Origin: Klebsormidium nitens | Taxonomy: Eukaryota > Plantae > Klebsormidiophyceae | NCBI GenBank assembly: GCA_000708835.1 | Contig: DF237241.1 | Span: forward strand, 45,961 to 109,960 | Direction: 5' to 3' | Length of the DNA: 64,000 nt | Part shown: positions 1 through 64,000 of the stretch, piece after piece | Layout of the letters: each line of letters begins with the position of its first letter | Numbering within the stretch: the stretch's first letter is position 1 | Program-made: the position numbers and the translations under genes | The notes under the pieces: model-generated | Seen by the model: the letters and a program-made list of their open reading frames with translations, nothing else | Told to the model about the DNA's origin: nothing | Database searches by the model: none

Positions 1-641
1 GGGCTGCAGTGCCATGGATACATCTATCCAAGTAGTACCAATACCCAATGGATCTCTCAGACTGGAGAATAGCCCAAAACCTGGACTGACCAGTCCCAAA
101 GCTCTTCACAAGGTACTGACTCAAATCAGTCGGCTTTCTGGCTACTGTCCCTACTGGAGAAGAGCATGATGTCAACAAACTTCAACCCAAGAATCCAGAA
201 ATGATCGAGCAAAGATGGTCTCCTCCGCTGCCAACCCTGATAACAGGCCCAGAAGAGCGTAATCTGTTGACCGCAAAAAAGCCGAAGGGGACACACAGAC
301 TCATCAACCTCATAGGTCCATATAATGTCACAAGACCAGCAGGTTGACGAAAAGAAGTTGGTGGAGAAGACTGCTTGTGGGATATCACTGCTCTTGATCC
401 AATAACCCTGGCTGTCAACCTGCACAAGACCCCCTGCATGTCTCCTTCTAGAAGCAACCATCCACGTTCGGAACAGTACCGGCCATACAGCCAGTTCTTT
501 TCCCTCTGGTCTGACACTTCAGGGTCTGCCCATCCAACAATCTAAGTAAAAATTTCCCTGAGGTCAAACAGCTTCCAAATCTGAAGAAGAGGCTTGACAC
601 AAAAGCCCCTTGAGCACTTGCTTTTTGGACCAGAAGCTCCC

Positions 642-1448
642 TCACCTGTTGTCAGCCTCTGGCAGCTGGAAACTCTGCGCAACAGCTCCGTTCTGGTGTC
701 CATTGTTGTCCTGGACATCATTCGTCCATGCCCCATCAGCAGCAGGCTCATCTGGCATCCTCTCCACGACAGCCACAGCATTGCACGCCCGGCAACGGGT
801 CTGAACCCCATCCTTTGTTTTCTTGTTGGGTGCAAAGTCACGCAACTCCTTGACGACTCTGCACTTTGAGCATTGCTTGGCGTGTGCCCAGGCCTCGTCC
901 ACCGACATGGACAAGTGGTACATATCCTTCCCAGAGCGGTCAGCAAGGCTAACTGCCACACACGCCCTGCACGAAGCCCTCAGCCCCTTCCCAGCCTTCT
1001 GGAAGTCAATCAAAGGCTTGACCCGGTGGCAAGCTATGCAAGTCTTCCCCTCCACATCAATCGAAACCCCTGCGGAATGGCTCTGAACTGTCACATGCTC
1101 CGCGTCTCCCGTCCCAACCGCCACGGCTCTGCTAGTTGTTGTGCGCATACTCCGCGAGTGACTCGATCCATGGGGCACCTCCCTAGAGCGTGAGATGTGA
1201 GCCCCCTTCTGCTCGCGCCCTGCGCTTGCACTGGCCTTCACCCTAATGCGACTGCCAACCAGCGCTTGCTCTGAACTCTTCAAGTGAAAGTCCAAAGCAC
1301 CTGCCAAAAACGTCTTTGTGAAATCAGTTAGAGGAAGATGGACAAAAGGTCTAGTAGATGCTGCATTCCCCCTGGCTGCGGACGCCCCGAACTTGGATGT
1401 GCAGGGCTTGGTCGCGGCACTGGTCTGCAGCTGGACAGAGGCCGCCAT
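642..1448 (-). CDS. Putative plastid-targeted protein with two CxxC-x4-K-x4-F-xn-CxxC zinc-binding repeats (first exon 646-1448; 3' end unresolved)
   Basis: The 268-aa ORF starts MAASVQLQTSAA, and its Ser/Thr/Ala/Arg-rich, acid-poor N-terminus resembles a transit peptide. The repeats are KTCIACHRVKPLIDFQKAGKGLRASCRAC and KQCSKCRVVKELRDFAPNKKTKDGVQTRCRAC. A donor AACAG|GTGAG at 645 suggests the ORF stop is intronic. Confidence 0.75.
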   Translation of the reverse strand: MAASVQLQTSAATKPCTSKFGASAARGNAASTRPFVHLPLTDFTKTFLAGALDFHLKSSEQALVGSRIRVKASASAGREQKGAHISRSREVPHGSSHSRSMRTTTSRAVAVGTGDAEHVTVQSHSAGVSIDVEGKTCIACHRVKPLIDFQKAGKGLRASCRACVAVSLADRSGKDMYHLSMSVDEAWAHAKQCSKCRVVKELRDFAPNKKTKDGVQTRCRACNAVAVVERMPDEPAADGAWTNDVQDNNGHQNGAVAQSFQLPEADNR

Positions 1449-1943
1449 CGCTGAGCGTTGTGCTTTCCCTAAGCTCTTGCGAGGCCCCTCAACACAGTCT
1501 TCTTCTCAAGCTGACGTCACACAAAAATCCCTAGGCCTTTGTATGTACAAGTTAGTAAACAAGCGTCTCCTCCATGAAAAAGCGCCTTGGTCCTGGATAG
1601 AATTTGCTCTTCCTTGTCCACTTTCAAATTCCAGTTCTGTCACGTAGGCATCTAGACTACGGTCTATCTTTTCCATGAGAATTCGGAGCCAGCGACAAGT
1701 GTGGGGCTGTGGCTGGTACGCAACCTGATCTGTTCAATTTTATCTCGTAGGTACAATGCATGGTTAAGAAGGGCGTTGGGTTTTGAGGAACCCACGTGGG
1801 ACGTTGCGGCGTCCGTGATGGGGCAAAATATACCTTCAAAGTCGCTGCAAATTCTAGCACGTGCGGATCGCGGCGACGGAAACAGTTGCACTCTATGGTT
1901 ACTGGTCGCTATATGCAGATGCATCGGTATGCCCTCTTTAATG

Positions 1944-2213
1944 CCGTACCGCCAAGGGAATTCGCCACCTTTTGGTGCGAAAAGTCAATTTCGTTCGTTT
2001 TGAGGTTTCACCCGTGTACTTTGAGAGTTTATTTTACATTTCGCACAAAGCATTTTTTCGCTTTCTTTTGCCCCACAAAACAGGACTTTTCACCATTTTG
2101 AGGTAATTCTTTAGTTTCGCCTTTTCGCAGTTAGGGTCCCATTTACATACTTTCTAATTCTTCGCACCGACCCCAAAATATTTATTTTCAGGCGATTTCC
2201 CTTGGCGGTACGG
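1944..2213. mobile_element. MITE (non-autonomous TIR DNA transposon), 270 bp
   Basis: TIRs are CCGTACCGCCAAGGGAATTCGCC (1944-1966) and GGCGATTTCCCTTGGCGGTACGG (2191-2213), 22/23 complementary. The interior is AT-rich and non-coding with repeated TTCGC motifs. TG flanks both ends. Confidence 0.85.
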
Positions 2214-2442
2214 TGCATGTGATCATCATTGATGCGCAGGCCGCCACGCTGGGGACAATTGTGGGCCGCGGAACTTCGCAAAATTGGAAGACAATTTTAA
2301 ACTTTCCAAGATTTTCATGTGGGCTGCGACGTCACTTTGCGAACTTAGGACTAGATTTTGAAAACCACTTTTTGGACCGTCCGAGTGGATGATTGTAGAT
2401 AGTCAGAAGCCAGACTGATTGAACGTCCGAAACCCCACCACA

Positions 2443-2597
2443 TGACGTCACGGGATCACGGTCAAGTCCAGACCGGCAAGCGCGCGGCCGCGCCGAGCCC
2501 AGTGGTCAAACGTACTGCTGGCACTGAGTGACTCCGATCGTGCCAGATCGGATCGGACCGTCTTGTGGTCTTGAACCACCACCGGGCAGTATAAATA
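2443..2597 (+). promoter_or_regulatory. Promoter-like arrangement (TGACGTCA palindrome plus TATA box) with no obvious downstream gene
   Basis: TGACGTCA at 2443-2450 and TATAAATA at 2590-2597. Confidence 0.3.
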
Positions 2598-2708
2598 CCT
2601 AGTGCTGGTTACCAGCTTTGCCATATTATCATCTGTGGCACTTGAAATTTTGCGACGGGCGCATTGCCATTAGGCCGTTAGTAGCCTCGAAGGCCGCCTG
2701 AGTCCCCG

Positions 2709-2736
2709 GCCGCCCGGCCTGGCAGGGCCGGGCGGC
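2709..2736. repeat. Perfect 11-bp all-GC hairpin
   Basis: GCCGCCCGGCC (2709-2719), loop TGGCAG, GGCCGGGCGGC (2726-2736). Confidence 0.7.
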
Positions 2737-3304
2737 GGCGGCGCAACAAGAGGCCCCGGTAATTGCCAGGCTCGCCGCCGGTGGCGAACTTTCATTTGGG
2801 ATCGTTTAGAGCAATTTTTGCAACCGTGAATGACCACAATCAGATCTGCCCGGCCGGAGTTAACCGAGAACACTGCTACTACGTCAGCCAGCCGCGCATG
2901 TAGCTGCCAGTACGCCCGCAAGAAATGCCTTGGGCGCTCATGATGTTATGTGCCACCGTCTTGATTCTCAACTTCTACGTACCCTAACCAAAATAGACTT
3001 AAGTTCAACATCTCATTATAGTAGCCGTGCGTTGCAATCCCGACAATATCACATGATCTTACATGCATAAGCTTCAGAGACAGGGCAAGTGGCCATGCAA
3101 GGGTCATTGCAAGTTGAAAACATGCCACGACATGGTTGTTGTTGCTAATCAAAACAACTTTAGGCGTCGTTTCATAAAGGTGCATTTATGTTTGTTGCGG
3201 CAATATCTCCTTTTGGGCTACTACTCTTCAACGTAAGGCTGTTGCTTCGGTAAAGAGGAATCTCATCGAGCTGAATTGCCGGCCTGCCTAGAAAGACGAC
3301 TTTA

Positions 3305-6300
3305 TCAGGCGTCCTTGTCCTTCCCTTTTGAACCTTTGTCTTCCTTCACTTCTTCGTAAGCATTTGTAACTGGGTTCAAGTAGTACCTGCAAATACAAGT
3401 CGTGAACCAGCATCAGCGTTCTCGAAGTTATGCTTTCCAATCCTCAGACCTCAAGGTTGCAACAAAAAATAACCGCTTAACCCCAAAGCATCAAAGAGTG
3501 TATAGTACTCTGGATTCGTTTCACAGTGTCACCTTCCACACCGAACTTGTCGTTCACTATGGGCACACGGTCACTTTCACTTACCATTGTTGAGTGCTAG
3601 CGCTGCAGTACAGCCCTGAGCCCGGATCGTAGTAGTAGCCCTGTTCACTATTGTAGTAGAACCTGCACAGAACTCAATTGCCTGAGGAAAAAGGCTGTGG
3701 CGGCTTTCCTAGAGGCTTTGCTCGGGGTTTCAACACAAGGCAGTACTCATCGGCCGAGCAGCCCATTCCAAACAAGCTAGCCAGAGGTGCTCGTAAGTGC
3801 TTTCGAATCTCTAGTTGGTCCATGCATGAAGCGGAGATGCAGTGGACAAGCGCGGAGGCTATACGTCTCTTGAATCACAAGCGGTTCAACATGGATTCCC
3901 GAACGGATCCAATGCATGCAATCGCTTGATTTCAGCCGATCTTTGAAAAGGACGATGCCTATACTGAAGAACGTTATCGACGCTATCAGACACAATGGTT
4001 TTCAAAGCTTCTGGATGTACTGACGGCGAAGACCTGGTATGAACTCACGGCAGGGCGAAGACTGCAACCTTATTAAATCGCTGAAGGGGTCTTCATCCTT
4101 CCGATAAAACTTGACGTACGATCCATCGATCAAAAGGAAACTTCAGAAATTTTGCAGACCAACAGCCGTACAACATGCACTTCTCGGACACCGAGGCTTG
4201 CGAGATCTGACGACCTTCAACACGAGGTACTTTGAAAGGACACGGACAAAGGGGAGGACGATATGAAGGCCACGGTTTGGTTTGACCCCGCAGACCGCTC
4301 ACCCGGAAGTCTCGTCATAGACGAATCCAGAAGCTTCGGTCGGGATACCCCCCTCTGCCCCTCTGTTAGACGCGCCCCCGTTTGCAGAGGGCCCTGCCTT
4401 TTCCCTCCCGAGAGCGGGTGCAGCGTCATCATCCGCAAACATGTCGTCATCCTCCGTTGTTGCAGCAGCTGCCTGGGCGCGCAGCCGGTGGATCGCCTCG
4501 TAACCCTCTGCTTCCCGCAGAAACGTCTCCTTCTTGTCCGAGTAAACGTCTGGACAGAGATTTCCAGCGTTCAAAATTTCCACGACATCTGAATCCGAGT
4601 CGGCCGTCGTTAACGCAATTTAAGGCGCCCAAAATACAGACCAGTGCAGACTGGGCAATAAGAAAGGGTGCAAAAGAGAACGAAGAGCTACCACAAGTCA
4701 AAGTGTGTCTTTTCCTAAGAATTACGGCTTAAATCGCAGTCCACAAAGAATGCAAGCCACAAGATTGTACTGGCTGCTGAAACATGCGCACACGCCCATA
4801 CCATCTTGCCCTTCACGAGATAGTAGGGTGCCAGATTGCGCCAGGGCGCAGATCAAATCTAGAAAGAGGACAATGAGCAGCCAAACTGCGGGACAGCGTA
4901 AGTAACCACGGAATGAAAGAAGGTCGCAGATACGACTCAAAGCGAAAAACCTGAACGGCCGATTCCGGGCTATCTTTTAAGGAAAGCGAGAGCAGGAACC
5001 AAAGGGGAAAGCCTAGATTGAGACATCAGAATAATCATAAGGGTATCTTTCCACCTTGACTTCCAGAGAGAAACGACGTTGGCCACGAACACGAGCCTTT
5101 TCGACTCTCTGGAACGTTCTGAAAGAGCTCATCAGGACAGAAATGCATGCGGACCTGGTTCGGACTACTCACTGTATTCCCCTGCCTCCATTAGCCGGCT
5201 CGCGTCCTCCGTCAAGGCATCGAACTGCCTCTTCTCCTCATCGCTCATCTTCTTCTCTTCTACCACGGGCACCCCCGGTGGTCCCCGCCCCCTCCCCCGA
5301 CCGCCCGGCTTACTTCCGCTTTGCCCCCTTCCCGCACCCCCCAAGCGCCTCAGCCCCTGGAGCACAGTCTCCCCGTTCTGAAGCGAGTCTGCGATTCGCC
5401 GTTTGATGGCGGCCATCTCGCCCGTAGACATTTCCTCCTCGACACTGTCGGCTGCGGCCTGCTCCTCAGCCGCGCGCTTGGCCAGGCTCGGGTCCACCTT
5501 CACGCCCTCCAGCCAGGCGTCCTGCAACAGATGTTTGCGCCTCAGACATTGACCGATCATCTCCAATCTGTACCAGAATACAAAAGGTGAAGCAAGGCGA
5601 GTGCGAGTGCTGGCGAGTTGTGTTGCTGATTCAGAGCAGCCAGCGCAGCAGCCCCGCACAGGGCTTCGTTCGCTCATCAAGGAACATTTGAACGTGGAGT
5701 GAGCTCCTTGTGGCAGAGTGTTTCGACTTTACCCAGATGGTCAGACGATTCAGCTTTGTGTAAACCCCGTCCTGCGGCCAAATATCCCGCTCACCCGTGC
5801 ATCGTTCTCCTGGCGGTATTCGACATAGTTGCCCTCGGCGTCGAAGTAGCCGTCCTCCCGCTCCTTCTTGAGATTGAAGGGCTCCAGCTTTGTCCCCTCG
5901 TCGTCCCGCACCAGGCCGTGCTCGTCATCATAGTCCTGAACCAGAAGGTAGAGAGTTGACCGGCTCTGCTTAGAAAAGCTACAGAGTTCGCTCATACCTT
6001 TTGAGGTTGTTGGGAAACAGAAAAGGATAGGTTGTCGAGGAACAAAAGAGGATAACCTAAGCCAAAGTACAAACACTTGAGGATTGTGCATGGCCCACAT
6101 GAAGCACTGTCAACAACGGGGGAACTTTCATGCACCTGGGGATGAACACCTCAAGACTGAGAAGAACCGTGTCACTGGATTCTTCTTGCAGAAGTCAGGA
6201 CACCATACAGTATCATGCATGAGGAACATCTGAGTACCAACTTCTCCCTTACTCAAGGCATACCACCGATTGCAGATACAAGAGTCAGTGAGATTGAGCT

Positions 6301-6951
6301 CAGAAAAAGTCCAGGATGGCCAATGTAACAAGAAGCCCAGCTTATCGGCAAGCCGAGACATCGCAAGTATAGTGATCAGACTTACCTCATAATCTTCCTC
6401 TGCCCCTCCGACATTGGTTCCGACATCTGTATCCTCTTTTAGTTTGTTCTTGCCCTTCTCCTTCCTTTTCACCGCTCGCTCCGTTGCAACAGCCCTCGCA
6501 TCCGCGGCAATTATAGGCCCTCCTGCCTCATCCAATTCCACTGCTTCCTCCTGAGCCTTCTTGCTTTTTGGGAAGCGCACCTTCTTGGCCCTGTTCCAGT
6601 AGCACGGGCCTAAGTCTTTGCTGACAGCATTGATTGAGCGATTCTCGAACTCTTGAATCCTTGCAGAGACGAAATTGACGTAAGCTTGTCCTCTCCAACC
6701 AATCGAAGATGACTGTGCATTGGTTTCAAATCTCGCGAAAATCCTGCATTATATTCAAAGTTACCAACAGAACACAGGAAAGAGTGGACTAATGCCTGGA
6801 TAATTCATGCACCACGTCGCTCTACAAAGGCTAGGAGAGCTGCAGGCAAAGAGGCTCACTTCTGATCTTCTGCAGCGTCCTCATCGTCACCTTCATCACC
6901 CCCAAAGCGCTCCCGCCTCCGCTTGAGTATTTTGCCATCGGCGTCCGTCAT
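3305..6951 (-). CDS. CD2BP2: CD2BP2/LIN1/U5-52K-like spliceosomal protein with C-terminal OCRE domain (7 exons)
   Basis: Exons 6951-6860, 6590-6386, 5935-5795, 5521-5173, 4549-4303, 3662-3585 and 3386-3305 join in frame at GT-AG junctions. Motifs: KKVRFPKSKK, LEPFNLKKEREDGYFDAEGNYVEY, DAWL, FDALTEDASRLMEAGEYNVY, and OCRE-like GFYYNSEQGYYYDPGSGLYCSASTQQWYY. Confidence 0.9.
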
Positions 6952-7503
6952 TGCTCCGCTTACTGATTGTCCAACTCGTCCTTGAACGTTTCACAACCAG
7001 TGCCTCTAAGTCTTCTACCACAGGACTCGTTGCAACCATGATGATGATCGCCTCTCCTTTATTGTTGTGTTGCACTTGAAGTTGCAGCTGCGAAGTACCT
7101 ACCACAGGCTTAAATTCAGGCCTGTGCCAGAAATTAAGCTTAAATAATAAATTGCACAATCGCAGGGTAAATATTTGCAGCTCATGCATGTACCGTAGAT
7201 CGATTCACGGGTTTCCTTTTGAGCTTTGTAATTTTTTCCTTAAGCAGATATCTACGTAATTGCTTGGTTTCTTTGGCCTGGGCCCGAAGGGTTGTGAACT
7301 TGTCATACCTATTTGAAAATTTTCAAGTTTCATCCGCTTATATATGTAGCAGATGAATATGTTAGAAATTACACCGAGCAAGTGAATTCTTTCCGCTTCA
7401 ACCTCAACCCCAGCTGTGAGGTCCAGCTGAAGCACTGCCAGCATTGCAGAACGCCAGCTTGTGAGGACCGCATGTGGTTTGCGGCCTGGCCTTTCTGAGG
7501 AGC

Positions 7504-10366
7504 ATGGCGAGCTCGTGCTTAAGACAATCTTTTATGCAGAACATTAGCTCGGTGGCAGCATTGGATGCGCGGAGCCAGTCCGAACTAGATTGTTCTACAA
7601 GCTTCTCTTGCAGGGCCAGTTCCTCGCTCGCCGCTCCTTCCTGCTTGGACAATTCTCTGATTAGTCGAGGCTTCCAGTCAAGCAGGTTCCTCTGGCATCT
7701 TGGCAGAATGGACGCCAATCTCCTCAGATCTCGGAGCAAGCAGAGCAGATCAACCAGAGCAGCTGTTGGCGATCAGGTGAGGGCAAATGTATCAGTTTCA
7801 CAAGAGGTTCCATCAGGATCACTGCGACAGTGGCCTTCATCTCTTTGTCCATCTAGTTATTTTGACAATACGGTAAGTTTGTCACTGGTGGTGGTATACT
7901 GTATGTGGTACTGTTGACGTACACATGAGGAGCGATAAATTTGCCTAAGAATGTTGGGTGCAGATATAGATGAATGAATATGGAAGCACACAGGACCTGC
8001 ACTTTTCCCCCTCTTTGATTCTCCAGTCTGACTATTTCCACGAGCTGCATAGGACAAGGTCCAGCAATATTCATCACCAACATGGCACGAGTCGCTTGGA
8101 ACAGAAACTTGGAACCATCATTCAACCTTCCTCTGTTCACTCAATCCATTTCATTGCAGGGTTCCGCTGAAGATCTGGTGAAAGCCTCGACTGGAAGCCC
8201 AGGATGGACAGCAGAAGGAGAAAACCAGGCAGCAAGTATAACTGACCTCAGCCAAGTGAGGTCTGGACTGACAATGTCTGTCGGTAGTGATGTGGGGGTG
8301 TACCAGAGTTATTGGAACTTCAAACTTCCTCATGTTGGCTTCAGTAATTGTCTCAATTCTGCCCCCATTTTCTGGCATGTCATCCTGCATCGCAGGATCC
8401 CCCACAATGCACCTCAAGAGCTGGAATGTAGGGAAATGCTTCTTGGAAACCTTGGTGATGAGCTTTCTTCAACGAGTGATGCTGCGCCATGAGAGTTCTC
8501 CGGGGTGGGCCTTTTCATGAGGCACAATCACACTGCGAGCAAGTTATATTCACGAAGGAACGTTGAACCTTTGATCTGTTGTATCAAACATTTCAAAACA
8601 CAATCTACAGAGATTGCACTGGACTGACAACTCTGCTGTGCTTCTGGCAGCCTGTAAGCGATGGAGCACCGCTGCTGGAAGCGCCAGCCTCGGTACAGGA
8701 GATGGCAGAAGCAGCCGTGGGAGCACATTCTGATGAAGCCGTCAAGAAGGGCGCCTTGATCCACGATTTCTGCTTTGGAATACCATACGGTAAGTTCCAT
8801 GTCAAGTGACAGACAACAATCTTTGTTCTGTTCCCACGAAACTTTACACTGGCTTAGTCATTTACTTTGGTTCAATGATTTGCCAGCCCTACCCCATTCC
8901 TTCCATATCCGAGTTACCATGTTGGTGTCATTTTCCACGCAGCCAAGAAAGGCTTCTCACTTGGGCCGAAAACAGAGCCTGTGCACAGAAAATCAAGTTC
9001 AATTCCCTCGATTGAGAATTCCACCTTCTTTTCCCACCTGCTACCGAGGCACAACCCGCCCATGGCATACACACACCAATCCATCCCCACTCCGTAAAGC
9101 ACACCGAATCAACATGCGCCCCGCGTTGGATGCAGGATCAGTCCTTGCTCTGGGCGGCGTGATCTGGTACTTTGTCAAGCGGCAGCCGGTTTCCCTCTGG
9201 CACGGGCTAGCACTGGGCCTCACACAGCTGCTGCTCAGTGCCCAGAGCCTCAAGGCTTGGAAAAAGGGGGCCTCGTCATTTCCATACATCCTGGGGTCGC
9301 TGGGTAAGTACGTCGGTCATTGCAATCTGATCAAGATTTTACTTTCGAAGCATAATCTTTGGCATGCGGTTATACCCTCTCTGTGCACTCAACCTTGACT
9401 TCGATTGAAGTCACGGAAGTTCCAGGTGAATGCTGTGCGATCTGTTGGAAAGATGGTCGAGCCTAATGAACCTCAGTGCCCTCTTCTTGGAGTCGTACAA
9501 GAGTCGAGGAGTTCAACTTTTAGCCTTGCTCCTGTTCAGGACAACGTGCTCACTTAGCTCGGCAGGCTCACCTCAGGATGTCTGTAACTATCGATCCCGA
9601 AAATACTGACTTCGAAAACTCAAATCTTAGCTTGGAATGGGCGGGTGTGTCAGGCGAACCGCTTCGAAGCTCGGTCTCATCAGATGCATGAACGAAAAGA
9701 GTCCGATTTGTTGCGGGACAAGTAAGTAGATCCCGGATGCTAAGCATTTGACCTTCGTTTCCAGGCATTGCCCTCTTCCTGACCGTGACCAAGGGACGAG
9801 CCTTTGCGCAAGTAAGCTGCTAGTCTTCAAACAGACGCTTCATGTCTTGCACTGGAGCTTTTCTATCCTTAGTCATTTTCTTGTTGTCAATTGGCGACCT
9901 CCTTGGACATTCTTGATAGCGACTTTGCAGTTCCACGACGTACTGACGGGTTCTGTATCTGAAACTCACTCCCTTTCCTGTTCTCTCTCCAGGGCGCACC
10001 CTTCCTTCCGATGGGGCTCACAGCGTTGACCAGGTAAGGGGTATCCTCCTTTTCAAGCAGTCGAAGATCGAGCCATTTTGGAACCGCCTTGGTTGAAGCA
10101 CTCCGAGGGACTTCGCCGTCTCATGAGGTGCTCGTTAGTATAATGGACCTATACTCATCAGGCCTGCTCTCATTCGGCTCTATCCTTGGCGCGCACTCAT
10201 TGACGGTGTGCTGTTGTCATCGTGCTTCGAACAGTCAATCTTGAGCTGGCAGCTAAGCTTGGTGTCTTTGCGGATTTGCAGCATTCTGATGGCGCTCTTC
10301 TTCTTCTACGTCCTTCTTGCCGGCGGCAACCCACCACCCAAGGCCAACAAGGCGCCTGCAGTTTGA
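7504..10366 (+). CDS. FAX1: FATTY ACID EXPORT 1-like (TMEM14 family) plastid envelope protein (7 exons)
   Basis: Exons 7504-7776 (transit peptide), 8160-8255, 8651-8789, 9136-9303, 9765-9811, 9993-10033 and 10282-10366 splice in frame. Motifs IHDFCFGIPYG, SLKAWKKGASSFPYILG and FYVLLAGGNPPPK are characteristic of plant FAX1. Confidence 0.92.
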
Positions 10367-10965
10367 ACTGGACGGAACCAAATCGGCTGGCATGAATAAT
10401 AACGGACTGACTCTTAGTGCATGTAACCATGGAACTTTTCTGAGTCCGTTCAGGGCTCAATTGATAATTACTTGCCAGGTTTACAACTATAAAAGCAAGC
10501 GAACGTTTTTTGTTTCTCTCTATCTTCTTCAAAAAGAATCGTCTAGATTGATTATGATGCACTGAACTGTGAGTCCGTGACAATACATGTTGCTCTGGTC
10601 GCATCTTGCAAACCACATGCGCTGCACATATGCTATACGTCCCATATCTAGCTGGTGGCTAAACCAGTTCACTCACATGGACTGCATATGGATGATACCA
10701 ACAAGAGAGCTTCGAAGCATTTTGAGCTGTCGACTTCAGGCCCTATACATATGTGCTAAAACAGAGACTAAATGTCCCATTTTCCTGTTTCTTAAACCTT
10801 TCCTGTAGTAAACTTTTAGAACCTTCTGTCACGTCCGGCATCTGTTGTGGCAACCCTGGCCCCCCCTATGCAGTACATACACACATGCACGTCACCACCG
10901 ACGTTATGACATTTCGAAGCATGCAACTATCGATCTGTGCAAAGTATCCCTGCACGAGGGCCTTA

Positions 10966-13900
10966 TTATGATCCACCTGGTGGAGCTTCTCCTGACACCG
11001 GCACATCGCCTTTCGGCTCTTGCTCGGGAACCCCGTTGGTTCCTGCTTCCTCGGGCGGATCTGTAGTGCTCGCTGGTTCCAGGGCCTCCTCAGCTGGAGC
11101 TGTATCCGTTGCTGTCAAGTTCTCAACCGACATCGCTGTTGCAAGTGGCGGATCCGCAGGATCAACGGGCGCAGCTGATAAAGGCTCGCTTGCCCCCTCA
11201 GCACTGGCCAAGCGAACAGGGTCTAAACCAGCCCCCTGAACCTGCAGCCAGAAATATCGAGCATGGATTAAATGCTGCCGGTAGAGCGTGGGTTGAATGC
11301 TAACGGTGTGTATACTATCCACAGGCCAATCTGAAGCAGTTAAGAGTGAACATTCAACACACCTCTCTCTTTGTCCGGACCACCACAATGAGCGCCGGTG
11401 ATTGCAATTCCTCAACAAGAACCTCGAAGTTCCCCGCTTTGCCCTACAACAAGCAAAAGACCAAGCCTTTCGCAGCCACCCCACCTGAGCAATGAGCGCC
11501 ACGATGTCCTGCGTAAGCAGCGCCACCCGCTCCGAGAGGCGCTGCACCTCCGCCTTGAGGTTGCTGTTCTCAACCGACAGGTTGTTCTTTACGCGGCCCA
11601 GGTCCTCCGACTCGGCCTGCTTGCGAAGCCGCGAGCGCCGCGCCGACTCCCGGTTGCTCTGCTTCCGCCGCTGCCGCTTCAGCTCGCGCTCGTCCAGGAA
11701 AGGGCCTGCCCCCAGGTCGCCATTCAGCGCGGAGGCGCTCCCCCTACGAACCCCAATCTGCAGAGTAGGGGTCAAGGGTTTGCACCACTTTTGGCAGGGG
11801 AATCAAGCAGCGTATTGGAGAAGCTCCAACGTACGAGCGGTGGGGACGCGTGAACGGTGCGATACGATGCGATGGAGCTGTGATTGGAACAAGATTGTCA
11901 CCATGCCGGGAATCACTGCCCCCTGTCCGCAATCAGGGGGTTCAATATCGGAGAAGGGTCCCGAAGCCAACTTTTTAGACCGAGGAATTCCCCAACTGCT
12001 GCTTCTACAATTGGGCGCTGAAACAGGTATGATTGAGCAGACTGGTACGCTCAGTTTGTCAAAACGGCTTGGTTCCAGAAAGGGGGTGATGGATGTTCCT
12101 TCTAAAGAACCAGGAATGATACTGCTTAAATCGATCTACAACAAAAGCCCTGTCTTCAGGATTCCGCAAAAAGGAGTGAGCCCAGCAGGCTTACTGCGAA
12201 GCCCGTCAGGTCACTGACATCCTTTTGAGCCACCTTATCGAAGCCCCAGAACGATAAAGAACTACGCTCTCAGACCTGCGCCACCTAGCCACTCTCCCTA
12301 AGATACGATCTTTGAGCCGCCACTCAAAATTTCAGCTGTCAAACATTGGCCTTGCCTTGTGGGTTTGGTTCCAAGGACCTACTTCTTTCTGTCATCCTCC
12401 CATCCTGGATTCTGAAAGCACCTTATGAGGACCCTCTGTTGACTCACCCCCCATTGTAACTCTCCTCCCGGACCATACGTATAAGTGGCGGGGCCACTGG
12501 GCCCCGAGTTCCCATCACCCCTCTGCACGATGCACAGAGCAGAATAAGGTGCGCCAGCATACAACTCGAGACAGTGATGCGGTGTCCTTGCACTCATTCT
12601 GACCACTCAATTGAGGGGGTTTCAACATTCAGTGTTAGCTGAGGGCAGCATCACTACACCAAGTGTGTTGCAAACGTGCTGTTGAAATGGCCTATGAGTC
12701 ATCGGATGCACACGTTGCCTTTGCACAGAGTGGCCCCCAAGAACCGCCCACAATCAGTATCGTTTTGCATCAAACGTTCAGCTTCTCAAAAGGCCCCACC
12801 GCAACTTACCCCGTCGTCCCCACTGCTACCCGAGTCACTGCCGCTCGACCTTCTTGTGTTTAGGTTACCAGAGCCACCCTCAGCACCGGTTGGCTGCACA
12901 CAGAATCCTCTGGCTCAGCTCAGAATTGGTGAGATCAAATCTGTTGCAGACATGGCTTGCCTGTACTTGAACTAAGATGTGACGCGGCTTTCAACAAAAT
13001 CGACAGGATGCTTAAACCCTGAATGCCTCTGAGAACAAGAATTTGCTTATCCACAATGAGAGCAATTGCCTGGCACCAGAAGAGAGCTCAAGCACAAACC
13101 CAAGATGCGGAATGCATGCACAAGCGCCCCGCATACCAAAAGTAGGTAAGAATCATAGCTTTCAATTAACTGAGTGGCAGTCTTGGAGTAAGCCTGCGAT
13201 CTTGAAAACGCTTGACGGAACCATGCTGATCTGAAAGTTCGGGCATCACCTTGGGGGGCGTGGCTGCGTAATAAGCAGGAGCTGCTCCGGGTGCCGGGGG
13301 GGGAGGATATCCAGGGTAATATGCTCCTGGTGCTCCATAAGGCACCATCATAGCCGGCTGGGGTCCCCACATGTAAGGGGGATGGTGCGGGCCATAATAG
13401 GCGCCGGGATATGGGACCGGGACTTTATATTGGGCTTGCTGCACGGGCGAGAGGAGCACAAAACCTCAATTGTACAAACAAGGTCTTTGGGAGTCGAGCA
13501 GTACATTAAATGGTTAATTTAAGGGACTGTGGCCACTTGCAGGTAGCTCTGCGATTGCAATAGATGCTGCACTCTGACGGATGCTGCACGGTAGATCTGA
13601 GCATTGACCTCGTCAAGTGTCTGGTAGCAGGCCTACCTGGATGGCTGGGTTTTGCTCAGCTGCCTGATCTGCAGACTCTCTTGCGGCAGGGACTGCGCAG
13701 GCAGAGGGATTAGCAATACTGAGCTGGCAGATCATAATTCTAAATCTGCGGCTTGAATGCATTCTGGTCACTGTTAATCTCTCTTTAAGTCCTCTTCAAT
13801 TTTTACCATTGGTAAACCAATGCAAAGATGAAGATAATCTGATCGTAGCTCTGATAAACTGCGCCTGATCTTGCTGTGGTTGGCTCCATCCCATCAAGAC

Positions 13901-14155
13901 GACAGGATCAGCACGCAAGCTAGATTGTTTTAGAGAACCATCAGAGGCTATCAACGATCTGAGGGATCACCTTGAGAATTTTGAGCATTTCAGCGAGGTA
14001 GCTTTTGTTTTAGAAAAGTGCCCCTTCGTACAATGCGTCAAGATCAGAGCCAAGAGCATCCACAAAAAGCTTTTGAGAAACTTAGAAAGCATACCTGCAC
14101 CCACTAGAGCAGGCTCGGTGCCAAACTGCGTGGATGCATTTCCTGTCTCAGCCAT
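10966..14155 (-). CDS. GBF: G-box binding factor-type (group G) bZIP transcription factor; 5' exons uncertain
   Basis: bZIP sequence [28 protein letters not shown] plus leucine zipper in the exon ending at 11485. Last exon 11241-10966. Pro/Tyr-rich exon 13438-13250 ([25 protein letters not shown]). Linker exons 12893-12810 and 12522-12448. The start ATG at 14155 is tentative. Confidence 0.85.
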
Positions 14156-14795
14156 TTTGTGTCAAGCTGCTGGTGCTTCTGTGATATGCTGCTTTGATGC
14201 AGAAGTGTCTTGCATACAACAATCTCTTCGATGATAAGACAGCAAAACTATCACGGTTTATGCTCTAAACCTTTCAAGCCTGCATGGTTCTTGAAAAGTC
14301 ACGGTTGACCCATGAAGGGGGCACTGACTTTATTTTCAATCAACGGGTAATCTTTCTGGATCACTTCTTCAGCAACTACAGCTTTTTCTGCAATCACAAG
14401 CGTGCATTGAATAGAGACGCCTGCCCCGTACTTCGCCCCCGAGCTGCACAAGGGCACGATGAGTCCTTTTCCACAAACCGTATTCCTCCTTTTCTTACTC
14501 AACCTGCAACCCAGAACAGTGGCCCCCGAATCGACCTGCGTGGGATCCCCAACTACGGAACCGGTACGTGCTCTCCTTCACAACTCTCATGCAGCTAGAA
14601 CGTTCAACAAAATACTTTTCAAACAAAGAGGCACGCCATGGCCATGCAGCCCACTCCCCTTCGCAATGCTCCTTCTGCGCAGGTTTTCGAATTCCCCAGT
14701 GTCCACCTCGACTGCTGCGTGTCTCATCGGACGGTTTAAAGTCATTCTAAGCCTCACCGGCCGTCGGTGAGGCCAGCGCGACCCGGAAAAGAAGC

Positions 14796-14803
14796 TGACG
14801 TGG
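14796..14803. promoter_or_regulatory. Hex/G-box-like motif TGACGTGG upstream of the bZIP gene
   Basis: GCTGACGTGGCGGATCC lies in the intergenic interval between the divergent GBF and Pin3-like genes. Confidence 0.35.
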
Positions 14804-15274
14804 CGGATCCTCTGCCAGCTCACATGTTCAAACCTCCGTAACCCGCATTGTGCTGAAGCTGGTGCCGGTCGCACTGGCGGCCGCGAAACGGTTCGTGCGC
14901 GCGGTAATATTCGCATTTGCTTAGCATTTATTCAGGTAAATCTATAATTAGGCGGTATACAAATACCGGTAGTGTCAATCTCGATCCGATCTGATTTGAT
15001 GGCGATTTAGGAATTTGGGATGCTGAGAATTTGCACCGTATCTTCTGCTCTTTCAGTGTGGACTTGCTGTGACCTGTGACAGAAGGAAGGTAGGTGGGTA
15101 CAATACGGGCAGGCTGCAGGGAAGTTGGCGGGGCACTTGCATCTTTCCTTTTCTTTAGGAGACAGGTAAAACAGGGGTATAATAAACGTGAGCAATCGAC
15201 TGAGCACCAACAGCTACGGGGTGTCCTTGTTAGGTTAATCAGAAAGGGACGGACTACTGTCAGTTGCGGGAAAG

Positions 15275-16899
15275 ATGGCGGACCTCAGGGCTCATCTCTT
15301 TTCAGAGGCAGAGCGGGCGTTGCAGACTCTCCTGGACAATCATGTGGTGTCTGCGCCTACGCATGCATCTGCTGTCAGCATCCTGAAGCACGAGCGGGAC
15401 GGAACGCCAGTCGCAGTGCCTCCAAGGTAGGCATAGCAGACAAGGTGCTGCTGTGCAGATCTGCCACAGTCCCTGTGATATGTAACCTATCCGCATGATG
15501 ATTGGAACTGATGGAGAACTCGATGCTTGAGATCATTGAGAGGCATTGCGGAGCGTCCTTCTTGATGTGCGTTGCAAAACAGCACTTGATGGACGACTTT
15601 TACGTCTCTAGTATAAACCCAGGCCTCGACTCGCTGTCCCTCCAAACAAGTCCCCGTGCTTTCTGCACCCTTGTCTTTCGTGTTACTGCCCCGGGTGTTC
15701 AAAGTGATGGTCAAAGTGTGTCCTAAAAGCAGTGAAATACTCATGATGTCAATCTGCAAATCCCTCAGCATCCTCCTTGTTTATTATCTTTTTGGCCATT
15801 GTGGCTGGTCATCAGCACAACCAGAACCCCTTTGCTCACCACCTTCTTCGGACGCATCATCGCAGCGGCGCTCCTCCGGAGCCTCTTGGCGGTGCAGACC
15901 CCGCCCTAAAAGCGTACCTCTTGAAGGAGGCGGAGAGGGAGCTGCAGAACCTGCACGACAACAGATTTTTGACCCCTGATAGCCACGCCCGCATCACCGC
16001 GCTCCTCCAGCAAACCAGGGACGAGAAGGGCATCCCGCAGGCTCCCCCCGTGGGGTACATCCCGCCGGTCTCTGCATATTCGCCAAGCACCCAGCCTCAA
16101 GTGTAAGCTTCTAATCCTGACCAGCTTCAACGACTCAGAGGCATTCCATTGCACTCTGATTTATTTCTGTGCCGCTGGCCACTAAAGCCACGTGTCCACT
16201 TGAGTCCTGCATCACGTGCTTTAGCCATTCTGGCTACAGAAGTCTTCAGTCCACTTGAGTCCTGCATCATGCACTCGAGTTAGTGCAAGATTCTCGGGGG
16301 GCTTTCATAGCCAAGTGCCCGTCCCCCGGTGGTAATGTGGCTGGTGTGACTCCTGCAGATTCCAAGGCTATGCATACCAGCCAGCTGCTTACGCCCCCGG
16401 CTACCCGCAACCTGGGTATGGCGGATACGCCCCTGCGTATGACCAGCAAGGCCAGTACGGGTATCCCCCGGGACAGTACGGCCAGCAGCCTCCTTCCGGC
16501 CAATATGGACCTCCCCCCGGACAGTATGGTCAGCAGCCGCAGTACGGACAGCCCTACGGACAGCCCTATCCTTACTCCCAGCAGTATCCCCAGCAATACT
16601 CACAGCAACAGCCGAATGTCAACAACCCAGGTATCGTAGGCACACCAAATGTGACCCCGCTACCACCCCCCGAGCCTTCCAAGCCGCAGGCACAGGCACC
16701 CCCCCCGGCACCTGCACCTGCGCCTGCGCACGCTGCTCCAGCGGGGCCAAAGCCCCCATCGCAGTGGGGCCAGTTTGCGGGCCGCATGGGGAACAACATT
16801 GCGAATGGTATGTCATCTGGCTTCGGGTGGACCATGGGCGGGAACGTTGCGAACGAGGTCTTCCACGACACAATGCACGCGATCCACAAGATCACATAA
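15275..16899 (+). CDS. 309-aa protein with two tandem helical N-terminal repeats, a Tyr/Gln/Pro/Gly low-complexity tract and a Pin3/Lsb1-like C-terminal motif
   Basis: Exons 15275-15426, 15866-16102 and 16359-16899 join in frame (152+237+541 nt). Repeats: MADLRAHLFSEAERALQTLLDNHVVSAPTHASAVSIL and DPALKAYLLKEAERELQNLHDNRFLTPDSHARITALL. The C-terminal region reads WGQFAGRMGNNIANGMSSGFGWTMGGNVANEVF. Confidence 0.85.
16194..16269. repeat. Exact 21-nt direct repeat in intron 2 flanking a 34-nt spacer with a mini-hairpin
   Basis: GTCCACTTGAGTCCTGCATCA at 16194-16214 and 16249-16269. The spacer contains TAGCCA-TTC-TGGCTA. Confidence 0.8.
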
Positions 16900-18613
16900 T
16901 CTATTCTTGAGTGCTCAGGTGGGGCTTGTGTCAGAATGGAGGAAACGGAGGATTGCAGGCCACCAATGTGCCCACCTGTTGCATGACCTGTACCATATGC
17001 TCGCGGGGAGTGTTGCTGGTGGCTCGCCCTAGTTTCCGGATGAGGACAATTGTCCTCACATCGTAAGACTGATTGATGACAACAGGACTAAGTCTGTACT
17101 TATTCAGAAGTGCACTTGCCAAGAGATTCACAACTGAACGTCATCGCCGCAACAAACTGAAATTCTTAGAACTTCTAAGGTCCAAAGTGCAGCGTTTAAG
17201 GAGCTTTTACTAAGCACTTAATCGCGTTTCGATCCGGTAGGAAACACATGGCTTCTGCATCAGCGAGCTCTGTACATGGTACGGTCAATTCCCCACTTAG
17301 CCAATAGTTGAGTTGTATCACGCAAGCCACTAGAATTGAAAGAAGGCATATGAGTCGCTCTGGCACCTTCCCAACATGGAGTTTCGACATTACCCCTCGA
17401 ACTTGCAGTGTTCTAGCTTGACTTTCCACATATCTCCTTCCTTAGAAATGTTGTCCGCGGGTGCCTGAATCCCTTGGATGACACCCAATGTAGACGACAT
17501 ATGACATGAGCCCAAGTCTCTTATTTGCATGTGATACAGCTTGCAGCATATTCAAGAATTCCTTAAAGCCGGTGTACATTGCAATCGTACATTGAACATG
17601 TTCAATTGTCGGACATGGTAATGATGTCGGATGGATAATCGTTTCTATATATAAGCGCAGACGGTGAAAGTCGATCATTCTTCGCCTATGGATGATATTG
17701 CACTGCATAGTAAAATTATATCGATCCATAACTTACAGCTGTAGAGTCGAGCATGTGTGACAAACTATCCTGGGCCCGGGCGGCCCGGGTAGCTGCCGCG
17801 GAGATCGTGCGGATCCAAGCCATCATGACATGGCGGCTATATAACTAGGGTGCATTCAGTACATAATAAAAGCTATAGAAGTTAACATCATTCCATCTGC
17901 CAGCTAGCTCATAAGGCGGCCACAGCCGGATATGCGAGCAGGTTGCATGATGTATATATTGCGGGACCCATTGTTAGGATCGACTTTCTTTTGCTGAATA
18001 AAAGTAAGTGTTTCAATCGAAGCTTAGTATGCAGTTCAGTTGGCTTGAAGCTCTCACAGACTCATTCATGGGTGGGCGTTATTTAAAGCGGACATAACAA
18101 CTCGATCTTCAGTATGTAAGTACATGCACCTCGTAAGGTTCCCATAACTCAGGCGTCCAACCCATGGCGCAACGCATGTGCTTCCAAATGTGTTTTTGAG
18201 ACACGAAGATCGCAACGACAAGCTTGAAAGGCAATTGCCTCGTCAATCTTGCCAGATAGTCTGCACATTGGCACAACTCGGACGTTTGTTGACCACAAAC
18301 TCATTGAGCCTCTTCAACCAGGTAGTTACTAGCTAAATTCAGAACTAGCTTATACTAAGTACACACCTGGGCAACTGCTTCTTTACACTCAGAAGTGGCT
18401 GTTGGCCAGATGGACTACATTCTACAATCAATCGACTACAGGAACCTATGAAACTAAGCTCACTAGAATATACATACGCAGCAATCACTCCAGTCGAACG
18501 GAATGTATTTGAGAACCGTCCCAGGTTGTAAAGTTCCTTTGACTAGGTACTAGAAGTGCCTTCGGCCTATTTAGCGAATGCTGTCTGTCTGGTCAGACGC
18601 GGCTGTCGTGTTT

Positions 18614-21600
18614 CTACTCTGCCAGCGGGCTGTGCTTGATGCACATGCAGTTGCCTTCGCCAATCTGCTCAGCAATGCACGGGACGACACTGCAGAAGCA
18701 CAGTGCAAAAATGGTAAATCAGCAACATTCTCTTTACCGAGTGTCTCTCAATCAAGACCGAGGGGAAGATTCTCCAGAAACACCAAAAGCTCATTGTCCG
18801 GACGGCTCGGAGTTGAAACACAGAAGTTCAACCAAAAACCCTTTCGCCACCTGCCGTCGGCCGCCTTGAAATCGAAAAGCACGGTCCTCAATTTCGTCTA
18901 GCACTCTTCTCTTGAATAAACAAATAAACGGATCACAAACGAGGCATCCTGAAGACTGGAAGATCCTGAAAGATCCCTCACATATTGCCATCTGGGAACG
19001 CGCGCGCCCGGCTCTCCACGAGCTCCTCGACGAACTCCTCGAGCGTGTCCACGGACACGTTGGGCATGACCACCGCGTGCGCAATGGGGCCCTGGCACGC
19101 CAGCTGCCACTTGCGCACAAAGGCCTCCTCGGGGGGGCGCTCAAACACGACCGTGCTGGGAACAACCGCGAACGGGGAAATGTCAGCAGACTCTAGTTCT
19201 GATATGGAATCTGGTTCGCATTTGGGTTCTGATGGGCTCTAAAGCTGTGCTCAAAATATCGATGGCGTCTGGCGGGAGAGCGTGGTGCCCAATATTTCAA
19301 GGCTTTCTTTGCGTCATAAGACGGACGTTGGTTACTAAGCAGTCCATCGCTGCAAGCTTTCGCTCCTCTCCAGGCAGCAGGCAGAAGCACACGGCCCACT
19401 GCAGAAGCCAATCCAAAAGCCGATTTTGACGCCTACTGCCGTGAATGATGCAAAGCAGAGGGAGAGAGCCTTACCTGCTCAGCTCGTTGAGCATGGCCCC
19501 GAACCGGTTCTCCTTCAACCTGCTCTGCAGCAGCAGCGCGTTCCGGAGGCACTTTTGGACCTGCACACGGGAAGACATCGAGACGTCGTCAGACTTTGCC
19601 AATTTGCATCTGCTAGTCAGACACGGAGACTGGCCGGCGAGCTGTCAACATGACCGAAAAAACTGACCCACCGCAAAATCACTCTTCTCGCGCCGTCCAC
19701 TCGCAACAATGTTTCAGCTCAACCTGCATAGACACTCCGCACTCGTGCAGCTCGTATGCACAGCAGACCCTTCTCATCCTCCAACAGTACTGGACTTGCG
19801 CCTCCCAGCAAGAACACAAGCGACGTCCACATCGTATCCGCCACAACCCTCGCAACACCGACGCCGCGCGGATCAGGCAGACACAAACATAATCCTTGTC
19901 CGCCAACCCTTGCAACTTCTCGAATGCCGGCCTGAGACGAGCATCCCCGACTCACGTCCTTTTGGAAGCCCCGGTAGCCCTTCCGGTTGAGCGTGTACCA
20001 GAGGTAGAGCGGCGCGTGCCCGTTGCGGCTGCCCATGATGGTGGCGTCCCGCGAGGCGAGGTACTCGACGTCGCGCCCGAGCGTCTCGATGTGGCGCAGC
20101 CGCGTGATCTGCACCCCGCACGGCATCGGGCACCCCACGAACTTGTGCCCCGACACGCTCACGCTGCCGATCGGCTTGCGGAACGTCACCTTGGGCGCCT
20201 GCAAGAGGATAATCATGGTTCCATATGGCAGCGCGCGCATGCACGTGACGTCCCTCTCTTATCATGGTTATATGGTTTACGCTTTTTGAGTATCCTTGAC
20301 GGAAAGCTCCGGCCTACGACAGCTGCAACAGCTGCATATTATAATCGTTACAGGGACCCAGGTCAGATCTACACGAGACAAGCTGTGGTCAAAACTAGGT
20401 CAACCTTTCCTTCTTCTAAAAGGCCGAACTCAGAACCTCCGGCTTACAAGAATGCACACAGAAAGGGGAACCAGAAATTGCTGGCCCTCGTCGACAGTTT
20501 TTCAGTGCACCTCCAGGAGCACCTTGGTTTTGCAGGACAAACCTCTGCAGACCTGCATTCAAAACGCTTCGCTATAAAAGTCTTCCTAAACTCAGTTACC
20601 GACAAAACCAGGCGCCGAACTTTCAAAAGGTTCGGACCGACAAAGGAGCCGATAGTCCGCCCTGAAAGGAGGAACCAGCAAAATTCTGCTTACCTTTTTG
20701 ACAAAGGGCATCATGAGGCCGAACAGCGCCCCATCAACGTGGATGTAAAACCGGTCTTCCGTGTATCCGACTTCTTTGAGGGTCTCAATGACGTGGTCCA
20801 AGTCGTCCACTGCACCCTTGACAGTCGTTCCTGCAATAACAGAATACGACAAAGGGGACTGCTTCAGCGGGGGCGTTATACTAGACAGAGGGAAGCAATC
20901 GCATGCATTAAACTGACAAACATTCCCTGAACCATGTCGTTGAGAGCAAACCCCAGGAACTGCACGACTGAACCCCAGAAACGCGTGTCTCCAAACAAAG
21001 GCTGGTTCGAACAGAAGTGAGGTTGCTCAACCTGTCATATGTACTCAAGACAAGTGTGCCTGGAATGGGCATTAACCAACAAAGAGGATCGAGTGCAACA
21101 TTCTGCAGGCTGATGGGCCGCGTTCCTATTCTTAAGATGTTGCTGTGTCGGTCCAGAAAGGACGGAGAGCACGCACCAATGTTGACGTTGATGATGGCGG
21201 GCTTGTCCTTGTTTGCCTCTAGCTTCGTCTTGAGGTCCGCGCAGTCGATCTCGCCCGTGATCAGCGTGGCCACCTTCACCCGCTCCATGCGATACATGCG
21301 CGCCGCCTTGAAGACCGAGTAGTGCGACTCGTGGGACGCGTACAAGATGCCATTAGGAAGCACCTCCCGCCTGCATTCGAAAATACAAAAGAGCTGAGGG
21401 TTCACTCTCTGGACTTATTTACAGTGTATGTTTGTCCTGACTCTGTCTTGGTTCTCTACAAAGACTTCATCTATGTAGAGACAGGGATGATAGATCACCG
21501 GCAGCCTATGCTCAGGGCCAAACACAAAGTGACTTCTGCTTACCGGGAATCTCAATCGCTAACAAGATTCCCCAAGCGCCAGGTTTTCCCATCCTCACTA

Positions 21601-22849
21601 GTACCCCCCTGGAATCAAGTGTGGCGCCCTTCGAGCCTTTGAAATATGAAAGCCTGCCTGCATGACACTCCATGAAGAGCCCCTCATGCGGCCAAATCGA
21701 AACACCTCCTACTCAACAAGGCAGAAGGGCCGCTCACCCAAGTAGGATGCCGTGCAGGTTGCCCTCCGTGCCGCAGTTGGTAATGTAGCCCCAGTAATCA
21801 TCCTTTTCTATTTCCCAAAGCCGGGCAAACCAGTCCAAGACGCCAACCTGAGAAGCACATTGAGAGGGCGCATGTCAGGGGCAAGCAAGAGAACTAGGAG
21901 GAAGTTAGCTTCAGAACACATACATTAGGGAACAACTTGCGCAGCATCATTTTACCCCATGCGCAGATGGATCTCTAAGGGGCACATCAGAAAACTAGTG
22001 TGAATGATGGCGTATTGACAGCGCACGCGGAAGGACTCAAGCGCACCTCAAATTGGCGGGAGTGCACGCCATAGTTGCTCTCAATAAACGGGTCCCCGAG
22101 ATTGTTGATGGAGTACCCCTGCAACTGGGAGAGCGCCCCATAATCAAACTCCAAATTGTACGGGTACCCTGCACAAGATCAAAGGGAGGTCACAGGATGC
22201 ACCACCCCCGGTTGTGAAGGTAGTCAGGCATTGGACCAACTTGCAGCGGCCCGAGAGAGAAAAGAAACTCCTCATTACCAAGCTTGGAATGCATGCAACA
22301 CCAAAACCACACAACACATCGTGGTAAATGGCAGAGTTGCGAGCCCCTTGTGCCCGTCCTACAAAACCTGGACGAGCTTGCGGTGAAAGGAACAAATTCC
22401 ACCTGCGCACTTTTTAGCAATCAAAGCAACATCATTCATGAAGAAACCGGAGGCAGTACGACGAACGCCCTGGAACCCTAAACTATCGTTGTCGGTTCCC
22501 TGACTCGCTCACCTAGGTGGTGCCGTGTTCGCTCCTCCAGGTGCATCCTAAACTTTGCTAGCACCCCAGCCATGTACGCCTCCTTATCCGACGCCCCTTC
22601 CGCATCCGCCACTGGCTCCGTCACAGGGAGAGACGCCGCTTGCACCCTCCGCCTGGTGTCATAGTTTACCGGCTCCTTATGGTGACCGTTCTGAGAAGCT
22701 GCCGGGGCCGGGGAGTGCTCCGGCTCAGGCGCCAAAGCCAGGGGCACAATCTCCCTCAGCCTGTCGAGCTCGATCTCTCTGGGGAGAGGCGACGCCGGCC
22801 CGTGCTTGAGTTCCCATGGGGCGTGGAACCCGTTTGCGGTGGCCGTCAT
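18614..22849 (-). CDS. SDC1: Serine decarboxylase (group II PLP-dependent decarboxylase, histidine decarboxylase-like), 8 exons
   Basis: Exons 22849-22513, 22168-22047, 21847-21738, 21370-21177, 20830-20694, 20198-19956, 19560-19475, 19155-18982 and 18689-18614 (nine segments listed) splice in frame. Motifs: [41 protein letters not shown], the PLP-lysine site SGHKF, and the C-terminus [17 protein letters not shown]. Confidence 0.95.
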
Positions 22850-23565
22850 GCTTGGGTGTGAGGCGCTTGCCAGACAAACTTCAGGGGGGAAGCGAAGCAG
22901 AAACGGACACACCCAAGAAAACCGTCCACTTCTCTCGATCCGTCCAAGAACTTCAACTCCAGAAGGAGTGCTGTGCTGCGTGCAGTTTCCGGGTGGACAG
23001 GGAGCGGCTCATGTGAACAGTCGGAGTGAAGGTCTGCATGTGCCGACTGTTCTGGCGCCAGCCAATCTTTCCCAGACCGCACCGGCAACCCTAACCATCG
23101 GCTGACGTCAGCAAGTAGAGCAACCTTCGGAGGACTGCAACGCTCAAGGCGTTTTAGCAGGAGCGTTATCAAGCAAGGCTTCTGTTTATGACATATGTGA
23201 TCAACGCCGGATCCTCATAAATCTCAACTCTGCCTATCTTCCAGTCCGATGACAACCTGTTTGGAATTGCTCGTTGAATGCAAAGCCTCAGGAAATAAAA
23301 TGGAGGGGGCTTGCATGCTCCTTTCCTCTGCAAGGCACGCCCTTTGGTTCCAGAAAAGTCTGGAACAAATGCTGCGTCGGGCATGCTGATAGGGGGCCCG
23401 TGTTCGTGGCTCAACAAATCGTGGCACCGGTGGTCTTAGATGGTGGTGCTCAAAAGCAAGCGGCATTGAGCTGGAAACACTACCTACATTTTGAAAAGAC
23501 TAACCCTCGTTAAAGACTCCAGCGGCAATTTGGAGATTTGGAACTTGCTAGGTAGCACTGCAAGC
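22850..23565. promoter_or_regulatory. Probable bidirectional promoter between SDC1 and SWC2
   Basis: Head-to-head start codons lie about 716 bp apart. The interval contains TGACGTCA at 23103-23110. Confidence 0.45.
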
Positions 23566-26500
23566 ATGGAAAGTGGGGACGGCCCATCGGTGCGCCTACC
23601 AGCACGAGCCACTCGAGGGAAGAGGTCAGCCAAAAAAATGCACAATAGTGAATTGTTTTTCGAAGTAGAGCATATCAGCCAGGTGCCTACTTTCACTTCG
23701 CACATCTTGTGATCTGCGGTTTTGTGATTTTCTTTTATGGAAAGTCTGAAATGCTTGCTGAGTTCTCATGTGGCGGATGCACCTGCTGCAGGCTGAACAA
23801 GCTGATCGAGGAAGAAGACGATGCAGACAAGGCGTTCTGGGGCCAGGATGCATTCAACGAGGTGAGCGGCCTGATCCGTGTCCACTATTGCTGATGATGG
23901 TGGTGTCAATAAAAGGAACAAATATCTGTCACCATCACACTACCACCACCCAGTGGCGCAGATGCCAGGCCGAGGTGTGTAGCCTCCAGTATGGGCTCCA
24001 CTGCGCAGTCTTCATTAGAAGCGATCGACATCTTGAGATGGACCTTTGGCAACATGTTGAACCCCCTGGCAGGTCCCCATGCCCTTCTCTACCAAGGAGG
24101 AAGTGGCTCTAGGTCTGATTGTCCCAGCTACAGGGTCAATTTTGCGCCTTGGATTGGACCTACACACAAACTTGGCGGAGACTTTTTGAGAACATCTTGA
24201 GACACAGTCGTTCAAATCAACCTTGTGGGCAGTTTGGGATCGCCCACTTACTATCAGCTGCGCTCTCTGCCACTACCACCGTTACACCAGGATTTCTTTG
24301 CAGAGAAGGGCCTATTGTTGGAGCTCAGTGACCTTGACTCCGCAGAATTGGTTTAGGATTAAGCAGTCACCAGGCCGAAGCAAGATCTCGAAACTTCATG
24401 CCTGCTTGGGTCAGGGGTGCTTAAGAAGTCAATCATGGATCGATCTCGTTTACTATTGTCTTTCAGGAGGACCAAGAGGAGTACGTCTCTGAGGAGGAAG
24501 AGCAGGACGTGTTCGACAGCGACTTTGATGATGACGTGAGCCCTCAACCCAAGCTGATTTTATGCAAAGCATAGACCTTCACTTTCCAAGCAGCATGCGT
24601 CAATGTGATGTCCTTGCGACGTAAGAAGTGACCTTGCATCGCTGCCTTTGCTAGTCTTGGGAAGCTGAGTTTGAACCGCCTTGTACGCCCTTTCTGGACA
24701 GCTACGTCTGAGATACCACAGTAGTGATTTTGCTTGTAGATTGTTTATTATTTTAGAACTCTTGTCTGATATTTCCTTTTGGATTGCAGGAAGATATGGA
24801 GGACGATGGTGAGGAAGAGGCAGACGAGAGGTAGGCCGCATATTGCACAGCTCTCTCACTCTCTAGAACTTGTTCGATGCAGAAGTAGTGAATCGAAGTC
24901 TCTCCATCCTATCAGGTTTTATCCTCCACCCTCAAGCTGAACCTGACTTTTTCGCCTAACTGTCGCCAGCCATTCTTGCTAAACACGCGCTTCTAACTAT
25001 TTCCATGTCATGTCTAACTTGTCAATTTCCCCCGGTCTTCCTTTCCAGGCCGCAAAGAAAGCGGAAAGCCCCGCCTGGGGCCGCCCCAAAGCGCCCCGCG
25101 CGCAAGGCCGCAACTGCTGCCAAGGCCGCAATCACGCCCAAGACTCAGACCAAGTCCTTTGAAGCCGTGTTCCAAGACAGACTGGACGGAATCAAACCAG
25201 ACAAGAGCACTCCGAAGGCAAAGGCCGCCACGCCAAAGCGCCCCAGGGCAGAGCAGGATTTCGAGTTGGCAGAGGCTGGATTCGAGCGGCGGTCCAAGCG
25301 GGCAGTAGTGGTCGAGAGGAACGTGGAGAGGGAGCAGGAGGAGCGGCAGAGGGCCAAAAGCAGAAAACCGGTGAGGGTCAGAATGGCAATCTGTTCCTTT
25401 TCATTTTTGGGGAAACTCCAGATGTAATGGCCTTCGCAAAGAGCCGCTCACGTATATCAAGTTATCTTCGAGATAGCTTATAGTGAATGCTGCTTGTGCA
25501 AGGGTAACTTTGTGCGAGTCTGTGCTTCCTGACTCCCGCAACGCATTTGGGGACCTGCTGACTTGTTGCTCGGTGGTATCAGACTGTCTGATGAGCGGGC
25601 TGCTGTGGCTCTGCCAGGTGCCGAAAAAGAAGCCGGTGGTGGAGGAGCGGCGGCTGACGCAGGAGGAGATGCTGGCGGAGGCTGCGCAGACAGGCAAGCC
25701 TGGCCGCGCGCTGGACATAGTCTCCACTGGCCTCTTACCTTACTTCCGCTCTTATAGTTCGATTTGCTCACGATCCTATGGTTGGCATCCGAAAGCTGTA
25801 CTTGGATTTTGCTGTGTACTGCACCTGATATTGCGCTGCTGGGGCTTGGGTGTGTAACCGGCTGTGCACGGCATGCGGGGGGGGCTATGCCACTCCATTC
25901 TGGTTGAGACAGCCCGCTTCTGGTCTTGTCCATGCTCGCTGGTACTCTTTGGTTTCTGCTTGTCTCCCGCTGACCGGCTTCACTTAGTCAGAGTCGCTCA
26001 GAATGAAAGAACTGCCTCACTGCCATGTTCGCTGCGGTGTCGACTTGCGAAGAAAGACGCTCTGACTTTGGAGATGGTTACTCCTGACTTTGGAGATGGT
26101 TACTCTCTGCAGAGATTGCGAACCTGCAGTCGCTGGAAATCATGCTGGCGCGCGAGGAGGAGATCAAACGGAAGGCTATCATCCACAAGGAGGCGTTCGC
26201 AGGGCCGCAGATCCGGTACCACTCGAAAGACGGTGAGTGAACTTGATCTAGGAAGACAGAAAAGCTTGCTTGTTTTGTTCGAATACGGATCAAGTTCTTT
26301 GTCAAGGGACTCGTGATCCACATCCTTTGGGTGGTCCTGGGTTGAAAAGGCAATCCCCAAGCAGCGAAGCACCCCCGTGCAGACCTGCCTTCCGGATTGG
26401 GTGCTTTTCAACCTCAACTGCGATTACCTGCCGTTGGTTGGATGAGTATCGCAAGGACCACAAGTTTGTTTTTATCAACTCAACCTTGGTCTGTTCCGTC

Positions 26501-29150
26501 GTCAGGATCTCGCCTGCCTTGCCACCTTGAATTTACCACGGCTGCTACCAGATTTTTTGCCCCGGCGCTTCTTGCAAAGAAATACTGGTCTCGCCAGCCC
26601 TGTCCGCAGGATTTTCCTATCTATCCAGCATAAATCTTGTGTGCACCTCCATAAAAAGCCGGCTACCAAGAAGGGCGGAATAGGTGTTCGCGTGTAAATT
26701 GTGAATTTGCCCCTGAATGGGCCCGCTGTATCTTCCACAGGCTTGCGAAAGAGTATTTACACTTTCTATTTGTGACCAGGATGTGGTGGCTTTTCATTCT
26801 AGGATGTCAAGCCCAGCACGGTCTATGCAGGTCACACCGTGCTCGAGTTCACCCGCATGGACGCCTTTCCTGACGTCATCAATGCGAAAGCGGCCCCCTG
26901 TAAGCCACAGCCGCCGTAGAGCGCTCGAGCTGCGTAGTCGAAAGCTTAACTTTTACGCACACAACTGCGGTCACCTGTGATAACGCACGCGAATCAGAGT
27001 CGTACTTTCTCCATCGCAACATTCCCGCAAGTGCTCTCCTTTTGACATCAGAACTCTCACGAAGAGGTAAACTGACTGTCTGGGTCTCTTTCATTGCCAT
27101 GTTTGTGGGTTCCGATTCGTCCGAAGCCTCCAATCGTAAAGCTGTGCTGAAAGATGGCGCTCTCTTTTTTGTTGCAGATCCCCTAAGGTCGGTCTGCGCC
27201 GTCACGGGTCTGCCCGCCAAGTAAGCCGCCTCGTAAAAGCATTCTGTGTTGTTAGTAGGACGCGCCTAGTGCCGTATCTTACTGCAGCCTCCTTTTCGGA
27301 CGATCGTGCAAAGAGCTAGTAAGCGCGAGAAGATTGTGCCAAGAGCAAGTAAGCGCCATTAGTCAGTTGCAGAGCTTTCGTTTGAGGAACGTTGTCTTGA
27401 AAGGAGGCGCTTCACCTCATCACGGAGACGAGCTTAGCAGGGTCTTCCATTTCGGCTCTGGCTTTTTCTCGTGCGACTCAATACTTTGTAATTGCTCGTA
27501 GGCGTGCACGAAGGGTTTCCTTTTCTGACAGGGCCTCTGCAGAAGGTGAATTGCTGCAGGATGTGACTGAATTCCCTCAACTCTTCTTCCTTTTGCTTTC
27601 TATTGACCGACAAGCTCACCATCGTTCTCTTACTCTCTTTCCCTATGCTTTCCATCGACCGACAAGCCCCCTACTGCGTTCCCGTCTGCAGGTACAAAGA
27701 TCCGCTGACAGGCCTACCGTACGCGACTCTCGAGGCCTTCAAGACGCTGCGCGAAAGGTGAGGGCTGTTCTCGCTGCTGCGGACCTTGCTTGCACACCGA
27801 AAGCGTCGACATTTTCTGGTGAAACCTCCTCTTCTCAGCACCATGACCTTCGTCTGAAAGCGCCGTCTCAAGAAGCGCCCATCGATGGAGAACGTGACGC
27901 CTCGTACGTAGTTGACCTCTCTTTGGACGCAGAATACACGTTTGCCAGCTCATTCTCACGTTCCTCCTGCCGTTCCTGCCGCCATCTCTTACTACGCAAT
28001 ATCCGTTTCCCCTGGGTTGCTGTGCTTGCCCGTTTGCCAACGGTGCAGTACACCGAGCCACCCACTCGGAAGATCTCTCCCGACCCATCCCCCCCTCTCC
28101 TCTGCCCTGGTGGAGCAACCGGCGAGAGCTCCCCCGGTCACTTAGCATCGGAAACGAAGCCGCCCCAAAACCCTCAAACCCGAAACTCTACAAGAAACCA
28201 ACTGCGAACCTCAAGAATCCTTTCCTCTGCTCAGGTGGAGCGACCGCGGCAAGCGCCCCCGGCCCGCCAGCACCGGTGACGAGGCCTCCGGCCGTCGGCG
28301 CGCGAAGCTGGACGCCGTGGACAACGTCAAGCTGTCGAGCGCCGCGCTGGGGCTCAAGCGGGGCCCCCAGAAGAGCGTGCGGGGCCGCCCTTCGCGGCGA
28401 GCTTCGCCCCGGGACGGCGTTTCCCCGGGCACTTCCAGCGCAGAAGAGCGGTCGCTGGGGCCCGCGTCGCCTGCCGATCTGCCCCCCAGCCGCCTGTCGG
28501 TGCAGTCAGGGGCGGAGCAGCCACTCAGTGCGTCGGAGCAGCCTGTTACTGCGGAGCAGCGAGTTAGTGCGTCGGAGCAACACGCGCCGACGGTCGGTTC
28601 TGCGCAAACGTTTTCTGCGTTTGCCGCGGAACAGCCCTTGCCGAGCCTTCAAGACGTCACGCTGGACGACTTTGAGGTTGGCATCGAGACAGCGGCCGGA
28701 GATGAGGAACCCGGGCGATCGAGCGGTCCCGAGGTAGGGAATGCACAAGAACTTCGAGGGGAGAACGCGATCCTTGTTGCTGGAGAAAAGAGTGACCCGG
28801 CGAAGAGGGGTCAGCCGGCAAGTGCGCCCGAGCGGCTTCGAGAAGGCGGAGAAGCCGCAGCTTTGGATGCTGTAGATAGCGTGGTCGGGATAGACGGAGA
28901 AGCCGGTGTCAGACTTGATCCGCAAGGTTTGGGTACGGTTAAGGAGGACGTCACAGGAACGCCTCTATCGACAGCGGCTGCGGCAGTGACTCGGTATCCG
29001 CAAGCTGATGCTGAAGAAACGGGGTGTCCTGTTGGACAGGTGCGGACAGACGGGAGTGGTAGCGCCGCGCCAAATCACGATTCGGACGGAGGGTTGACAA
29101 TACGCACTGCCCCGAATAAACCCGCAATTGATCAAGCCCTCTTGCAGTGA
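23566..29150 (+). CDS. SWC2: SWR1 complex subunit 2 / YL1 / Vps72 homolog with a long C-terminal extension
   Basis: Spliced N-terminus MESGDGPSVRLPARATRGKR|LNKLIEEEDDADKAFWGQDAFNE, followed by DVFDSDFDDD and LTQEEMLAEAAQT|EIANLQSLE. YL1_C motif VCAVTGLPAK|YKDPLTGLPYATLEAFKTLRE. The last exon runs about 28236-29150. One GC-AG intron (25694-26112). Confidence 0.93.
26062..26105. repeat. Perfect 22-nt tandem duplication just upstream of a splice acceptor
   Basis: CTGACTTTGGAGATGGTTACTC occurs twice (26062-26083, 26084-26105), ending 7 nt before the exon start at 26113. Confidence 0.9.
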
Positions 29151-29652
29151 GTTTTGATTGATCGGAGCATGGAAACTTGCAACTGCGTTATGGGTGCTTC
29201 GAGTGCACTGCACAACCGCGCACCAAATGTCTTGCATAAAGAATGTGACATACTTCATTGAATCTGCCTAATCCAGGCCCGCTTCGCATGCTAGATTCGT
29301 GCGAAGTGAGTAAAGATGAGTCTAGCTATAGCTTAGTATAGCTTGATTGTTTGACTTCTGATATCATCATATAACAGCTCGACAATGATGTGAGAGCTTG
29401 CATGTGGAATCACTTTGGAATTTCCAACAGTTTCCGCCAGCAAAACACGATTCAACGCGTCACGCTGACAATCTGCCTCCGTGTCTTACATACTGAGGCA
29501 GTTATATAGGATTATCGTGGACCCGAAACGCGGGTCTCGACCAATCATGCTCATTGGACATTTCCATGTTATGATCTGTGGTGTACGGGTAAGATCTGGT
29601 ACGTAGGTAGTTGTTCATGTTTCAATTGCAGACACCTTCAAACTCAAACGAT

Positions 29653-29709
29653 TGTATGCCATGAGAAGCCTATGGCCGCACTGGCTACGGCGTACGAAAA
29701 GAGACCATC
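29653..29709. repeat. Dispersed short repeat, copy 1
   Basis: TGTATGCCATGAGAAGCCTATGGCCGCACTGGCTACGGCGTACGAAAAGAGACCATC aligns with 53629-53691. Confidence 0.75.
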
Positions 29710-30178
29710 ATGTATGTACCATCATGTGCCAGACATGGTCGACCGAGTGCCATGCACCAGGTTGCGAATTCTTGCGCATCGCAATGATCATGCATACACT
29801 AAGCTATCTAGGAGCTAGCTAGCTCGCACTAACCATTCTGAGTGGGGACAGATCTTAAGTTCAGCGCGTACTGAAGCCTCATGACCTAAGATCGGGTCGA
29901 CTTTTAGACTGATTGAATGTGTCTTCTACCCTAGCATATTGCCTAAATGTGGGCGGCAATGATTTCTCTACAAGTCCCTGCTATCTGCATTTGGCCTCCG
30001 CACAACCAGGTCCCTTCGAGGCCGCCCGCCAGGTGCGGAAGTCAGCTAGCCTAAATATCTCTGGCTTCTCCCATATGCTTTCTGCCTCCCTATTGTGCAC
30101 AGTCAATCATAGACTCCAGCGACGGCTTCGATCCTTTTAGTCTGAACCATTGAGTTGCTATCACCATTTCGATCCGAT

Positions 30179-32468
30179 CTACAAAAAGATCCGCTGGAAC
30201 TTAATTTCTCCCTCCAGGTCGCACTTGCAAACGGGGCATCTCTTTCGCTTCGCCCCCACGATTTTTTGGCAGCATTGCGCGCAGAACTTAGCATGCCCGC
30301 AGTTGCCTCCAATGAGCAAGTGACGGGTCACGGTGTCGCCGTCCCATTCTTCCTGTACACGGCGCACTCGCCAACCTGCGGAAAATAAGGGTGAGGTCAG
30401 ACTGGGGAGAGAAAGGGCGGGGTCAGAATGTGGAGAGAAAAGGCGAGGTCAGACTGCGGAGAGAAAAGGCGAGGTCAGATTGACGGGAAAAGGCAAGAAA
30501 AGTTGATGCGCGTCAAGGCAGCCCATTTGCTGTCAAAAGGGTGGCTCGATGATCGCGTCACGCGCAAGCATGAGTCTAAGCCAGCAGTTCAAGGACTGCT
30601 TTGAAAGCGACCAAGTGAACAGATCTTTGGGCGCTTCGTTTCGACGAGATCCAGGTGCTCTTGGGTAACGCTTGCGCGGAACAGGTAGGCTCTTACAGAC
30701 GGACAGACGCAGTGACTCAGTTCCCGAGGCTCGGGACTCCTTGACTTTGGTGTACAAAGTACCAAGGGGCTGTCGACCTGTTCTCTCAGCATAGGAGTGA
30801 TTCCATGCGACGGGGCAATTTTGCGGGCCCTGATTTTAGCTGGCGCGGATCTTTTCAACTGGGGCGCACTCGCACGCCAGCAGTGCGAACAACGGTTTTC
30901 CAACGCCCGGTTTTCCCATCTCAACTGTCGCTGTTTGTTGGAAATGCTCAAAGCGGACCACGAAGTGTGACACCCGTGCTTCTTACCTCCTGCAGCTCTT
31001 CGTGGAGGCGCTTCATCGCGCGCTCGAGGTTCGCTCCAGCTTCGAGCGTGCGCGCGAGTTCCTTGCGCAAAAGAACCGCCTGCAAAGATGGTTGCTGTTT
31101 GACTTAGCTCCCACCTCCTTTCCGGGCTCTTGAAGTTCCTTGCTGGCATCCCCTCGTGGAGCCTAAGAAAAAATTATTTTGCTTTTATCATCAGCTTCGG
31201 AAATACCGGCTTTAACGACCTTCCACGGCTATCCTTTTGTCATTCGCTCCGGCTAAATGAGTTTGAAGTGCTCGTAACGCATGTTCCGCGCCTTATCGTC
31301 CTACCCTTGCACCGTGTCCAGAATCTCAAAGGTTCGCAAGCGCCCACATAGAAACAACACTTCTGTTCGCCATCGAACAAAAACCGCACCCTCACCTCCC
31401 GCTCGTGCTTTGCCTTCGCCTCTTCCGCCGCGGCCCGAATCGCGTCCATTTCTTTCCTAAGCGCCTCCTTCTCCAGTTCGAGGCCCTTCTTCTCACCCTC
31501 AAGCATAGAGACCGTTTCTTTCGTTGCGCGCAGCGCGCACCCCGCCTTGGCGTTGCTCAGCTTGACTGCCTTCACCTCTTCCCTCTCCTCCGCCAAACGC
31601 TCCAGCACCGCTTTGAGCGTCTCCTCTCGCCAGCGTGCCACCTTCGCGCCCGGGTCGAGCGCGCGCATATCCTCCACCGTCGCGAGTTAGCAGAACACGC
31701 GCGCACACTCGTTCGCCTCAAGCGCGCACGCGCGCACGGCGCACGCGCGCTCCCAGGCGGCGCGCCCCGCGCCCCGCTGCTCTTGGCGCGCCGCGAGGTG
31801 CTGCGCCGACAGCAGCCCGCTCTCGTTCTCATCGAAGAAGACCAGCGCGGTTTGCCTGTAGCCCCTTGGATCCCACACAGCTTTCACGCGCCTGACCGGG
31901 TATCCCTTCGCCTGGAGAGACTCCCCGAGCACGTTCTCCAAGCCAATGCTCCGCTCATGGTCTCTCCCCCGATTGTGCCCGGGGCGCAAGCTTTGGGCGA
32001 CCACGATGGGCGGCTTGACAATGCTTCCTGGGTCAGCGATCTCCACTCTGAACTCTCTACTTGCCGTCTCTTCCCGGTCCGCAGAAATGAGTGTCTTTTG
32101 CGACTCTGCAATGGCGCGCGCGTAGCCCTCATGTGCCTTCTTTCGCGCTTCGACTCGTGTCACGTCGTTCGCATGCTGGAGCAGCGCCGCCAGGCTTGGG
32201 AAGCCGCGGTATGATCCGGCGCCAGACACGCAGACTGGGCACCGGAATGACGAGCCACCCGGTTTTGCGTGCCCGGTTCGTTGGGCCCGCTCTAGTTCCA
32301 ATTCCCGGGTCCAGTGTCCGTACCATGAGCCGCCCCAAGCGGCGTCCTCTTCCGAGCCGTCGGACTCTGAACAGCTTGGAAAGTCGAAAACGGAACGAGC
32401 GCTGGGGATCCCTTGTTCGCCTCCGGGAACTCTGGCGAGGGGGCCGAACCGAACGGCTCTGGCTGCAT
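30179..32468 (-). pseudogene. zf-XS / XS domain - coiled coil - C3HC4 RING gene (SGS3/IDN2-related N-terminus) with inactivating lesions
   Basis: zf-XS-like FRCPVC...SLAALLQHA...AHEGYARAI, then XS-like IVKPPIVV...VKAVWDPRGYRQTALVFFDENESGLLSA. There is an in-frame TAA at 31687-31689 (RVFC*LATVEDM), followed by coiled coil. Exons end at 31396 and span 31079-30987 and 30375-30179. The RING (ECAV/QEEW...CGHAKFCAQC...CPVC) is split by a 1-nt frameshift near 30356. The nearest ATG (32468) is out of frame. Confidence 0.8.
30393..30494 (-). repeat. 26-nt tandem repeat (about 4 copies) of a branch point/polypyrimidine/3' splice-site module
   Basis: Units GAGGTCAGACTGCGGAGAGAAAAGGC start at 30393, 30419, 30445 and 30471. 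On the minus strand they read (G)CCTTTTCTCTCCGCAG-TCTGACCTC. Confidence 0.85.
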
Positions 32469-33571
32469 GCTGACGTCAATCCGCACACAGAGGGCTGCTT
32501 GCTTTGAACTTGGATGGTGGACAGCTGTCCAGAGCTCTTGAATCAGCGCCGCATCTTTCAAATCAGTGGGTAATGAAATCCGCGTCTTCTCGGCGCCACA
32601 ACCTTTGTGACCGTGTCCAATGGCTGGAAGGGTGCATTCCCTTGCCCGGATCTTTTTTCTTGGAGGAATCACCATCCACGGCAAAACAAAGTGTCCTTCT
32701 GTCAGAGCGGCACGGTCATTCAGATCTAAAAGCGGCAAGTAACACTCGCTTCTCTTTCTCTGACTTCGCTGCGTGATGTGCCTGCGGCCTAGCCTGGAAA
32801 GCATGTTCGTGCCTCGCACACGGAACTGTTTGCCACTTCCACCAAACAGAGTTCACTCGCAGTACTGCAGACAGCCAGCACGAGATTCGACTTGTAGGTC
32901 GATTGCAACCTCAATCTCGAAGCGCATCGGTTGGAGGTGTCAACATGCATGAGCGCGGGGCGCAGATCGTTCGCGGCGACTGTTGCGCTTAATGTTGCGT
33001 GGCCCGACAGCATCAAGAACGTGACCGTGTCGCTGAGAAGATGTGGCACAGGTCGTTGAAATCCTGCAGACATAACGGGCTTCACAGGTTCAGTCATCGG
33101 TTGAACTGCATGTGAGTCCGGTGTGCCATGCTGAATGCAAGACGGCAGCTGAGAAGACTGAGCTGGTTACATCGAGCCCAGATGATGTTGGGTCAAGCGT
33201 TACGGATTTCCGTGTTAAGTGCGTTAACAGGCTCAGCCGGGACCTGCTTTGACGTTGAAGTCACGATATGGGGGCCGCGCGTGACTGGGTGGCCCCTGGA
33301 GGTGGCCCCGGGCCGCGAGCTCGTGATCCGCGGCCGCCGTCCGCGACGGAAACCACCGCGCGCGGCACTGCACCGACGCGCGGCCGCACCTTCGTAGAGT
33401 ACGCGGCCGCTTTGTCAGGAGGACGTTTCTAGAAAGATCTGATCCTGATGGAAAATGGTGGTGTGGGCAGGTGTAAAAGTGCGTACCATCCTGAGCTGAA
33501 GAGCTACAGCAGAAGCGCTCAGTGGTGGTAAAAGGGCTGCAGGACACACTAGATTGTACGGGTCCGGCACG

Positions 33572-40870
<7,299 letters not shown>

Positions 40871-42785
40871 AGGCGTCGGGGGTCACGTAAAGCTTTTTGA
40901 CATGCAAGAGTCAGCTTGCGGGCGGTCGAATTGATCAAGCCTCGTGATCTAGGTTAGTGGGATAGGTTACATGTGCGAACACGAATGGGAACCTCTGCGG
41001 AGGGGCGTTACAGTTTCACAGACAGAAACCCGCATAATTGAGCTAGGCCCAGGAGGTCTGCCTAACCGTCCCTTCGTACTTCTCGTGTAAATACCTGGTG
41101 AATCAATGCTTCTATCGCAAACAGGGAGATGCTACGTACCGCTGTAGTCCACATACATCTTTATCACGATCTGCAATCGGTCCCTGTGCGCGGGCATGGA
41201 GCATTGTGGTCTATAGCGCGCCGGCTTGTCAATGAGCTCATGGAATGATGTTGCACCAATCCGGTGTGGTAGCGGCTGATAAAGACGTTGGTAATTGCGG
41301 ATCTACGCGCATGAGCCTGCAAACGTACACGCGATCGGCACAAACGATCGATATATAACCCAAGCCGCGGATGCCGGGTGGGCGGGCGGCACATATGCAG
41401 CGCACTCTTTAGTATATTGCGGCGGGTAACCTGATTCACTTGTGTTCTTGACAGCCGTAAGGTTCTTAAGCGACGTCGTACACATATAGGACGTTGTAAG
41501 AGCTACATGGTCAAGTTGTGAACGGTGCGCGCATGGCTACTTCCTTGCATGAGTCTGCATCCGCAAGAGGCTGGTGGCATGTAAGCAGTCACTGAACTTA
41601 GCAACGTGGAAACGGTTGAATTGTAGCTTCACATGCTTAAGCGGCCCGGCCTGTCCATACTCATTGAATCAAGGCCGAAGTGAACGCATTCGCCTTGTTT
41701 TGATTTATCAAGTCGCTGCACAGTGTGGAAGTCTGAGAGTCGTTTGCACTAATGAACGGCATCCCTAAATATACAACTACCTACAACGCAATGTTCTTCG
41801 CAAGCTCTGTCAAACCTGGCCGGAGTGTGTCCGTCGTCAATCTGGGCCGTCTGCGGAACTCCAGCCATCCACTTTACTGGATCGAACTGCAGGCTACTTT
41901 CTGGGCGCACATTGAAAACGGACAGGCGGCCAACTTTGACAAAACCTGCAGTGAGCGTGGCAGGCCGCGAGCGACTCGGCTTCTACAACAACGCCTAAAG
42001 TCTACCATACCGGTTTTTGTCCAAGTCGAACCTAATATGAATTCAGATTCTGTCCAAACCAGATCTAATATGAGTACGACTAGAATCTGTATTGTCAATG
42101 TATCCAGTCGCGGTCTAGCTTGCCAATTGGAGCAGTGTCTGTTCGGTTAGTGTCAATTCTTGTATTCCAGTCAATCAGAGACTGGGTTGCGGCGCTCTGA
42201 TTTTCTGCCACAGTACTACACGGCAGAACCCACCATCTATCGGGCAGTGGTCAAATGGAATATGACGGAAGATAATCGTATTTGTACCCGATCCGTTCCT
42301 CCAGCCCCAAGTCCGCTCCTCTCCGGAAGGCCCGGACCGCTTCCGGTGTCGCAAGAGCGGTCCCGTTCACTTGCTGTCTGTGGTGCACCTGCGAAGAGCG
42401 GCGCGCGTCAATGAGCGGCAGTAGTTTAATTTGAAGTACACGATTTCGGTTTGAACTTTTCACCGGACAATTTTCATGCAGGCATAGTCTGTCAAACGCT
42501 ATTCAGCTTAGCTCGTTTGAAATCGATCTGAAAGAGAACTTCCACGTGTGAATCGCGTCTCGTTTGTTGAACGCATGGTGCCGAGACCCCGGTTTGATAC
42601 CACGCGCAGATTGTTCCATCAAAGAGTCAACAGATCCACGGGATGATCAAGGAGCTTGCAATCTGGCGCCGGATGTTTTCATTGAGAAAGCATCCACAGG
42701 GCGACCAAGGCTGGGGAGCAATGAACCCTGAGAGACAAGGCAATACTCCTCGTGGCTTGAGCCTCCTTTCATTCGACAAAAAACC

Positions 42786-45700
42786 TCATATGAAGCTCAC
42801 ACGGTGCCCAGACTGATTTTGCCACGGTTTGAATCTGCCTAGCTGCATTTTATCGGCAAATCCCTCCACAATGGACTGATGCCCACCTCTTTCCAGCGGC
42901 AACATATCGTTACAAAGATATCGTCGTGCTCCGAAAGTGAGGAGTCCGCTCTCAAGAGCTTCACAAAAAGCCCCCCCGTATCCAGTGGGTCGGCCAAACA
43001 GGTTCGAGCAGAGCCACAAAGTGAAGTGAGAAAGATGAAGTTCGGTGCTTTTGAAACTCACCTGACCGATCTCGAGCCGCATCAGGCTGACCGGATCGTA
43101 GTCGGAGCCTTTGTAGCCCATGGACACGAGGGGGGGCATCCGGTCTTTGGCGCACTGCCCCGCTATTCTGAAGTGCGCTTTCAGCTCCGATATCAGGTTG
43201 CGGAAGCCCTGGGCGTCGCCCCGTATCAGGTCTTCGTATCTGCAGAGCACAAAAAGTTGGTCCGAAGAAGCTCCGAAAGATGCGTTGGGTGATTGATATG
43301 TAGTGGTTGACAAACTTCGAAGAACGGATCTCGGAATGCCAGAACAGTGCGTCAGGTGATTGATATGGAGTACTTGGCAAACTTTGAAGATCCAGGAACG
43401 GCGAAGGAATCCGATAAGGAGACCTCCTCGAATTATGACACGAGGATCCAAGAAAGGCGAAGCAACGAGGTCTCAACCTGGGGAGACGTTGACAACGATT
43501 GAAAGAGGTCGGAAGACGTGCTACTGGCCCTCTGCTGGATTGAAACGCGAAAAAGAGGGCTTCGGCACGGAAACGAACCGAGTCGCCCACAGAGGCGCTT
43601 TTACAGGGTGAAGTCGTCAAAATTGAGCGCTCCGTAAAAGTGCCGACTAGCGGCAGGCTGCACCTTTCACTCTCTAATTCAACAGCTCGATGGTTGTGGT
43701 CGGAGGGCGCAATTTGACGGCCAACCGATCGCGATTTTGCCTGCGAGTCCGGCCTTTCATGTCTCGAAAAAAAGCTAGTTTGCACTTACCTGAGAAAGAT
43801 GACCCGGTCGTGCCCCGCCGGGATCCACTGCGGCAGCCGCAGAAAGTTGTCGATCTTCATCGCGCGCAGCTGCAACACGTCCCGGATAGGGCCCTGCGCG
43901 AGAAGGTCCCAACTTCAAGGTGAGTTCGAGAAATCTGCAGGAGTCTGTTCGGAAACGAAGACAAACTCTGGAACGGTGTGACGGACTTCTACTTCCCGGC
44001 AGGTAAGAACACGTCAGGGCGCTGTTTTTGCACGTGCTCGCGCGCAAAAGACTCCTTAACTACCGGCGTGTGTGCTCGTCGGCCAACTCCAACGGCGCTG
44101 ATCTAATACTTGGTTCCACTCCAATCGACAACCTCAGCGCGATCGAAAACCTTAGGGCGCCCACTCCATCCCTGGACCGACTGCTCAGAGTCGAAGACCT
44201 TCCAGCAGTGTATATGCAATCGGTTCCAACAAGTCTGTCCGTAAGAAGCCCCATAAGCTCACAACTCACCTCGGCGTATGGCCCTCCGTACACTGCCCAG
44301 TACGGTTCGTACTGCGGGTTTGCAAACATCCACAGCCGCGGCTCGGTTGGACACGTGTCGTTGTCCGGGCGGCCGGTCCAGGGCCGCGTCAGAAACTCGT
44401 TCATGGGCAGGCCGTGGTGGTTGTGCGCGTGGTGCGGGGAGGCGGAGAAGTGGAGCAGCCAATCGAGCGCGTTGCGGATGACCACAAAGACGAGATCGCC
44501 ATCCTGCGAGGACAGAGGGGGGCGGGGCTGAGTCCCTCCCGCGGTGGCTTAAAGCCTATTGAAAGCGCCTGGCTTACTAGCGGCAATGGTGCGAGCTTCG
44601 TCCGAGTCAGCGGATAAGGAACACTGCAGTGGTCAGAATCCTATGGGGGATGCCCCACGGGCCCTCTGGAGTTAGTAGAAAGCAAAGTGTCAGCGCAAGC
44701 ACGCTTGCGTAAGTACAAGGTGGGACCCGAAGCGGGGCCGGATTGTGCTCAACAAGAGAAAAAAGAAGGGAACGACTCAAGCCGTGATGAAGAGGACTGA
44801 GCTTATAATCAGAGTCGGGATCGAGCTTGAAGCTTGTGAAACTGAGGATTGTCAAAGACGGACCCGTGCGCAGGACTGGACGTTGCCAGGGAAGCGACAT
44901 CCGGCACCTGAAAGGGTGAACCTTCGAATCACGAATTTCGTGTGGATTCGACTTTTGGACTTTGCGAGAGACTGTACACAGAAGTTGCGGCTGAACAGGG
45001 GCAGTCCCCCCATAGAAGGAGCGCGCAGGCTCGATGCATACTTCATTTCCAAGAGGTTCCAAACTTGCGAAAGTGGTCATACCTCCAAACTCGATCAGGA
45101 ACTTCCAAGGGAAGCAGTCCGGCAGCAGAAACATGAGGGCAACGCGTTCGAATAAGGGGAACAGAATTGCCGATACCTCAAGCAAAAGCAAGTGGCCAGG
45201 GATCTTGTTGGCCAACCGAAGTCAGAATTTGTTTAGAGTGTTTCACATCCTTCATCATAAAAAGGAGTATGGTTCCACCAGGCCCAATCCGAGGGGGGGA
45301 AAACGCCCTTCCTGCATCAGCTCCATCAGCTGAAAGTATGCATTGCTGCCTCCTCTTCACAAGTGATTCACACCAATCAACATGCCAGGTCCACTTTCCA
45401 CCCTGATCTGGGGCCAATTCAAGCCCACCACTTCAATATTCACGTTCATTGGAGAGGAATTCGAAAAAGTGGCACTTCAAACTCTGGAGACACTTGGATT
45501 CTGAAAAGTGCCCCTTCATTGACCAGGTCGAATTTCGAGAGCTTCAGTGCAAAACAGCTGGTTTCAAAAAGGAAACGAAAAGACCTCACACTGAGAATCT
45601 TGGCTGCTTGGGCCTCACCTCCACGAGGGGCTCCATGAGCTGCGGGAAGTGGAACCAGTGCTTGTGCCGGTAGCAGTCGCTGGAGACCATTCCGCTCCGC

Positions 45701-46131
45701 AGCGGCTGCCCCCCCGGAAAGTTCATGTTGAGCGTCTTCTCCACCCAGTTGGTCCCGCTGTTGCGCTCCCCAAGGATGCACATTCGCGTGATCATGTGCG
45801 GGTAGGGCCGCACGCTCCCGGTCTTGGCGTTGTCCCCCATGTTGCGCGGCCAGAACGCGGGCGCGGGCGATGACGTCAGCGCCGCGTCGGCGTCCTGCTC
45901 GGTGGCCAGGCGTCGGGCCGGCAGGGAGCAGTCCTCGCAGCTGGTTGTCTCGACGGGGTCTGTTTCAGAGCCAGGGAACCCCCTCTCACCGGGAGCAGTG
46001 ATGGGGTTTGAGTCCTTGGGAATTGAGTCCTGGAGGGACCATTTCAGTACTGAGATGCATAGGAAAGGCAGCAGGCCTGTGCATCCTAGGAAGAAGCAGA
46101 CCCGCACCACGTGCTGGAGAGGCGGCTTCAT
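42786..46131 (-). CDS. Sulfotransferase-like type II membrane protein (at least 5 exons; last exon uncertain)
   Basis: Exons 46131-45619, 44503-44270, 43893-43790, 43239-43062 and 42842-42786 splice in frame. There is an N-terminal TM segment, a 5'-PSB-like loop ILGERNSGTNWVE, RHKHWF, a 3'-PB-like VVIRNALDWLLHFSASPHHAH, and LRAMKIDNFL...FLRYEDL. Confidence 0.8.
43282..43384. repeat. Degenerate tandem duplication (period about 67 nt) in a sulfotransferase intron
   Basis: GGTGATTGATATG at 43288 and 43356; CAAACTT at 43311 and 43378. Confidence 0.65.
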
Positions 46132-46920
46132 GTTGCGTCAATTTCCCCGTCCCCGGCCTTTTGATATGAGAAGAGTATGCTTTGGATGAAAGGGATCCCC
46201 TCAAGCAGATGCTGGCAAGTGAGCTTCCTAGAGCGGCTGATTCGGGACAGAAAAACGAGACAGTTGCAGTGCTCTCTTGTCTCAGATCATTGAGCTGCAA
46301 TGCTGCGGTTTGAATGAATGCCTCGCACAGCCGGTTTCTTCGGATCCGGCAAAGTCACCTCGTGGTCTGACCGACAGTCCTCCAGATCTCTGGAGACAGC
46401 ACGTCAGTATCTGATCAGCTCTTTGCCGTAGTCTCTCAACCCCTTGATGTCAGGTCGGTCTGATGCTTGCTGATAGTCGCTCTTTGAATGCTTTAAGAGC
46501 ATGACATTGCTCTTGTTGCACCAATCGTTGAAGCTGCCGGCATTGAAGGGCACTCCTAGACAGCTAGCAGACTCTAGTCTAGTCTTACTTGCTGCAGACC
46601 TGCTGGAAGTCTCCTGTGAGTTGGGGGACGTCCTGAAGAGAGGCGCAAACGCGACGGCAAACCTGCTGCTCACGACATTTGAAATTCCCTCTTGCAATGA
46701 AGTCGTTTCTCCAAAATTTAGAATCAAACCTGCAGCTGAAGTACGTAATCTAGCAGCTGTTTTTGCAGCCAAAGGTCAATCGTTCGACTGGGTGTACCCT
46801 GCTAAATTGCTAATTTTGGAGAGCGAGCAGATTACTCGATCAGGAGTCAGTAGTCCTACAGCATGTACCGTACATTGGAGCCGACACAGATTAGGAATAG
46901 TAAGCTCACCAGCCTGGAAC

Positions 46921-47034
46921 GGGTAGGGTTAGTTTGGGGGTTAGGGTGGGTACGCGTGCGGAGCGGGTAGTTTTTTTAGGTTAGGTTTTTAGTGTTTGGT
47001 TTGAGCTTACTATTCCTACGGCTTACTATTCCTA
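46921..47034 (+). repeat. Degenerate telomere-like G/T tract followed by a 14-nt direct repeat
   Basis: TAGGGTTAG (46924), TTAGGG (46941) and TTTTAGGTTAGG (46974). GCTTACTATTCCTA occurs at 47005 and 47021. Confidence 0.5.
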
Positions 47035-49544
47035 AACTGTGCCGTCATGGTACATTGTAGACAGCCGAGGAGATTTAATCGTACGGACCAGTAACTTAAT
47101 TGCCTGCTGTTGCGCCGGAGCATGTGACCACTTGACATATGCCCACAAGCCTGTGCACATGCCCGCTCGCAGTGCCTTCGGAACACCACCCAGCCCCGAG
47201 TCGAACGCGACATCAAGTCAGGCTCCAGTTATGCCATCAGACCCTACGTCAGCAACAGGGTCGAGCCGCCGAGCGTCACGCGTGGTGCGAGTGTTATCTC
47301 GGCGACCACTGGCAGCAGCCTGGGCCCTAGCAGTAGCAGCCTTGCCAGGCGTCCGCGGCTGGCCCATGGGCGGTGCCAGGTGAGCTGCTGGAACTGTCGA
47401 CACAAGAGTGGAAGAATGGAGCAGTGCGGTCGAAGACACAGCTAGCGAATTGGCAAGAAAGTCAAGAGAACCAAGTACTCCGACCACTCGCCTGATAACC
47501 ACCTCATCCCGGTGGCGGTCATTTGAGACAAGTAAGTTGCCTTGGTGGCCAATTCGATGGCCAGCTTCGACTCCGCACGACTGCGCAGGGATTGCACAGC
47601 ATGCACTGCGGCTCTGCGGGTCAGTGTTGAGGCCACTGAGCTCGGAGAGGATGAGAGAGGAGGCATCTCGATCAACATGAGTGCGCTTTTAAGATAGCGT
47701 CGCGAATCTCAGTCCGCTTGCAGGCGGCGCAGTCAGGCCAGAACCATCATATCAATACTATGCCTCATAGATCTGCACGAGCAGCAGAAAAGTAACCCCG
47801 AAATGATAGTAGCCTGGAAGACCTCTGGTGCGGGCCATCAGCATTGTCAGGTTCCGTAGACTGCGGCGAACTGTTTACGGCCACTCGCCGGCCGCTTCCA
47901 GTCGTATTAATTATCTACTTGGGATGGTGTGGCACTCACCTGCTTGACCTTGAGTTGGCCCGGCCAACGTACCGCTTCTTATATTATCCATATTGCTATT
48001 GTTCATGTCTTGCTGCAGATGAATTGTCCACGTGGCACTGGTGACCCTTTTGCAGTAGGGTACTTCTGCAGTAACCCGTGTGCGGCTACCCGTAACTCAT
48101 ATCGAGCCCATATCGAGGAGTTGCCATGGATGCTACCTACTATATGCTTCATAGGGATATCCTTCTATATGCTTCAAATTTCCCCTATACCTACCTACAA
48201 TGTTGCCACAATTGGAAGCGGCCATGCAAAACCGCAAAGGCTTTCAGCATCCCAACATATTCACTGTCACCACTGAGTCCAGCTCGTCAACGTCGAGCTA
48301 CATCAGGGCCCCAACCCTGAACGAATTACAGTAGAGCGGACGGCATGTGGCAAGATGCCAGTGGTCTGCTCGAAGATTGACTGCACGGCGTCGCAACGAC
48401 GCGAGAGGCTATGTCAAATGAACTAGTGGGTCTCACATTATAATTTGAAATGGCATAGTACCTTACAACCTTACCACCAAGAAACTGAGGGCCGGTTACT
48501 CCATCTTTGAAGGTCTTCCGGTACTATAACAACATGCTGGTCGATCCCATGCCTTTCCACCTTAGCATTGACTTTGCAATTGCCTTGGTGGCACGATCCA
48601 ACTGAGCGCCGCAATTCCGGCACGACACAGCTGCGTGTCGCCTTTTGTGTTCAGCAAGTCATGCACGTGTCCTCGGAGGGACGTTGAGGCTGAGCTACAA
48701 AACCCGACAGAACCGAGTTGATTATCTGTAGGGAAGGAATTCTATCGAAGCCAACAAAGCGAAAGGAAATCAGAGGACTGGGTCAATTGGTTTCGATGCA
48801 TTGGAGTATGATGGAGCTTTTAAGCATGCAATCATGCACATGTTTTTGCATAATGAGATTTTTTGGCCGTAGCATTTGCCGTGCTTCATTTGGAGCCCAT
48901 GCCTCGTGCAAGCCTTGAACTTAGGAACTGACTGACAATTTGTCCATGACTTCTGGTGGATGTCAAAATCCAGACACATCGGGTTCATGGAAATGTTGGT
49001 GATTCAGCATTGTCAAAAACGGGACATCTCGGTTGACCTTTATAACAACGCTGCTTCAATGTCGCGATGCAAGCCCCACTTGGAGCATTTAGCTCCTTGA
49101 AGATATGATCAATCTTCGCAATCAATTCTAACGTCCACCCTAACGGCTTCTGCTTCATGGGTGCACCTTGCCTTAACGGTGCAAAGAATCGGTGTTTCGA
49201 GACGTTATTGTACAGCAGGCTAACTCGCTAAAAAGGCCCCCAATCTCGAAGGATGCTTGATGCTCGACCCGGCAGCCGATGCGTTATTATATTGCTTTGC
49301 AAACCCTTCCGGCGCCTTTTCTCGAAGTGTATGAGCACAACTTACCCCTTCTACGGTCTTCGCTAGCCTAATCAATCTTAAATGGCATCTGTTTCCTAAT
49401 TTCGGCTCTCCTTTTATGGCACATCGAACGGCTTCCTCACGGCTCTCTTCATATTTGAGCGGTCAATTGTTGGCTCGCGCCAACGGCAAAGCGAGCAACA
49501 CGTCCTAAGATACAACCTCTACGCAAACGGGCCCTTAACCCGTT

Positions 49545-52500
49545 TTACGACCGCCCTCTCTGCTTCAGCTTCCGGCCAAGGACGGGCAGAACCATAGTCA
49601 ACACTTTCGCTCCCAAAGCCGGGCCCCCTCCGCTCGCCGCCGCGAGCAGCGCCCCCGCCGCGACCAACGCAATCTTCCGCCGCCGGCTCCCCCGCATAGA
49701 GGCCGACCTCCGCAGCTCGCCGCCTTCCGCCCCCGAGCTTTCCGCGCGACCTCTCGCGGCGGGGCCCCCCGGGTCTAGGTGCTCCGGCAGCCGGTGCGCG
49801 AGCGAGACCGCGCTTTCCTTCGAGACGCGCTGCGTGGCGTGCCAGTGCGTGTAGCCCTCAAGCGCCGGCCCCATCTTCTTGACGAAGTTCCAGGCGCCCC
49901 GGCGGATGGCCATCTTGGCCATGTCGCGCTGGATGCCGCTGTCCTCCTGGTGAACTAGGGTGACCTCGCTCGAGGGCGGGCCCCCAGGAATCATCGACGG
50001 GACTGCGCGGAAACGGCGGCGACGGTCAGGCAAGCAGAAACAGCGGGCTTCAAGGACCTTCAGCGCAAGGATGCCGAGAGGACTGTGCGTATGTACTTTT
50101 CTGTTCTGGGAACGAACTTGCGTCGGCTTCTCGTACGAGGATGTACTCCATGCCCCTTCCCTGATGTAGCCTCAAAAAGGATCCAGGAGCGTAGCAGCAA
50201 CCCGCAGCTCCTCGAACGACTGCTGTGAAAAATCGAGAAAAACGGGCCTGATTGAGCTCGCCATGCACGTTAGCAGGAGCTGCAGAAGAATGAGGAACGG
50301 GCAATAACTCACCGGCTCTTATTCGCCAAGACGAGGTGTAGACTTCGATCCGTTTCGTGCTGGGATGAGATGGAGCGAAGGGGTGCTGGCAGGCCTGCAA
50401 GCAGTCAGACACGTGTCAAAAGCTATGAACAGCTCGTGAGGATCTAGCAAAGGTCTATAAATCAGATTGGCAAACGCCTGCCTCGTTGCAGGACTAACCA
50501 TGGGGGCCTGTCAACTTCGACTCTCTTGAACCACCTGAAGTTGCTCAAATAAGCTTTCTCGCAAGGTCTGAAAAGACCAGCGCAACTTGAAGAGGTTACA
50601 TTTTGTCAAAGTAATTTTGTCATCAAGTAACTTCGGACTCGAAACGAGCTGATGATTCGGGTGTTCCTTCAAGTATAGGATGCTACTCTTGACGATCTGC
50701 CAGCTCGAAAGCTCTTGAATCAGCGACTAGCAAATCTGATACCTGAGGTCGATGACACACCAGAATGAAATCTCCAAAGAAATAACCAGCGGATGCGACC
50801 TAAGAGCAAGACCTGGCAGACTAAGCTCAAACTGTGTTCTAAGGCGAAGGCAACGAGGACCGACCTTGGTTACGCAGTAGAAGCTCCCCTTGCTATCCTC
50901 CCAAACACGCCATGCGAGCACGTAGTCCCGATTTGCCCCAAACAGCGGCAGCTTCTTGACCCAATGTCCGACCTCCACCCCACTCTCATTGCAGAGCGCC
51001 AGCTGGCGGGCGCTGTTCAGGGAGCTGTCCCAGGCGCCACGGTACTCATCGTCCATGTAGAAGTCACGCAGGAGGGGGGGGGAGCAACCAAAGAAGGTGG
51101 TCTTGCTCAAATACTGTGTTGGACCGCCATTCTGCACGGGGGAGATAGTGGGGTGTCAGTTCAACTAATTAGTTCTCAGCATCGGCAGCGGGGGCCGTCC
51201 ATTGCAGTCAACTATTTCAAAGGTCACCATGTATTTCAATCCAGCGAGAGTGTATAAGAACTTGGCATGGTGCTAAGATACGCGAGGGTCCTACACTACG
51301 GTCAGGCTGTCATGCCGTCAGGAAGGCCTGCTATGGAATCTCTATAAGGGGTATTCGAAGAGCAGGTTTTACATCAGTCAAGAGAGAGCTCTGCATCTTG
51401 GTGTCTCTTAACAGCTCCAGCCTCATCTACTCAGACTTTGCCCCAAGCTCCATAAAAGCAAGATAGCCTCAGGGATACTCAGTGCTCTCACCAGTGCAGC
51501 AAATGCCAATGCTTGCAAGCAACGAAAACCACTTTCTCGGATCATTTTGTGAGCTCCGCCCCAGCCCCACCATCCGCCTTGCTACAAGAAGCCTCATATG
51601 TCCATCTTTGTGAAGCGTGGAAACAAGGAAGAACGGACAGAGGGGCCAGTGACTCACTCTGGGGTCTCTCCGATAGGATACATAGCTCAGGTGCTCTGAC
51701 GTCTTGTCGAGGATCTGTTCCCACGGCATCTCCTCCAAGTCTTCCCCATTCAGCTGCCGCATAAAGTCAGCCAGGTCTGCCTCCGTGACTAGGGACGCCA
51801 GAGATGCTGACGTCAGCGGGGCCTCCGGGCGCCCGCGGCAGTCGGCCCCTTCAATGCTGGGAGAGCAGAGCAGACAGTGACGTCAGAGGCCTGATTTCAC
51901 CGGCAGACCGTAAGGTGGAGTTGAGCTGCAAACTTCTGGAACTGTGCCAGCTTGCTTGACGATCAGAAGCATACATCAGAAAGCGTATTTACAGCATCTT
52001 GACCCAATCATCGTAAATAGGACAGCAACAAGAAGGAAAACTTGAATAAAGTGTTACTGAAAAGCTTGAGGGCCCGACTTCGAACACAGGAAGCAGGGTC
52101 CACAGGTGCTCTTCTTATAGCCTGACTTGACACAATGGTGAACACAAAGTTCCGACCAAGTTTACACACAGTTGACCACAGCAAAGCCAGACGCTCAGGT
52201 GAATTTTGAACCCAACGGTGCCATCTCTTTATGAAAACTTGGTAACGATATACAGGCGTTGTCTTTGGCATGACTACGCTTCATCGGCTGATACGTCCTC
52301 AGTCATAGGTATTGCTTTAGGAGGACGTTTAAGGCATGCAAGACTGATGCCAAGGCAAACCCCATGTGGTTCAGTCAGCGACAAGTACTGCTGGGACCCA
52401 ACAGACGTCGCAGCAGGCTGACCTGTGCTGCTTCCCTTTCCAAACCCTCTGCGAGAACGCCCCCCAGGCATACTGCAGCAGCGGGACACCCGCAGCCACT

Positions 52501-52721
52501 GTCAGGCCCAGCCAAAACCTCTTTTGCGCCGGGGTTGTAGCGCCGGCGGTCAAGGTTGGTCGCTGCAGAACGAGCGTCAGGAGGGGGAGCCACCTGTGCC
52601 TCCACCCCCACCCCATCACAAGCCCCGCTGCAACGGACGTCCACAGTGGGAGAACAGACGAGTACAACACTGAGTCCCACACCCCGCTCTTGACACTGGC
52701 CAGGAGCACCCGGTCGTCCAT
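49545..52721 (-). CDS. START-domain (PCTP-like / CP5-like) lipid-binding membrane protein
   Basis: An N-terminal TM exon (LWTSVAAGLVMGWGW) is followed by LVTEADLADF...WEQILDK, GPTQYLSKT...LRDFYMDDEYRGAWD, HWVKKLPLF..RDYVLAWRVW, ACQHPFAP, EVTLVHQEDSGIQRDMAKMAIRRGAWNFVKKM and a C-terminal hydrophobic segment. Confidence 0.9.
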
Positions 52722-53501
52722 TGCATGTCCTGCAACCTCTAACATTATTCACCGTTCTGAACGCCCTGTAATCAATTCTGCACCCCGATTCCCAAGGAAA
52801 TGACTCCCCCAAAATCAATCCTCAGAACATCGCAGTTTGAGGCCTGGGCCCTCCAAAGAGGAATGCTGAACACATCCCCTGCAACTTCTTATCATGGACT
52901 CCACGGAGAGCTACAATGCCGTGCTTCCAACGTGGCACGGCTGGCTTCTGAAGCAGGCAGAAGAGGAGGCTTCGGCATCCAATGACCACAATTCACAGGC
53001 AGCAGTCGGTATCCGCCATTGTTCAGGGGCGCGAGGCGCTATGCGGCGAAGACCGAGTGCGTGTTGACTCATGACTCACAATCCGACGTGGCTGGGAGCA
53101 ATTTCCAGCACGCGATTTTCTGTGGTCTGACTGGGTGGCTGGCGATCCAGTCTGACTTCGTGAATCAAGGACTAGGGTTGCCACCCACACAGGGCTAGCC
53201 GTTAGATCTGCCGCGCCGAAGCTTCGTACCCCCACGCTCCTCGTGCATTTACTCTCAACTGCGGGCGCTTTATGAGATGCAAGCCGTCAGATGGTAGGAT
53301 GAACGATCGAGATTGCTGGAACTCTAGTGGATAGAACAGAACTTTAGAGGATTGCCGACCGGAAGCAGGACGGTTCTGACCTTTTGCACACACGTTGACG
53401 TTCCCGCGAACTTGTCGTTAGTAGGTACGTGTGCGCGCGCCCCTGAGGCTGTAGCCAACGCCGAAATTGGCCAGCTAGCGGCCTTACTCAGTTCGGCGTA
53501 A

Positions 53502-53531
53502 GGTTACGTCCCGGTTACGTACGGGTTACGT
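53502..53531. repeat. Three GGTTACGT motifs at exact 11-nt spacing
   Basis: Copies start at 53502, 53513 and 53524. Confidence 0.7.
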
Positions 53532-53628
53532 ACCTATCGGTTTGGGATGTTAATAGCCTCCTTGCAATGGTATGTTAATTGGTAGAGTCGAGCAGAGATC
53601 TAGGTCTAAGAGACACACGTTTCTTACA

Positions 53629-53749
53629 TGTATGCCATGAGCAGCCTATGCTATGGCCTATTTGGCTACGGCGGTGCAAAAAGAGACCATCCTTGGAGTA
53701 TCTTCAAATTCATCTTTTGGTTGGCTACGGCGAGTTTGAAAAGAGACCA
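53629..53749. repeat. Dispersed short repeat, copy 2 plus a partial copy 3
   Basis: 53629-53691 is homologous to 29653-29709. The core TGGCTACGGCG...AAAAGAGACCA recurs at 53721-53749. Confidence 0.75.
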
Positions 53750-54522
53750 GTGATCTTACTGAGTAAAGGCCAATGCGCAGTGCATCCGAGCAAAGCGACG
53801 ATTATGACAAGAAAGCCAAGGCAATACATAGATAGGAGTCGTGTCCCCAACACTAGAGTGCTCAGTATTCTCGACGTTGGCATATGGGCTCTACACAGAT
53901 GGTCATTTACATGCTTGGTTCATGCCAGCATTACGAGAATAGAGTGCGCATAGTCGAGTAGTCATGTTCCATGAGATCACGCTTGAATGTGCAATCAGAC
54001 AGCTTTTCATTCGCAATCTCCGTCAAATCGTCAATCAGGCTCGGGCCCAAGGGCCCCGGATAACATGGCCGCCACACCCGAACACCCGACGGTTAGGCAT
54101 ATACTACTCGATCGTGACTGTTGCGAAAGCGAATACATGATGCCATATGAATGTTTCTCGACACATTTTATCCTTTTCCAAGATAAGGAATAAACCATTC
54201 CGTCTGTTTCAGATATTGCACCCCTTTTCAAATCAAACGAAGTACGCTTTGCAACTGAATAACGGTCTCGGGAGCTTTGCTCGACAAACCGAGGAACCGA
54301 GTAAGAACCAAGCAAGTTAAGCAAACTGCAAAGCGTTAGGTCTAGAACTTGAAGAGCCGGTAAATGCGGGCCATGGAAGCACAGACTGGTCGCCTCACAA
54401 AAGGTGGCTAAACCTACTACTCGTGTCCCCAACATTGCAGCTCGGCTTCGATCAATGATGCACAATTTGACTGATCCTTCGTCTTTAATCGACGAAGTCC
54501 TTGGGTCGTCACCTCCAGAAGA

Positions 54523-54842
54523 TATTGCACATTTCGTCAAACCTGGCCGCCTGACCCGATCCCGATTGGGACCAATCGCAGAACTAGCCCGATGTGCAGA
54601 ACGTGGACCCTTGAATGAAGCAGTAAGACTCAATCAAACAGCCCCAGTGCGCCTAGTGCCCGTAAACAAGTTTTACAATCGGCTCTGACCGGACTCACCG
54701 GCCAGGCATTGCACAAGTTGGGCCGTTCGATGAAGTGCTCTTGGATCAGATCGAAGGGTCTCAACTTCTGCGCCGGGCAAGTTCTGCGACCGGTCCCAAT
54801 CGGAATTGGGTCAGGTAGCCAGGTTTGACCGAATGTGCAATA
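54523..54842. repeat. Long imperfect inverted repeat (arms of about 138 nt, 44-nt loop)
   Basis: Arms 54523-54660 and 54705-54842. The outer 78 nt align with 10 mismatches and one 2-nt gap; the inner halves are more diverged. Confidence 0.85.
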
Positions 54843-56663
54843 GCTCCTTTCAAGACTAGCCAGGTCTGGTCATCGTCACTGTTGCTGCCCGGCCTTCCAA
54901 ACGTGTTGTGCCACCAATTGGTTTGATTGCTCCATTTCACTAGGTGGCAAGCCTGTGAGTGCATGCACGCCCCATTGCGGGGTGACTCGCTCTCCACGTG
55001 CACGGGCCTGCAGGCTGCCAGCTTCTCCTTGAGCACACTGAGCGACCAAATTCAAGGTGTTCACGTGGTTGGTGAGATGTAAACCTACAGCAACGGCAAA
55101 GATGAGGGCAAAGTTTGTCAATGTATGCTTTCAGCGAGCGGCCTGCTGACGGAGATGTGGGAAGCTTGTAACAATCCTCCTACAATAGTCTCTTGCTCGT
55201 CTCCTGTCTTTGTCTCAAAACGCTGCCAACTAGCAACTGGACTCGTAAGGAAGGAGTTGGACGAGCTTGGCCAGCGGGGACAACATGAAGTCCCCAACCG
55301 AAATTTGGAGCACAAAGCAACGAAGGCCCATGGTCCGCAAGTGCTGCTTTGAATAGCCCTAACTGACTCTTTGGAAGTCCTGAAGGACTATAGAGGTGAC
55401 GAGCACGCTTACCCTCCAACGAGAAGCTCTCGTCATCAAACACAATACGATGGCAGGGTGCACAATAAGCAGAAGTACAATTGCAACTCACGTAGCTTTC
55501 GCCACAACTAGGGGAGAGCTCGTGCCTACCGTTCATGTTCCTTTCCTCAACGTATCAAACGAAGGAAATAGAAGCAGGTAAAGCCACTCACAACATACCT
55601 GACAAACACTTTCGGCCCGTAAGGCACAGCGGCTCACCTTTCTGGAGGCCCATCGATGTATATAAAGAGCGGAGTTTTGTCAGAGTGAGCCTTTGAGGGC
55701 AGGGGTGTGCCCCCAGGACTTCCAAGTATTAGGAGCTATGTTATGGAAGGGGGCGCGTGAGGCCACGGCAGCGGCGGCGGCTTTGACAGAGCTCGGACTT
55801 TTTCATGGTGCCCGCTACACAATGGCCAGCAGCTTCTGCAGACAGTGACGTGAAGGATGTTGTAAGCACGAATAATTGCCAGCAGCAACATCGCGGCGCT
55901 GACCATGGGTTTTGCAATGAGAGAGCAACCACCAACTTGGGCCAATATGATGAGATGCTGAATACACAATGAACAACTTGTTGTTGAGGGTTGGCGACCA
56001 CACATAGCTCCATGACCCTTCAACGGCCACTCACCATCAAGTAGGAGCAGAATCAGGGGCTGTTCCGGCGGCTGCCAGAGCTGCTTATGTGCTTCAACCC
56101 CGCTTCAACATTCACCTGTATGCCAGTGCGGGCATTGTGCCACAGCGCTCTCTGGAGCAGCTCATACACCACCCCTACTCTGTGTTGCCCGCAAGCATGG
56201 CACTGTCCGTCTGATGTCAGCCTCCAGCATTGAGCACAAGCGGACAAGAGGCGTTCATAGCTGCACGCCCCTGTCAGTGTCACATGTGCCCAATGAGCCT
56301 AATGGCCCATGAGTCTGCATGATCTTCTGTTTTGCACAGCATCAAGAGCCAGAAGGAAAGACTCTCATAATATGATATACGCGCAGCTTTAACCCGGTCT
56401 TATAGGAGGTATTTGGCACCGGTATACTGGAACTTCTGTAAGCGCTGGTTCGGACAGGTTGCCCGGTAGAATCAAAGAACTCGACATTTCGGCATCAGCT
56501 TATACGGCATGTACTAAGCCAACGGCAATGGCTGAGAAATAGCTTGTGGTCTCGGCCAAACTCAATTCACCCACCCTTCTCTGCTTCATTCAGGCGACAG
56601 AGGCGCTCTCTCTCTGCTTATACAGCCGATCCTTGGTTGCTGATACCCCTCAGAGCTTCAAGC

Positions 56664-59600
56664 ATGAGGCCTCTTCTGATGAAGGGCCACGAGAGGCCCT
56701 TGACCTTCTTGCGGTTCAACAGAGACGGCGATCTGCTGTTTTCGTGTGCAAAAGATCACCACCCAACAGTGTGGTATGCAGACAACGGGGAGCGAATAGG
56801 CACGTACAACGGGCATAATGGAGCAGTTTGGTGCTGCGATGTCACAAGTGAGAAGCGTGCTCCTGCCCACTGTCTTACAGCAACTCCTCTGTAAAGGGTT
56901 TTTGGCGCTCATAGCATTTGCTGTGTGGTCCCTCCTCCTTTGCAGAGGATGAGGTCACAAGCATATTGCTCGACCATACCAAAATCTATCGCAGTATAAT
57001 TATCTGTCTTTTGAAGATGGTCGTCCACTATTTGCATGTTTTTGAGATGCTCTCAATGGTAATGGTTGTGTCACTCAACTTTTGTGGGCATGATTGAGCA
57101 ACATCTGCCCCGCTGTTTATGCCTGCGGCAGGCCAATCACACAAGAAAGAAATGTTGGCATCTCAGCTTTTGCACCATTTGATTGAGTGAGATCTTCTTT
57201 AAGTATCAGCATCAAAATTGCGAGACTGGATACACCCCATCATGTGGCGGCTGTCACACCGAACAACAATTGCCCGTTTTCGCAGGAGACTCGAGTACTT
57301 TGGTCACGGGGTCGGCTGATGCCACCGTCAAGCTATGGGACGTGGCGTCGGGCCGCTGCCTGTACACGTTTGATATGAAGGTCCCTGTGAAGTCAACAGA
57401 GTTCTCTGTGGGGGAGAACTTGTTGCTCATCACGACAGATCCGTTCATGGGGGCACCCTCACAGATTCATGTGAAGAGAAGAGCCAAGAATGTGGAAGAT
57501 CGTGAGCCACCCTCGTCGACTGATTGGCCGTTTGCTGCAGGAGCTAGCCTGATAGTTTTCAAGGCGCTGGGAGAGGATTGCTCTTATTTGTGTTCTCAGA
57601 GTATGAAGCAATTGGGTATGCAGCGTTTTGAGTCTCAGCGGGGAGATTCCGCTTGGTAAGTTTGCATCTTTTGCCTTCTGACACCCCGCCTTCCTGCAGA
57701 GGAGGATGACACGTTGCTGACCATCAAAGGACCTCAGGGAAGAATCAACAGGGCTGTCTGGGGGCCATTGAACAAGACGATCATAAGTGCTGGAGAAGAC
57801 GGCGTGGTCAGGATGTGGGATGCGGAGGTGAGCAATTGATACAAAAGCGAGGCCCATAGTGCTTGCCTGTGAGAAAGCTCGTGCTCGATCCAGAAATTGT
57901 GGACAGTAAGTAGACCCCTGCACACTGGAGGCAGCCCGACAGCGGATGCACGGTATTGAGCCCAAGGCGGCAGGCAGGTATCTCAAACGGTCAGCAATTA
58001 TGCGGCGCAACACCGCTATGGTTGCCAGGGGCACAGCTTCGCTAAAACGCGCCAATTGGAGTCAAAGTTTCGAGTGGTTGTGCTTTCCTGCTCCATTTCT
58101 TGAAGAGGCTCAGGTTTGGGGCCGAGGCCCCGCGGTTGCTTGTATAACATTCTGTGTCATGGTGAACAGTGCGTGGGCAGAGGGCATGCCTCGTCTTCTG
58201 TTTTCATTATTGGACAGGAGTGGAACGCTTCTGTTTCAACCGAGGGGTGCTACTGCTCAATGATGCTTCCCCGCTTACACTCCCCGGCTTTCCATGTGCA
58301 GACCGGAGAGCTGCTCGAGCAAAGAGAAGCCCACGAGAAGGCCATCTCTAGCCTGGCGCTCTCACCAGACGGCTCGCACTTCATCACTGCTTCCGCAGAC
58401 AAGAGTGCCAAGGTGAGACTTTGTTTAAGGGTGGATCGTGAGTTGCTCGATTGGCAGCTCAAGTTGTTGTGTAGACAGCAGTAGCATGACGTTGTCCTTA
58501 GAACAGTAAGTTTGGCAAAGCTTGGCAGGAATCGTAGTACCATCTTCCTTTCATTATGTCAGCTTCTGCAGCATGGCTTCTTCGTGGTGCCACCTTTCGA
58601 CGTCCTTGTCCAGGTCGTAGGGCGGAGTTCGAGTGCAGCGCGGGGGAGGTGCCTGGCCTTTTTTGATCTTGTTTGGCTAGCGATTGCATGGAGTCGTCTT
58701 TTGGTATCTTGGATACGGCAGTTTCGTACTTTTCAGGAGCCTTTTGGCACATGCCTGGGTTCTGAGTTGTGTAGGTGCTTGTGACGCGAGACGGAAACCG
58801 GAGGTGCTTATGGCGACCTTGAAGTGACCGACTTTGTGTCCCTCTGATTGCAGCTCTTTGACACCCGGTCGCTAGAGGTTCTCAAGACTTACCAAGCAGA
58901 AGCCCGAGTAAACGCAGCTGCGATCTCCCCACTGTTAGACCATGTGAGTGAACCATCGGTGACTCGGTCCCTGCACATGCATCATCAGACATCTGCATCC
59001 TCATAGCAAGCGAGCCTTATTGAGCCTGAAACACGCTACGGTGATCTTCCGAAGTTGTGGGTCTCGGATGAGCGATGCGTATTCTTGTGGGCCTTCAACG
59101 GCGAGTCTGACAAGCGGAGGACCGCGGTTGTATCAGTTGTTTGAATTGTCGCTTAAATCTTGAAGTGCGTGTCTTAAGTTTTGCATAGGAGCAGAAGCAG
59201 AGGCAAGACGCTGCCCAGCTCAAACCTTGGTCCCTTTTTTTTCCGGTTACCTCGTTTTTAAGTCTTGGTGGGTTTCACCCTGGCACTGGATTGGGCAGTC
59301 AGGGAGTGCAAAGTAGTTACATAACGGCCGTCTTACCAATGTCCGCATGCCAGGGATCCCTTTGACAACCTCGTCGGTCTATTGGATCAAAGCTGTGTGC
59401 TTCGATTATTGGTGGGCGTGACTACTTTCGGTCCTGTATGGTGACGACCTTTCGTTTGCGCGTCAGGTGGTGCTTGGAGGAGGACAAGAGGCTCAGAACG
59501 TGACAACGACCTCCTCAAGAGCGGGAAAGTTCGAGGCAAAGTTCTTCCACAAAGTAAGTCGTGCCCTGGGGATGTCATCCGTTTCGAATGCTGAGGTGAA

Positions 59601-60101
59601 GCGCTTTTCGCTTATGCTCAATTGAACCTGTCTTGTGGTGACTCAGTTGAGAAATTTCCCTCAGGAAGAAGTGATTGCCTCGCTTCCAGAGTTTGTGCTA
59701 CCTCTTCTGCCGTCTTTTCCGCGGTGCATCATACTGACACATTTTCGCCCACGTTCTCAGATCTTCGAGGAGGAGTTAGGTGGTGTGAAGGGTCATTTCG
59801 GGCCCATCAACGCCCTAGCATTCTGCCCGGACGGCCGAGGGTAAGTATCGATGTCTCCTTATTGTCCACCTAAGTTAGATTCTGCTCGTTTGATGTACGC
59901 CAACCCTGTCTCGATACTGTGAAAAGCCAGCAAGTACTGCATCCGACAAACGCGGTTAAAGCTTTCCGAATGTTTCTGTGGATGTCGCCAGGCTCAACTT
60001 AAATCTTGAATAATTCTGTCTGCAGGTTTGCAAGTGGCGGTGAAGATGGTTATGTACGGATGCATCATTTTGACCCTCAGTACTTCACGATGAAGGCTTA
60101 G
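56664..60101 (+). CDS. TIF3I1: Eukaryotic translation initiation factor 3 subunit I (WD40)
   Basis: [97 protein letters not shown] and [16 protein letters not shown], all joined at GT-AG junctions. Confidence 0.98.
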
Positions 60102-60882
60102 ATAGCAGGACGGAAGGGATAGCAGAGAGCGGAAGAAGGTTCGACTTGACCTTTTTAAGCAGTCCCATGTGTATGATAAACGCCTAATAAGTAGTGTTCA
60201 TGGTGCCTTGAACACAAGCCCAGCACTAAGGGCGTTTTCGCCCAACGGTTGCGTGTGTGCACACATGGTCAACAGGTTGATAGCAATTTTCAACGTCTGC
60301 CAAGACGGTTGAATCGGCGGCTCAAACAAATTTTGCATGGACGTTAGCTGTACCAGTCTGCACGTCGAGACCTAGGCCCGCCGGGCTACTACTTATCATG
60401 CTGGCATGCTTCTATTCCGTTGCACTGCAGGGGCAATGTCCATATGCGACACTCGTTGTACCTGACTGCGTACTGCATGCATGTCAGCGGATCCGACGTT
60501 GCCAGCTACAGTCAGCTTGAGCTGCAAACTAATTCACACTGCACAACTCTGATTGAATCCAACATGCAGCTCATCAACCAAACGTGTATCGAAGTGCATT
60601 AGACTCAAACCTATATAGCCAGGCCAGCTCAGGAGTCATGCAGCATGCGATGCATTGGCTCATAAAATTGAGTGCCTGCTCATGACACATTGTCAAACCT
60701 GCATGCATGATGACCATTGGCGAGTAGTCAAGTTGGACGTGGCAGTCAAAGTTCAAATTGCACACCCGCATAAATTGGTGCAGGAACTCGTTTGGATCAT
60801 TTTAGCAAAAAGCAGCAGAAACATTGTCAGGACTACAATCTTTCGTATTCCAGTCAACTGTGATGGGCTTCATCGGTCGCAG

Positions 60883-63722
60883 TCAAGACGGCACCTCTTC
60901 CGTCGCCCTCCTTTTTTTCTTCTTTTTCTTGGTCGAGGGCTCTGCTGAAATCCCTTCTGCAAAATACCGCATGTATTCTTCAAGCAAAGGTACAAGTCGT
61001 CGTTCTGATCAATGTTTTTCTAAAGCGCTGCAATCATGTCTCTGTCCTTAACAAAAAGCGAGACCACCCAACACAGCAGAAAGCGCCCGGGGCTCGTAAG
61101 AAGGGATCGTCTGACACAACTTGGAAGGAATCAAGAACGAGTGCGAGGTCTTACCAGCAACCGCTAGTTGCCTTTCTGCCCCGTCCGTTTCCGCAGTGGG
61201 TTGTATCGACCGGTGTTGAGCTGTCCCCAGTATCTGAGCAGCGGGGGTGTTGGGCAGCCGATCCTCGTGACCTGCTTTTGGCACGCGTTTAACTAGACTC
61301 ACGTGCCGATCGCATTGTCTCACTGCAATACACGGAGTCTCCAGTCCATGAGAAACTCCCACCCGGTAAAACAAAGGCCCTCAGAGGAGGGGATGGGGAG
61401 GGATCCTTGAGCGGCTGCCCCCCTTTTGCAGGCGACACATGGGCACTAGATGGTGCTGGAGTAATGAGGCAGATTTGGCTGCGCTGGCCCTCTAAGCCAC
61501 CAACAGGACAAAAGCTAAAGCGTCCTAACATAATCCGTGCGACCAGAATGAAGGTATCGTTTTCAAAGGTCGGTGCCTGCGAAAGCTTGAACCAATGGGT
61601 ACATCGTCGCACAAACTCGTATTCCGGGTGAATCTATGCAACTTACTCACCAAGGATTTCCAGTCCCTAGCTTGGGATTTAGATTGACCTCTCTTTGAGG
61701 TGCTGCTTTCTCCAAATTCAAAAGGGTTCAGAGTTGAAAAGGGCATATCACATGAATCAGCCATTCTTGTGCAGAAAGCCAATGCACTTGGGTGGATCTC
61801 TCCTCGCTTTAAGGACGCGCCGTGACCGTTCGCCAAATTCCGCATTGGATATGCTGATTTCACTTCCTTAGGCCCATGCAAAGTCAGAAGCGGGATCAGA
61901 ACAGAGGATATAGGAGCGCAGCCGAATTGAGCTCTCAACGTTGATCAGAACTCGACATCTTCTTGGCAGCTCATATCAATTATCATGACGGACTGCTCAC
62001 ACCGTCCACATCAAGCGTCCCTATAACGTCACTAGAGAAGCCAACAATTCCAAGTTTGACACCGACTTCAAGGCAATAACGTCCATGCGACTCGACGTCC
62101 CCCTTGAAGCTTCATCGCAACCAGAATGAGGAGATCACGACCTGGTCTTATTTGCAAAGGCTTGCAGAAAAGCCTTACCGAAGCTTCTCCGGCCTTCCCC
62201 TGAGCTTGGAGCGACCACACAAAGCTGCTTTGCTAGCGCTGCAGGCTCGGCCGTTATTGAGTATGAGTCGCCTGCATGCATGGCGGAGGACGCAGTAAGC
62301 AGGAGCCTCATTCTCGCACCACAGAGGGCTTAAGTGTGACCAGAGAGTATCATCAATTCGAAACCAACGGCACGGGTCACTAATTGAGTCAGTCACTTCC
62401 CAATTGCATCTTCTGGGCTGTGAAAGGTGGTTAGCATGTACATGGACGAAGCGGATGCTACCCTTCAGAGACAGTGTCCAGATCTGTCGTTGATCAATAG
62501 CCACCCCAGGTCCAGGTTAAACTGACACAAAGCGATTCTGAGATGGACGGCGGGGACTCAAACAACTGCCCTTCAGACCTTGATCAGTGTCTAGAGGGAG
62601 GCACACATGCCTCCCCTCACCGGAGAACACTGCAGACACAAATGTCTTCCTCTTGGTCCGTACTCAAGTGCACTTTCTGAGCGTTCACCTTCGGATGACT
62701 GCAGATGCCCAAGCTCTCCGTCTGCGACATGAGTGCGGACTTTCCAGGTGACGCCATCAAGGGAAGTAGGGTCAAGCTGCAAGCAGACGCTCCTAGTGTG
62801 AGCCACACTAAGTACATTCAACCTCCTTTTGCAAAGATGCGTTCAAAGAACCAACATCGTAGGGCTTGGTTCTTGAAAGTGCAGCATCATACTTCAGAGA
62901 TCCAACCCCCAATTGTTGCAAAATTTTGAAAAGTGAAGCTCGAAGGAGCGATGTGAAGGTGGTGGCACAGTGAAGGAACTTGCATTCTACATACCGATGA
63001 ACGGAGTGAATGCACTTCTGGACAACAAAAGGACAGCATCATGAGACTGCATATCTGCCGAAGAAGGTGCGCTTCAGTACCTGTGGTGGAAGTTGGATCA
63101 GCCACACTTCCGTCCCATTGTCTTGTAGTGTCTCTGCCGGCACTAGTGGCTTGTCTGTTATCTGCTTGAAGCTCGCTGGGGGTTGATATCTGCACAAGTC
63201 AGATTTGATAGTGTCTGATTGAGTGGGGCTTGCTTTCTAGCACACTTCTTTGAACCAGAAACTCTGAGGAGAGCTCAAAAGAGGGTCAACATCTAAAGTG
63301 GTACTTCTTAAGGTCAGAGAGAGGGGCAAGAAAGTTATATGCACATTTTTCGCCATTTGCAAACGTTGACAAAATGAGCACAATATTCTCTCACCTTTTT
63401 GGTGGTGCAACAGCGACGGCGCTTCTCCCCGCAGCCTGCAGATAAGCAGCATTTTAACAGCCCTACCTCAAACATGGACGTTGCTGCATTTACAGCACAT
63501 TATTACAGAAACCACTATCTTCATCGTCGAAGGACCATGTGTAGCTCATGACCAGTCACATCAATATGACACTCTAAATGGTCTATTGATCAAGAAGAAA
63601 ACTTTCTCTGTGCCAGGCTTCAGTTCTCAAGCTTGATGGGGCAGTGCCGGGAGAGAGAGCAGCACCCTTACCTCTGACCTCGCCGTCTCATTCCGTTTCC
63701 TCTTTCTCGCTGCTTCCGACAT
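60883..63722 (-). CDS. RNA polymerase I subunit RPA34/PAF49-like protein, 207 aa, 7 small exons
   Basis: Exons 63722-63672, 63435-63395, 63189-63081, 62776-62689, 62271-62179, 61322-61155 and 60956-60883 join with consistent phases (624 nt). Motifs: RYQPPASF...EVWLIQLP, RHVSLV and a Lys-rich tail STKKKKKKRR. Confidence 0.75.
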
Positions 63723-63925
63723 CCCTAAGAGCAGAGCCGCCTTACACTAATATCAGCACAATAAGGGCAAAGGATTATTTGCAACCTCTTCAGACGTAAT
63801 GCTGCAACTTCAAGTTGAAGTACATACAGTATGTACACTGATGTCATGCTACATCTGCCAATCTGCTTCAAGCTTGTCTGCTTGATCGAAGGGAAAGAGA
63901 ATTTGAACCTTGTTGAGGGCAGCTC

Positions 63926-63981
63926 AAACCCTAAATTTCTTAAGGTCGAACTTCCCTAATTCGACGATTTCAAAACCCTAA
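63926..63981. promoter_or_regulatory. Two telo-boxes (AAACCCTAA)
   Basis: AAACCCTAA at 63926-63934 and 63973-63981, about 200-260 bp upstream of the RPA34-like ATG. Telo-boxes are typical of plant ribosome-biogenesis and translation gene promoters. Confidence 0.55.
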
Positions 63982-64000
63982 TGCCGTGGGACGATGACAA

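Follow-up and report, generated by a model that had tools for sequence, protein, structure and literature searches.

The minus strand of scaffold DF237241.1 of the streptophyte alga Klebsormidium nitens NIES-2285 carries, at window positions 30179–32804, a three-exon locus whose successive domains are a zf-XS-like finger, XS, a coiled coil and a RING of the C3HC4 type. The window is the whole 64,000-nucleotide stretch of DNA analyzed, and all coordinates refer to it. Over window 25687–38804 it agrees with DF237241.1 (GCA_000708835.1) at every base. The locus is flanked by TCP-1/cpn60 and YL1 genes. Read along the minus strand, the locus comprises the following features.

32395–32804, minus strand: former N-terminal coding region, in a frame that differs from that of the XS part
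32802–32804, minus strand: annotated start ATG
32718–32729, minus strand: LDLN motif
32463–32477, minus strand: DVSMQ motif
32466–32468, minus strand: start ATG of the original prediction
32394–32427, minus strand: frame-change zone with a GGG run (32412–32410) and a CCCC run (32407–32404), its placement inferred and approximate
32110–32244, minus strand: zf-XS-like finger, C-x2-C ... H ... H
31747–32022, minus strand: XS domain upstream of the stop (PF03468)
31687–31689, minus strand: in-frame TAA at the place of Tyr in the XS strand FCYLA / YGYLA
31396–31686, minus strand: exon 1 after the stop, with the XS end and the first coiled-coil segment, ending at donor GAG/GTGAGG
31080–31395, minus strand: intron 1 (GT...AG)
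30987–31079, minus strand: exon 2, coiled coil, 31 codons
30376–30986, minus strand: intron 2 (GT...AG)
30179–30375, minus strand: RING exon of zf-C3HC4_3 type, closed by TAG at 30181–30179
30353–30357, minus strand: RING lesion, five bases (TACAG) where relatives have six (TGC plus NNN)

Two introns, both evident by direct reading, join the three exons. Intron 1 runs from its donor at 31396/31395 to acceptor TTTGCAG/G at 31080/31079, and intron 2 from donor GAG/GTAAGA at 30987/30986 to acceptor CCGCAG/G at 30376/30375. Exon 2, between them, is in frame with exon 1 and has phase 0 at both ends. A public 83-amino-acid gene model (P0027) uses the same two introns, includes exon 2 and contains the junctions HERE/AVLL and LQE/VGEC. 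The original prediction, which described this domain order with intact GT-AG introns, is thus borne out in each of these elements on the minus strand. A 26-nt tandem repeat of 3.3 copies (30393–30479) lies immediately upstream of the intron 2 acceptor. The window contains no tRNA or Rfam family and no second copy of any exon of the locus.

We searched the exons singly, by reference, reading through the stop and the RING break as X within single exons. The Pfam XS profile (PF03468) matched the frame at 31690–32301 on the minus strand with E = 2.1e-8 and 34.9 bits, above the cut-off of 25, and so recovered the predicted XS domain. The match spans profile positions 4–91 of 113; it is cut by the TAA, which leaves the domain incomplete in its frame. 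In dinucleotide shuffles, this 262-codon frame remained free of stops in 18 of 2000 cases, and a 186-codon stop-free frame further 5' (32852–32295) in 36 of 5000. The long open frames at the locus are not a product of chance.

Upstream of XS, the Cys pair, both His and a YARA motif align and are invariant among the locus, the nearest relative (P0002, described below) and the zf-XS fingers of SGS3-like proteins. Pfam zf-XS (PF03470) gave no match at E ≤ 1 in the locus and none in P0002 either; given the alignment, "zf-XS-like" appears to be a fair label. Coiled-coil families matched the locus exons only below the Pfam threshold, and the coiled coil is homologous to that of P0002. The second half of the RING matched zf-C3HC4_3 (PF13920; E = 1.3e-5; 25.3 bits, slightly below the cut-off of 27) over profile positions 19–46 of 49, at 30182–30367 on the minus strand. 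Its ligands C3-H4-C5-C6-C7-C8 are recognisable and align with three intact relatives. The exon as a whole aligns with the RING exons of two relatives (L002 and L003), and its acceptor lies two codons ahead of E-C, a position common to the relatives.

We searched 1.84 billion representatives exhaustively with HMMER and obtained only 23 matches. The nearest was P0002, GAQ79151.1, a 716-amino-acid "XS domain-containing protein" of K. nitens itself, with 45–46% identity. Further near matches were P0003 (a JGI metagenome), P0004 (a Logan contig) and P0007 (KFL_000250270), and the remainder were mostly SGS3-like zf-XS/XS proteins without a RING, from land plants and Coleochaete. P0002 has its XS domain at residues 283–405 and a RING-like end of the form C-x2-C ... 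C-x-H-x3-C-x2-C ... C-x4-C. Its gene occupies 10001–14501 of L002 and has five exons, with a single frame from XS to RING. The five exons recur in order in L003, a metagenomic contig of 63 kb that derives from a related alga, with the same MFS gene upstream. Because the exons are intact in K. nitens and recur in that contig, there is an intact XS-to-RING gene, and it shows conservation across species. The intact paralogue anticipated by the original prediction is therefore GAQ79151.1.

Several features tie the locus to this gene. GAQ79151.1 and its metagenomic orthologues P0003 and P0026 (L003) share the domain order of the locus, including LDLN and DVSMQ. Both GAQ79151.1 and the locus have a zf-C3HC4_3-type C-terminal RING with an EEW motif, and two intron positions, the end of exon 1 and the RING-exon acceptor, are common to the two. 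Collinear homology over all domains together with the shared introns indicates that the locus belongs to a Klebsormidium XS-coiled-coil-RING family. The two genes nevertheless differ in structure: GAQ79151.1 is intact, with three coiled-coil exons among its five, whereas the locus has one coiled-coil exon among its three, for which we found no clear counterpart among exons 2–4 of GAQ79151.1. The last RING Cys pair reads C-x4-C in GAQ79151.1 and CPVC in the locus. Unlike GAQ79151.1, the locus is interrupted by a nonsense codon, changes frame twice and lacks both the second RING Cys and a GH.G motif.

The nonsense codon interrupts the XS domain. Codon alignment gives TGC TAA CTC in the window against TGT TAC CTC/TTG in L002 and L003, a single C-to-A change, so the in-frame TAA that the original prediction had located in the XS motif stands where two relatives have Tyr. 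The alignment with P0002 (45% identity over 330 amino acids) crosses the TAA with its level unchanged and ends at residue 495, the end of P0002 exon 1. In a structure model of the P0002 XS domain (pLDDT 86, pTM 0.82), this Tyr lies within beta-strand 117–121. The best PDB match of the model is 4E8U, the XS domain of IDN2 (E = 8e-7, TM 0.62–0.68), with RRM domains next. Because the Tyr sits in a core strand of the P0002 model, the TAA cuts off half of a core strand along with one helix and one more strand.

Two ways of reading past the TAA were considered and rejected. A 27-nt GT...AG stretch around it, with a CTAAC, would, if taken as an intron, remove the conserved strand, and the other introns of the gene are much longer. 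A non-standard genetic code does not fit either: stops are standard in the neighbouring annotated genes and in the paralogues, and relatives have TAC at this position.

A second lesion in XS is a replacement. Across a 15-sequence alignment (the locus and 14 relatives), the His and Gly of the GH.G motif are invariant in all 14 relatives, and the locus reads GYRQ at 31863–31852.

The RING is also broken. The first RING Cys pair (VGECAV) lies at the start of the exon and does not share the frame of the remaining RING. Codon alignment gives TAC AG GAA GAA TGG in the window and TGC NNN GAG GAG TGG in the three intact relatives. No single inserted base restores the Cys codon, which means that the exon underwent two changes: its second zinc ligand was lost, and one base is missing. 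The original prediction attributed the missing second Cys to a 1-nt frameshift; a base is indeed missing, but it is not the sole cause, as the codon for this Cys itself reads TAC. The eight RING ligands consequently do not share a frame: C1 is in the entry frame of the exon, C2 is TAC, and C3–C8 are shifted by one base. Downstream of the lesion, the entry frame reaches a TGA at 30330–30328.

In principle, the lesions could be bypassed, with readthrough of the TAA and an alternative acceptor TACAG/GAAGAA (30353/30352) together giving a working protein. With the AG at 30354–30353, exon 2 would indeed continue in frame into EEWDGD... as far as the TAG. The product, however, would have a RING without Cys1 and Cys2, in which one zinc site could not form. 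In addition, there is no sign of programmed readthrough, the 5' frame change persists, and it is the canonical acceptor whose position is conserved in relatives. We regard a bypass as exceedingly improbable.

The 5' frame change separates the N-terminal region from the rest of the protein. Homology to P0002 follows one frame until about 32427 and another from about 32394. In the upstream frame, LDLN and DVSMQ are collinear with P0002 residues 33–36 and 136–140, and their order is the same in P0002, P0026 and P0007; by pairwise BLASTP alone, the N-terminal frame is only weakly similar to P0002 (E = 0.4). The ATG at 32468 lies in this frame with the annotated start at 32804 and out of frame with XS. 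The out-of-frame start ATG of the original prediction thus holds in a refined form, as an ATG within the 186-codon stop-free frame that also includes ATG 32804. The change at about 32427–32394 is presumably a 1-nt indel in a formerly continuous first exon.

All of these lesions are known from one assembly (GCA_000708835.1), which raises the question of whether the gene is intact and the stop and frame changes are sequencing errors. The 2014 K. nitens NIES-2285 assembly was built with Newbler from 454 and Illumina data, 5.4 Gb of reads for 104 Mb, and its gene models come from Augustus (PMC4052687). The use of 454 reads (PMC4052687) gives this explanation some footing, and each frame change falls in or next to short homopolymer runs (GGG/CCCC at 32412–32404; GG at 30353–30352), which 454 can miscount. 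Indel errors, however, cannot turn TAC into TAA, TGC into TAC or GH.G into GYRQ, and restoring one base at 30353–30357 still leaves Tyr at Cys2. That the consensus has a wrong base at each of two codons critical for function is very unlikely, and 2.6 kb at roughly 50x would have to contain four or five independent errors, which is very improbable. The two indels could be put down to assembly error, the substitutions hardly so, and we consider an intact gene behind these errors highly improbable.

Public annotation divides the locus in two. GenBank lists two "hypothetical protein" genes, KFL_002920135 (P0001, 271 amino acids) and KFL_002920130 (P0027, 83 amino acids). The first begins at ATG 32804, ends at the TAA and is 100% identical to the XS reading frame; the Augustus model sidesteps the 5' frame change via a predicted intron (32765–32463) that joins ...HITQR to TRAVRF.... 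The second reads ...HERE/AVLL...LQE/VGECAVYRKNGTATP and ends at the TGA created by the frameshift. Both models end exactly at two of the lesions, and together they appear to be pieces of one pseudogene.

The alternative is that both are real genes, one encoding a 271-residue XS-only protein and the other an 83-residue coiled-coil protein, which might, for example, modulate an intact XS-RING protein. This is the reading of the public Augustus annotation, and a GT-AG intron can link ATG 32804 to the XS frame. The products themselves argue otherwise. The 271-residue protein breaks off halfway through a core beta-strand, falls short of the 113-position XS profile by about 22 positions and lacks the invariant GH.G. 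The 83-residue protein ends in nine out-of-frame residues in the RING exon, the remainder of which is recognisably RING in another frame. Moreover, the two models together span homology to one continuous protein, and neither protein has another cluster member or a source outside the K. nitens genome. We judge two functional genes decidedly unlikely. A word search with the piece downstream of the stop found the annotated 83-residue protein only and no transcript-derived proteins; P0002 likewise lacks transcript-derived entries, which makes this result uninformative on expression.

Combining these observations, we propose that the locus is very probably a pseudogene, a decayed and anciently diverged paralogue of a Klebsormidium zf-XS-like/XS/coiled-coil/RING gene whose intact form is GAQ79151.1. 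Since an intact relative resides elsewhere in the same genome, this is an ordinary pseudogene. Apart from the lesions its frames are long and open, and decay is slight.

The divergence and the decay appear to differ in age. In a maximum-likelihood tree the locus is sister to (P0002,(P0003,P0026)) in a Klebsormidium clade with support of 100/99, and its branch measures 0.72 against 0.38–0.53 for members of the P0002 group. Sister placement together with only 45% identity marks the locus as an old paralogue and not a recent duplicate. Since only one stop and two frame changes have accumulated in about 570 codons, selection probably maintained the locus through most of its history and inactivation came late, which makes the "recently inactivated" of the original prediction plausible. 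An orthologue of this copy in another species was not found by XS word search, which returned only the protein of the locus itself, by exhaustive HMMER search or by metagenome scans, and a word search with P0002 returned only Klebsormidium-type orthologues. A second decayed family copy, the inverted fragment KFL_000250270, adjoins P0002, which indicates that decay is recurrent in the family.

How does this family relate to known XS proteins? SGS3 and SGS3-like proteins of land plants and charophytes have, like the locus, a zf-XS-type finger, then XS and then a coiled coil, and they are detectable by sequence at E values of 1e-4 to 1e-12. Unlike the locus with its RING exon, SGS3 has no RING, and W-PP-MV and YGY/W motifs of SGS3-like proteins stand against K-PP-IV and FCY in the Klebsormidium clade. 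In the tree, the locus falls in that separate clade (100/99), outside the SGS3-like group, which argues against SGS3 orthology. IDN2 and FDM proteins also have XS followed by a coiled coil, and the XS fold resembles that of IDN2 through the P0002 model and 4E8U. They end in an XH domain, whereas in the locus the RING takes the C-terminal place; Pfam gave no XH match in any exon of the locus.

The combination of XS and RING is not new, contrary to the original prediction of a novel architecture. GAQ79151.1 is public in GenBank and UniProt, L003 holds metagenomic orthologues, and a Selaginella moellendorffii XS protein with a C-terminal RING and without zf-XS, XP_002979112, was mentioned in 2018 (PMC5907777). 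By that account, XP_002979112 resembles the locus in having XS and a C-terminal RING and differs in the absence of zf-XS. An Atlas look-up found no XS+RING cluster of at least 50 members. In the literature, we found no paper that treats XS-RING proteins as a family or tests any member, and none that combines "XS domain", "RING finger" and "ubiquitin ligase".

The domains suggest how the ancestral protein may have worked. It would have comprised about 570 amino acids encoded in three exons. Its XS domain, with an RRM-like fold as in IDN2 and SGS3, would have bound RNA; the coiled coil would have mediated self-association; and the C-terminal RING would have recruited a ubiquitin-conjugating enzyme. 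Intact members of the family likely behave in the same way, with XS binding RNA, the coiled coil oligomerising and the RING recruiting an E2, an activity inferred from their domains. The present copy cannot make this protein: it has the C-to-A change in the Tyr codon, has lost the Cys2 codon and the neighbouring base, has its 5' part in another frame and has lost GH.G. Any transcript of the locus would encode at best a truncated, probably unfolded XS fragment. The antiviral or silencing role as a dsRNA-recognising E3 ligase that the original prediction proposed would be putative for the family and cannot apply to the broken copy.

A broader and more speculative possibility is that XS-coiled-coil-RING proteins are RNA-guided ubiquitin ligases of early streptophytes that undergo rapid birth-and-death evolution like immune-type genes. 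We think this unlikely at present. If it were true, K. nitens would hold a working GAQ79151.1, a recently killed old paralogue and the decayed inverted fragment KFL_000250270, and the LDLN / DLNxxP N-terminal motif of the intact members would link them to transcriptional co-repressors.

For the locus itself little is at stake beyond a correction of public annotation, in which two "hypothetical proteins" become one pseudogene. The gene to study is the intact GAQ79151.1 and not this copy, while the dead copies show turnover of the family. That family could matter, as its XS RNA-binding module and RING would tie RNA recognition to ubiquitination near the origin of land plants.

The Klebsormidium family of XS-coiled-coil-RING proteins (GAQ79151.1 type) includes a second decayed copy, KFL_000250270, which lies beside the intact five-exon K. 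nitens gene for GAQ79151.1 at locus L002:

L002 8475-9244, minus strand: KFL_000250270, annotated as a 247-aa protein

KFL_000250270 is an inverted partial duplicate of the intact XS-RING gene, stands head-to-head with it and spans its first ~320 codons at 42-45% identity. Stop codons interrupt its frame, there is a ~50-residue gap, and the frame shifts immediately ahead of the XS strand PPIVIAQNLR.

Further family sequence occurs on two contigs, the metagenomic Klebsormidium-like L003, which carries an orthologue of the GAQ79151.1 gene, and L004, a Logan contig of SRR14092360:

L003 2048-2242, minus strand: a second RING exon of the family type, intact
L003 3035-3295: a coiled-coil ORF accompanying that exon
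L004 ~2380-2580: a frame change inside the XS domain of a GAQ79151.1-type XS exon, the HSPs falling in frames 1 and 3

The second RING exon of L003 is 71% identical to the RING exon that ends the contig's XS gene. It lies ~5.7 kb upstream of that gene on the opposite strand, with no adjoining XS exon. The frame change in L004 puts the called protein, P0004, out of frame past about residue 310, and reflects either an error in the contig or a further broken copy, in another strain.

Intact family members begin with ELDLN(I/L)(A/S)P (residues 32-38 of GAQ79151.1; the N-termini of P0004 and of P0026, a metagenomic orthologue), and the window's pseudogene retains LLDLND (window 32729-32718). LxLxL and DLNxxP are EAR-type repression motifs of plant transcriptional repressors. 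The family's N-terminal motif matches both, as a putative repression motif.

Within the pseudogene, repeats occupy one intron and one exon:

window 30393-30479: 26-nt tandem repeat, 3.3 copies, 88% matches, in intron 2 on the minus strand, just 5' of the RING exon
window 31696-31750: 2.4 copies of a GC-rich 23-nt unit, with an imperfect (GC)n run, in the XS exon shortly before the TAA

On the gene strand every unit of the intron 2 repeat is a pyrimidine-rich tract. Most of these units end in CAG, so that a series of acceptor-like sites lies ahead of the true acceptor, 30376|30375. The 23-nt repeat of the XS exon encodes the variable linker ACAVRACALEA.

Two genes flank the pseudogene:

window 33572-38804, plus strand: Cpn60/TCP-1 chaperonin subunit gene, divergent from the pseudogene's 5' end
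window 25687-29150, plus strand: YL1-domain gene, in convergent orientation at the pseudogene's 3' end

These chaperonin and YL1-domain flanks provide anchors for locating the orthologous locus among other Klebsormidium genomes.
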